A stretch of DNA of 63,720 nucleotides, counting the filler, from Rozella allomycis CSF55 (Eukaryota): NCBI GenBank assembly GCA_000442015.1. It is 9 parts of 9 records of this genome, joined end to end, with 100 filler letters (N's around TTAATTAATTAA, not from the genome) between each part and the next. Parts side by side here need not be neighbours in the genome. Positions count along the whole stretch, not along the records: positions 1 to 22,912 come from KE560951.1; 8 more parts are not named here. The stretch is one strand, 5' to 3'. The notes below the pieces were generated by a model. It was not told where the DNA came from and made no database searches. It saw only the letters and a program-made list of their open reading frames with translations. The translations under genes were made by a program, and so were the position numbers. Shown one piece after another: positions 1 through 63,720 of the stretch. Every line of letters begins with the position of its first letter. The stretch's first letter is position 1.

Positions 1-37
1 ACTCCCCGTCCGATTTAACGAGCACTGCGAGACTTGT
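1..37 (+). mobile_element. 3' terminus of a Helentron/HINE-like repeat family (37-bp conserved end)
   Basis: ACTCCCCGTCCGATTTAACGAGCACTGCGAGACTTGT; reverse-complement copies at 2682-2718, 3612-3648, 31892-31926 and 55905-55940, with unrelated flanks beyond CTTGT. Confidence 0.6.
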
Positions 38-305
38 TTTTCCTCATTAACCTGTCTCCATTTTTGTTCTTTAAGACAAGGCCAAGGTACTCATGTTTCA
101 GGACTTTGCTAGAATCCCACTTGGATCAGTTAACATAAACTGTTAAGCGAAACAAAATGAAAAAGGTGCCGAAACTTAGTATTATAGAATCTAGCGCTTT
201 AATCATATAAAACAATATATATTATATGGATATGTTTTTAAAACAATAATATAAGGCTAGAACAGTTTTTGACAATAAATATACACTTTCAAAAATAAAA
301 AAAAC

Positions 306-378
306 TAATCGTGGCGGGACTCGAACCCGCAGCCTTCAGATCCGAAGTCTGACGCGCTATCCATTGCGCCACACGATC
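306..378 (-). tRNA. tRNA-Arg (anticodon TCG)
   Basis: Reverse complement folds as a cloverleaf: acceptor GATCGTG/CACGATT, D arm TGGCGCAATGGATAGCGC, anticodon loop CTTCGGA, T loop GGTTCGAGTCC; followed by an oligo-T Pol III terminator. Confidence 0.97.
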
Positions 379-534
379 AGCTGCTTATTGAGCAATCTTT
401 TGGTATATAAATTTAACATAGCACCGGCTTTCTTTCTTGATTGTGTAAATATAATGGGCGAACACGGGACAGTAGTGAAAATATCAAGGATTTTTTTGGG
501 AAACTTCAATAGTTCTTAATTTTATTTAACATCG

Positions 535-936
535 TCATTCCATAACTTTATTCATCAATTGATCTCTTGGTACCAAATATGGAAGGCAACTCATGCAAGA
601 GCAAACATGATATCTCTTCTGATAAAGATTGTAAATGTTCTTGCACCCATATTTTGATCTGCTATTTATCATTGGACAAGTATTCTTCAGTCTGAATTTA
701 ACACCTGGAATATCTGCATAAACTTTATATTCAAATAGCGCTGAATTGTATATGCTAATATTTGTGTTGTTGTTTCCTCTCACAGAAACCAATTTAAAAA
801 CCGTTTGCTCCTTACATTTGGCCTTTATGGTCTTTTTAATCAATACACATCGACGGTTTCCTGAATTAGGCTTCTTTGGTTTGACAAATACTATGCTTTG
901 GATTATTCCTCTGAATTGTGGTTGCTTGATGTACAT
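535..936 (-). CDS. MRPS12: Divergent bacterial/mitochondrial-type ribosomal protein S12 (uS12m)
   Basis: PQFRG..KPKKPNSGNRR, DIPGVKF and RSKYG match uS12 motifs (PKKPNSA, DLPGV, RSKYG). First in-frame ATG at 936; true start uncertain. Confidence 0.75.
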   Translation of the reverse strand: MYIKQPQFRGIIQSIVFVKPKKPNSGNRRCVLIKKTIKAKCKEQTVFKLVSVRGNNNTNISIYNSALFEYKVYADIPGVKFRLKNTCPMINSRSKYGCKNIYNLYQKRYHVCSCMSCLPYLVPRDQLMNKVME

Positions 937-1204
937 GGACTGGTGGCGAAGTTCCAATATGTCAATGTGAACAATGAAAACTGTCGTAAAATTTAATGAA
1001 ACATATTAAAATCAATATCATGGATTGATATTTTCATTTTTGTAATTATTTGTGGACTAAGCTAATCTACCCGCAATAGGGCAGCGTGGAATTGGAACTA
1101 CTCCATGCAAAACTCAAGGAGAAAAAACTGGAAAATTAGTAAGCATTTCATTATATCCTACATTATTATGAAACTGTATAGCGTGTATAGTGATTTATAT
1201 TGCT

Positions 1205-2321
1205 TTATTTTTGCTCATAGGAACGAACGATCTTCTCCGCCTTTTTTACAACTCTTAGAATGCAAAATTGAATCATTACCAGGAAGATCTACAACTTTTC
1301 CTTGGTATTCAAAGGCTCCAATACCTCGATCTATGTGTTCCTGATACTTTTGAACTATTTCCAGTGCTGACTTATATTCTGGATATATGAGAAATATTTA
1401 TCGTACCTTTTTCAGAGGGTGAGAATAAGCCTTGTATAACTTTGATTTGATCAGGATGAATGGCTTGCTAATTCCAATTTTAATCCATGAATTACTTTTC
1501 CTGTGTATCCCATGGAGCGACCCATGGTACATTCGCGTTCAAGTTTTTGAGTGTCTTTATAATCCAGACACACCATATCAATTGCTTGTAAACCAAAAGA
1601 CTTGGCTATCAAGGAGCAGACAGATAGAATTACCGCATAAAGCCAAAGCGGATCTGGGGTAAAGTAGTTCCATACCTTTATCTGATCTTATAATATCTTT
1701 CACATCAATTTTGTTTATATACCAGATTCAGCACAAAAATCTTCAGCAGAAAACTAATAACAGATACAAAATCTTGGTACCACTAAACCGGCCAATCTCG
1801 AAGAAGAAAGACAAATATCTTTCATCGAGCTAAAAGCTTTGGAGCTTTCAATACATGCCAATAGTTGTATGTTTGTTCTATAATGTATAATGATTATATG
1901 TACTTGGTCCTTTTGGCATTCAAATAGTACTCCACAAAATTTATCATCGACGGTTGTTCCACTTTCGGCAGAACAATAGAATCAATGTCACACTCTGCAA
2001 TGCAATTTAAATCATCAATTTCGAATCCTTGTATAAAAAGAATGCAAAGAATACCCGATCCAATAGCATTCATGCGTATTGACACTTCCCTTCCGTTTCT
2101 TTTAAAATCCAAATTAATATATGTCATGGATTATTTACTTTAATAGCTTTGTAAATCATATTTCTAGCATCAACCTTGCCATTTAACGGAACTCCATCTT
2201 CGAGATCAAATACTATAGTATCCGCCATAAGAATGGATGCCTTTTCAATTTTCTTCATGCTATTTCCTGGGACATTGAATATACAACGTCTCGAGAATAA
2301 GGCACGCGCAATGGAAGACAT
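1205..2321 (-). CDS. CLYBL: Citrate lyase beta-like (CitE/CLYBL, HpcH/HpaI aldolase fold), multi-exon
   Basis: FNVPGNS..KIEKA..ADTIVFDLEDGV, IRMNA, IVLPKVE, GKQAIHPDQI, GAFEYQGKVVDLPVVKKA; joined by short GT-AG introns (e.g. 28 nt at 1252-1279). Confidence 0.85.
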
Positions 2322-2681
2322 ACAAAATTCATAAATAATCAACTGAGGCATAATAATTGACAACAGGTCCACGGGAGAATATTATTCGTTTAAAAATTAA
2401 CATTATTCCTCATTAATCAATTCAGGTCATGCAAAGTTCTATAAATTTATAGTTTCAAAATGATAATAAATGTCTTAATTCTGCTGTGTTTTCTTTGTGA
2501 ACAGTAAAACACGACGAAATGAACTTTCAATCCTCAAGAATTAAATTGGTGTCTTTACTGCATGAAACAAGCACACAAACCTCAAAACACTTTTGACATT
2601 CTAATTTTTAAATATCACTAAACGCAGAGCTACGTAACAGTAAAAATGTTCAAAAGATATCGACAGGGTACCCTGGTGGCT

Positions 2682-2718
2682 ACAAGTCTCGCAGTGCTCG
2701 TTAAATCGGACGGGGAGT
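2682..2718 (-). mobile_element. Helentron/HINE-like 3' terminus copy
   Basis: Exact reverse complement of 1-37; N junction follows at 2730. Confidence 0.6.
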
Positions 2719-2730
2719 TTATAATTAAAN

Positions 2731-4143
2731 ACTTGTGGTTCCTTTGGGATCGCTTTGGATTTCAAAACTTACTATTTCAGAATCTTATTTTGGGATGATT
2801 CCATAATTGCTGACAGTTGACAGTTGACAGTTGACACCATTTTATTTATCATTGCTTCGAGTTGATGTCAGTGTCTTTATCCACTCTCTCCAGGCGCAGT
2901 AGGATTTATATATTTTTGTAATCCTTATTGTTCATAATAGGGTGAATCAAAAATAAAATCATGTCTCATCAATCAATGGCAGAGCCTTTTGGCTTTTCTG
3001 CCATGATTGACCTAATCGGTGTGTTTTCTTCATGCGGACGACCTTCCAAATTCCAAATTACCAGCGACTTTCTAGTCGCGTTGTGAATGGATTTACCATT
3101 AAAATACGATATCGACATATCGTTATTTTAAGTCCATTAAATGATTTTTTATTTACAATTTAATGTCTTTGATAAAAAGTTAATTATGCATTACAGGCAG
3201 CGCCTTTTTCGAATAGTACTCTTCTCCACAAATAATAATACTCCGATGAATAANTGCCATGGAAATTGTGATCAAATCTAAAATTTAATCGATATGTATT
3301 TCATTTTACCCTTTGCTTCTATCGCTACTGAATTCATCTACCGTTGTCCTCCTGCGAATCCCGAATCTGAGTCTCCATAATTTTGTTCTAATAAGTGACT
3401 GTCTAAAAATTGTAGCATTTAATTAATATACATTATAATTGTATGATCGATTCGAATGTAAACTTTTCTACACCATGGAATTCAAACTAGGTGTAACATG
3501 CGATTCTTATGGCTCTAAAGCGCCAATAAAGAAAATAAAANAAATAGGATATCGACATATCATTATTTTAAGTCCATTGAATGATTTTTTATTTACAATT
3601 TAATGCCTTTGACAAGTCTCGCAGTGCTCGTTAAATCGGACGGGGAGTTTATATTCACANTCTTGTGGTTCCTTTGTTTGGATTTCAAAACTTATTATTT
3701 CAGAATCTTATTTTGGGATGATTCCATAATTACTGACAGTTGACACCATTATATTTATCATTGCTTTCGCGTTGATGTCAGTGTCTTTATCCTCCTATAT
3801 ATTTTTGTAATCCTTATTGTTCATAATAGGGTGAATCAAAAATAAAATCATGTCTCATCAATCAATGGCAGAGCCTTTTGGCTTTTCTGCCATGATTGAC
3901 CTAATCGGTGTGTTTTCTTCATGCGGACGACCTTCCAAATTCCAAATTACCAGCGACTTTCTAGTCGCGTTGTGAATGGATTTACCATTAAAATACGATA
4001 TCGACATATCGTTATTTTAAGTCCATTAAATGATTTTTTATTTACAATTTAATGTCTTTGATAAAAAGTTAATTATGCATTACAGGCAGCGCCTTTTTCG
4101 AATAGTACTCTTCTCCACAAATAATAATACTCCGATGAATAAT
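2731..4143. repeat. Near-identical ~0.5 kb duplication (2731-3253 vs 3661-4143) bounded by single Ns; probably uncollapsed haplotypes or an assembly artefact
   Basis: Direct sequence identity; both copies start right after an N. Confidence 0.7.
3612..3648 (-). mobile_element. Helentron/HINE-like 3' terminus copy
   Basis: Exact reverse complement of 1-37; N junction follows at 3660. Confidence 0.6.
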
Positions 4144-4172
4144 GTAAGGCCAAATTCGTATGAATCCTTTCA

Positions 4173-5714
4173 GTGCTAAATTGGTCGAATTTTCCTAAAA
4201 TTGTTATGAAGGACATGTTAATTAGGAACCTGAAGAAGGGACTATGGGCGTCCATTTTTATAGCATTTGTCACTTTTGCTATATCTTATGCCAGTTTGAA
4301 ATACAGAGGAACTCATAAACTGGATCGTACATTTCAGTCACTTGTAAACGTTACTGACAAGCAAAAGTACTTTGAAAGAGAATGCCTTAAGCTTCCTAAA
4401 TTGCAGTACAGTGAAGACGATAAAAGAATACCATCATGTCCATTTATCTCGGGTGATACGTATAGATCATTCTGCCATCACGTTTTTGATGACTCTACGC
4501 CTCCTTCAGTTTACTATTACAAAGCGGGTCGAATTAAGAAGAATGAATTAGTGTTTGTTGCTACACATATCTTGGATAAAGTCTCACCTGCTCTTCTTCA
4601 AAATGCCAAAGAACCATATATTTTAATCACATCTAACAGTGACGATTCCGCGCCAAATAATTTTCAAGACTTACTCAAATCTGAAAAGTTAATTGCTTGG
4701 TTTCCTCAAAATGCTGATATGATTCATGAAAAAGTTTATCCCATTCCAATTGGTTTGGCTAATTACATGTGAGATCACGGAAACTTTCATTTAATTAATG
4801 AGTTGTCGGCAAAAATAAAAAGATTTGCTGATAGGAAAACGCTTTTGTGCATAAACTTTGGGTATAGTGAGTCATCAAGAAAAAATATTGAATCAAAGTT
4901 TCGTGGAATGAAAAATGTAAAGTTTTTACAAAGTAGAGTGGATTTCAAAGANAACTTACTCAAATCTGAAAATTTAATTGCTTGGTTTCCTCAAAATGCT
5001 GATATGGTTCATGAAAAAGTTTATCCGCTTCCTATTGGATTGGCCAATTACATGTGGGATCACGGAAACTTTCATTTGATTAATGAGTTGTCAGCAAAAA
5101 GAAAAAGATTTGCTGATAGGAAAACGCTGCTCTATATAAACTTTGGGTATAGTGAATCATCAAGAAAAAATATTGAAGCAAAGTTCCGTGGAATGAAAAA
5201 TGTAAAGTTTTTACAAAGTAGAGTGGATTTCAAAGAATATTTGGAGCATATGATGGATTCAAAGTTTGTTTTAAGCCCTAGAGGTCATGGGATTGATTGC
5301 CACCGAAGCTGGGAGTCAATGATCATGGGTGCCGTTCCTATAGTTTTATCTACGGCGATAGACGAGGCATTTAGAAATACTAAAAGGGCAATAATCTTAG
5401 ATTCATGGGATGAGTTGAGTGTAGAATTATTGGAGTCGTATGATCCAGGTGAAGATATTATTCCNCAACGCTAGAGGTCATGAGATTGATTGCCACCGAA
5501 TCTGGGAGTCATTGATCATGGGTGCCGTTCCTATAGTTTATCTACGGCGATAGATGAGGCATTTAGAAATACTAAAAGGACAATAATTTTAGATTCATGG
5601 GATGAATTGAGTGTAGAATTATTGGAGTCGTATGATCCAGGTGAAGATATTATTCCTGACGTTCTCTACGCGAAATTCTGGTATGACGAAATTAATTCAA
5701 AAAGAATTCCTTAG
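4173..5714 (+). CDS. Exostosin-like (GT47) glycosyltransferase, type II membrane, intronless; assembled as overlapping variant fragments
   Basis: N-terminal TM helix (LWASIFIAFVTFAISY); LITSNSDDSAP, WFPQN, PIPIGLAN, FVLSPRGHGIDCHRSWESMIMGAVPIV. Segments repeat across Ns at 4952 and 5465; one copy has TGA for TGG at 4770 and another has frameshifts. Confidence 0.7.
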
Positions 5715-5776
5715 AATGTGAATAAAACCTATTCTTCTTGATTGTCATTTAATTTAAGTAATTTATTTGATTTAAG

Positions 5777-8233
5777 TTATGATTTAATTACTGTCACGCA
5801 ATCTGTAAGCATACCCGTAAACACTTCAAAGAGCTTGGTCGAGGAAAATTGCGAATTGCTTATTTTGACATACTTGATGCCAACTTTAAGTATCGCTGCC
5901 ACAATAATCTCAACTTTTTCAACGCAGTCAATCTCAACAGTGAAGGAAATGTCAATGTGCTCTATTGGAGATCCTCTCAATGAATTAATCAGCTCGTGTA
6001 ACTGATCTGAAGACATTTCGTTTCTCGATATATTCAAGTACTTTATTCTTTTTAATCTTAATCCTAATGTCTTCCAAATTCCAATATCTGGAGTCCGAAA
6101 TGCATTTACTAGCGTAAGCCTTTCAAGTTTGGAATCTTCTAACCCAGAAATAAAGGAAAAAGATGCTTTGGAATTCATATTCATTCCAGTTAGACTGAAT
6201 TCTTCAAGATTGCTAATTATTTTTCCCAACATTTCTGCATGGTCTGGATCTAATCTATTCAAACGATCAATAAAAATTTGGCCAAAGTCAAGTTTTTTAA
6301 TATTTGGGGCGATTTGTTGAAGTAAATGAAGGAGTCCCATTTTTGTTGTTGCCATTAAATGAAGATAAAGTTCTTCAATCTGATTATCGCCAAGATTAAT
6401 CAAATGTTTTTGAGCAACAACTCTTTCAAGACTCAACTTTTTGATTTTGGAATTTGATATTTCAGATATTATGCTTCCAACAAGCTCTGGATCAGACATG
6501 CCCACAATGAAAAGATGTTCTAAATTTTTGAAAGAACCAGAGAAGAATGTCTTATAATATTCAGAAGAATTATCAACGCAGTCAAAAAACATTTCATGAT
6601 GACAAGAGCATTCACAATTGCATGCCTCATTATGTACATCTTTGCAAACACAGCTACTATCATTTTTGTTGTCTATTTGTCCAGAAAGATGAAGTTGGGA
6701 AATGTCCAAAGATGTTATTTTCGTACTTGACAAGTGAGACCCCAGTATTCTTAATTGATCCAGCGCCATTTTAGCATTCCTTAAATTCAATATCTTGATA
6801 TTCCTAAAACTTTTAAAAAGATTATTCATTTTATAAAGTGACACTTTCTCAAAATTACTGCCAAACAAATCAAGAGAATTTATAGCATCAAATTTCAGCA
6901 AGGAATCAGCCAACAAACTGGCTCCAATGTCATCAAATCGAATATGGTGAAGGATAAGATTTTCAATTTTGTCAAGCTCGCTTAAATTTCTAATAATGGA
7001 AAATTCACTTCTATACACATCAGCGTCGATATTGAAAATGAACCTGCTGGTGCTGAAGAATGGCTGAAAATATTTCAAGGTATCAAAATACAGATCAATA
7101 GAAGAGAACACAACATCAATCTTGATATTCTCCCAAAATTCCTTTTCCCAATTGGCTCTTATGTAAAATTCCTCCAAATTTCCAATGTGGGCGTATACGC
7201 GAAAGTGATAGTCAATTGAATCATGCGTCATCTCTAAAGCTTGGAAAAGCGATAGCACAGAGCATAAATAAGCAAAGTGCTCTTTGTAAATAGGATTCTC
7301 TTCTAAATACCTATAGACTTGTTGGCCGGTAAAATTTTCAAAATTTACATTTTTCATTTTCATTAGTTTGAATGGATTAGGATAATTGTCTAAATTTGAG
7401 GCAGGTGTTTTAAAAGCTAAAACCTTATCTGGCAAAACAAACGTGTCATCGTTAGCGATAGGCCTCATATCACGAGCTGGAGAGGCAGAAGTTTGGGAAT
7501 CAACCCTATGGGTGACAGCCACAGACTTTGCTCGAGTTCCAGAGCTTGATTTTGTCTGCTCTGGCCTTGAAAGAGCTACAGATGTAATTTTGGTCTGCGT
7601 CGACTTTGAAATCGTTTCCGGTTTCTGTGCAGGTCTTTTAGGGACTAATCTTACATTGGTCTGCGTATATTTGGAATGAGTTTGAGGTTTAACATTTGTC
7701 TGTGCAGGATTTTGATTTTCAGAATTGACATTTGTATGCACAGGTTTTAAAACGCCAGATGTAAATATGGTCTGCGTAGACCTTGAAAGTTTTTGAGTTG
7801 TCTGCGTAGACTTTGAAAATGTTACATATCTGACATTGGTCGGTGCATGTACTACAGATCTAACTATGGTCTGCGTAGACATTGAAAGAGATTTAGGTTT
7901 AGCATTCGTCTGCGTAGGTCTTGAAGTTGTTTCATGAGTCGCACTGGGCTGGCCGATTGTTTCTGTCTCAGCGTTGGCATTAGACGTCCCGCCATTCTTT
8001 TCTTGACCTATTTCTATTTCCTTGCTCTTTAGAGTCCCGTTCTCTTTTTCTTTTTCTTTTATAGCCTCGTCCTCTTCTTTACTTCCATCCTCGATGTAAC
8101 ACCACTTTCCATCATTATACACCTTGGCAGGGTAACTTCCATCATTTACTTCCCTCAAACCAATAAAACGTTTGTGAATACCAGTGTAAGATATGATTTT
8201 GAAAAGACACAACAATAGAATTAGAATATTCAT
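5777..8233 (-). CDS. Putative secreted LRR (RNI-like) protein with an S/T-rich TQT-repeat region
   Basis: Intronless ~818-aa ORF; hydrophobic N-terminus MNILILLLCLFKIISYT; six xxTQT motifs; C-terminal LRR-like repeats (IENLILHH, INSLDLFG, IKILNLRN, ITSLDISQ, IKKLSLER, IKYLNISRN, IEHIDISF). Confidence 0.75.
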   Translation of the reverse strand: MNILILLLCLFKIISYTGIHKRFIGLREVNDGSYPAKVYNDGKWCYIEDGSKEEDEAIKEKEKENGTLKSKEIEIGQEKNGGTSNANAETETIGQPSATHETTSRPTQTNAKPKSLSMSTQTIVRSVVHAPTNVRYVTFSKSTQTTQKLSRSTQTIFTSGVLKPVHTNVNSENQNPAQTNVKPQTHSKYTQTNVRLVPKRPAQKPETISKSTQTKITSVALSRPEQTKSSSGTRAKSVAVTHRVDSQTSASPARDMRPIANDDTFVLPDKVLAFKTPASNLDNYPNPFKLMKMKNVNFENFTGQQVYRYLEENPIYKEHFAYLCSVLSLFQALEMTHDSIDYHFRVYAHIGNLEEFYIRANWEKEFWENIKIDVVFSSIDLYFDTLKYFQPFFSTSRFIFNIDADVYRSEFSIIRNLSELDKIENLILHHIRFDDIGASLLADSLLKFDAINSLDLFGSNFEKVSLYKMNNLFKSFRNIKILNLRNAKMALDQLRILGSHLSSTKITSLDISQLHLSGQIDNKNDSSCVCKDVHNEACNCECSCHHEMFFDCVDNSSEYYKTFFSGSFKNLEHLFIVGMSDPELVGSIISEISNSKIKKLSLERVVAQKHLINLGDNQIEELYLHLMATTKMGLLHLLQQIAPNIKKLDFGQIFIDRLNRLDPDHAEMLGKIISNLEEFSLTGMNMNSKASFSFISGLEDSKLERLTLVNAFRTPDIGIWKTLGLRLKRIKYLNISRNEMSSDQLHELINSLRGSPIEHIDISFTVEIDCVEKVEIIVAAILKVGIKYVKISNSQFSSTKLFEVFTGMLTDCVTVIKS

Positions 8234-8299
8234 CTGTGGCTTTTCTAATTTTTTCAATCAGAAAAGCCACCGAAGGATCTGCCTTAAAGTTCAAATTTA

Positions 8300-10462
8300 T
8301 TAAACTGGAAATAATGACTGCCTGCGTTCCTTTTCATGTTTCGCTTGAACCTGTTTGAAGTACGAGATTAAATCTAGAAATTCCTTTGTGGTTTTAGTTT
8401 TCTTTTCAACTGGACTAGAGAGTGTTGGCCTGAACTTAGCGTCTTATTAGATTTTTACTTTGATAAAAGAGATACTGATTGTACACTGTTCAACCTATTT
8501 CTCAATGTCGCAAACGCGCTACTCTGCGGCAGCAACATTAAGAGACCGTAGAGGGATTTATACAAGAAAAAATACTTATCAGGCTCGAGCAATTGGAGTC
8601 TTAAAAATGAGAATATTGGAGATTCAATTAGTTGCACCAATTTGTCAACTTGCACCAAGAAATTAACTGTGATTTCATATTCGGAAAATGTCATGATCAA
8701 GTAGTAAGCATGCTCATACATTTGAGCTAAAAAGCAAAGGGCCAATGTCGAAACTGGGTTATGGACCCATGATTTATACAAAGCATGGAATAGAGAAATA
8801 TTATCCTTCAAATCCATAAATTTCAATTTCCGCCTTAAATCAACAAGTTCCGTTGCAGTCAAAAGTATTATTGTCAAATGCTGAACAATAAAACTAGCAA
8901 ATTCTAAATCCTTATCTATATTTAACGTAGATCATTACATTTTCAATTTCTAAAAATTCAGAAAACGAACAAAACACTTTTTCTGGTTGCAATGAAATGC
9001 AGAGTTGTCGAATAATTAAAGACCCCTTTGTTTCCAAAAGTTTTCTGTCGGATTTAAATAGTTCTAATAGTTGAATTATGAAATTGTTAAATGATTCCCC
9101 AGAAAACGACGATGAAATTTGTGAAAGTAGGTGAAGCGTCTTTTTAATTGCCTCCTCAGAACAGTCAGACAATGACTTTAATAGCGACATAAATAATTTA
9201 TCATCCTCACAAAATACCTTTCCAAAAACCTTAAAGAGCCTTACTTTTTGTGGACACTTCAAGTGAATCATCAAAAGCCAATCCAGAGATGCAAGTCTGG
9301 CAGATTCATTATCTTGAGTAGCAAATTGGACTAACGTTCGAGTCAAAGCGTCATATCCTATATCCTCATTCGAGCTTTGAATGATTTGAAAAAGTTTGCT
9401 GTTGAGCGAAGTCCCAATTTCTCTTATGGCAAGTGATGAACAAGACATGGAACGTACTATCGCGAATAATGCTTTGTCTGAAAGGAAAACAATCGACGTC
9501 GAATCTATTTTGATGACTGTCTCAAGCCACTGTAAAGCTATTTCCCGGGGTAGATCATCTAATTTATAGAAATGGAAAAGCAAACCTTCCATAGTGGCAA
9601 AATCCAAAAGAATTACGGAGACCCTCCGCATGTCTAAATCCGTTTTTTCTCTCATGGAAATCGCAGATAAAAATGCGTCGAGACATGACCTTGTCATGGT
9701 TCTTATATCTTGAGATTCATCAGACAGGTAGCGAAATAAACCATCAAGAAATTCTGGAAGAAATACAATGAAATTTAATTCTGGAAGAGAATGAAGAAGA
9801 CAAACCCACGAAACTAAAAATTGACGGGCATTTTTCATTTGAACAAATATCCTCTCCTTTATTAAAGGAATAAATCTTTTTCTTTAAAAAATTCATATTA
9901 CTTTTCAACATTGAATATAGGCTTTTCATTTACAATATCCCGTAACAGTCGATCCAAAAGTTCGGCCCCATTTCGAACAGATAATTCGACGTCTGTACAC
10001 AACTGTATTCAATATGAATATTATATTTACTTTACATAGGCAGTCAAAAATTTCATTGAAATAGATTAGAATGTTATGTCTCGTTGTTTTTGCAATATTA
10101 TACATCGCTTCGCACGCATAGTATCGTACTCGGCTATCTTGATCTGAAAAACAAGCTAGTATGGGTGGACATATATCTTTCAATATTTGATCCGCATCCA
10201 TTAACACGCATAATTAAGATATTACTTCTCCCATTGCAATAGCGACCGCTGCAAGACCAATTAGGCCTCCATTTCTAGAATTAGGGAAGACTGAAAATGC
10301 AAATTCTTGAGACAAGTATTCAATTGTCTGCTTAATTTTTGCAATATCCCTATTTTGCCACATATCTTTAACACTTCTCTCAACTTCAATTGCAGCAATT
10401 TTTCGTTTTTCATATAGTTTGTCACTCAAATTCTTAAATAATACTTGCTGCTCACTTGCCAT
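8300..10462 (-). CDS. VAC14: Vacuole morphology protein VAC14 (PIKfyve/Fab1 complex scaffold), multi-exon
   Basis: LSDKLYEKRKIAAIEVE, RNGGLIGLAAVAIA, FSDQDSRVRYYACEAMYNIAK, VDKLVQLIESPIFSFLRLQLLEP, LYGLLMLLPQSSAFATLRNRL. Confidence 0.96.
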
Positions 10463-10705
10463 TGAGTCAACAATTTAACCTGAAGGAAAAATCACAAATG
10501 TTCCAATTTTTGACTATATCATTTCTCTTAATTATAATGCCTTGAAGAGACATCTCAGAGACTCAGACATGAATATTCTTAATCCCTTATTAGATAGTTG
10601 GTCATGCAATTGCAACAACTCACCAGTGAAAGATTTGAAGTCACAAGTTTCGACCAAAGCATTTGGTTAAATACAATAAAGGCAAATAAAAAATATATTT
10701 ATTAA

Positions 10706-11416
10706 CTATTTGCTTTTCTTTTCTTCGTATTCTCTGCGTTCATATTTCTTTTCCAAGTCATTATATTTATCAGCAAGCCTTAAATATTCCTCTTGCTGAC
10801 TTTTAGCCTGCTTTAGAACAACTTCAGCATCCTTTGACTTCTTTTGCAATTCCTCTGTCAATTTGCTTCTTTCTTCTAACTCTTTTTCGAGTTTTTCCTT
10901 TTCTTCAGTGAGTCTTTCATATTCCTTTTGTTGATTTTTAGCCTGCTTTTCAACGACTGCTATTTTTTCTTCATGTTTCATGATTTCACTCAGAATAGCT
11001 ATCAATCGGCTGCAAACAATGGCGAGGAAGAGTGTGAAGCCTGTAAGATACATGTTTCTTTGAGAATAGAACATTTTGGCGTGAATTTGAGTGTCAGTGT
11101 GTGCATCTTTCATCAAGTAATCAGATTTCTTGTGCTCGTCTCTCGTCTTACGAGATCGACTTACAGAGTCTGAAAGAAGTAAAGTTTTGATGGTTACCGA
11201 CAAAGAGAATGAACACAAAGAGAAATAATATTTTAGCTACGTATCGTATGTGAGATGCAAATGGTATTCTATCAAACGAACTGACTATTCTCTTTCTCCT
11301 AATATATCAACTTGATCATTGCCTTACCAACTCAATGGGAGTGGAGCAATTAAAATTAAAATTAGGGCTATTTCCAAAAGAAGAGTGGCCAGTGTTAATT
11401 CGTATGGAAGAGACAT
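10706..11416 (-). CDS. BCAP31: BAP31/Yet3-family ER membrane protein
   Basis: MSLPYELTLATLLLEIALILILIAPLP, KMFYSQRNMYLTGFTLFL, C-terminal coiled coil ending in dilysine KKSK. Confidence 0.9.
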
Positions 11417-11708
11417 CGTATTTCTGTAATTTTCCAAAAACCGAGTTATCCTATTTTTTAAAACATAGAGCTCGATAAATCGAGATATTTTTTTCGTCAA
11501 AGAAGTGAAGGTATCTTGAAAATGAAATGGAAGCTAGTGAAAGTTGAAGGTTTTCCCGAAAGGAGTGTATTTTGAACAATTGGATAATGGATTTGCTCAT
11601 TTAAATTTATGGACTTATGGCTTCATAATTTAAATAGCATTTACCTTTAAAGGCTGGAAAGGATGATATCGCAATTGACTAAATTTTTGAAATTCCAATT
11701 ATCAGACA

Positions 11709-13145
11709 ATGGGGGTTCTACGATCAATTCTATTCATTGCGCTTAATATGTATTTAGCCATTGTCATAACAAACTCGCTGTACCTATTTTTTGATGAATT
11801 TTGGATATTTCTTATCGTTCGACTATTCTATTTGGTTCTGATAGTGACGTCAGTGTCATATGACTCGATTAATCATGATGTATCTATATTGGTTTTGTTT
11901 TCTTTAAATTTTTTAGACTGCACCTTAAATTTATTTGGGATGACTGATTTAATATCAATGATGACAAAAGTTCTTGTTGTTTTATTGATATCATCATTTG
12001 TGTCAATTATGATTGCTGGTGGCGTTGGGTTTCAAATTATGCTTCGCCGTGTATTTGTTGAAAGAATCTGTTGGAGAAATGTTGAATCGGAGCCAATGTC
12101 TACGAAAGATGATTGGATTGTATTGATGGCAAAGTCAGTGTCATTTCCATATTCTTGGATAAAAAATTTACAAATAAAATCAAAATTTTTGAAAATGGGA
12201 ATGTGGATGGTTGAAGGATTACTATTTTCTCTAGTATTTGGCAAAGATGCTTTGGAGCCATTACTGGTAAACATGAAGATCGAGTATTTAAAATATGTTT
12301 GCAAGTTGCAAGAATGCAATGATTGGCATTCCTTACACCAAGATCATGTTGAGTTTAAGGTGCTTGCTGTATCGTCAACTAATGCGATGATTGAATATGA
12401 TGAATACAGTGAAGATTGGCTATTTACAATTAACGGAGAGTTTTATGGTGATTACATTGTTAATAAAAGATTAAAACTTTTACTGTTTAAATCGCTACAT
12501 CCAAACACCGACTATCGGGTGACAATATTCAAAGAAGGATCCAACGTTAATAAAATAGATTTTATTACTCTGCCAAGTGGTAATAGCTTTAATTAAGCCT
12601 TTGTAGGTGCTGTTAGTGTTTTGAGTTGCATCAATGAGAATGAATTTGAAAATCTGGAAGGAACGATTTTTGATCAAAACTCATTGAATGATCGATTAGT
12701 AGAATTCTCTACGCAATATTTTAATTTAACAAATAAATTAAAACGATTGAGAAAAAGAAAAGAAGATTTAATAAATTCACATAAAAAGAAAATGAATTTT
12801 CTTAAACTTAATAATTTGCTTTATTCAGATGAACGAATTGACTACCTTAAAACAATACATCCAACAAATAAATTCATTGATAATATTAATAAACGTATCA
12901 ATAAAGTTTCTAAAGAGTATCAAGCTGTATTAAATGAACGAAAGCGGGATCATGAATTGAACAGCGCTTTAAAGGAAGAGGTTGAAAATCTAGAAAATGA
13001 ACTTCAAAAATTGAAAGATAAATATAAGAATATGTTGGAACACAAAAATGATCAAAATGTTTTATTTGAGGGTGAAGACAAGTCCAAGTTTAGGGTGTCA
13101 ATTGATTTGNAGACAAGTCCAAGTTTAGGGAGTCAATTGATTTGA
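11709..13145 (+). CDS. Hypothetical multi-TM protein with FN3-like segment and coiled coil
   Basis: Four hydrophobic helices, LHPNTDYRVTI FN3-like strand, short intron near 12580-12606, coiled-coil tail; 3' end disturbed by N at 13110. Confidence 0.55.
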
Positions 13146-13594
13146 ATTTGTCAAACAGGGAAAATAATATTCTACAAATGTTTTACCAACGCCATCCATA
13201 CCTCAAAAACGCTTCAATCGCCACGATTAAACAGATTAACGTGGCGACGAGAAAATGTTTTGATTGTGACACAGATTCCATTGAAATATCTGAATCACTT
13301 ATTTCCCAATACTCAGAGGCTATGAAAACTCTAAAAACTGTAACAGAAAAGGAATCGGCTGAAAGGGAATTACAAATGAAGAAATCTGAATCTCAACTAC
13401 TTGAATTAACACAAGAATTAGAAAGATTAGTCCAAGAAGAAGAAATATTAAAAGCATCGCTAGTTAATAGACAAAGTCTCAGAAAGGAATGTAGATCTTT
13501 ATGGCAAAGGAGGGAAGAATTGAAATCAATGCGCAAGGAAACTCTTGAATTATTCCTAAAAACTAAACAATCCATCGATTGTACAACTACTTGA
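13142..13594 (+). CDS. Hypothetical coiled-coil protein (possibly the continuation of the upstream gene across the N at 13110)
   Basis: 150-codon ORF with heptad-rich E/K/L sequence. Confidence 0.45.
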   Translation: MNLSNRENNILQMFYQRHPYLKNASIATIKQINVATRKCFDCDTDSIEISESLISQYSEAMKTLKTVTEKESAERELQMKKSESQLLELTQELERLVQEEEILKASLVNRQSLRKECRSLWQRREELKSMRKETLELFLKTKQSIDCTTT

Positions 13595-13734
13595 AATCTT
13601 CATCGATTGTACTCTTCTTACTTGAAATAAATTCCATGGTTATAAATATATATTTTTAAACAACTTTTTCTATTTCCGTCATTCGATTTGAAACAGGAGC
13701 ACACCCCACTGTTACAGACCCAAAATCATCAAAA

Positions 13735-14871
13735 ATGCGACATATATTTTTTCTAGTTATACAAACGTTTCTAATATTTTCCATAGCTCAACCTATCTTA
13801 GCCAATGGGCAAGGCGTTGTCCAGTCCACATTTCCTGGTCACAATATTCCAACCGGTCAGCAAAGGGCAAATCACCCTCTAGGAACCCAACAACCAAAAT
13901 TAAATCCTTCCGACCAAAAGCAAACTAATTGTATAACTCTTGTTGATCAAGCATCAATCATATCGTTATCCGACACTGGCCCAACATTCACAAAATCATG
14001 TGATCCTTCTTTGGTATCTCGCCAGTTAGATGGATGCAATATTCACCAATTACTTGACAATGGAATGTTAGGCTGCTATCAATGCGCACCTCAATTGATC
14101 CCCGCTATCGTCAATAGAATTTTTGGTCTTTCACAAGTTCTTCAAACACCCTCATGTATTGACCAGTTTGCAGCCGTACCTGGGTGTGTGGTATACAACG
14201 AGGTTAGAACACTTTACCGATATCAGTGTGCACAATGCCAAACATCGTCAATGCGAATAGTAGAGCTTGTGAATGGAGCTCTTAGTCAGACAATATGCGC
14301 AGAAACGTTAGATATTTCTGGAGGACAGTGGTCAAGCTGCACCAAAGTGCGACCGGCCATGTGGGGAGAGAGCAACTTCAAGTTCATTTGCGTAGACGAC
14401 AAGGCGGCTACCAGTGTACGATTACTAGTGAACACTCCAAAGAATGATAATGATTCTAAAAGTCCTGATAACAACCAAGCTGCATCTCAATCCTCGCCAG
14501 ATGATATCTCATGCTTGTTTGGATCTTCAAAAGGAATTCTACAATTCGATGGTAACTGTAACGCCCCAACTACAGGAAACAGTTGGATAAAAAATGAATC
14601 CAACAACTTTTGTCTTGCTTCATCCTTGAATTTCTGCTTATCAATTTCAAATATCAATGCAAATGATAAACAAGCAGATATTGTACTAGGACCACCAAGC
14701 ACTGATAACACATTCCGCTTTGGTGCATCTGGAAAACTATTTTGCTATGACAGAGAAAATCAAATTGTAGGGTGCTTTGGGATAAAGAAAAATGCCCCGA
14801 TTCTCCTGTTGGGAGATGATTTAGATACAATTGACAAATGTACCAGCCTTACAACAGCGCAAAATCAATAA
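13735..14871 (+). CDS. Secreted cysteine-rich protein with a possible C-terminal ricin-B-like domain
   Basis: Signal peptide MRHIFFLVIQTFLIFSIAQPILA; repeated Cys modules (GC..CYQC, GC..QCAQC); low-complexity linker; C-terminal FCL..FCLSI..IVLG..F.F pattern; intronless. Confidence 0.65.
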   Translation: MRHIFFLVIQTFLIFSIAQPILANGQGVVQSTFPGHNIPTGQQRANHPLGTQQPKLNPSDQKQTNCITLVDQASIISLSDTGPTFTKSCDPSLVSRQLDGCNIHQLLDNGMLGCYQCAPQLIPAIVNRIFGLSQVLQTPSCIDQFAAVPGCVVYNEVRTLYRYQCAQCQTSSMRIVELVNGALSQTICAETLDISGGQWSSCTKVRPAMWGESNFKFICVDDKAATSVRLLVNTPKNDNDSKSPDNNQAASQSSPDDISCLFGSSKGILQFDGNCNAPTTGNSWIKNESNNFCLASSLNFCLSISNINANDKQADIVLGPPSTDNTFRFGASGKLFCYDRENQIVGCFGIKKNAPILLLGDDLDTIDKCTSLTTAQNQ

Positions 14872-14881
14872 AGTATATTTA

Positions 14882-15572
14882 TTACTCGAAAATGTCTTGA
14901 ACAAAGTTTATAAATTGATGAATTAGAATTGAGCAAGTGAAAGCAACCACAGCAGATATACACTTCTCTGTGAATGAATGATAATGAAGTAAAGTAATAA
15001 CAATTGAAATTCCATTCAATCCAAGGATTGAATATCCTAATATGTTTAATGAACCATTGTTTAATTCAGACAGTACATAAAGTGAAGAATGAACAAGAAT
15101 AAAGATATGTCCTGAAACATCAGTTCCAAACCACTGTCCGTCTACTTTCAGGCAGCTTGACTTGTTGTGTACAAACAAGGATTCAGAGATATTTGGTCCA
15201 CAAATACCCACATAATGATAGAAAGCTGGAAATGCATAGTTTATAGTAACAAACCAGAGAAATGTATANGTTTATAGTAACAAACCAGATAAATGTATAT
15301 AAGCAATAATTCAAAATCATCCATAGTATTCTCCTTGAATTCTTTCTACTTATAATCATATTTGTGATTGCAAATGCCGAAATATAAGCCCATAGACTCT
15401 TTATAAAATACATATTCAAAACACTCCTCTTTTTGGTAATGATAGAATCACTTTTAGACAGCAACTGAATGAAAGATAACTGATTTATAAAAGGTATATT
15501 TATCGAAATCAACAAAGATACGAATATGATACTAGAGAAAAAGAGGAATGTTTGTCGAAAGTTACGCTTCAT
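14882..15572 (-). CDS. SCS3: FIT (fat storage-inducing transmembrane)/Scs3 acyl-CoA diphosphatase
   Basis: KRSVLNMYFIKSLWAY, GQWFGTDVSGHIFIL and LHYHSFTEK match FIT signature motifs; split by a duplicated segment at N 15269. Confidence 0.85.
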
Positions 15573-16238
15573 AAATTTCCGAAATAACTTGTGCTAGCTT
15601 AGTCGCAATGCATTCTGGTTCTTCCATAGCACCGATCCCTAAATTCAAATAATAATGTATCATTCACCTATATCTCCGCAAGCTAATTTCTTTGATATGG
15701 GAGGTATTATTTGTATTCCCCATGACTCCAAATTTCTCAATTGCACACTGGTTAATGGATGATTCCACATATGGACATTCATTGCTGGAGCAACTAAGAA
15801 GGGCTTTCGAAAATCCCACGCTCTCGCAATACACGTCTATTAAACACAATAAAATAGCTTACTAGAAGATTGTCACAAATACCATGAGATATTTTTGCCA
15901 AACTATTTGCAGACAGAGGGGCAATAAGAAAAACGTCTGCCCATTCACGAAGCTAAAATTTGGGGCTATATGTTAAGCATACTTGAATGTGCAAAACTGG
16001 GTCTCCTAGTTCTTCCCATAGCCTAATAAGTCATGTTTAAGATATTTTACCATTCAGAGTCATCATCGAGAATAGTTTCAGAGCCCAAATTGCTGTTGAC
16101 GAGAAAATGTTTCGCACGGGCAGTCGTAACGATTTTAATTTGAATGTTCCGGTCTTTAATATTTTCTTTAATACAGTGTAATAATTTTTCCAGTTTAACA
16201 GTAGCAACTGATCCAGTAACTCCAACCAAAATATTCAT
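15562..16238 (-). CDS. PPCDC: Phosphopantothenoylcysteine decarboxylase (HFCD/Hal3 family), multi-exon
   Basis: [65 protein letters not shown]; last exon ends EIYEA-TAA at 15562. Confidence 0.92.
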
Positions 16239-16312
16239 GATTTTTACCAAAACGAATTAGAAGAGAAAAATATACAAAAATGGGAATGAATAATTCGAAA
16301 ATGAATTTTTTA

Positions 16313-18412
16313 TTATGAGCCAAATGATGGTTCATGAAATGCATCTGGAAAGTTTTCCATGACAGCTAACCAAGGTCTTTCTACTACAACCATATCGTTA
16401 TCCATAAAATCAACAAACATTAAAGGCTTATAATAATTGTAAATCTTGTACGCGCACTCTTTTTGATTCTTAAACTTCTTTTTATGGTCTGCTTTTCTTT
16501 TCCCCGTAATCATTGCAGGGTTCTTTTGCCCTTTGCAAATCTAAATATCATAGTTATTCAATACGTACTCTGTTCATATCTATCAAACCAAAAAAGGAAG
16601 TTGTGTAGAAAAAGAAAGATTCTGAGCGGTCAGAGTGGAATGCAAACCCTTGGATAAAATCTCTTTCTTTAGTATTTTTGAGAGGATCGCTAATTGATCT
16701 GAAACTAAAGTGTTTCAAATCTAGATCATAAATTTGAATGCATCTATCGAAAGTAGCTAACAACAAAAGTGGGTGATTGTGGTGGAAAGCCATAGCAGTA
16801 ACATCTTTCTCCATTGGAAACGAATCGGTTATAGCAAAGTCGATAATGTCCACAATTGTTATTTTGTTATCTGCGGAGCATAAAGCTATATTTTTTGATT
16901 TTGAATCGACGACAGACTTTATAATCAACCCTGGTAAAGTAAGATTTAAGCAATTACCATCATCCACGAGAAGAACTTTTTCTTCCAAAGAATCATTATC
17001 AAATGCAATCAAAGAATTATGGTCTGTGAATACCAAGATGTTATCAATAAATGCAATGGTTCTAGCGCTTCGAGGAAAAGTCTTTATCTTGACGACTTGT
17101 TTCTCATCAGAGTTGAATTTGAACAATTTTGTTTCGAAAGGATCAGAGACTGCGATTAAAGAGCCGGTATTATTGATAGCCGCCTTAATGATTGGAAGTT
17201 TAAAGTTTAATTGTAAGAGACAAACGGAATTCTTTTCTGCTGTAATATCATCTTTGGAGGAATTTTCCATAATCATATTTTCAAATAGGTTGACTTCCAA
17301 TCCAAACACCTTTACGCTATTTTGTTTTTGGACAAGCATCATGTGACTCTCTTTGGCCAGTGAGATTATTGGATCAAGAGGATAAGGAAGAATGTAACTG
17401 GTTGGACCTTTAGGGAACGACAGGGGCTCATGGTGAAGTCTCAATTGGCAATCTATTCCTCCAGAAACAACTAATCCAAGGTCTTCATTACAAGCAATCG
17501 CACGCACATCATGTGAATGGAGCTTACCGCGGCCAGAAACATGCCATTTTTGCAACGATAATGGAATGTTCTCAGACGTTGTACGTACACGTTGAAACAT
17601 AACAGTCTTTGTGTCAATCCCAGCTGAAAATACATGAAAGTCATCATAAGCAGCAACCGCAAGAACATCCGCCGCGTGTGAAGTAAACGCTTGTAATAAA
17701 ACACCGGTTTCCATGTCCCAAAACGACGTTCTTCCTGTAGAATCTCCACTAACAAGAACACCGTCATTCAAACTGGTAACGCTCCATATAAAGGTGTCGT
17801 CTTTCTTGGTTTGTTCAACAGTCATCTGTTTAACACATTGAAGAGTAACTGGATTCCACAATAAGATGAAACTATTTGCAGTTCCACACGCAATTAAATT
17901 GCTTTTCTTATCCCAACAAATAGATAATATTCTTGTTTGGTCCCTTTTTAACGCTTTTGAATAAATTAATTGCCCATCTGAGATATCAAATAACCTTACA
18001 GATCCATCTTCACATCCAACTGCAAGAATATTTTCTTCTGATGACGCACATATGCACCATGCAGCCCCACCATAAGAATCAATTTGTTGCTTCTGTTTTC
18101 CAGTTTGTAGATCCCATTCTATAACTCGCCCATTCAAGGAACATGAAAAAAGTCTATCGCCAACCCACGTTATTCCTTCCGCAGTTTCATAAGTATCTTT
18201 TTTATAGAATTTCTATAATGTTCAAAATATCATATTACCATTATAGGCAGCCAATGTTCTGTGACATTAAATATCTCTATTTCTCCGTCAGCTCGAGCAA
18301 CTGCTGCAAAGGTTGAATCTCCCGGTTGAATAGAAGGTTTGAAAGATATCGCTTGTATAGCACTCGGTACATAATCTACAAATCTACAGCGGTGCACTTT
18401 AGTTTTTTGCAT
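16313..18412 (-). CDS. UTP4: U3 snoRNA-associated protein 4 (WD40, SSU processome)
   Basis: VHRCRFVDYVPSAI, AVARADGEIEIFN, VSGDSTGRTSFWD, HSHDVRA, MVVVERPW..FHEPSFGS. Confidence 0.93.
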
Positions 18413-18420
18413 TAAAATAC

Positions 18421-18427
18421 TGTGGCT
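18421..18427 (-). promoter_or_regulatory. AGCCACA start-proximal motif (8 nt upstream of the UTP4 ATG)
   Basis: Same heptamer lies just upstream of the FCF1, TAF5 and LRR-protein starts. Confidence 0.4.
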
Positions 18428-18497
18428 TGGCGGCAGAAAAAATGTTAGAAACAATGTAACACACATTATCAGATAGAATGCGGTAATATGCACTTTA

Positions 18498-19842
18498 TTA
18501 CTTTTTTGAATATTTTTCACGTAAAGTAGTGAGTCTGCTAATATAATCATCGCGGTTTATATAGCAGCCACTTAGCCGCCTGTGACCAACATACTCATTT
18601 CTACCATGCAACACTCTCCAGTTATCAAATATAACAACAGTTCCCGGCTCTAATTGAATCCAATATTCATTTCTTTGATCCCGTAAAATCTTTCAGGTTT
18701 CAATTGGGCTTGTTACCTTGTTCCATTCGTTAAGAGCAAAATAGAAATCTTCTATATTCTTGGCATTTTGCTTCGACAGAAACGTACGATCGTTGTTGTT
18801 AAAGCGTATTTGATAAAGTTTATCATGCTCGTCTAGTCTTATAATGGGATTTCCATGTGATATGAATTTCGCGTTTTCATCTCCTACATACTGATGAGAC
18901 AGTTTTATCTTGGTTAATATTTCAAAGGCCTCTGGCTGAAGTCTTTTTAACTCTTCAGCAATGCGGAACCCGTCAACAAACAAGCTCTTGCCACCAATTC
19001 CCTGGAATTCAAGTAAATGGAACATTTGAAGACCAATTGGTTCAGTGAAATATGTAGTATCAGTGTGTGCACCTAAACCGATTGTTGTATATGCAGTATC
19101 GCCATGTTCCAAGTTGGCAGTAAAGTCCCAGTATTTTCCATAGTGTGTCTCTCTGATGAATGAAATTCTACGTGCTAGTGCTTCTGAATCCTGTGTACTT
19201 CTAGTTCAAAACATTACCTTAGCATTGTGCGGCACGTTCTTAACAAAGCAAATACCATATTTCTCAATATTTTCAAGCCATTGAAGTAAAATTTTATCAT
19301 CACTCATTACTTGTTTGAATTCTACTTTTGGGTGGATCTTTCTTATATCTTTAGAGTTCCATAGCATCTTCTTGTTCCTCTATTTAATGGCACACATAAT
19401 TACGAGTTTGTTTCGTCGTTTAACTTGGGATCGTAAGAATTATTGATCAGGTAGTTTTCTGGAAATATAGAGCGATGATTATCACTCCAATGAATTGTAA
19501 TTTTTCCCCTTGAATAGTCTAAAGATCGTGCGTTGATATCTAGAGGAATCTTAATAGGGAAAAATAAGTAAGAACTACTGTATATGTATCAACAAGCCTT
19601 TGCATTGAAACAGAGTGACGACAGCAAGGGCAGTTTTCTCGCAACCAAACATTATTGCTTCTTTAAAGCTATATTTAAATTTACAAAGAGGCAGTTTGTT
19701 GGTTGCTAAAGGTGATTCTACTAGTGTACGTTTTCTGAGAACATACACAACTATTTCTTACCGCTCGTGATTGCGATCCAGCTAGATTGGACGGGATTTT
19801 TGAGAATCCATAATTAAGAAATAGAGCTTTGAAAGTTAACAT
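18498..19842 (-). CDS. TMLHE: Trimethyllysine dioxygenase (TauD/BBOX family, carnitine biosynthesis), multi-exon
   Basis: WLRENCPCC, ISFIRETHYG, DTAYTT.GLGAHTDTTYFTEPIGLQMFH (HxD), QIRFNNNDR, FDNWRVLHGR, RRLSGCYINRDD. Confidence 0.9.
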
Positions 19843-20142
19843 TCGGTTTCTTTGGAGATCAAATTTTCATTGACCGAACTTTTTATTGTCACCACTAGTT
19901 GTTTCATCTAACAGGATTAAGAGATATTCATATTGAGTCCACATCAATGAGTTAAATCTATGTTAGCTATCACTAACGTTAATAGCGTTGTTTAGAGCTG
20001 ACCATAACCCTGATATTACGTTGTAGCGTGGTTTGTGTTGAAAACATTTCAGGTGCAACATTTAGGTATTTTAAACGAATAACTATTGTGAATATATTAC
20101 GTCATCAAGATCATCAAATTATTTAAGCAGGTAGAACAGCGT

Positions 20143-21030
20143 CTACTGAAATTTATTTAAAAGCGCTTGTAAGTTTATAGGCAATGGTTCATCAAGGCTT
20201 TCATTTTCTCTCCACATGCCGCAATTCCATGGATCTCCGATAATTTGATCTCCAATCAAGCTCAACAATCCATTTCCATTAGAACTTTCATCTAAAAACC
20301 TTAAAATTCTCGGAGGCAGACGGCGAGTCAAGTATTTACCGCGAAATTTACCTTTCGCTTTGACAGCTTTATAGTCTTTATCATCAATCAGATAGGTTTG
20401 TGTTGCTTTTACTATCGGGGAACCCCTTGGACCTTGAAAATGGAAAGCAAAAAATTTTTGGTCCTGAAAATAGAATATTGCATATATTCCAGACCCATCA
20501 TTTGAAAATATATTTTCTTTAAAACCAATTTCATTCTTCTTGAACTGTATAAAAGATTTTGTTTCCATGCTTTGTAAGTGGAGGTTTACATCCTTCAGAG
20601 CATCTCTTATCTCAGGCCCTAGATATGAATAAACTTTACAAGAGTCCAATAATAACATCAAAGAGGATAAATAACAACGCCTTGGAATGAGCTTAATTCG
20701 ATCATCGAGTAATGATTTCAATTCAGTGGCCTCAAAATGCTTTGAAAGGAGGCTCTCAAGTGTGTCACTCTCATCGCATTCATCCTCATCTTCCTCATCA
20801 CCAAAACTCCGAAATTCTTGAAGCCCTAAAAAGTATTTGTTCTGAATGTCCTTGTTGTTTTCTATTAACTCTTTTAATGATAATTCTTTGGGTGTCAAAT
20901 CTTCCGGATTCTTCTTTACCTTGGACAGCTTATAAGCAAAAAAGTCCAAGGTCTCATTGGAAAGTTTGGTCAAATCCACAATTGCATCTCCTCTTTGAGC
21001 AACGAAATAGCTATAGGCACCCATGTTCAT
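20143..21030 (-). CDS. Hypothetical intronless protein (295 aa)
   Basis: Long uninterrupted ORF with protein-like composition; no family recognised. Confidence 0.6.
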   Translation of the reverse strand: MNMGAYSYFVAQRGDAIVDLTKLSNETLDFFAYKLSKVKKNPEDLTPKELSLKELIENNKDIQNKYFLGLQEFRSFGDEEDEDECDESDTLESLLSKHFEATELKSLLDDRIKLIPRRCYLSSLMLLLDSCKVYSYLGPEIRDALKDVNLHLQSMETKSFIQFKKNEIGFKENIFSNDGSGIYAIFYFQDQKFFAFHFQGPRGSPIVKATQTYLIDDKDYKAVKAKGKFRGKYLTRRLPPRILRFLDESSNGNGLLSLIGDQIIGDPWNCGMWRENESLDEPLPINLQALLNKFQ

Positions 21031-22002
21031 AGTGCGAAATATTTTGAACCTTTAATAACTATCGAACCTGAACCTTAAAATTGCAGAATTTAGAAAATTA
21101 AATGGTTTCCCCTTCCTTTACTTTAAATATTAAATATTTAAAATGTAAAAAAATTGTTGAGCTATTCACCAAAATCATCATTAAGAAAGTCAGAGTTCAG
21201 TGACATTGAAGCATTAGAGGTTATCATAGCATCACCTAAGAAGGGATTGTAGGCTTTTCAGGTAAATTTATTTAAATCTCGCTTGAAACATTGCCATTGG
21301 TCCCTTTGACATTGAAAACACCATGTACATCTATAAATACGAGTTGACTGATAGGCTATCAAACATATACGTTTGACTTTTATTAATTAAGAGAAAGTTT
21401 GCAGCCATATTTCATTTTGAGAAAGATGGGACAAGTGTGAAGACTGGGATGTGCTTTTGAGGAAAGGTACCGGTAAACGGGAGCTTGTCGAAGGATTGAT
21501 GCGGTGTTTTTGTCAATGGTGATCCGCTGTTGGTGTTAATTCTTGGAATTTGTTGATGAATTTTACAGAGGAGAACTGGGAAACTTATTTTCAACTATGG
21601 TGTCGCTGTTTACAACAAGCAAGTAAACTTAAAACCCCTTTCTACAACATTGAAAACAAAGTCTACTCTCGTCTTGGCTAAATAAAAAAGTTGCCCGAGC
21701 GCTATGATTTTTACGTTTATTCAAACTTCCCCTTGCAAAGCATTGACCAAAGAGAATTGGGAGACGCGCTTTGATGATTGAAGGGCATCTATGTTCAACG
21801 CGCTTCATTCAGCAAGTAAGCCTTAATGGACTTTGAATAATAAGTAGACCCTCAGATAGCGATGAACGTCCGTTTCAATCCAGCAAAAGTTTTCGCAAGA
21901 CCTATGGCGCCCCAAGCAAGTGATAACATTTTGATAATTTTAGTGGTACCAATCGCAAGAAGTCATGGAAAAGAAAATTATTCACATTAATACTGCTGGC
22001 GT

Positions 22003-22335
22003 TGATTTTACCTTTTCTGACCGAGATGTGGGAATGAGTAAACTTATCCAATGTGAGTATGTTCGGTTCCGAATCAAGCTACCGACAGAAATTTTCATGA
22101 AATAGCATTTCTAGCAGATGGCCCCGGATCTGCAAAGTGAAAAGTCAAGATTGTTTATGGAACTTTAGAGATATTTCAGTCGAATCTGATTTTCCATATT
22201 CAGGACGTTCGCTGGAAATGATATTTCATGGCCATTTCTGTCGGTAGGCGGTAGCTTGATTCTTAAAGTACAGTATTCCCAGTCATATTGTATAAGTTTA
22301 TTCATTCCATTATCTTGGTTAGAAAAGGTAAATCC
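22003..22335. mobile_element. Foldback/MITE-like element with ~110-bp imperfect inverted arms
   Basis: 22003-22115 pairs with the reverse complement of 22211-22335 (e.g. ACCTTTTCT..AAACTTAT..GAATCAAGCTACCGACAGAAAT..CATGAAATA..ATTTC). Confidence 0.7.
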
Positions 22336-22649
22336 ACTTTCTTAGTTTCAAAATATTTTTCCTTTGGATGTATTCTTGGGATCGGTGCCCGTTGCCACTT
22401 AAATTATCCCAAATTTATCATGTTGTACGGTTAGAGGAACATAGTAATTTGGTCCTGCTTGAAATCGACGTGTTGCATGTCTATTTATTATTTAACCAGT
22501 CTCTTGATTCTTACGAGCCTGTTGTTGAAAATACTTTACCTTTTCCTCTGTATTCCAATCCAAGAGGTCTTGACTCTCATCATTTTTTGACCGGGGTCTG
22601 AATTGTAAACCTTATCGAATCATCTGCATCTAGTCTATCTCCAAAGCCT

Positions 22650-22860
22650 ATTTTGACCATATAAAAAGAGCTTCCTGGAAGCAACCCATTATTTCATAAA
22701 TAACTTTTATGGACGCGCCAGTGTTTCAAAATTTTAGATTTTCTTTTCCGTAAGGAATTTTACATTTCCATCTTCAACAAACGTCAAATCAGTCAAATAT
22801 ATTCCTTTATCGTATTTCCAACGCTTACCAATCAATGTATGGCACCAATGGTTTTAATCT
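22650..22860 (-). pseudogene. RasGEF (CDC25-domain) pseudogene fragment
   Basis: PLVPYI-G-IYLTDLTFVEDGN..NFE, with a 24-nt GT-AG intron, a 4-bp ATTG duplication frameshift and in-frame stops. Confidence 0.55.
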
Positions 22861-22912
22861 TCCCTATATAGCCTATATCATATATCCCATTGGACTCATT
22901 AGCACATAACAA

Positions 22913-23012
22913 NNNNNNNNNNNNNNNNNNNNNNNNNNNNNNNNNNNNNNNNNNNNTTAATTAATTAANNNNNNNNNNNNNNNNNNNNNNNNNNNNNNNN
23001 NNNNNNNNNNNN
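22913..23012. other. Artificial contig linker (N-TTAATTAATTAA-N); also at 26512-26611, 31950-32049, 33596-33695, 46986-47085, 58854-58953, 61161-61260, 62386-62486
   Basis: Identical all-frame stop cassette inside ~100-nt N runs. Confidence 0.98.
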
Positions 23013-24140
23013 TTATTTCTCCCTTGCTTTTCTTAACTCGAAGTGGTATTTCCCCGGATCCTTCAATTTTCATTTTGTCTGTTCCCGCCGTTGATACGTT
23101 TCTTGCGTGTATCTTTTCGACGTAATTTTCGAACGATTCACGGTGTGGTGACATGTGTGACGTCGCACCCGAATCCACTATCCATTCAACATATTCATTC
23201 TCACGTTCACTAATCATCATGGTTCGTTCTTCTTCATCTTCCCGCATAATTAATGCGATCTCACTTTCGTCACTTGATGAATCGTCATCGGCCATATTGG
23301 CTTGTTCCTTTGGTTTTGCTTCTCGCCGCACCTTCCCACTTTCTTTGGCAGTCAACTTCTTCCAAAGTAGNAGGGGTCGTCGGGACGAAGCTGTAAATAA
23401 AACGATGTCCATTGAAGTTCGGTTACAGGTCGGCCTCTTGTATTCATAAAATTGGGTGTCCATCCTGACTCACCATGCGGAAACAAAAGTGNGTTCCTTA
23501 CACAGTGAACGTTTTCTCGATCTTCGTCATTTTCAAACTTCAATTCCCGATAAGGTTTCTCTTGGTTCTGAGGTAGTAACGTTTGATTCAGCATATTCAC
23601 AAGCNATCTCTAAATAATCTCACGCCTGTTTGTTACATTCTCATCATCAATGATTTAAAACAGCAACATCATCAGCAGTAGGTAAATTATATCTTCGTAA
23701 ATCCNTATCGCATACGTAGCATCGTCCAGTGTACTACCTCGTTTCTTCGTCTTTTTGACTTTTCCGTCCAAAATTCATCGTCTTCCCTTGCTTCGTAATC
23801 ATTGCTACATCTTCGTCCTCCTTGGTGTCTATTTGATGTATAGTTGCGTGACCCGCTTTCCATGCCTTTCTCAACTCAGTTGTTCTTGCTTGTGCTTCTT
23901 CCCGCTGTGCGACTTGAGATAGTAGGTTCCTTACACAGTGAACGTTTTCTCGATCTTCGTCATTTTCAAACTTCAATTCCCGATAAGGTTTCTCTTGGTT
24001 CTGAGGTAGTAACGTTTGATTCAGCATATTCACAAGCTCGTAATCCATCGCCTAACCTCCCACATTCTGGAATTCATTGTATACTGTATACTTCATCGTA
24101 TCGTCTCAGGTAATCCGTCAATGATTCATTCTCGTCTTGA
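23013..24140 (-). mobile_element. Ty1/copia gag-protease fragments with an interleaved Helitron Rep fragment
   Basis: WIVDSGATSHM..IEGSG copia protease; LLFPHGESGW..FYLQLRP (23372-23491) resembles Helitron Rep; fragments separated by single Ns. Confidence 0.7.
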
Positions 24141-24223
24141 TAGAGGTTGTTGATCTTCATTCGTAGCGAGTTTTGTAGTTGTAGGTCTCGTCTCCCATAT
24201 TTGTTCTTAAAGAAGGTAACGAN

Positions 24224-24378
24224 CAAATTCCATGGTTATTGTTTGCTAATTGGGTATCAACATTTACACCTAATGACGTAAAAGTCCGGTAACGATTAAC
24301 TTGTGGTAAATTAATCGCACCCTTTTTGCAACAAAGTCCCTGCGATTCCTTACTGAATTTTTTTGGCGGCGCAATAAT
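24224..24378 (-). mobile_element. Helitron RepHel N-terminal fragment
   Basis: CCKKGAINLP and FTSLGVNVD match conserved Helitron Rep motifs. Confidence 0.6.
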
Positions 24379-25097
24379 NGATCTCACTTGGGTGCCTTAT
24401 GGTTGGCCAACTATCCTTCTCAAAGTGTGTAAGTATCAATTGTAGCATTGACGCTATGTGTCTAGCCATCCTCTCACTCCAGTCTCCTTGTTTCATTGCG
24501 GTCTCTCTCCCTGAAACCAACATGCCTCAAACGCAGTCCGCACGTCTTGGTTCCACCTGAACCAACTTCCCTNCGTTCGCTTCGCTATCAAATGCCGCAA
24601 GGTTATCAGCTTTGGACATGGTCTCGGGTTCGGCTTGCTGGTTAAGGGGCGGATCAGGCGGAATTATGTTCGGAGGAGGCACCCAGTTTCCATCATCGTT
24701 GGCGCTTCTTCGCTTATACTTGCTTCGATCTTTTTAGTATACATAAAGTTTCTCATACTTGCATTCTGGGCCAGGTACTCCAGCGCATCAGAGTCTTTTT
24801 TGTATCGGCTGGCGGCGTTGATCGCTGTCTGTCGACGTGGTCTCTTGGCCATAGGTATTTCCAGAAAATCCGGGATCTATTTTTAGACCAAAACCAAAAG
24901 TTGGGACTTCAACACACGGGTTTAGGAGCCGTTCTGGTTCAGACAATAGCCAATTTGCCTTCTGAATCGAATGGGCTTTTGCCAGTCTAATATATATATT
25001 TTGTGAAGTACTGTTTGGTGTAAATTTGGCCGAAAAATGTACGCCCCTAGGCATTTAAGAAATTTCGTGAACGCCAAACTATTAACTTTTCGCCTCN

Positions 25098-25260
25098 CTG
25101 ATTTTCCTTCAATAAATTGGTTAATGGTATAGCAATTTTAGAGTAATTGGAAATAAATTTTCGGTAATAATTTGTGACTCCTAAAAACCTTTGCAGCTGT
25201 TTTATATTTTTTGGTTCTTCCCATTTTTCGATTGACTGTACTTTATTCTTATGGGCCTGT
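25098..25260 (-). mobile_element. Ty3/gypsy RT-RNaseH connection fragment
   Basis: [39 protein letters not shown]. Confidence 0.85.
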
Positions 25261-25889
25261 TTCATGATGCCCTGCTCCGCCTCTGCCTTGAAAATCAGAA
25301 ATTTGATTNTATTTGATTTAGTAATTTTCCGTCTCATGTCAGCTTGTGTATTTGCTCTGCTTAGTTTGAAAACGAAACACTATTTGTATTCTGATAAAGA
25401 GAATTTTTGTGCTAAGGTAATAAAATGGTTGAACAAAGTTACTNTAAAGGCAATAAAATGGTTGAAAAAAGTTACTTTATTCAATTGTTTTATTTATTCC
25501 AGGTCGATTGTGTGTACGGACCGAGTTGGTTTCATAACAAGAAAAACCAACGTAATTACAGTTCACAATGTTTATTAAAAAATAAAATTGTGTTTTCTAT
25601 AGTTTAATTGGCTCCGATAACTGAACAAACTAAGTTCACCAGTTCAACCCGACAGATTTGAATTTTTGATGGTCTAAAAACTAAAACATTATTCTAAATT
25701 GTATTTTAATATTACACCTCGAAGTGTCACGAATTATTTTGAGGGTTTCTATTACCAGGGTCCCGAAACACAAGNGAATTATTTTATATATTTGTGGCCG
25801 ATTGTGTGGACGGACCGAGTTGGTTTCATAGCAAGAAAAACCAACGTAAATACAGTCAACAATGTTTGTGTTTTCCGAATATCCAATAA

Positions 25890-26400
25890 GTAGGTTCTTC
25901 GAATAGAACAAAATGCAGATGGTTCTATTGCTCGATATAAAGCTAGACTTGTTGTTCGAGGATATTCTCAAGTTGCTATTGTATTTTGATGAAGATTCGC
26001 TTTCGGCTCCTGTCTCGCATATGGTTTCTTCTAATCAAATGAAAGAATTTTGTTTACAAAATGTTTTAATTACCAATTCTGATCGTCCAAGCCTTCGTCG
26101 ATACCTACATAAGAGAAACCAGTGTATAAATAAATTACCTTTTTCTCACAACTTCTAATAAAATGGAACTCAAATTCAAACAACAACTTCTTACACACCT
26201 CAACAAAATGGAATAGCTGAAAAACTAAATAGAATTTTTCTTAATTCTGTCAGATCTATGTTACATCACAGTAATTTGCCTTTTACATTATGGTCTGAAG
26301 CTTTAGCAAATCAAGTTTACATTCACAACATCTCTACTTTATCTTTCAACAACTACTCTAAAACTGCTTCAGAACTTTGGACTGGAAAAACTCCATGGAG
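25890..26400 (+). mobile_element. Ty1/copia RT and integrase fragments (degenerate)
   Basis: DGSIARYKARLVVRGYSQ; TSYTPQQNGIAEKLNR..RSMLHHSNLPFTLWSEAL..ELWTGKTP. Confidence 0.85.
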
Positions 26401-27592
26401 TCGAGGGCCGTGGAGAGCTTTAGTAAGTAAATCGGCGAGCATTCGTTGACTTTCACATAAAGTTACATGTGTAGTTCGATTTTCATGCTGCTGTCTAGTA
26501 ATATGATATGCNNNNNNNNNNNNNNNNNNNNNNNNNNNNNNNNNNNNNNNNNNNNTTAATTAATTAANNNNNNNNNNNNNNNNNNNNNNNNNNNNNNNNN
26601 NNNNNNNNNNNGCCGCATAACTGAATTTAGGTAAATAAGCAAACCCGTGAGAACTTTCGTCATGTACTAAATCCGTTCAGCACCTCACTTGGAGATCATA
26701 CAAGCTCTAATTTAACGATATTATTTCTTACCTTCCTTTTTTAAGGTATCGAATCGTTGTAGAATTCCTAATTGCGTGATTTTTTCAAGAAGGGGCTTTC
26801 AAAATTAAAAACTGGAAGGAAAAGCTTAGGAAAGGTGTTTAAATACTCCAATGAAGCATACAAACTCAAGAATTACCTCAGCGCTTTACAATATTGACAA
26901 CTGGCTGTATAATTTAAGGAAACTATTTCATTGTTTCCAGAGCTTGCCTACTCTGCTGTGTTGGACTCAGATGGTTACTTTTTTCTTTTCTCTTGTGTCC
27001 ATGATCGGTTTGGAGTAATCTGTTGGCTTGTCAACCGACTTACAATTGTTAATTATTGCTGGAGCCAAGTTTGATGATAGTATGGATGTGACTCTTATAT
27101 CTCTGTACATGCAACGCTTTGAATGTCCAGCCTACCTTGTTCAAATGAATGTTGTTACTATTGAATAGTAAATACATGGAGTGCTTTAATGCTTCCGAAG
27201 TTTAAATTAGCTTTATTGTTTTTTTACCTTTTATGCCATAAATAGATTTTAAGATGTTTCAAATATGCGTATTCGGTCATTAATGCATAAAGAAAAATGA
27301 TAATTACGTCATTAGATGAATATAATTAAATTGGACTTTATACCCGCTCATTTAGGGTTGAATTCTTTACGTAACAGCATGAATCTAATCAAGACTCAGT
27401 CCCTCAAAATCATCAAAAATCCTCCCGCATTGCATGAAATTATAGATCGCATAAATAAACAATAATTTTGCATCAAACTAAGCTATAAAGCTTAATTTCA
27501 AAGTCCGGTTCTGGACCGTCAAAATAGTGCCACATCAGATTTAGTGACGTAAGAAACCAGTTTGTGTCCAAAATTAATCGATTTAACAACAC

Positions 27593-28000
27593 ATGACATT
27601 TCGGTCAAATGCAAAGTATGACGGCTATTTTAGCGTATTCGATGACGATATATTACCCCAGAAAGCCATACCCCCAGCAGTTGTCTCACACGGTCAGAGT
27701 CTGGTGAAAAAGTGTCCATGGGAATGCAAGAGAAAAGGAACGGTGGGTAGTGCGGAGGATATTTATGGGGCGATTACTTTTGAAAAAATGATTTTGGGAC
27801 ACGAACAGAGCGAGGTGCTTTCGTCGCTAACGAGTGAAATGAACTCAAGTGGTACCTCGAGGGGTTTTGATGTTTTGGCATTGATTGAAAAGAGGAGAGC
27901 AAAAAAGAATAGCCATGTTGAAGATGAAGTCAAGGATGAAGGATATGCGACGACAAGTACCATGGATGGCAAATATGCGTACAAGTTTTCATCCTGGTAA
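27593..28000 (+). CDS. Hypothetical protein (135 aa)
   Basis: ATG-initiated ORF converging on RIF1; no family recognised. Confidence 0.45.
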   Translation: MTFRSNAKYDGYFSVFDDDILPQKAIPPAVVSHGQSLVKKCPWECKRKGTVGSAEDIYGAITFEKMILGHEQSEVLSSLTSEMNSSGTSRGFDVLALIEKRRAKKNSHVEDEVKDEGYATTSTMDGKYAYKFSSW

Positions 28001-28094
28001 AGAATAAAAAACCAATTTATAATTNGGTAAAGAATAAAAAACCAAATTATAATTTTTTAATCACTTGAATTTAATTGATAAAATTACAAGATAT

Positions 28095-31000
28095 TTATTT
28101 TTTTGAGTTTTGAACAAGAGTTTCGTTTACTTTTTGCAACATGACTATCAATTGTGATTGATATTCTAGCAGATTTTCATTGTTTGCATTTTCCAACTGT
28201 TTTTCTAGCAGTACTTTCCAGTCATTGTCCTTGGAGGAACAATCCATCTCTACGTCTTGTTGCGCATCATCGACAGTTTCAATCTTCTCACTTCTTTGGG
28301 TTATTTGTACTGCATTATTTTCATTTTTACTTTCATTTTGATTTAATTTACTTTCATCTTGAATCTTTTCTTCAATTCTATCTGGAATAGAATCAATTTC
28401 CAACACATCATCTTCGTTATCACTTTCCACATGCAACTGTTTAATCCCAAAGCATTTCTTTCCTAGAGGAGAGTTTGGAAACGCTGGAATGTCAAACTGA
28501 ACGCGTTTCGCTGTCGGTGTATCCAATGTTGACAATGGGGCGTATGCTTTCTTCTTAAGAATTCCACCAGGCGACGCGAAATTTGGAGAAGCAAAAGTTG
28601 GGTTATTTGCTAAACGTTTTGTTGTTGGACTGTTCTGAACACTTGAACTAGATTTAGGGCTATTTTGAACTGAATTGGAAGTTGAATCTATTTTGATGTT
28701 TTTTAATTTTGAAGTTTTCTCGCTTCTTTTTCTTTTTCTTTGAACGATTTCTAATTGAGAAAATTGAGATGAGGTTTCTGATTTGTTTTCCAAAATTTCA
28801 GAAATCCAAAATTGTTTTTCATTGTTGAGGAATTGAATTAATTTTGGAAGATTTTTGGACAAAAGATCACCTTGATCTTTTAATTTTTTAAATATTTCTT
28901 TAATTAAAGTAAACTAGATGTCAATTGATGTATAAGTTTACGTTTTTGGATTGAATTAGAAAATCTGAAATTTCGACAATGAAAAGTAGTAATGCTTTAT
29001 CATTAAGAGAATCAATGAAGACTGGAAGATTATTTACAAATGAAGTATTTTTGTGTAATAAAATGGAAACAAATTTGAAAAGATGTTTTAAATGAGAAGT
29101 AATGGGATCAAATGTAGAAGTTTTTGACGATTTCTCTTTTAATGTAACAGGAGCGTGAATTTTGAGATTTTTCATTAAAAATAGAACAATTCTAGACCAA
29201 ATCTCTATAGATTGACTAGATAAAGGAAAGAGAAGAAAAGTACTATTTTTCAATTATGGAAGGATCGTTAAAGAGGAAATCCAACCAGGAAAGGTAATCT
29301 TTCTTTTGATTTCTAACAACATTGTAAAAAGTAAGAAAAAGTTGTTCCCATCCATTTAAATGTTCATCAGTTAACAAAGTAGATTGATTGAAAGGGAGTG
29401 AAAGAACTTTTAAAATGGATGAATGACATTCCCCTTCATTTACTAATAAATCTTCACAGACCATTCTTGTTTCTTCAATGTACAATCTCAATTCAAATGC
29501 TAAAATTAAACTCTCTAAAAATAATTACCCAATTTTAGCCACAATTCTATTTTTAGTTTTTCATTTCTTATTAAAGAATTTTCATCAAATAAATCACTTG
29601 ATTCCATTAGAGTTAAAAGAGAATTTAAACATTCCAGCTTTATGAAATAAGAAAGAATTAATTTACCATTTCACTTCCATATTTCATTGTGTTTATTAAT
29701 AATTGAAAAGTATCAATTAAATCAAATTCCCAATCTTTGTTCAAATTGTTTGCATTAGTTTTCAGCAAGCCACAAATTAAGAAATCTAAAAATAGAATTG
29801 TAAATTTCAGAATTACTTAGAGGTGTGATTTTCATTCCAAGAAATTTTTCAGATTTAATAGAAAATGTATTTTTGCCAAATGCTAAGAGGGTTGGTTCTA
29901 ATAAATGACAAAATAAATAGAATTTGTATTCTTCTTGACATTTCCAGCCATTTGGAATTTCAACATTAACAGTTACGTAAATTTCATAAAGAAAATTTAC
30001 AACTTTTGAAAACATTTTGTGATATTCAGGAATTGATCCAAATCCTTCTCTTGTTAATTTTTGAATACTTTTCAAAATCAAAGTCCACGATGAATTTAAA
30101 TTTGAAGGAATTATTTTGTTTCCAGAACTTTCCCATTCAATTATTTCATTCTTCATTAAATCTTTATTCTTTAATTCTTTTTTTATTAATTCGCAAACGC
30201 CGCCAATTATTGAATTCAAAAATTTAATGTCAACAACAACATTTAAATCCTCATTTGTTATTTCTCTCATTAAAAGATTTTTGGTGCTTGAAGCTGCATA
30301 ATTCTTTTCTGTCACAATCATCGCCAAGGTCTCAATTATTCTTCCAGCCTCGCCAATATCCAACACAGGCGTCAACCAACTGTCCACTGTCGATTTAACG
30401 TTATTCTGTAAACTGAAAATTATGCTTCTCCAAAGTCTAAACGCCATTTCTCTCAATTTTAAATTTGTATCATTTTTCATTGAATCTATTACAGGGGCCA
30501 TAATCATGTCAATCTTTTTGTTGAAAATTTCACTTTCTGAGAAATAATATATAAATGGTCTCCTTTGGATTAAATTTAAATTATTACATCCATGCATTCA
30601 TCGCTGCATATCTCGCATTAACATTTCTTGTATTGAATCCCTTTTCTACAATCTTCATCGCATCTCCCAACGTTGCATGATTAATCAATCTATTCCCTTT
30701 TATTCTAAATTCAATTTTCTTACCTATAAACCCAACAGATACACCCAAAGATCCAATCACACTCTCCTCTTTTCCTTCAATCTTTATTAATCCCTTCAGT
30801 TCATTCATTGTCTTTTCAACAAAAAATTTAAATAATATCTTTATTTCATTTCGTCTGTCTTTTTTACTTTATTTAATTCATTCCTTTTCTCTGCTTTTAC
30901 CTCCAACCACAACTGCATTCCTTTTGTCAACACACCTTGACCTGCTTCTCTCAGTCTACTCCTCCATTAATTACATTCATACTTTGGTATCGAACTTGAC

Positions 31001-31604
31001 AAAAATTTAAATGCATTTAATATCCATTTATCCATCATCTTTTTCATTTGTCCTGGGTACATCTCAATCCATCTTTGATACGCCTACAACATCACAATCA
31101 TATACTTACCAACAATCCCTCCAACTGTATCGAAGACGACTCAAACTTTGAATGAATTGCCTTATCAATCCCTTCCAACAGCCTCCCAACAAACGGCCCC
31201 ACATATCCTCCTCCAATCCTCTGCACCGAACAACACCACACAGCATAATTAGCCATCAACTACAACACACCAACACCAAAACCTCACCTTGCTCTCACTC
31301 TGCTCCATCTTCTCACACAAAAACTCACACACTCTTTTCACCCTCTCCTTTGCTTGCTTCTCATCGCCTTTCCTTTTCCATATTATTTCTTACTAAAAAA
31401 TTGAAATAAATTCGTATGGTGCAAAAGGGAACCAAGACATTTGAACCCACTGTCAATGTTCTGGCTTTTCTGGATGTCACTTTCAACAGATTCATAAACG
31501 CACCAGTAGTCGCTTATCTTGGGACTGTTGAATATTTCGGGGTGCAATTTTAAATATGTCGTGACGAAACGCGTGCCTGCATTTTCTGATGCTTCAACGA
31601 CCAT
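28095..31604 (-). CDS. RIF1: Rap1-interacting factor 1 (Rif1) homolog, multi-exon
   Basis: HEAT-like N-terminal exons (MANYAVWCCSVQ, FESSSIQLEGL, NARYAAMNAW, LREMAFRLW) resembling Rif1_N; SPGGILKK and KRVQF PP1-docking motifs; short C-terminal helical domain; start approximate. Confidence 0.75.
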
Positions 31605-31764
31605 CAATGATCAATGAATGCAAGGGTGGATTTTCAGTATTGCAAAGAATATGAAGATTTGAAATGTTTTGCTTTTAATTCGAAATAAAAGATACTCTTA
31701 TTAACTTTTCCTACCTGAAATCAAAGTCTAAGTAAATCTACAGTTCTGCCTATGGGATGTTTGC

Positions 31765-31926
31765 TATCGGGCGGGGTACGACTCCAGACACCATTATTGA
31801 AGATCGTGTTAACACCATTTTCACTTCGATTACACACTCACTTTAAGGGTCAAGGGATTTATAAATGTTTTGGGTAGCAGTAAAAATTATAAAGTCTCAC
31901 AGTGCTCGTTAAATCGGACGGGGAGT
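31765..31926. mobile_element. Degenerate 5' end and internal segment of the HINE-like family, abutting an oppositely oriented 3' end
   Basis: TATCGGGCGGGG.TACGAC resembles the 47841/48481 ends; CCATTTTCACTTCGA.TACACACTCAC matches 48543-48569; 37-bp terminus at 31892-31926. Confidence 0.5.
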
Positions 31927-32049
31927 TAATAATTAATCAGGGATTAGCANNNNNNNNNNNNNNNNNNNNNNNNNNNNNNNNNNNNNNNNNNNNTTAATTA
32001 ATTAANNNNNNNNNNNNNNNNNNNNNNNNNNNNNNNNNNNNNNNNNNNN

Positions 32050-33595
32050 TCACTGTCATAGCATTTAACTTACGATAATCTACACATAACCATCCCTTTT
32101 TATAACGAATAATATTGGCGCACCAGATGGTGACTTACTCTGAGTAATAAATCCTTTATCCATATTTTCATTTATGTATTCTCTTAAACATTTTAATTCT
32201 GGCTCTGTTAGATTATATATGGGTAAATATGGTGGTTCTGATCAGGTATTAGGTCGATGGATATATCATTTTTTGGATGTTCTGGTAAAATATCTGCATT
32301 TTGTTTTTTGAATATTTCAGAAAATAACATATATTGTTTAGGAATAAAATACGTTGTTTTGTCCTTGTATATATTTTCACTGACTTTGATGGTACCAAAC
32401 ATAGATATTTCTCTTGATTTTCAAGTTTTCTTAATTTTGTCATAGAAATTCGGATTATTGATATTCTTGGTTTATCCTTTGGCAATTCAGTTGTTTGCAC
32501 TGTTTTTAATGTCTTGTGCACCTTTTTCCGATGAAGCGAAATGTTTTACCTGTCATCCAAACCTTAAGCCAACGCCTTGTGATCATTTCTTTAACGCTAA
32601 AAAGTGTTGGGTTTGTCATCCAAATTTGAAACACACTAAAACGAAAGGCAAAGCCACAGCCAACGCTGCCGATGCTGATGATGATTCGAATAAATCCGCT
32701 TCTGAAGCTTACATGTCTTTTCTGTTTGATTCTGGTTCGAATATNTTGCTATGCCAAAATGTCCACCTAACAGGCTGTCATGACAATCATATAAAATCTG
32801 TTGACGCAACATACAATTAGGAATATACAACTGTTGGTTATGATATAAAATGTCATCATTAAATTTAAACTTAGAAGTTGCAATGTTCGTATGTGTTTTT
32901 TGAATTATTTGATAAAAAGTGTCATTTCATATTCAAATAGTTATCCGAATCAGAAGATACCTTGAAAGAGGTTAGAAATTTTTCTTTTGGAATTAAGACT
33001 TGAGGTGTTAAGTTTAAGATTAAATTCGAATGAGCTGTTTCATACTCTTGTTTTCTGCTGAGAACATCTGCAATGACATTCTTGGTTCCTGAGATATATT
33101 CTATGATAACATCATAATCTTGAAAAATAAGGACCAACGAATTTGTCTTCGGTTTAAATTCTGCGAGAGACTAAAATATTTTAAATATTTATGGTCAGGT
33201 TGCACAACAATTTGAAATTGACTACTCAAAAAATTAATGTCTCCATTCTTCAAAACATGCTTTTATAGCCAAAAGTTCCTTATCATGGACTTGATAGTTC
33301 ATTTCATTTTTATCTAAGTTACGAGAGTAGAATGCTATTGGTCTCAACGAATTAATAATTATCAATATCTTGTAACAATACCCCTCCAATCGCGTAATCT
33401 GACGCGTCTGTCTGGACAATAAATGGTACTGAAAAATCTGCATATTTTAAACAAGGGCGTTGACAAAATAGTTTCTTTAAACACTCTCTTCGCAAGCAGA
33501 ATGCCAAATGTATTTGCTATTCTTCTTTAATAAATTTGTCAAGGGAGTAACAATTTGGGCGTAACCAGGTATGAATTTTCGATAGAAGTTAGAAA
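32050..33595 (-). mobile_element. Ty3/gypsy pol fragments (RT, RNaseH, integrase Zn finger) with an inserted + strand copia-like gag/protease piece (32520-32745)
   Basis: [94 protein letters not shown] on the + strand. Confidence 0.85.
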
Positions 33596-33695
33596 NNNNN
33601 NNNNNNNNNNNNNNNNNNNNNNNNNNNNNNNNNNNNNNNTTAATTAATTAANNNNNNNNNNNNNNNNNNNNNNNNNNNNNNNNNNNNNNNNNNNN

Positions 33696-33885
33696 AGGGT
33701 TGTCCTTATAGATCGCATAAGTTTTATTAGCACCTCCGGGTTCGCACGCCATTTATTGTACTCACTTCAATCGCTTTCACATTGAAAAAATGTCTATAGC
33801 CTCCAGACTAACAACTAACAAAGTGAAGCATTGTCTATTTACCCATTGTATTGACTATTTTATCCACATCTGAAACGCTTAAAGA
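33696..33885. mobile_element. Fragment of the non-autonomous Helitron family seen at 54-55.7 kb
   Basis: Shared CCGGGTTCGC.CGCCATT and TTGTCTATTTACCCATTGTATTGACTATTTTAT. Confidence 0.6.
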
Positions 33886-33960
33886 NACAATGTGGAAAAA
33901 ATTCTTTGATAAACTATATTTATTCGTTTCTAATTTACTTTCACTAAATCAAAATCAGTA

Positions 33961-34658
33961 TCAATAATTACACCCGTATGATTCAGGAAGTTGCTCAACC
34001 ATGACCTTTCTTTGATTAACATACATAATGGGAACGCCTGGAATCTGCCTAATTCTTTTTTTTAAAGCTTTGTCATGCGTGGCTACAATGTAACACTTAT
34101 GCTGGGTGACCCTTTGTACGATACAATCGTCAGCATACGTCCCTTCGTGGCAGCATTTGAGTCTTTTAAATCTAGGATCTCTGGCAATCCTTTTTAAACA
34201 AAAAATATAAACTACGTAAGAGCAACTCGAAATTTGGATCCTAATTTTTCAATTTCCGCTAGAACACAATCAGTGATGCAAGGAATACATTTTGCATACA
34301 GACAATCCATCATAGCAGAAATAATTTCTAGCTTGTTTTGAATAGCCATATTTATAAAATTTGTATCCAATATAATGTGATAAGGTGGCCCCAAACTCTG
34401 ATTATATCGAAAAAAAAGAGAAGATGAAACCTGGTCACTATTTTGGGTGCTCAAAAAAGGTTACACATGCCGAACATGCTTTTTCTTTTCTTCTACAAGT
34501 TTTTCTTTTTCTTTTTCCTTATTAACTTGTCTAACTTTTACATATTAAGAGATTATTACAATCGTGCATCTTTCGGGGTCAGAATCCTCTTTACCGTTGC
34601 AAACTTCTTGGTTTTCTTTACTTTTGGCTGCACAAAGTAAATTTATGTTCTTTACCAT
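33961..34658 (-). CDS. FCF1: rRNA-processing PIN nuclease Fcf1/Utp24, multi-exon
   Basis: [80 protein letters not shown]; 28-nt intron directly after the ATG. Confidence 0.96.
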
Positions 34659-34703
34659 TTATAAAAACAATGTGGCTAAGCACTGCAAATAATGGCACTT
34701 TAT

Positions 34704-35267
34704 TTAGATGGTCGAATTAGTGATAGATATTTGAAAAGAACATCCCGAGTCATATAATTCCGTAGTAACTTCACTATTAAACCCCAAAGAAGTCATGAAT
34801 CCTCTGATTAGGCCACATGAGTATGATATAATCTGACTATATATAATCGGATTCAGTTACTAGTTTAGAGTATATTAAACCATCAGATTTTCTGTCATAC
34901 TTATTCTCTAGCCAGCCTAAGCAATAATCTTGAAGTACAAATGTGCCCTAGTCATTATTAAGCCAGGTAATTTTGTTACTCTGTTGTTGGTTTTAAGGTT
35001 ATCGATTTGTTTGCCAAAAATCAATGACCAGAGATCCCTACACAGTAATTTCACTGCATCTAGGTCTTCAAAAAGTTTTGGCTTATCTTTAGTCAGTCTT
35101 ATAGTGTTTTTAAAAAGTCTCTACTGTGTACTTAGTGAATATCCAACGCGATAACCAATGCTGTCCATCTTCATCATAGTAATTTCTGAATCAAATCCAA
35201 ATGTCTTCACAAAGTTATCGATAATTTCGCTCAGAAGAAAATCATAGGCGACATGGCTGATGAGCAT
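34704..35267 (-). CDS. TRS33: TRAPP complex subunit 6 (Trs33), multi-exon
   Basis: [43 protein letters not shown]. Confidence 0.9.
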
Positions 35268-35983
35268 TTAGGAATTTACAAAATTGGGAAGCACTATAAA
35301 AAAAACAAAAATGGTAGATCTGTGTATAGGGAGAGTAAAGGATTATTAGATCCTTTCCAATTGTAGATTTACCATTTCAAAATTATCTGTTTATAAATTG
35401 ATATGGAAGTCAATATGGTGGGAAACTAGGCCTTCAGCCCATCAGATTTTTATTTGGAGGCTTTTTGGTGGGCCAGTGGACTGAAAATCAAGATAGTACC
35501 ATTTTCGCTTTTCAACCACTCTTACTTTAGGGCATTTTTAACGGTCTCCTATTGTCAATTGGAACGAAATAACTCGTGTTTTACTACACATCGGTGAGGA
35601 TTTCTGTTGCAGCTTATTACTCATCAACTTCTCAATTATTGATTTGAAAAATAGATGTTACTACTTACTTGACATATTTTTAACTCAATGGTCCTAATTT
35701 TATGACTGAAATAAGGGTATAGACAAATTCGCGACATTAATTCCGCAGCCAAAGCTGGTCAAGGATGTAATGTAACTCCTTAAAGTGAATGTGGTAAACA
35801 TGATAGAGGGCCTCAAGATTATCATTATAGCTTGAGAATTTGTTTCTTCCATAGCTCGTGAGTTTTCGTAACAGTAATGGCAAATATTGTATGCAATCGA
35901 GAGCGCCATTATATGTATTTCCATCATGAAAACTTTTTGGCATTTATTTTGAAAGTCCCGTCTTCCTTGTTCACATTATCTAT

Positions 35984-36540
35984 TTACATCAGCTCTTCGT
36001 CAATGCATTTTGAAAATATCAAATGAGACTTTTTGTGGGGAAAATCTTGGGGAAGGATTTTATTTTCGAACAAATCCTTTAAAATCGACATGATATTTCT
36101 TAATTAAACTTTTTAGTTGTTTACGCTATGCTAGATTTGACGATGAGTCCTTTTTTCGACAAAGCAGATACAAGTTCATTTTGGTGGTTATCCATTAATG
36201 ACTCATTAACTACAGCTATACATTTCTTTTTAGCCCGCATACATTCCATTAAAGTACCAGCACCAGAAAATCAGGAGAGACATTATTTACCCGCATGAGA
36301 TATAACAATATCAGCAGCTTTAAGGTCTTCATGTATAGTTTCTTTATGTTGATAAATTGTTATCGACAAAGATTGGGAATGTTCAACAGTACCAAAGTTT
36401 GGAGGAAGAAGCGTCCCGCATTGAATTGTTAAATACCTGAAATCGAGCTTTTTCAATTCAATAATAAATTCGTGTGATGTTACACAAGAAATTAAATCAC
36501 TGAATTCTGTACTTCCTACTGTGACAAACAATTTAGCCAT
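35984..36540 (-). CDS. ALG13: UDP-GlcNAc transferase subunit ALG13, multi-exon
   Basis: LFVTVGSTEF, ADIVISHAGAGTLME, VVNESLMDNHQNEL. Confidence 0.92.
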
Positions 36541-36551
36541 GGAAATCTTTT

Positions 36552-36809
36552 TTGGCCAGGGTCAACTGGTCAAGGAATATTATGCAGTCAATTCGTCATG
36601 ACAAACCAATCAAAATTTGTGTGTCAAGCGACTCTAAGGGGAAAACGGAATTTGTTACTGCCATGGATTTAAGTGATCATGAACTTCAAGATTCTGCCTG
36701 TAATAATGCTTCATTTACATCCATACACTACTCAATTGAAAATGTCGCTAACTTAATAACTAAAGCAGAGTACACCTTACAAAATTCTCTTGGTAAAAAG
36801 TTGGACTAA
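36552..36809 (+). CDS. Hypothetical small protein
   Basis: ORF divergent from ALG13; no family recognised. Confidence 0.3.
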   Translation: MARVNWSRNIMQSIRHDKPIKICVSSDSKGKTEFVTAMDLSDHELQDSACNNASFTSIHYSIENVANLITKAEYTLQNSLGKKLD

Positions 36810-36872
36810 GATACCTAGATGGGCTACATGATTTAATACTTCAATGGATAATGGATTCACAATAAATCTTTA

Positions 36873-37480
36873 TTAATTTCTAGGATTATGCAAGAATCCT
36901 TTTAATTTAGATGCGGTATTGATGATTATCAAACTCTTGTTATGACAAAAATTCCCACTAAGGTTTATAGATGGTATTAAATACATAGGGTCAAGAAGGG
37001 AAGAAAGGCCTACCCTTGAAACGACCGAAGAACTGCAGGAAATTCCATTTGCATATGAGTTCTTTTGTTTGCGGCTTCTTATTTCTTTGAATAATAACTT
37101 TAATTCCCGCTTTGCCTTCTGAGAATTCTCCAGTAAGTCTTGGTTTATTCTTTCGCATGACAGTATTAAAGACCGCAGATTATTTTCAAAAAAATCTGAT
37201 ATTTTAGGATCTACTCTATGCATTTGTTGCATCTAATAGGTGCTAGACAAAACATTTGGTTTACCTTGACATATTCCTTTTGGAACAAAGTGCACATAGT
37301 GTCAATCTTGGTGAATGAGGACCTTGCTAGTTTTTCACCAATTGAGGTAATTTAAATTTTCGTACTTTTAGAATATATTTCTACTACCTTTTTGTAGGAA
37401 TAATAATCTTCAGGATGATTTTCAGACTTTGACGTGAGCGATTTTAATGAGTTACAAGAAACAAAATCTCCGTGAAAATC
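36873..37480 (-). CDS. Hypothetical protein, multi-exon
   Basis: 119-codon last exon preceded by short GT-AG introns; start not resolved. Confidence 0.4.
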
Positions 37481-37642
37481 TGGATTTAGGGACTAATTAA
37501 TGTCCTATTTTTTTGGTTACATTTATAATCGTCATATGTTTTGTTAAAAATACAGGTTGAGGTAACCAAGCTAGATCTCAAAACATCTCATTCCATATAT
37601 AAATCAAAATTAAGAAGTAAATCATAAGTATAGTCATATATT

Positions 37643-38552
37643 TTATTTATCACCCAATTTGTAATGGCCGAAGTCAACTACACTTGAAATCATAGGGGTG
37701 CTATCTATCGCTTCTTTGACACTAATACTTTGATCGAATAGATACGACTGTTCATATAAGATTGTCTGTGGATTTTCATATTTATTCGCTCTAACTATAC
37801 TAATTGGCTTGAATCCTACTACATGCGTCGCCAATCGATTCGCGAATTCGACTGCACCCACACTACGATTTCCTTTAATGCCTACCCATCCACAAGATGT
37901 TCCTGTAGACACCCCTTTCAAGTTATGAATATAGGTACCCACAATCCATTCCGGTGGAGTAACAATTGAATATAACCTATTTAGAGATATATTTTCACCC
38001 AACTTTCCCACACTCTCGGCAATCGTTGATTTTATAGAATTTCCATTCATTAATTTAATATCCAAAACTTCATCAGGATGCCACTCCTTAAGCTTAAATT
38101 TGTCCTCTTTATTTGCCTTCGTCATTAAAGCCTTTCCTATAGATTCAGTCAAGTGTATAAATTCTTTATTGTTTGAAACAAAATCGGATTCACAACGAAC
38201 CTTTGATAAATGACTAAAAATGTTACCTCTACAATGCTTAGATATCGGTCATCACGCGACAAAGAGACCAAGCCCTGAAGAGTGCGTCTTCCAGAGACAG
38301 CATTAAGCTTTTCATATCCAAGCGTTTTGGCATTACAATTTAGCCATTCAAGTGCATCCTTATAAATGTTTTTGTTTAATGTGAGTGCTTCTTTACACAC
38401 TTTCAAGGGCATTGAAGTTTGTCTACGCAATTTGGATATGTTAGTAATAGTGCTTGAATCTAGACTACTGTAGGCCCTCAGAAATCCTTATCATTAAAAT
38501 TTGTTATTACATACTCATTTAATAACCGAACCTACCCTTGTAATTTAGACAT
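37643..38552 (-). CDS. TSFM: Mitochondrial elongation factor Ts, multi-exon
   Basis: KLRRQTSMPLKVCKEAL (UBA-like), GRRTLQGLV, EVRCESDFV, GKLGENISLNR, LATHVVGFKP, LYEQSYLFD; start approximate. Confidence 0.88.
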
Positions 38553-38921
38553 GGAAAAGTGTCTTTTGCAAACATAGAGGACTACTAATCTTCAAAGGTC
38601 TAAATTTAGTCTAAATACATCCAGTTTCCAAAAATTGTACAAGTGGTTGTTCTAAAAATGTGCCAACTGCCATGTACAAATTTCCACAATTTTTTTCATT
38701 AATCAGTCTTCACTCGGTGCAGTTTATCAATTACATAAATGAAAATTTTACGTTCAGTGGTTCCAAAGGTTCACTTCAAGGCTTAATTTCCGGATAGTAT
38801 CATCATGTTAAGCGAAGGCAGGGTATGGTAATCTTTCAGTGAGACAAGTCCGACTGCTAATTAATTATAAGTAAAGAATCTCAATTTTATTTAACAAAAA
38901 TTTACACTCTGCTGAAATTTG

Positions 38922-39786
38922 CTACATGTTGTAAAAGACTAAAATGCTAATGAAAGTACAGTGCATGAAATTATTGATAGTGGGCCCAATAAATATCGAG
39001 GAATTTTGTGATAGACCAAGACGGTCGGGGCCAGAATTGTGGCCAGGAACCAATTTAGTTCCTAAATTGTTGTCGTCGTCAGTTTCAGGCTCATTAACGA
39101 GATGGTTAGAGGATGTTTCCTTATGACCTGAATCCAATTTAGCTTCCCAGTTGTTTTCCTCTTCAGGTTCAGGCTCATTTCTAAGATGGTCAGAGTTAAT
39201 TTCGTCGGCATCATTCTTAAGAACCAACTTGGTACTTAAAACGTTTTCGCCTTCTGAATGATTATCTTCTTTCTGTACCCTATGAGACTGGCTATTAGTA
39301 TAATTAGATGGCATTGAACACCCTTCGTTGGAATTTGCCAAGTCTAAGGTCCAGTAAGATCCCACGTTTGCTAACCCTATAATATTGACTTTAGGTTGTA
39401 TCATATTTAAATAATGACCACGTGAATTGTACCATTGGTCGAATATTCGTGACACAGTTCCCTCGGTGTTCATTGCAACGTTTTCAAAAATACTCGAATA
39501 GGAAAGTTCAACTGAAGAAACTCGATCACTAGATAATTTGTTAATGTGATTTTTACCTTAGATCGCTATTATGCGCTCCAGAATGAGTCATCTTATGAAT
39601 TTTATGTTGGTATGATGCCTGTCTGAAGGCAGCTTTGGTTAATTTATCATTATAGCAAACTGGTTGTAAACCTTTCGAGACCCTCAATTCGTTGATTTTT
39701 TCTATAAATTCATGTTGATTGGCACCAGTTAGCGATGCTCCCACCAAATTTACACAAAAAACTATTGCAACAGTGATAACGTACAT
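38922..39786 (-). CDS. Secreted CAP/SCP (PR-1-like) protein with acidic repeats and hydrophobic C-terminus (possible GPI anchor)
   Basis: Signal peptide; INELRVSKGLQP..LTKAA..MTHSG, ENVA, QWYNSRGHYLNMI, YWT; 27-nt intron. Confidence 0.85.
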
Positions 39787-39855
39787 AGTTGAAACAAGGG
39801 GAACCAAAATTGGATAAAAAGACTTAAAAATAGAAATTATCGATCAAAATAGTAT

Positions 39856-41012
39856 TTAATTACGTCGTGATAAAGTTATACCAAGAATCAATGCTATTAT
39901 CAAAATAATAATCAAACATATCATTAGGCAACACATTTTCTAAGGATAAAATGGCACCAGGCACTCTTACTCTTCGCGATCGTTTTTGAAGCCTTGTTGC
40001 CTTTCTCATATGTTCCACACCTTCAGTGGTGTAAGCTACCGATTGGGCGACGTGGTGATCAATTTGGTTAATCATATCACCTTGGTTTTCAACCAAAACT
40101 GACAAGTCTACAAAGAGTTGATGCAGTTCCTGTTTAAAGTCAGCTTTAAAGATACCATAATCCCTTGCTCTATTCTAATAATATCCTGATGCCGCTCCTG
40201 TATAGTTTCTAGCATCTTTCTAGCTTCAGCCGAACTTGACAGTAACTTTTCTTCTGAAGCATATAATTTACATTCCCACTGAAAATGTTTGTGTTTTCAC
40301 CGCTTGTAACTCTCTCTATTTCATCAGCAGAGGCATCGGGTTTCACATAAGAACATACGATTGGAAATAATTACCAATAAGATATTGACGGTGCAATTTG
40401 GCTTTAAATTTATCCTTAAATTGAATTTGTATTTGTTGATAATCATTCATCACATTCAAAAGCTTTTTTGCAGTAGACGAATGCTGTCAGGTACCACACG
40501 TTCCTTTTACCTGACTTTTACGTATTCTTAAATCACTATTTGATGGATCTTCCTTTTCTAATTTTTGGTTTACCTCTTCAATGGCTTTTATGTTTAAAGA
40601 AAAGTGTATTACCTTTCAATCTTGTTCGGGTGTCATTAGCTATTTTAGTGTTTTCGGTCATGATGCGCTCAACAGATTCCCGAATCTCTTTTAATCTTTT
40701 CCTTATATTTTATACCCGATTCTTGCTCGTCGCTCATCGCAATCAGCGCGTTTGACTGCATTTCATTCATTAGATCAACATTTCTTTTTATGATCGAAAC
40801 ATTGTTGCGCAAGTTATTTATCTATTATTTTTAACTGTTTAAATAATTACCTCTTCGAAAAATGAATTCATTTTCGGGTCCTCGTCGGGGATCGCTTTTT
40901 CAACGTCAGTCAATTTCTTTTTCTCCTTAGCAGGAAGAGGTTCACTTTCAAACTAAATTCACAATTTGAGATTGCTTTGTACCTTTTGAAGCTCCTCAAA
41001 ACGATTCCTCAT
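39856..41012 (-). CDS. Plasma-membrane-type syntaxin (Sso1/STX1-like Qa-SNARE), multi-exon
   Basis: MRNRFEEL, DLRIRKSQ, RQYLI..PDAS, IQERHQDIIRIEQGI.ELHQLFVDLSVLVENQGDMINQID, C-terminal TM after KMCC. Confidence 0.92.
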
Positions 41013-41780
41013 CAGTGGTTGTCAAGGTATATTTTTAATCTATTCTTGATATCAAAATTTGATGAACTAATAAATAATATGACGAGGCTTGTAATTTATA
41101 AATGTGATCCTTACGTCCGCTCCGCCGTTTCGTGACGGTTCTGATTAATCTGACGTTTTTTCAGTTATAGTATTCTGTTTATTGTAGTTGACTTATTGAG
41201 GATATCTTCGTTCATAGTTCTGAGTTCACCATTCGGTGATTCAAGCGCGTTTAATTTGTGAACGATTTCGTCGTTCATTGCTGCGTTACGTGGAATCTCT
41301 TCTCTGCAGTTTTACAATCTTCACATACTTCTTTCCACCATCTTCAACAGCCCTCATGTTCTTATTTAATTCATAAACATGCTTTGAAGATAAGGGGTGC
41401 CACTATTTTTAGAAATTTACAAGTTATTCGGTGTCCCAAGACAATCATAAACTCAACTTGCGGTTGTGCTCACTTCGCTCGCATTGTACTATCAATAAAG
41501 TAATTAATAAATGTATTTATATGTGCGTTTGTCTGCGTTTGAGCTTGCTAGCACTGCGAGTATTATAGGCTAAAGATAATTACACCCATAGGAGAAAGTC
41601 AACATGGTTGGGGAGCCAAATGGCAGATAATCCGCCACAATGGCATAAGATTAAACCACTGAGGCTGAGTACTAATAATCATAATAAATTATGACAATAA
41701 ATATTTTTAATTTTATTTTGATTATTTTGGTTTAAAAAAAAGTAAGCAAGAGCTTGGCAGGTGATTGGCATTGGAGGTTA

Positions 41781-44700
41781 CTAGGAAAAATTAATTGTCT
41801 CCAACCTGTTTGTTAAAGATGCTATGTCAGAGAATGTATCAAAAGTGTCGTTTTGATCTATAATAAAAATTGGAGTGTTTAAATGAAATTTTTTTGTTTT
41901 CCAATCATTGCTGACATAAATTGATAACGGATTAGCTTCCGACAATAAGGCAAGCATGTCTCGCTCATTTAAAATTTTGGAATTAAATAATTTTCGCAAC
42001 TCGGGGATTATAATAAGCTCAGCAGTTAACAATGGCTTTAACTTATAAACGGTGTTTTCACTAATTAAGGTTGAGGACTCTAAAATCTCATATAAGCCTT
42101 TGCGATTTTACTGTTACACGAATTAGATGGCCCAACAAGGCATTAGCGGCGTGTTACAGTGGACACGTCTTGAACGATATATTTTGACAAGGCTTCGCGA
42201 AAAAATAGAATTATGTTATGTCTGTCTATAATTAAATATATGTTGTTTATCTCAGGAGGAGGGTCTTGTGGTTTAAATTCCTGTCAAATTTCCAAGCGAC
42301 TTTTCTGTCGTCTGGCTACTACATTACGCGATGCTCCACAAGCAATTGCTTCCATTACACGAATTGCTATTCGTTTTGAATTAATATTCCTGTTAACGAA
42401 ACGTTTCAGCTGTAACTGTAACTCTTTCAATTGATTATTGATTGTTTGTTGATAATTCGTGATTTTGAATAAATGCAAACAAGCACATTTCGTCTCTAAA
42501 ATTATGCTCATATGCGATGCAGTAAAAATCAATACGGGAGATATTATCGTCGTTGCCCTAACTGTTGAATTTAGTTCTGGCAACATTTCCTAGGACAACG
42601 TCAACGTTATTGTTGCAATCGTGTAACCATGCCTTGAGGTCGTTGTTCTAATTTCTCGTCAATGCCTTTATTTTTTGTACTTAAACGTTATGAGTTAACA
42701 TGCGGTCGTGAATATATCGACATACTCGTTTTGTCTTGTCTTGTTAACGGATCAACACATAGACGTACGTTGTCGCTTGACAAACTGTGACAAAATAAAG
42801 AGGTTTTACGTGGCATCATCGCCAGTGTCGACGATTGCTTCTACGTCAAGGGGTTTTGTTGCTTGGGACGTGCAGGAACTCGATTTTTGGCAGACCAAAT
42901 GCCTGCAATACTTCACGGGCAGTGCTATCAGCCATTTGTTGTGTGTATAAAGTTAAGAATAAATGGTTGCCTCGTTTGGTCATGTGCTGACGATATTTGA
43001 GAACGCTTTTTATATCGCTCATTTTTGAGGTTTCGAGCCAATAAGTAATGGATTTTTTTGTAACAATAGACGTCATAGGGGCCACATTACACTAATCAAA
43101 CTTGAAACAATCGGATATATATATATATATATATATACAAGCGAAATATGAAACTCATCTTTAGACTGTAGAATTCAAAAATAATTTTGGTTACTATATC
43201 GCCTTTGGAAGCGTTTAAGGGAAAAACGTTGAGGCAGAAATTGGATGGCATCGCAAATTGCATACATGAATGGATCATGCCGCCAACGAGCCAACGGAGA
43301 ATGAAATAATTGTGTCTACAGAGGTCAATAGTGCTGGTGCCCGTCATTATGATTTAAAGGACATTCAAAGTATCTATGATTATTATACTGTTCGCGGAAG
43401 CAATAATTAACATCATAACGTTTGATTACACGTTTCAGGGCCTCACAGGCATTGGTGCCAGACACTCCAAAGTCAAACGCTTCTGACCTATTCTGTCGAC
43501 AAACGTTTGGCAAAATAGGCACGACATGTTGATTAATGTAATTACGACCAGCTTGGGTTTATTCCTAAATTAGTAAAGATATTTTGTAATTCTTCTTCTC
43601 TCTTAGCAGAAGATTTTGTTAGGACATATTCACGCATTGTACGGCAAAATGTATCGAATTGATGCATGCGACATCTTTGATTTCTGTCTACTGCTTTTAC
43701 AAAATGGGAAAAATCTAGGTAGTGAGACAAAAAAGATATTCCTTGACAAGCTAAAGTAATTGCGGCATCATTGTCAGTAAATATGATGGTAAGTGATAAT
43801 TCAAATTTCGGACAAATATGTTTACCATGTGAATGTGCGTGAGTCTTCTAAAGATATAAGGGCAGCTGCGACAATGTAAAAACGCCATTACAATCTAAAG
43901 ACACGAAAGTGTTAATGACTGGTCACATCGAATGCATTTATATGTTGTGTCTAAAAGAAGCAAGTCACAATTAGTGGACTTAAAAGTTTTCAGAGCCCTA
44001 ACATCGCACCACATAAAATTGAACACTGTACCTAATGAGTCTCTTTCGACTTGTTTTCGCGTGTTTGTGTTATGCTCTTGCTCAATTTGTTTTATGAGTT
44101 TAACACATTCTATACCGTTCGTTCCAAAAAGAGATTTGCGCATTGGTTTAACTTTGCTTGTAATGGTTGTTAACGGGACTTGGTTGTTTGGATACATTAC
44201 TTAGCGGCCGGTATGTTTTTGATTGATTTCATCTTGTTGTGCACAAAGCTATCATCAACATAGTCAGGAAGAGGTAACACTTTATCACTAGGTGCATGTT
44301 TATGTTCAAAACACATGAAGTCCAACTTTTGCGATCTCAGATTTGTACTTGGATGTTTGGACTGGCTGCAGGACAAAATAATCTTGTTCTTGGCGATTCG
44401 CATTACCATTATGAGCGTAGCCCAATGACGTTGATTCGGATACAATTCTGTCTTAAATTGATATGGCGTTTAGGTGAAGATTATTAAGTTCATTAACAAA
44501 AGCATTCATATGAGATACGTATGAGAGGTCGCAAATGACGCCGTCGTTGGTTTTTATATGATACAAATATCGTGGTCAAGCAAACACCAATCAATAATTG
44601 TTGTATTGGTATTACCCATCTCAAACTCAATGTGAAGCATATGTTGTTCAAATATTGTATGTAGATAAAAACATGATATGGCAACGGCATGGAATTGCAA
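41781..44700 (-). mobile_element. Decayed Mutator-like (MULE) transposase region
   Basis: LLLLDTTYKC, IFTDNDAAI, QRCRMH and GTNACEALKRVIK correspond to the MULE DDE motifs (D.TY, ITD, C..H, TN..ES); many stops and frameshifts. Confidence 0.7.
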
Positions 44701-44929
44701 TGTCAGAACACAATACCCTTCATTACTCAAGCAACAGCAATAAACTATGTCACTTATAGCCAATAATAAAACTAAATCATATTTATAGAGATTCAAGGCG
44801 AAATAGTATATAGACAACAAGATTCGACAAATTATCCAAAACATTAAGGTGAAGACATTGTCGAGGAGATCCCAAAAAAATTGTTTTTTATAATAGGGCT
44901 GTAGATTGCTAAAACATTTACAAAGTTCA

Positions 44930-46870
44930 TGGACATAGCAGCCATATTGCGTTCATTGACATGTCAGAGTTGGGTCTACGAGGTTGCCATTTGAAAAGTA
45001 ATACGCAGTCGACGTAAAACCTTTGCAAAATAACTATAAATATTAATTAGTTTTGAGGTTTATGTAAAAAATGTTGGACTAAGTGGCTGGTATGAAAAGA
45101 CAAAACAAAGACCGAGAGTTCATTAAAAAAATAAGAATTGAACCTAGTTAAAGTCCGCAAATTCGAAAGATAATAGCAGCCCACTTTCATTCAAATGAAA
45201 GCATTGTAGGAGGAGGCGTGTTTGATACAAGAAAGTGAGCTAGTGACAAACGAGACATTGTTCTGTGGATTGGAAACACCTATCAAGACTTTGGTAACAT
45301 TTTATTTTTAGGCTGACATATAGGAACAACGAAAACGAAATTTCTCGAGATAACTAAAAATGTTGTAAAAAAGGTGCAAAAACCCTCAATTATATATCGC
45401 GAATATATTTGATGACTATCATGAAAGTACCTATTGTCGAATTAGATTAACAAAGAATTGTCACGAGGTATGCGTACCACCATTTAAAGCCTTTGAGAAG
45501 CATTTTAATGAGCATATCACGTATCGCCACGTTGATATGGGACATCACTATGCGTGGTTACTGCCAGCAAAGCTACAATGGCGAAAATATGGCTCTTCGG
45601 GGAACGAGTTAAATCGTACAAAGGCAAATACTCATCTTACACATGCAATAAACGTGAACTGGAATCGTAAAAATAATCTATTTTATATTTATAGCTACTT
45701 TCAAAATGATTATAAACCGCGAGTTTATATTCAAATGCCGGATACGGCAATATCGTTCACGCTTTGCAAAAAAAGGAACAGCTATCTTAGTTGGGCCAAA
45801 TTTTGCATATTTTAATGAATGCGCACATATATATGTTAATGTACATTAAAATGGGATCAGGCTTTGCAAGAGGTTCTAAAGCAGCGAATGAAGCTGTTGA
45901 GTGTTTTATAGAATACTTTCGTATATATGGTAGACACCACGGCAATATTAAGGTTATTTATGTTTTAAAGATGAGAGAGTACAGGAAGTCTTTGAGAACA
46001 AGATTTAAGCTTAAAGCGAAATAAAGTACATCTTTCAATAATTATAATTTTAGTATTAACTACATATTATTTTTGACGAGAGATACTAATTTTTTTCTAT
46101 GTAGAAATAAGCCTCGCGGTTATAATGACATGTCATATGCCATTAAGGCGCAGCCCAGCATCCTCCAATCACATTCACTTAAACACGCGTAGATCCCACC
46201 GGGGGTGTATAAACACCCTGTGTTGTCAAAGCTTTAGCCAGTTTTATAAGCATATTCATTGTTTTTTTGAGGCCACAGAATCAGAACATGAATGAAACTA
46301 GTGATCGCACTGGTCACAATTAATGATATAGGTTGCCTATGTGTTTATTTTCACGTCTTTGTGCGAACACAAGAAACGTTCTCTTGTGTTCTCATTTGCG
46401 TAATGACAGCCGGCATGTGGAAGATGTACTTACAGAATGCAATAGTGCGTTTTCGAATCTTAATTGTCATCATTTTTTCTTTAGTTATAATGAAAGTATT
46501 TTTGCTTCCTTAAAAAACCGTAAGCCTCTTTCCATTTTAGAGTGCCAACATTGCGCCTAACGAAAATGTTCCTTCACCATCGTACACAAAAAATGTCGTA
46601 ATCAGTATTCCAGCGTGTTTACGTCAGTTACGTTCGGATTTGAGTAGAGACCTGCACAAGACGGTTTTTCNTTTCAGTGAATTGAATTTGAAGTATGGCT
46701 AAAAATACCTTTGTCCCTGATTCGGAAGCTTCACAATTGGCTGCTGTTTGCAGAATAGATCCCCGTATTCCATGGTGGGCTCATAGATTAAATACTTTAC
46801 TGGAAAAAACCTGTATTCACCGTCAACTTACAAATAGAATTAAACGAAGCATAAATGCATTAATGCCATA
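44930..46870 (+). pseudogene. Degenerate ORF divergent from the MULE transposase (possible TE accessory gene)
   Basis: Chain of overlapping short ORFs in shifting frames; weak HW..Q..SC pattern near 46305-46400. Confidence 0.3.
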
Positions 46871-47327
46871 AGACATATTGTTCCATTCTTTAAACAATCG
46901 TTTCTGATGAACAAATTAACGTCTATATTGAAGCAACTTGTTGTTTGTAAAAGGCAAATTACTGTGATGTAACATAGATCTGACANNNNNNNNNNNNNNN
47001 NNNNNNNNNNNNNNNNNNNNNNNNNNNNNTTAATTAATTAANNNNNNNNNNNNNNNNNNNNNNNNNNNNNNNNNNNNNNNNNNNNCTTAAGCGATTGATC
47101 AAATGATGGATCGTATTCGCGGATACGGTGGGATACCCATATCCGCCAAGCATTCCACCTTCAGAAGGTTGTGTTTCTTTGATGCAGAGAGGCCTCGTTG
47201 TTCCCTTTAAACAAAAGACCCATTTTCGGCATTTTTGTAGGGTTTGATGATTCTCTGTAGAATTCTACGGTACAAAGTTTTGGAAATTACCTGAAAAAAT
47301 CACCAGGAGAATGTCGACCTGAATCAC

Positions 47328-47756
47328 CGAAAATTTCCGAAAATCGAAAATCTCCGAAAGAAGATTGAGCGACAATAAACTATCACAAACTGTTGAATTC
47401 AATAAAGATATTCTTTGTTTAACCCCCTCAACCCTAACCCTTTACCCTAACCCTCCCTAACCCTTCCTGACCCCTACCCTAACACCCCCAAATCAACCCT
47501 AACCCTACCCTAACACTCCCNATTTAACCTCCTCAACCCTAACCCTTTACCCTAACCCTCCCAACCCTAACCCTTCCTGACCCCCTACCCTAACACCCCC
47601 AAATCAACCCTAACCCTACCCTAACACTCCCTAACAACCCTAAAAACTCCCTAGCAACCCTAACACTCCCCAAAAATCAACATTTCGATAAACTGTACTT
47701 TACGGGAATCCACAGAGGAATATTTTTCGGAGATTTTCGGTTTTCGAAAATTTTCG
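47328..47756. repeat. Degenerate (CCCTAA)n telomere-like tract (47420-47672) flanked by 32-bp inverted repeats
   Basis: Many CCCTAA units; arms 47328-47359 and 47725-47756 match at 30/32 as reverse complements; tract partly duplicated across N 47521. Confidence 0.8.
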
Positions 47757-47840
47757 AGAGTTTTGGCAAACTCCCGCTCTTGTAACACAAACTTGTTCTT
47801 TCTATTTATGTTCTCTCGTTTGATTNTATATTTAAAATAT

Positions 47841-47872
47841 TTATCGGACGGGGAGTTTACGACCCGGACTTT
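47841..47872 (+). mobile_element. 5' terminus of the HINE-like family
   Basis: TT-ATCGGACGGGGAGT is the inverted repeat of ACTCCCCGTCCGAT in the 3' terminus. Confidence 0.55.
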
Positions 47873-48480
47873 AGAAACAGACAGGGTCGTTTTAAGAATC
47901 GCTTGTTACAGTTACACCTACTTTTGAGTCCCTAGCGAATCTTAAAAAGTATACAATCGATTATAGAATTATATTAATTAAAAGATAAAATTTGTAGACA
48001 TTTATTTATTACAACATGATAATTGAGATTCGGGATTCGTAGGAGGAAACTGGAAAACGGTAAGTGACGGTCACGAGCGATAAAAGAAAGCGGTAAAATG
48101 AATTCCTGAATGTTTTTAAAATAGATATCGATTATTTTAGACGAAATCACACTAATGTCAAAAAATGACTTGTAACCGGCTTTTAGCCGCGCTTATCCGA
48201 AGTGGCTAATAAGTTAATCATGGCCTTATTTTATTGAGTCTAAAAAGTTTTGAAAATTATTTGCTTGACACCCCTTAGTCACATTGGGAATCAACATGTC
48301 AAAGCCCCATCCATCAACNTTTTACAGCTATTTCTTAGTAATAAAAATAAACATTAATTTTTCTGACAAATGTGAGAAAGAATATGAGGCTTGGTAAGAG
48401 GACACTAGGATAAAATAAGTACTGGGAGATATTTTTTAAATAAGTAAAAATACTAAAATTATATTTAGATTATAAGAAAT

Positions 48481-48820
48481 TTATCGGACGGGGAGTTTAC
48501 GACCCGGACTTCAGAAACGATTATTGTCAAGTTGAGTTAATGCCATTTTCACTTCGAATACACACTCACGTTAAGGGATTTACACCGTTGACCAGGGTGG
48601 TTGTCGAGTGGTGTGTGTGTGTGTGTGTATGTATGTGTGTCTGTAACCATTTTTTGCTTCCGTTTTCTCCCAAATTAAGTCAGTGAATTCACAATCCCCG
48701 ATAATCGAAGTAATATTGTTTTTGAGGTCCTGTTATGAAGGTTATTGACGAGATATTTCAAAAAGTGGTGTCTGTCATCTGTGGGGTTGGGAGTTTGAAT
48801 GGATTTTTTAAGCGATAATA
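48481..48820 (+). mobile_element. 5' terminus and interior of a HINE-like element with a GT microsatellite
   Basis: TTATCGGACGGGGAGTTTACGACCCGGACT, then (GT)n/GTAT/GTCT microsatellite at 48610-48645. Confidence 0.55.
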
Positions 48821-48928
48821 TATAAATNTCCGAAGTGGCTAATAAGTTAATCATGGCCTTATTTTATTGAGTCTAAAAAGTTTTGAAAATTATTTGCTTG
48901 ACACCCCTTAGTCACATTGGGAATCAAC

Positions 48929-49263
48929 ATGTCAAAGCCCCATCCATCAACACCCTGGTACATAAAAAATTGTTCCACTCCTTTCCTTAAGACAAACATA
49001 CAAGAAACATTGAACATAAATCAAAAATGTCTCAAAGAACACCTCAATACTCCAAAGACTCTAAAAAGCTATTAGATTCCCTTAGTCACCTTTATGAAGC
49101 AGCCAAGTGGGGGAATCACCAATTTCGATTTTCTCCTCGACGAACAGAGCCACTTCCATCTATTCCCTTTCAGAGCAATTCTTGCAGGCTGCGCACTTCC
49201 CTTTTTGGTCCCTTGTCAAATGAATCGCGTGCAAAATTATATGACTGGGCCAAGCAATTTTAG
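48929..49263 (+). CDS. Hypothetical small protein (exon structure unresolved)
   Basis: ATG at 48929 preceded by TTAGTCACA; overlapping 48-aa and 78-aa ORFs. Confidence 0.35.
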
Positions 49264-49603
49264 GAAATGTGCAATTTAGATTAATATAGAATAAAAATAA
49301 TTTTAATTTTCATGGTATATGGTCTAAATAATTATCATAATAACATGTGACTCAATCTCTTGCCTTAATTTGCTGCTAACGAGATAATTAATAATGAAAT
49401 AGAAATAAATTAACAAAATGCATTTATGGGGAGAAATGATTAAAAATATGAATCTGAATTCAAAGCCTAAGCGTAGACTCTATAGAACCAAATAGCTACT
49501 TATTATTACGGTCATGCAGTAGTCATATCATATATAAATCTATGTCTTTTATTCTCAAAACTTTGAGTTACACGACGTTGCAAATTTCCAGAATTTAGGA
49601 AAC

Positions 49604-50942
49604 TTGAATTGTTTCTTTATGTCAAGAGCCATAGGAATGAGTATCCACCGATCACTCAGCAAAACACCTACGAAAAAGATAATAGAAACCAGTGTGAATG
49701 TGCGAGAAGCAGCCAAGAATATTGGCAAGGTGCAATTTCAATTTGCAGATATGAAAAATGTCATGGTAATTCAAAAGACCACTGACGATTCGTTGATACC
49801 ATTATCTATAGAACTTTGTAGCTGGCTGATAAATCAACATAAAGTGAATGTGTATATGGATTCTACGTTAAAGAATGACTTTGAGAGTTCATTGAAGTTT
49901 AAGGACTTGATGGTCGATGACAAGGTTCGCTATTGGAATCAAGATAGTACAATAAATCTAGCAGATGTAATCGACTTGATTATTACACTGGGTGGAGACG
50001 GCACTGGTAATTTATGGTCTTGAATAACAATAGTGTTGCATGCCGCTTGGCTGTTTCAAAAATTTGTACCGCCAATTTTGCCATTTCATTTTGGTTCTTT
50101 GGGATTTTTAACTTGCTTTTCTTTTGCTGATTACAAGAATAATTTGAAGAGGTTGGTAGAAGAAGGGTCCAGATTCAATTTGCGCATGCGATTCGAATGC
50201 ACAATTTATCGATATAATCCAAAGCATTCTACTAATATTGATGAAGATAGTACATGTAGACCGTGTAGAAAATCATTGTCTTTAAAATCACCAACAGATA
50301 GGTTTCTGGATGAATTGCTGCAAGTAGATTTGGATGAGGTTGATAATCCCGATTGTTATAAAGTGGAAAATACACTGCAAGTTTTAAATGAGGTCATGAT
50401 AGATCGTGGACCTTCTTCTTATATGTCGATTTTGGAATTATATGGAAACCTGCGCCATTTGACGACAGTTCAGGCAGATGGATTAGCGATAGCGACTCCT
50501 ACAGGCTCTACGGCGTATTCAGTATAAATTAAATTTACTTGATATAAAGTTATCAGCGGGTGGATCTATTGTTCATCCAGAGGTGCCTGCAATGTTGGTG
50601 ACTCCCATTTGCCCTCACACGCTTTCATTTAGGCCTATGCTTTTACCAGATTCCATGGAGCTCCGCGTTCAAATACCGCCTGATAGCAGGAACAGAGCAT
50701 GGGTAATTTTTGGTGTTTGATTGAATTAGGTTTGTTTTGATGGACGTAATCGAGTGGAATTAAGACAAGGAGACTATATATCAATTGTTGCATCAAAATA
50801 TCCGGTGCCTACACTATGCTTGGAAGATCAAACATCAGATTGGTTTCATTCTTTGATCAGGTGTTTGAAATGGAACCAAAGAGAAAGACAACGACCATTT
50901 TTTGTTAACAGTGAATCAAATTCGCCGAATCCATATTCTTGA
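49604..50942 (+). CDS. NADK: ATP-NAD kinase (Utr1/Yef1-like), multi-exon
   Basis: [69 protein letters not shown]; true start may lie further upstream. Confidence 0.93.
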
Positions 50943-50983
50943 TATTTGAAATAAATGATAAATAATTTATTCTTGAAAATTTA

Positions 50984-53163
50984 TTACTGCTGAAAGGCGC
51001 CGCCAACCAACATGACATTTTTGTTTGTATATTGAACACAATACACTGGAGTTTGTTTGGTATGAAATATCTTTAATGGAGTTATTCTTAAATAACAAAG
51101 AAATAATTCTTATACCTTTCTTCTTCTCTCTTGACATCCCAAATACAAACCTGACTATCCGCGCCTCCTGATGTCAAAAGATTTCCACATTTTGAAAAAT
51201 CAATAGTATAAATCATTCCATGGTGACCATCTAAGGTTTTAACTTTTCTTCCTGTATTTAAATCCCATAGAATGACGATTCTGTCATCGCTAGCAGTAGC
51301 CAACAACTTGCCATCAGGTGAAAAGGTTAAAGCTCTGATTGTATCTGAATGGCCAGAAAATATACGAACACATTCCCCATTGGAAATGTCCCATAACCTG
51401 GCTGTTTTATCGCTTGAGCCTGTTGCTACATAGTTTGAGTTTGGATGGAACTGAACACAATCTACATCAGATAAATGCCCAGCGAATATTCTTAAAGGTT
51501 GGACTGTTTCAACACTCCATAATCTTGCTGTGCGATCATTAGAACCTGAAACAAAATAATGACCGTTTGGACTAAACTTGACATCCCAGACAGGATAGTT
51601 ATGACCTTTATAGACAACAACGTTAGAAAACAAATCCAGACTCCATAAACGGATAGTTCCATCTTGAGAACATGATAAAAGAAATCTATTGTCAAAAGAG
51701 AAATCAGTAGCGTAAACTGGTCCAGAATGCCCAATCAATCTTTTTGAATCTGACCCTTCCGTTTCTTTGAATTGATCCAAATCCACAACTTTATGTTAGC
51801 TTCAATGTTATTTTACCCTCATCAACGCCAATCAATCCTATTTCTGCGCTAGTTTTCAATCCTTTCAATTTCTTATTGGTTAAACTCGTAATTTCAATGT
51901 AAGAATCAGAATATCCAGCGGCTATCAGTGTCGAGTTAGAAGAAAAGGAAACGCAATTAAGTGATTCATAAGTGTTGTAAAAAGTGAAGCAACAGGCCGA
52001 GGGAAGAATAGATGGCCCCAATGGAACTCTTGATCTTATATCAGTTATCTTTTGAACTTCTTTCATCACATCGCTTTTCTTTCTATATTAAATCAACTAC
52101 ATGTTGTCTACATGTTAGGCAAAGGAATTCGATCTCTAGCTGGAGAATCGTCTGTTACATTCACTTTAAGTGTTTGCTTCATATCTTCAATGACTTTCAA
52201 GACATCTTCCAGTTGCTATTACCAAACTAAAATTTATTTTACATGCCCAGATTTCATAAATTCTTGTTTGAGAATTCTGTCAACTAGATCAACCATTGAA
52301 GGATCATGGGGAAGTGATCCCCAGTAGACTTTTTCCAACTGCTCATCTTTCCTCGTTGAAAAGCCATCCTCTTCTTCCATAGCCCTTGGATTTCCTGCAT
52401 AAACTATCAATCAAACCATTAAATGCAACTAACCCTTTAAATTCAAGTATTGGTTGACCAATTTTAAAAGATTCAATAAATCATTTTCTTGCAGAAAGGA
52501 AATAAATAATTCAAATCCATATTGGCAGATAGAAATAGAATATTTGTTTAATCTAAAACTTTGAGCAAATTCGTTTTCTTGCAAATGAAGTTTATCAGTT
52601 ATTGCAATCAGTCTCTGCAGTTCGTGTTTATGGTTTAATTGATGGTCCGCATAATACGTATCGTAAAATATTTTTCCTTTGACAGCGTTGTAGTAAACTT
52701 ACCTTGTGGAGAACACTTTTGGGCAACTAGCTCTAAATAGCAATGCACAAACAATGGAAACAAGATCTTTAACAACTCTGGCTTGTATAAATCAAGCGAT
52801 AGATTAAAACGTTCTTAAGCAACATATGCTCAGTAACGGACCAATGCTTTGAATTTATCTATTCATAGAGCGGGATCAATTGCCTTCTTAATGTGTTAGA
52901 ATGTGAGAATAGCAAAATATCCTCTCGAATGGAAATTTACGAAATGAAACTATAAATTNATCTTCTATCCATCTTTTCAATTTTCCATAACTTTCAACAT
53001 AGTCCAATGTTGCTTTAGACACTAGCTCTAGGTCTTGCTTAGACAGGTTTGATAACAAGACAGCAGTGTTCAAGTTGGCTTCTTTTTGTAACGATGATTT
53101 TGCCTGTTGGTATCCTTTCATGTTTAAATAAGTCAAAACTATTCTATCAACTTCCTGACTCAT
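50984..53163 (-). CDS. TAF5: TFIID subunit TAF5 (LisH, NTD2, WD40), multi-exon
   Basis: IVLTYLNMKGY (LisH), SLDLYKPEL..LFPLFVHCYLEL, LPSACCFTF, LIGHSGPVY, GHNYPVWDV, RIFAGHLSDVDCVQFHPNSNYVATGSSDKTARLWD, TKQTPVY. Confidence 0.96.
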
Positions 53164-54043
53164 CTTCAAAACTGTGGCTAAGTCCTCAAAAAGTTAGGCA
53201 AACATTAAGTATATGCTTGAGATTCTGAGAACTTTGAAAATTAGAACGTTCACTTCACAGAATCGGTTAACTGAAATGATCACCTTTCATTCTGTATGTA
53301 GAGAGGTTAAGAGTATTTATCATTAATTAAACAATAATGCTTAAAGTATTTAACAATTTACAATAACAATACCAACATGTAATAAACTAATGGATCATTT
53401 ATTGAGCATTTGATGGTCACCACAGTTGCATGACCAATCCCCTACATTCGAAATATATCCATTCAAAACTGTTAAATGATGCTTAACAAGTTAACAACGT
53501 GACATTTTGAACACGGATCAAAGATAGCCTTTTGTGAGCACTCATTCTTATGATTCATAGGATAACATTGCGCCAACAAATCCTCTCTTTTCTTGACATT
53601 CCAGAGAACTCTTTTCACTTTTGCATACACAATTCAATCATACTCAACTTTTATAATACATATTTCCTTTTTTGCCACTTTCTCTGCAACCACAGCGCGG
53701 ACACTTTCCAAGAACGCAAATGGGCCTTTTGACTTTTCCTCCATAAAATAGTATACTGTTATCCCAAATGCGACACTTATATCACAATCCAGGAATGACA
53801 TTATATTAGGTTTGTATTCCTTTTGGTTGTTTTGAAGGCCTACACATTCAAAGTCCCAAACCCCGCTGCCGCCATCAGTACTGACACGAACTGTAATCTT
53901 TTAAGGCACGTGCACTTCTCCTTAGTCTTGTAATCCACAAGCAATTCGTGACCTTTCAATGCAAACTTCTTAGACACTATGTTTTCAGAAAACAGATAGG
54001 TCATGATAAAGAATCTATTTAAGGGCTTAGTAATTAGTATTTA

Positions 54044-55289
54044 CTAGCGGTTGTACTCGCTTCGCTCGCATTAAAAATAGATTAATTANGTTGCGCTTAA
54101 CTAACAACATTTTGTTTCTAGCTTTTGTCTTCGCTTCGCTTTCATTAATAGATTTAAGTACATCCGGGTTCGCGCGCTAGTTATAGCACATTCAGCCTCT
54201 GGCTCGTACGCCATTGTCCATAGTTATGGTTTGTGCTCACTTCACTCGCTGTNTGACCTATGCATCTTATGATTTTGCAATTTGATATGCTATACTCCAT
54301 ATTTGCGCTAAACTAAAAACATTTTGCTTCTAGCTTTTGTCTTTGCTTCGCTACATTAATAGATTTAAGTACATCCGCGTTCGCGCGCTAGTTACTCTGG
54401 CTCGTACGCCATTGTCCATAGTTATGGTTTGTGCTCACTTCACTNAGCTCAGACGACAACGCTCGCTTTCATATTGAAAAAAATGCTTTTTATAGACTAT
54501 TGCCTTGAAGCAAAGACGTGACAATGAAAATAAAACACTCATGAAAGGTTCAATTCTATTCTTGACAACCNGACGTTTTCGATATTTTTTCACATTGATG
54601 AAACCGATTCAGTGGATTCACCGATACTATAATTGAAAAAGTGCTTTTTATAGATTGCCTTGAAGCAAAGGCGTGACTAACNCACCCATGCTATCGTTAT
54701 AGACCCTCTCTGGGTCAGGAATGACAGCGTTGTCTATTTACCCATTGTATTGACTATTTTATACACATCCAAAACCCTTAAAGAGTATTTTAGGCTCAGA
54801 AGACAACGTATTAGCATTCACATTCAAAATAAAAAATACTACTCATTGTTGGCATCATGATAGGTTCATCTATATTATTGACAACCAATCACCAATTCAC
54901 CATGGCAACTCTGCTATTAGTATTACAGACTAGCTGTTGTACTCGCTTCGCTCGCATTAAAAATAGAAGAATTAATCGTTTGACGTTTTCGATATTTTTT
55001 CACATTGATGAAACCGATTCAGTGGATTCACCGATACTATAATTGAAAAAGTGCTTTTTATAGATTGCCTTGAAGCAAAGGCGTGACTAACAAAGAAAAT
55101 ATTGTCTATTTAGGCACTAAGACTTAAGAGTAGTAGCTCAGACGACAACGCTCGCTTTCATATTGAAAAAAATGCTTTTTATAGACTATTGCCTTGAAGC
55201 AAAGACGTGACAATGAAAATAAAACACTCATGAAAGGTTCAATTCTATTCTTGACAACCTCCATGGCAACTCCGCTTTTGTATTACAGA
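54044..55289 (-). mobile_element. Non-autonomous Helitron, tandem head-to-tail dimer
   Basis: Minus strand reads A|TCTGTAATAC...GCGAGCGAAGCGAGTACAACAGCTAG|TCTGTAATAC...GCGAGCGAAGCGAGTACAACCGCTAG|T: TC 5' ends, GCGAAGC hairpin plus CTAG 3' ends, A/T target; interior broken by Ns. Confidence 0.7.
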
Positions 55290-55734
55290 TATACCCAGGT
55301 TCGCGCGCTAGAGAATATTGTTTATTTGCATAATGCACATTCCAACTGGCCCGACTCAGCTTCATAGAAGGTGAATGAATGGTGATCAAGTCTATTGTTC
55401 ACAACTGCCTTCGCTCACACTAAAAAAGGGATTGTGTTTTTATTCTAGGGATCTACTCATAGATCGCATATTTCAATCAGTGCGTCCGGGTTCGCATGCC
55501 ATTGTCCATGGTTGATCCACATCCGAGATTCCGAAACGCTTAAACAGAAGTTTAGGCTTAGGTGACATCGTATAAGCAATCAAAATAGAAAATACCAGTT
55601 ATTATTGGCATCATGCAGTTCAATTCTATTCTTGACAACCAATTGCCATGGCAACTCCGCTTTTAGGAATGCTTATACGACGTTGTCTGAGCGCGGATGT
55701 GGATAATATAATAGTCAATACAACTGGTTACAGA

Positions 55735-55899
55735 CAATGCTTCGCTTTGTTAGTTGTTAATCTCGCCTTATCCTCAGGAAAATAGTCTATAAAGAATTCG
55801 TAAAACCTCAGGCGGGAAAAACAATGCTTCGCTTTGTTAGTTGTTAATCTCGCCTTATCCTCAGGAAAATAGTCTATAAAGAATTCGTAAAACCTCAGG
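55735..55899. repeat. Tandem duplication of an ~87-bp unit
   Basis: CAATGCTTCGCTTTGTTAG...CGTAAAACCTCAGG occurs twice with no N between copies. Confidence 0.85.
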
Positions 55900-55904
55900 T
55901 GGGA

Positions 55905-55940
55905 ACAAGTCTCGTAGTGCTCGTTAAATCGGACGGGGAG
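55905..55940 (-). mobile_element. Helentron/HINE-like 3' terminus copy
   Basis: One substitution relative to positions 1-37. Confidence 0.6.
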
Positions 55941-56330
55941 GTATTCTATGATGATTGGTGGGAATAAGGGTTTTTGAATTATTATATTCATGAATAATTG
56001 TTATTTTGAATAGGAGAAAGGCAATTTGTAAATAAAATTGCACTATATTCCTATCTGTTCATTGTGTTCAAATATAAATTCCCTCTATTTGTAATTGATA
56101 ACGTTTTAGGAAACATGCTAGTATTGGTTTCAATGNATAAAATTGCACTATATTCCTATCTTTTCATTGTGTTCGAAAATATATTCTCTTTATTTGTAAT
56201 TGATAACGTTTTAGGAAACATGCTAGTATTGGTTTCAATGAATACCTTTAAAATAATTATCATCAACAACAACTATGCTCTAACCCACAAATGTTGCATG
56301 TTTAAAATATTATCCACGCATCCAGCTATT

Positions 56331-56635
56331 GGAAGGGGGTGATGTCGGGTAATACGGACATTAATGTCCTAATAAGGGTCCTAATATACTACCAGTTGTC
56401 ATTAAGATAATTATGACCTGCATCCAGTGAGTACATAGAGTCTAAAATTACACTAAACCTACACATAGATCATAATCATGGTTATTGACGATAACGCGTT
56501 CAATCAGGTAATCGTCGTCTGTGGAAAATGAAGTGTCGCAACGACTCGACTTTTACAACGAAACTGCAAAAACTTATTCGTTCCTATTCCAGACATTACC
56601 CTTTTTAACTTGCTGCCGTTCCATCTTAGTTGACA
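56331..56635 (+). mobile_element. Polypurine tract plus candidate LTR (56343-56635)
   Basis: GGAAGGGGGTGA directly followed by TGTC...; ends ...TGACA about 290 bp later. Confidence 0.45.
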
Positions 56636-57759
56636 AGGTATTTTGCCAGAATCATGACAACCCCAAAGGCTTCAAAAAGACAAACAGACACACAGACCGA
56701 CAAACATACACACAGACAGAAAAGCTAAAGTTTTTTGCCAGAATCATGATGCCCTCAAGGCATCAAAAAGGCAAACAGTCACACAAACTGACAGACAACC
56801 CCCAGGCATCAAAATCAAGAATAATAAACCCTGCTCCTAACACTGAATTTCTGAAAGTTCTTCAATGTATTTATCCTATTTTTTAATCGCAGCAAAATTA
56901 AGATGAACTCTTATGTTTCCTGCTGCCTTTCCTAGGTTGGATGAGGTAAACCAGAGACAAAAGACACATCAAAAGCAGTAATCTAAAGTATTTGTTTATG
57001 TTTTATTACTTTAAATGTAAAATAATCGGAAATTGCAAGTGCCAAGCAATGTGGAAACTTCGCATTCCTTTATCGTATCAANAGCAACCAGTTCAATAAT
57101 CAAACATCAGGAAAACAAGTTGCCGCCAGTTTAATAATCAAACATCTGGTAAACGTCAGCTCAATATCAGTGCTCTTTTCAGTCTATTGTATACCTTTCC
57201 CACTTATGTGGGTTTTAATGGCTACTAGATTCAGGAATGACACCCTTCGCCAGGGAAATCTAAATCCAACATACATTCAGAGGCAAATCAATTTCAAACC
57301 AGCGGTGACAAGTTATAGGCTTTAGAAAATCATAGTAGAAACACTTCAAAATACTTTCATGAGCAAATTTATTCCACGTTCACAATGTGTTGAAGCTAAA
57401 TATAAATAGCCAAGTCTAGAACTTCCTTATCGGGACCTATAAATTTACAATTGATAAATAAACCCCTGTCCATTCTTCAGTAGTCTTTCTTACTTTATTT
57501 TAACACGTTATCAGCACTTATTAGCACTGTTTCACTGAGAAGAGCACCAGGCAGCTACCGGCTAAGCGTCAAGGTTCTGGAAAACCGAAGACACCAGTCC
57601 AACATCAAGCTTCTGGAAAACAAGTCTGGCTATCAATCGTTTAAAATCAGAGCTTTTCTCGATACGCACAGGAATGGACCTCAGCAAGTTTAATAATCAA
57701 ACACCTGGGAAACAAGCAGCAACCAGTTCAATATCAAGCATNTCAAATATTGACCATAA

Positions 57760-58760
57760 AATTCTCTTTTGTAGCTTCATCTTAAAAAGTTAAAGATGCT
57801 TTTGGATTGGTAGCTATTCTTTTTAGATCACCCGGTCGAATCTTAATTTCTTCCAGATTTTTCCACGCAGTCACTTCTAATTTTAAAGCATCACATTCAA
57901 TTACATATTCTTAGTTATTCAAAACAATCGATTCACATATTTGATCAGGCAAAGCTCTACTTGAATTGTAAGAAACAATTTGCTTGTGCAGATTTGATTT
58001 CGCGTCCTTTAAGACGGCTTTAGAATAACTTAAAGCTACTTGTCCTAATTTAGTATCTAGCTTAATGTATGCCGATTTAATGCGGACTGCAGTCATTCTT
58101 ATTTGCTCTACCATGTCTTGCGATAATCCTTGTCTCAAGGCGTTCATGGCGCGTTGCTAAAACTTCAGCCGCAACATCTTTGTAATTACTTAAATTATTA
58201 AAAGTTATAAAGTTTGCGTTGTATGGGAATGTCAAATTGATCGACAATTACCTTCCATATTGTTTCACACGTCTCATATTACGCACATGCAATGAACCAT
58301 GACTGTTACAGAAAACGGGATTTAATAGGGCAATTCGCAGGTTCATGACAGTCAAAGATAGAACATTTTCTACCGCTGCATGGTTTACATCTTATGATTG
58401 TTTTTAGCTGGCTTGATTTGCCTTTAATTATGGTCCTCGCATTCAGTTATCAGTACTCTCATTATCATATAATTTTTCAGCAAGCTCATAATCAAAATTG
58501 TTATTGTCGTAAAGCATTTGCTCATTCAGTGGTTCTGTTTTGATCCTGTTTTTGTAGTTTTCAAATGCATGTTGCCATTCGGGAAGCATGGATGAGTACT
58601 TCGAAATTTTTTTGGCTCTAGGTTTCAGTTTTTTAGCCCACTTTGATAGGTAACCCATATTTGAACTTGGATTTTTCCGAAAAAAAAGTGTAGCAAGACA
58701 AAAGATCATTTATNATTTGAACTTGGATTTTTCCGAAAAAAAAGTGTAGCAAGACAAAAG
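57760..58760 (-). pseudogene. Degenerate ORF, possibly a DNA-transposon transposase remnant
   Basis: Chain of frameshifted ORFs (57911-58147, 58443-58709) in a TE-rich contig; family not recognised. Confidence 0.3.
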
Positions 58761-58953
58761 ATCATTTATTGAAATTTTTTGAATGAATATTTGGCAGAAC
58801 AAGTATACAAGATAAAAGATCCTTTATTGAAATTTATTAAATGAATCTTTGGCNNNNNNNNNNNNNNNNNNNNNNNNNNNNNNNNNNNNNNNNNNNNTTA
58901 ATTAATTAANNNNNNNNNNNNNNNNNNNNNNNNNNNNNNNNNNNNNNNNNNNN

Positions 58954-61060
58954 ACAGAACAGAACAGGAAGACAACAACATTCATACAAGACATCATATG
59001 AAATTTATCATAATCAAAAGCCCGATATATCAATTTTAGAAAATATAGTTCTGAATCATTTGTATATATACCGCAATCTCAGAGACATAAGTTGGACTAT
59101 CACTCAGTGAAATGCAAGCTAGTAGGTTATGACTTAAANAATGGGAATTAATCATGCGCTCACTTCACCCCTCACCCCTGAACAAAATAGTAAGGCCGAA
59201 AGGAAAAATCGCACATTAATGGAAGCTTGTTTAGCAATTAGGCATTCTGGGAATTTAGCTCCATCAATGTGGGGGGAAGCAATTATGGCGCGGCAAACTA
59301 CATACAGAACAGAACAGGAAGACAACAACATTCATACAAGACATCATATGAAATTTATCATAATCAAAAGCCCGATATATCAATTTTAGAAAATATAGTT
59401 CTGAATCATTTGTATATATACCGCAATCTCAGAGACATAAGTTGGACTATCACTCAGTGAAATGCAAGATAGTAGGTTATGACTTAAATTCAAAAGCATG
59501 GCGCTTTAATGTAATTGGCACTAAACAAATAATTATCTCAACACATGCAGTGTTCAACGATATTAAGAAAGAATATATCACACTACAAGAAAATCCTAAA
59601 CCAATCAATCAACCAAACCAAATCAAAGAACAATTACGACAAGACATAAACCAAAAAACACAACAACAAATTAATCACAAATTTAAACAAAACAAGAACC
59701 GATAAACTGATGATGAAAGAGAAGAATTTTTCACACCAGGGAAACCACAGCAGAAAGCCCCATTAATTCCAAATGTCAATATTAGAGAACAGCTAACGAG
59801 AGCNGAAATAGAAAAAAGTGAATATGTTGGAAACAATAAGTTATAAGATAATTAATTTTCAACATGAAAAGTTCTATTATGCATGTATTGCTGCTGCCGA
59901 TGGACCATCTAACTATAAGGAAGCCATTAGAAGTGATGAGAAGGATAAATGGATTCAAGCCATGAAAAGAGAATATGAATATTTAATGAACAATAAAACA
60001 TGGACATTAGTTGATTTGCCTAAAGGTAGAAAAGCCGTTAAATCAAGATGGGTCTTTAAGAAGAAAGAGAATAAACACGGCCAAGTCAGTCGATATATGG
60101 CAAGATTAGTTCTAAACGGATTTACGCAGAAATTTGGCATTGATTATTATGAAAAATTTAGTCCAGTAGTCAATATGAATTCGGTGAGAATATTTTTATC
60201 TTTGGTAGCACAATGTGATCGTCACACTAGACCATTGGACATTTCAACTGCAATTTTGAACAGTGAGATGGATTGTGAATTATTCCTGGAACAACTAGAA
60301 GGTTTTGTTGAACAAGGAAAAGACGAAAAAATTTGCTTATTATTAAAATCGTTGTATGGTGCTCAACAATCAGGAAGAAATTAAAACAAATGCTTGCATG
60401 AAGTTTAGTAGATGTTGGATTCAAGCAGACTCAATCTGACTGGGGAGTGTATACTTGTAATGAACGAAACGAATTAATTATATTAATTGTATATGTCGAT
60501 GATATTTTAATTGGATCAAGAAGTGAGAGAAAGCTTCATGATGTGATATCTCATTTAGAAGAGTTTTAAAATTGGTTCGAACACGTATATAAATTGGTTC
60601 TTAGGAATAAAAATGGAAAGCAAAAAAGAATTAAAAAAATTTTATTTGAGTCAAACTGCTTACATTGAAAAGATTGTGAAGGATTTCTAATTGGACGAAG
60701 CGAATGTCATAGCTACTCCGTTCGAAGCAGGAAAGAAATATTCAAAGTCTTTTTGTCCAGTGATTAATAGTGACGAAAATTACGAAATGCAGCATGTGCC
60801 TTATAGACGAGCTGTTGGACGTTTGTTATGCATTTCAAGATGTACTCGCCTTGATATTGCTTATGCCGTAGGTGTCGCCTCCAGATACTTGATCAATCCA
60901 GGTAAGGAACATGAGACACTTTGCAGAGAATTATAAGGTATTTGAAAGGCACTAAACANCAATCCAGGTAAGGAACATGAGACACTTTGCAGAGAATTAT
61001 AAGGTATTTGAAAGGCACTAAACATGAAGTGTTACGTTTTAGGTGTGACAACTTAGCCAA
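58954..61060 (+). mobile_element. Decayed Ty1/copia pol (integrase, RT)
   Basis: TPEQNSKAERKNRTL, PSNYKEA..W..AM..E, KAVKSRWVFKKK, RLVLNGFTQKFGIDY, LLKSLYGAQQS, IVYVDDILI, PYRRAVGRL. Confidence 0.92.
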
Positions 61061-61260
61061 GCAAAAACAGACAAGAAAATGACGTCTTTCAACAAACTAG
61101 AAAGCTCTGGTTCCCGAGCCTCACGCTTCCGCGCAAACAACCTAACATCAAATACTATCCNNNNNNNNNNNNNNNNNNNNNNNNNNNNNNNNNNNNNNNN
61201 NNNNTTAATTAATTAANNNNNNNNNNNNNNNNNNNNNNNNNNNNNNNNNNNNNNNNNNNN

Positions 61261-62385
61261 GGATCTCTATTCTGATACTAATTATAGAAAGGATACTATT
61301 AGGATACTATTTATAGAAAGGACAAACATATAAAACTCATCGTTTTACTCTTTTCTTTTTCGGTTTACTATCCAATTTATGAAGATACTATAAACGCATG
61401 GAGCGACATTTTTTGGATTGAAGAAGAAAATTGGGCAAGTAAGAGAAATTACTTTAAAGTGGGTTACTGAAAGAGGAATTTCCGAATCTCTTATAAGCCC
61501 TAGTAGGGTACAGTAGACAAACGATGGATGAAAACATGTCCAACAACAGTTGTTCGCTCGAAGGTCCGGTACAGCAAGCACCAACTGCACCAGCGGATAA
61601 AGAACCTATTCAACCCATTGCGGAAGACGCCATGGACACCGACTCTTTGGATGAAATCGATTATGATGAGGACGTTGGGGATATCACTCCTCCCGAGATT
61701 GACACCTCAAACGTAATTGAGAGCCACGGAACATAATTGGGGGGGGGTTAAACAATACGCAAGCTGCACTTGCAGCTGGTCGTCTGGCCGAGGGCCCGTC
61801 AGAGTCCGTGGACAGAGACATCGACGCCCTGCACGAAGCAATTACTCAAAGCACGAGGATTCTCGAGATATTAGATAATTTTCCGGCGTCAAGAAATAAC
61901 GAAGGTTCTGCACCTATCTCCACTGNACGAAGGTTCTGCACCTATCTCCACTGTGATTGCTCAGGTTCCAGCCACCGAGCAAAAGACCAGAAGGTTATTT
62001 CTGCAGTTCACAAGTTGTATGCTAAGATGGATTTAAAACCTTCCGATCTCAAGAACATTGAGGAGTACTTTCAAAGGTTTGAAAGAATCTTTAAGGATAA
62101 CAATTTGACTCCGGAACAAACCAAACACCTTCTTCGACTCTTTGCTCATAATAAAGAATCCGTTGCTCAATGGTTAACTAGACATAATGAATTGAATCCT
62201 CTCTGCAGCTGGGATATCCTAAAGAACGATCTATTGAAAGTATTGAAAGATTTCCTCTCTCCTTACTAGATATCAGAAAATTTCCGTCTCTAAAATCTTC
62301 AAGATCCAGTACTATCATGGAGAAACAGTTCCGGAGTTCATCGGGGATTTCAAGACCTTATGGCGGAGAACAACATTGCGAACAC
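61261..62385 (+). mobile_element. Probable LTR end and gag fragment of a Ty3/gypsy element
   Basis: Noncoding stretch ending CGACA at 61408, then a gag-like ORF (IEEYFQRFE..W..SWDILK..F; ETVPEF..DF). Confidence 0.5.
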
Positions 62386-62486
62386 NNNNNNNNNNNNNNN
62401 NNNNNNNNNNNNNNNNNNNNNNNNNNNNNTTAATTAATTAANNNNNNNNNNNNNNNNNNNNNNNNNNNNNNNNNNNNNNNNNNNNA

Positions 62487-63720
62487 ATCATATTTGCTCA
62501 AGAATTTAGTCATCACATTTTGGAAATCGGCAGGTATGTTCTTGAAGCCGAAAGGCGCGCCAATAAAGGTGTAAGGCTTTCCATTCCATGTAAATGTTGT
62601 TTTGACTTGGTCGTCCTCTTTAACTCTGAATTGATGAAATCCCGCTTTCAAGTCTATCTTGGTGAAAACCACAGATCCTTTCATGGCTTCAAGAATCTCT
62701 TTTATCAGCGGTAATGGATNACGGTCGTCGTGATCTGATTGATATGTCTAGGATCAAGGCATGTTCTCCAACCCGTGATATTCCCAGCTACATCCTTCTT
62801 TGCTACAACTAATAAAGACCTATTCCATTCAGAATGTCCGTTCAGTTCCTTAATCAAACCATTTTTCTTCACTTTTCAACTTGTTCTGTTACTATTGGTC
62901 TTAGACGGTGTGCAATTTGATATTGTTTCTTGAAGGCTGGAGGGTTGTTACCTGTATCGATCCTTATAAATGCATTAGGGAGTGTACAAAATCCTTTTAT
63001 GGATTGATTGATCTTTCATAGGGGTTCTAAATAATCTTTCAAATGATCTGCATATGCCTCAGTAAGAAAATCGAAGTAGGTTGAAGGTTGTCTATTTATA
63101 TCTAAGGATGTGATTGATTGTTGAAGGTTTGGTTTTTGACCACTGTATCCCTTCGCTAAAATCTCTTCCTCAACTACTTCTTTCGGCCCCTGCTTTTCAT
63201 GTGGGACATGGACGCGGAGTCCGTCAATAACAATTCCCAACTTGGTCATAGTATCGAGTCCTGGGACGACATTTATGGGAGTGCCATTATTAACGCCCAT
63301 ATCCAGGACCTCGAAAGAGTGTTGGATCTTTTAAATAATCTGCATATGCCTCAGTGAGACACTCAAAGTAGTTTGAAATATGTATATTTTCATCCAAAGA
63401 TTTGATTGTTGATCGAAGGAAGGATTGGTCATGAACCATGATAGTCCTTCCATTCCAATCTCTACTTTGACTACTTCAGGCTTTTGCTCTTTATGGTGAC
63501 TGTGGAATGGACACGGGGTCCCTTAATAATGAATGGCAAGTACAACATAAAATTCATAGGGTGTATATGTCTGATGTCTTTGAGGAAATATGTCCAAAGA
63601 GTTCCGTCAGATGCGTAGTAGCTTAGTTGACGACCATGTCCACATTGTCTCGAGGACGTGTATGTCTCTGTCTAATGACGTTGACAATCTACAGAACGCT
63701 ATCTCACCTGCAACGCTTGT
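62487..63720 (-). mobile_element. Ty3/gypsy protease-RT fragments
   Basis: VFTKIDLKAGFHQF..KTTFTW..APFGFKNIPADFQ, RTCLDPRHIN, EWNRSLLVVAKK, LGIVIDGL. Confidence 0.85.

Follow-up and report, generated by a model that had tools for sequence, protein, structure and literature searches.

The window, that is, the whole 63.7-kb stretch of Rozella allomycis CSF55 DNA analyzed here, contains an open reading frame (ORF) that is probably a stand-alone gene specific to Rozella, wrongly merged with the neighboring VAC14 gene in the public annotation. Its 818-aa product (positions 5777..8233, minus strand) would begin with a hydrophobic N-terminus and an acidic linker, followed in order by a basic, disorder-like repeat array, the partly helical stretch of aa 263–394 and a horseshoe of leucine-rich repeats (LRRs) with a Cys/His loop. 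The array carries six TQT motifs and can be read as a multivalent binding ladder for LC8 (DYNLL). Judging from the sequence, LC8 binding, whether of the host's or of the parasite's own protein, would be the true function of the array with a probability a little short of even.

The ORF was read without introns from the first ATG at 8233 to the stop codon at 5777–5779 (stop-to-stop frame, 5777..8257), and no other open frame in the window was as long (826 codons vs. 552 for the runner-up). Two in-frame candidate introns, of 51 nt (7348–7298) and of 69 nt, were noted. The chance of 826 open codons at the base composition of the window was ~3e-26, and an upstream in-frame stop was located only 8 codons before the hydrophobic N-terminus. 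The sole database match of the ORF was a record of Rozella allomycis CSF55, an obligate intracellular parasite, whose NCBI model P0002 was 100% identical in parts to the encoded protein. One RNA run labelled with the same species yielded no contigs on 5600–10500.

The family was shown by sequence searches to be restricted, in its detectable members, to Rozella. Among 1.84 billion representatives, two matches were found at E ≤ 0.001, both from Rozella allomycis, and orthologs were found in no other flagellated fungus and in no microsporidian. The paralog search proposed in the preliminary description returned Rozella sequences matching the LRR part only, and the family has about three detectable members. 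No paralog was found in the window by tblastn with the 818-aa protein, no match was found among shorter proteins searched with aa 1–300, and none of the 286 stretches of metagenome contigs that fit the search patterns was confirmed by tblastn. The lineage specificity of the gene agrees better with a role in host interaction than with one in core cell biology. It should be noted that conservation across orthologs is recommended as a filter for LC8 sites in the accessible part of PMC12057147.

The hydrophobic N-terminus MNILILLLCLFKIISYTGI (aa 1–19; 8177..8233, minus strand) is, by its sequence, most likely a candidate signal peptide for entry into the ER and less likely an N-terminal membrane anchor. 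Its mean Kyte–Doolittle hydropathy (2.01) was the highest of the protein (next best, 1.61), it was the only strongly hydrophobic 19-mer, and the AF2 model placed one helix over residues 2–17. Inspection by eye revealed an h-region of 9 aa (ILILLLCLF) and possible cleavage after S15 or T17; a positively charged n-region was absent, a lysine (K12) was located inside the hydrophobic stretch, and H20-K21-R22 followed it. No convincing PEXEL, RxLR-type or crinkler-like (LxLFLAK) export motif was seen by eye after the N-terminus. The Lys/Glu-rich linker (aa 23–94; 7952..8167, minus strand) was acidic, with 17 D+E vs. 10 K+R and a mean hydropathy of 0.37, and was mostly low-confidence coil in the AF2 model. 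Both the hydrophobic N-terminus and the charged linker had been proposed in the preliminary description, and both were confirmed.

The basic repeat tract (aa 95–262; 7448..7951, minus strand) contained six S-[K/R/M]-x-T-Q-T motifs together with degenerate AQT, EQT and SQT copies (aa 177, 225 and 246, respectively). The motifs were, in order, SRPTQT, SMSTQT, SKSTQT, SRSTQT, SKYTQT and SKSTQT, with the glutamine at aa 108, 121, 144, 154, 191 and 213, all within 106 residues, and with spacings between successive glutamines of 13, 23, 10, 37 and 22 residues. Their anchors spanned 7592..7915 on the minus strand (codons 7915–7907, 7876–7868, 7807–7799, 7777–7769, 7666–7658 and 7600–7592). Six TQT were reached by none of 20000 shuffles of the 168-aa tract (mean 0.38) or of the whole protein (mean 0.12), a statistic that overstates the surprise because the six motifs are diverged copies of one repeat unit. 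The tract had 24 K+R vs. 7 D+E (net charge +17), no Cys, 52 S+T (31%) and 13 P (8%), S+T+P amounting to 39%. With a mean hydropathy of 0.40 and an AF2 prediction of coil lacking secondary structure (pLDDT 31–39 from a single sequence, low confidence alone being weak evidence), it was disorder-like in the model. Searching the ESM Atlas with aa 90–265 returned no usable match. The same six motif contexts, the three kinds of degenerate copies, a disordered tract and a DNA word repeated along it had been read from the sequence beforehand, and all of these were found again; the word GTCTGCGT occurred seven times in the window, six of them inside the tract.

Degenerate direct repeats of 36–61 nt at 61–77% identity were detected in the tract, and Tandem Repeats Finder (TRF) reported no tandem array at a score of at least 30 in 7400–8000. 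Nucleotide identity among the repeats was 0.82 for the core from position −4 to +1 (counted from the glutamine), 0.50 and 0.43 for the two flanks and 0.30 for the background. The threonine at −1 was encoded by ACG and the glutamine by CAG in all six motifs, compared with 7 of 41 and 7 of 23 such codons, respectively, elsewhere in the ORF. Thus, the six motifs are homologous copies by descent, and their core evolved more slowly than the rest of the repeat. Origin from one ancestral unit means that the array may be a by-product of repeat expansion.

The C-terminal half of the protein (aa 395–818; 5780..7051, minus strand) was confirmed as an RNI-like LRR solenoid by its modeled fold, not by Pfam. 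The AF2 model, built from a four-row alignment, contained ~14 β–α units, with ~14 strands over aa ~398–792 spaced by 22–33 aa except at the loop, a repeat period of ~27–28 residues and a pLDDT of 70–91 for most units. Foldseek against the PDB retrieved 241 chains at E ≤ 0.001 (probability 1.00; TM-score normalized to the query, 0.38–0.52), among them NLRP LRRs, ribonuclease inhibitor, CARMIL and FBXL at E values of 3e-8 to 1e-5. The paralogs P0004 and P0005 aligned over this region, and UniRef names the fragment from the single-cell assembly 'RNI-like protein'. Pfam reported no family at E ≤ 1 for the 818-aa protein, including any LRR profile or F-box, and none at E ≤ 0.01 for P0004; by eye, no convincing F-box was present ahead of the LRRs. 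The PDB sequence search with the 818-aa protein gave only two chance matches to acyl-carrier proteins (E = 0.3). The region between the tract and the LRRs (aa 263–394; 7052..7447, minus strand) is of uncertain fold, being partly helical with an AF2 pLDDT of 33–52 and having no sequence match in Pfam or the PDB.

The Cys/His cluster CVCKDVHNEACNCECSCHH (aa 528–546; 6596..6652, minus strand) lay on an inserted loop that separates LRR units 5 and 6 (aa 519–561, pLDDT below 50), and the paralog P0004 had a 34-column gap there and thus lacks the loop. Accordingly, the preliminary description of RNI-like LRRs interrupted by such a cluster was correct as to fold and interruption, whereas its count of roughly ten repeats should be raised to ~14. 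The Rozella protein shares the β–α solenoid of known RNI-like LRR proteins but is only 10–17% identical to them, has no detected NACHT domain or F-box, and differs by the unique 43-residue Cys/His-rich insertion.

For comparison with LC8 ligands, the pattern considered was a TQT-type anchor preceded by five or more residues, with suitable residues at −4, −3, −2 and +2. At −4, all six motifs had Ser; at −3, all had a large residue, which was K or R in five and Met in one. The ELM-type expression [^P].[KR].TQT for LC8 was fitted by five of the six motifs. According to the accessible portion of PMC6607443, LC8 binders favor a residue capable of polar contacts at −4 and a large one, often Lys or Arg, at −3; the part of PMC3078936 consulted gives the motif as [D/S]-4 K-3 X-2 [T/V/I]-1 Q0 [T/V]1 [D/E]2. 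When five qualitative rules from the former extract were coded, FSKSTQTT and ISKSTQTK broke none of the five, and the other four motifs broke one each. The residues disfavored by these rules were Pro at −2 in TSRPTQTN, Tyr at −2 in HSKYTQTN and Ile at +2 in LSMSTQTI and LSRSTQTI; the P, D or E that it favors at +2 was found in none of the six. It should also be noted that a TQT alone is not proof of LC8 binding: the same extract records that only 29 of 72 tested peptides bound and lists 32 non-binders containing the anchor. The coincidence of the conserved repeat core, namely S at −4, K/R/M at −3, x, T, Q and T, with the LC8 recognition window as described in these extracts is nevertheless supported by the sequence comparison. 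Thus, of the LC8-array reading put forward earlier, the real motif array and its LC8-window core stood, whereas four of the six motifs each contain one disfavored residue.

Other properties of LC8 ligands are summarized in the available excerpts: disordered regions are the only targets of LC8 binding (PMC12057147), multivalent TQT arrays are a known design of LC8 clients, ASCIZ having seven motifs in Drosophila, and 58 eukaryotes share a strictly conserved LC8 groove (PMC6607443). Owing to this conservation, LC8 of the host and LC8 of the parasite are both possible partners. In the proposed mechanism, the repeat array would act as the multivalent LC8 ladder: every S-[K/R]-x-T-Q-T unit would pair as an additional β-strand within a single groove of the LC8 dimer. 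Two protein chains would be zipped in parallel by as many as six such dimers, and two LRR horseshoes would thereby be presented as a rigid dimer to their binding partner.

If the N-terminus is cleaved as a signal peptide, the only LC8 that the protein would meet is that of the host, Allomyces. The host version would then need a crossing of the host-derived membrane around the parasite. According to the part of PMC6317583 available to us, the Rozella protoplast sits in a compartment of pushed-in host plasma membrane; secretion alone would therefore not reach the host cytosol, and an extra translocation step would be needed. We infer only that delivery to the host cytosol may take place. A host-directed version of LC8 binding is rather doubtful. 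Somewhat less likely still is its full form, in which the protein would be exported to the Allomyces cytoplasm, where up to six host LC8 dimers would zip two copies into a rigid ladder serving as a bivalent LRR clamp or as a tether to dynein-linked host structures. A signal peptide, by directing the tract to the lumen of the ER, where it would not meet LC8, counts against the LC8 ladder, as, possibly, would O-glycosylation of the very threonines that the groove has to enclose.

The main rival, possible but at well under even chances, holds that the LRR protein is secreted or surface-exposed and that repeat expansion gave it the tract as a flexible, basic, Ser/Thr-rich spacer, possibly O-glycosylated. 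On this view, TQT would have arisen by chance in the unit that was amplified, and the protein would never encounter LC8. ER entry fits the hydrophobic N-terminus, and the enclosure of the parasite by host membrane, as given in the cited extract of PMC6317583, fits as well. The Ser/Thr and Pro content of the tract and its composition of degenerate repeats agree with a spacer; the codon identity points to amplification of one motif rather than six independent origins, and the AQT, EQT and SQT copies indicate that the anchor was not always kept. Nevertheless, the best-kept core of the repeat matches the LC8 window exactly, with −4 and −3 included, and a spacer would have no reason to conserve it. 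For a mucin-like domain, 39% S+T+P is modest. RNI-type LRRs and CxC/His clusters are, moreover, typical of the reducing cytosol and unusual outside it.

Within the reading of the array as an LC8 ligand, an endogenous client is a sub-case that we regard as improbable. Here, the N-terminus would be an N-out/C-in membrane anchor or would be unused, and the tract and LRRs would lie in the Rozella cytosol, dimerized by Rozella LC8, for example, at an organelle or flagellar structure. By the positive-inside rule, a positive flank favors the cytosolic side; the lack of positive charge before the hydrophobic stretch and H20-K21-R22 after it would place the C-terminal side in the cytosol, and the single helix of the AF2 model agrees with an anchor. 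All of the LC8 motif evidence applies equally to this sub-case, and RNI-like LRRs are usually cytosolic. On the other hand, only nine uninterrupted hydrophobic residues precede K12, and, for a membrane span, a stretch of 17 residues is short and contains charge; it resembles more the h-region of a signal peptide. Lineage specificity, with no ortholog in other flagellated fungi among the 1.84 billion representatives, likewise argues against an endogenous client.

Correctness of the public annotation, under which the ORF would be a C-terminal extension of VAC14 and the hydrophobic stretch internal, is very unlikely. Model P0002 ('Vacuolar protein 14-like protein', 1035 aa) joins VAC14 to aa 1–458 of the ORF through a 66-nt 'intron' (8240..8305, minus strand) that skips the VAC14 stop codons and is more likely an intergenic spacer. 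This intron has GT..AG ends, the ORF is in frame once it is spliced, and the gap between the VAC14 stop and the ATG of the ORF is only 66 nt. However, the last exon of VAC14 (8297..8443, minus strand; outside the LRR ORF), ending ...KHEKERRQSLFPV, is closed by two consecutive TAA codons (8302–8300 and 8299–8297), which lie 50 residues past a complete Fig4-binding domain (profile positions 1–179 of 179). The Pfam domains Vac14_Fab1_bd (aa 3–79 of P0002) and Vac14_Fig4_bd (aa 354–536) were both found only upstream of the double stop, and Pfam detected no VAC14 domain in the LRR ORF itself; the two thus share only adjacency and one public gene model. The PDB sequence search with P0002 gave no matches. 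The 66-nt intron also exceeds the five introns of P0002 within VAC14 (16–42 nt). Downstream, P0002 is unreliable: its last intron deletes SNFEKVSLYKMNNLFKS, including an NLFKSF block conserved in the paralog P0004, after which the model stops with 6 out-of-frame codons, whereas the ORF and LRR fold run 360 aa further. Model P0003 of the single-cell assembly begins at M579 instead.

Finally, it is extremely improbable that the tract is an SQ/TQ cluster domain serving as a substrate of ATM/ATR-type kinases: although there are 8 S/T-Q dipeptides in aa 107–247 vs. 2 in the other 650 residues, and the LC8 motifs of ASCIZ are also located inside its SQ/TQ cluster, S/T-Q alone would suffice for such a domain, leaving the constant T at +1 unexplained, along with S at −4 and K/R at −3, and these kinases are nuclear, whereas the protein has a secretory-type N-terminus.

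As a putative LC8 ligand, the Rozella array resembles the multivalent clients ASCIZ/ATMIN, Nup159, CIZ1 and KANK1, which likewise have several TQT-anchored 8-residue motifs along a disordered segment beside a folded domain. To our knowledge, none of these clients has an LRR domain. They are endogenous, nuclear or cytosolic, and lack a secretory N-terminus and any sequence homology to the Rozella protein, whose array differs by one disfavored residue in four of six motifs, LC8 binding there being putative. The variable linkers of ASCIZ, as far as the excerpt describes them, are similar in style to the anchor spacings of 10–37 residues in Rozella. Viral LC8-motif proteins share with the Rozella proposal the use of a host hub motif by a pathogen; they are made in the host cytosol, whereas the Rozella protein belongs to a eukaryotic parasite, has six motifs and would have to be exported across membranes. 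Hijacking of LC8 by viruses is documented, and their LC8-binding proteins are not known to carry more than one motif each. The KSTQT core of two of the six Rozella motifs is also that of rabies virus P and the cellular Bim, and this pentapeptide appears in the literature extracts on rabies virus P, Bim and DYNLL1.

Rozella, which is available in culture, represents Cryptomycota, the group most closely related to Microsporidia. According to the accessible part of Reinke et al. 2017 (PMC5423893), the host-exposed proteins of Microsporidia are signal-peptide-enriched and clade-specific, and LRR families are expanded in several species among the proteins predicted to be host-exposed. Such families share with the Rozella protein a signal-type N-terminus, lineage restriction, an LRR domain and the lack of a Pfam-recognizable function. 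In this sister lineage, no protein similar to the Rozella one was found by the sequence search, its families have ten or more members vs. about three detectable ones, and the same extract reports no LC8 motif for the LRR families. The consulted portion of the Paramicrosporidium genome paper (PMC5701793) mentions neither LRR or leucine-rich proteins nor secretion or signal peptides. In the literature searched, no effector of Rozella and no secreted effector with an LC8 TQT motif was found.

Whatever the function, the finding corrects a public gene model that probably fuses, in error, a VAC14 ortholog and an LRR gene unrelated to it; such a chimera would mislead studies of orthology and domain architecture. 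If the array binds LC8, a eukaryotic parasite would have evolved, through repeat expansion, the same multivalent design as ASCIZ or Nup159, and peptides with recombinant LC8 would offer a simple biochemical entry to a host–parasite system that has no genetics. If the exported LC8 ladder is true, it would mark the first case of a eukaryotic parasite using a multivalent effector to hijack LC8 and would, for the first time, open the manipulation of the host by Rozella to molecular study.

The ORF reported in the preliminary description at 5777–8233 was present on the minus strand as 818 codons without interruption from ATG to stop (826 codons from stop to stop, the first ATG lying 8 codons past the upstream stop) and was the longest open frame in the window, the runner-up having 552 codons. 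Since the chance of an open run of this length is ~3e-26 (calculated from the base composition of the window, with a per-codon stop probability of 0.069), the ORF was regarded as coding sequence rather than noise. Its product contained all six TQT contexts listed earlier, with Q at aa 108, 121, 144, 154, 191, and 213 (Q-to-Q spacings of 13, 23, 10, 37, and 22 residues), as well as the AQT, EQT, and SQT variants at aa 177, 225, and 246. Shuffling the tract, or the whole protein, 20000 times never yielded six TQT. The recurrent DNA word, GTCTGCGT, had 7 copies in the 63.7 kb, 6 of them within the motif tract, where a repeat search also revealed direct repeats of 36–61 nt with 61–77% identity. 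At all six motifs, Thr before Q was encoded by ACG and Q by CAG, compared with 7 of 41 Thr and 7 of 23 Gln codons elsewhere in the ORF. The direct repeats and uniform codons thus indicate that one ancestral unit was amplified and later diverged, and that the motifs are not independent.

Anchored on Q (position 0), the nucleotide identity of the repeats was 0.82 at −4..+1, against an in-phase background of 0.30, and fell to 0.50 and 0.43 over the ten codons flanking this core on each side. At the protein level, Ser occupied −4 in six of six repeats, K/R occupied −3 in five (Met in one), and Ser occupied −2 in four, none of the other flanking columns exceeding 4/6. Judged by its sequence, the core conserved across the Rozella repeats is the window of the LC8 (DYNLL) motif; the pattern [^P].[KR].TQT, which is the ELM expression for this motif, was matched by five of the six. 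According to the available part of PMC6607443, the motif comprises 8 residues with the TQT anchor at −1..+1 and favors a residue able to make a polar contact at −4 and a large residue, often Lys/Arg, at −3, disfavors a bulky aromatic at −2 and a proline ahead of the anchor, and favors P/D/E at +2, where hydrophobic residues are poorly tolerated; in the accessible text of PMC3078936, it is written [D/S]-4 K-3 X-2 [T/V/I]-1 Q0 [T/V]1 [D/E]2. When the PMC6607443 positional rules, as given in that part, were coded and applied to the six 8-mers, FSKSTQTT and ISKSTQTK broke none, LSMSTQTI and LSRSTQTI carried the disfavored Ile at +2, and TSRPTQTN and HSKYTQTN carried the disfavored Pro and Tyr, respectively, at −2; the favored P/D/E at +2 was found in none of the six. 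Because 29 of 72 tested peptides bound LC8 and 32 non-binders with the anchor are listed in the same part of that source (PMC6607443), binding is not settled by sequence alone; bivalency can let weak sites bind (ibid.). The Q-to-Q spacings of 10–37 residues resemble the variable linkers of ASCIZ and other multivalent LC8 clients, as far as the consulted sections describe them. LC8 binding may, as a tentative but appreciable possibility, be the real function of the array.

The main competing explanation, also possible but with a lower probability, holds that the LRR protein is secreted or surface-located and that its tract is a mere basic Ser/Thr-rich spacer. The tract (aa 95–262) has a disorder-like composition, with 24 K+R against 7 D+E, 52 S+T, 13 P, no Cys, and a mean scaled hydropathy of 0.40. 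AlphaFold2 modeling of aa 1–317 gave a helix at 2–17 and featureless coil with pLDDT 31–39 at 69–292, the low confidence of this single-sequence prediction making it, on its own, weak evidence of disorder.

Searches with the ORF protein found no Pfam family at E ≤ 1 and no meaningful PDB sequence match. The AlphaFold2 model of aa 270–818, based on a four-row alignment (mean pLDDT 63, pTM 0.63), contained 14 beta-alpha units at aa 398–792, with pLDDT 70–91 over most of them, whereas residues 263–394 were poorly modeled. Foldseek matched the model to 241 PDB chains at E ≤ 0.001, the top matches being NLRP-type LRR, ribonuclease inhibitor, CARMIL, and FBXL/TIR1-type LRR (E 3e-8 to 1e-5, probability 1.00). 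The solenoid and these matches bear out the RNI-like LRR fold proposed previously, with approximately 14 units instead of the ten estimated. The Cys/His cluster said to interrupt the repeats (four CxC plus HH; aa 528–546, 6596–6652, minus strand) sits in a 43-residue low-confidence loop between LRR units 5 and 6, which is missing from the Rozella paralog P0004. The loop looks like a metal-binding insertion, and the metallothionein-like cluster may bind a metal or form a disulfide knot.

HMMER against 1.84 billion cluster representatives gave two matches at E ≤ 0.001, namely, P0003, the same gene from a single-cell assembly, and P0004 (349 aa, partial, 29% identity, E 3e-8), and a profile search brought one more, P0005 (150 aa); the paralog search suggested earlier thus returned P0004 and P0005. 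Since all three are Rozella allomycis CSF55 records aligning to the LRR part only, the gene appears to belong to a small LRR family restricted to Rozella. No relative of the ORF was found in JGI metagenome contigs and no paralog elsewhere in the window; aa 1–300 had no match among shorter proteins, nor did the TQT tract in the ESM Atlas, so that in these databases and the window the tract had no detectable relative.

The hydrophobic N-terminus described previously, MNILILLLCLFKIISYTGIHKRF, holds the protein's sole strongly hydrophobic segment. Its nine-residue uninterrupted core runs into K and then a polar stretch containing S15/T17/G18, an arrangement that looks like a short signal peptide; because a basic n-region is absent and HKR directly follows, an uncleaved N-out/C-in anchor is a possible alternative. 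Topology is the weak link of the effector reading: a signal peptide would bring the tract into the ER lumen, a compartment that lacks LC8 and in which Ser/Thr-rich segments may become O-glycosylated, and secretion alone is not delivery to the host cytosol. Rozella allomycis is an unwalled endoparasite of Allomyces, and Powell et al. 2017 reportedly describe a multi-membrane interface; on the other hand, RNI-type LRRs and a CxC/His cluster are suited to a reducing cytosol. The host-directed effector version of the LC8 reading is doubtful, and an endogenous LC8 client facing Rozella's own cytosol would be distinctly unlikely.

Very improbable is the annotated fusion, in which the ORF is part of VAC14. 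The public model P0002 ("Vacuolar protein 14-like protein [Rozella allomycis CSF55]", NCBI, 1035 aa) was the sole database protein that a word-indexed search returned for the 549 C-terminal residues of the ORF, a match that identifies the window as Rozella allomycis, and its residues 588–1028 are identical to ORF aa 1–458, except for aa 296–312 (17 residues), cut as an intron. Mapped onto the window, P0002 joins VAC14 to the ORF via a 66-nt GT..AG "intron" (8305–8240) that passes over VAC14's own stop, the final VAC14 exon reading ...KHEKERRQSLFPV then TAA TAA (8302–8297). Upstream of this point, VAC14 already has its full Pfam domains (Fig4-binding domain, profile 1–179 of 179, aa 354–536 of P0002), and the five introns within VAC14 are 16–42 nt long (8911–8926, 16 nt; 8429–8457, 29 nt; 9176–9217, 42 nt; 9875–9900, 26 nt; 10003–10030, 28 nt). 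The last P0002 intron cuts out SNFEKVSLYKMNNLFKS, including the NLFKSF block conserved in P0004, and the model stops after six out-of-frame codons, whereas the ORF and its predicted fold run on for 360 residues. Human VAC14 presumably likewise ends soon after the equivalent ...VQ.KH... motif. Given the skipped stop, the complete upstream domains, the intron lengths, and the unreliable downstream part, the fused model is probably wrong. P0002 (8240–10474 plus 5777–8233, both on the minus strand) is probably chimeric, joining VAC14 to the first 458 aa encoded by an LRR gene unrelated to it, and the ORF most likely represents a gene of its own, without introns, located 66 nt downstream from VAC14. 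P0003 (217 aa, 99% identical to the ORF, start at M579) covers aa 579–818 only, with a 69-nt in-frame stretch taken out; the 23 residues dropped form a regular, confidently modeled LRR helix. Both models merit re-annotation. At 16 nt, the shortest of the VAC14 introns could probably not be spliced and may hide a frameshift error in an assembly rich in single Ns.

An SQ/TQ kinase-substrate cluster, to which the eight S/T-Q dipeptides in the tract against two elsewhere in the protein would point, is scarcely credible.

The window holds 746 N in all, many of them isolated, with two 44-N blocks at 22913–22956 and 22969–23012; the assembly has a modest consensus quality, a point relevant to any argument from reading frames. 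An exostosin/GT47-like gene (4206–5714, plus strand; PF03016, E 5e-8, 33.0 bits vs. the 33.4 cutoff) lies immediately downstream of the ORF and contains single Ns and two-copy tandem duplications (4669–5237, 285 nt × 2, 92%; 5278–5656, 192 nt × 2, 95%) that look like an assembly artefact or collapsed haplotype. A degenerate interstitial telomere-like array of CCCTAA-type units mixed with CCCTAACAC (periods 20–111) was observed mid-window, at 47418–47670, and the GC skew was strongly negative (−0.33) in one 2-kb bin, 30001–32000.

In the literature, we found no secretory-type LRR protein with an LC8 TQT array in one eukaryotic parasite protein, no report on LC8/TQT and secreted effectors, no Rozella effector study among the titles listed, and, among works on Rozella LRRs or secretome, nothing on this gene in titles, abstracts, or the available part of PMC5423893; the supplements of the original genome paper might list it. 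Taken separately, (K/R)xTQT motifs in pathogen proteins and multivalent LC8 clients among cellular proteins are both already known. In Microsporidia, the sister lineage, signal peptides and clade-specific families are enriched among host-exposed proteins identified by experiment, and the expansion of LRR families among predicted host-exposed proteins is likewise known (PMC5423893, available part). The finding, which derives from sequence inference alone, is interesting and cheap to test: on the reading favored here, the repeat array would act as an LC8-binding ladder, dimerizing and stiffening the Rozella protein, and two LRR horseshoes would be presented together as a result.
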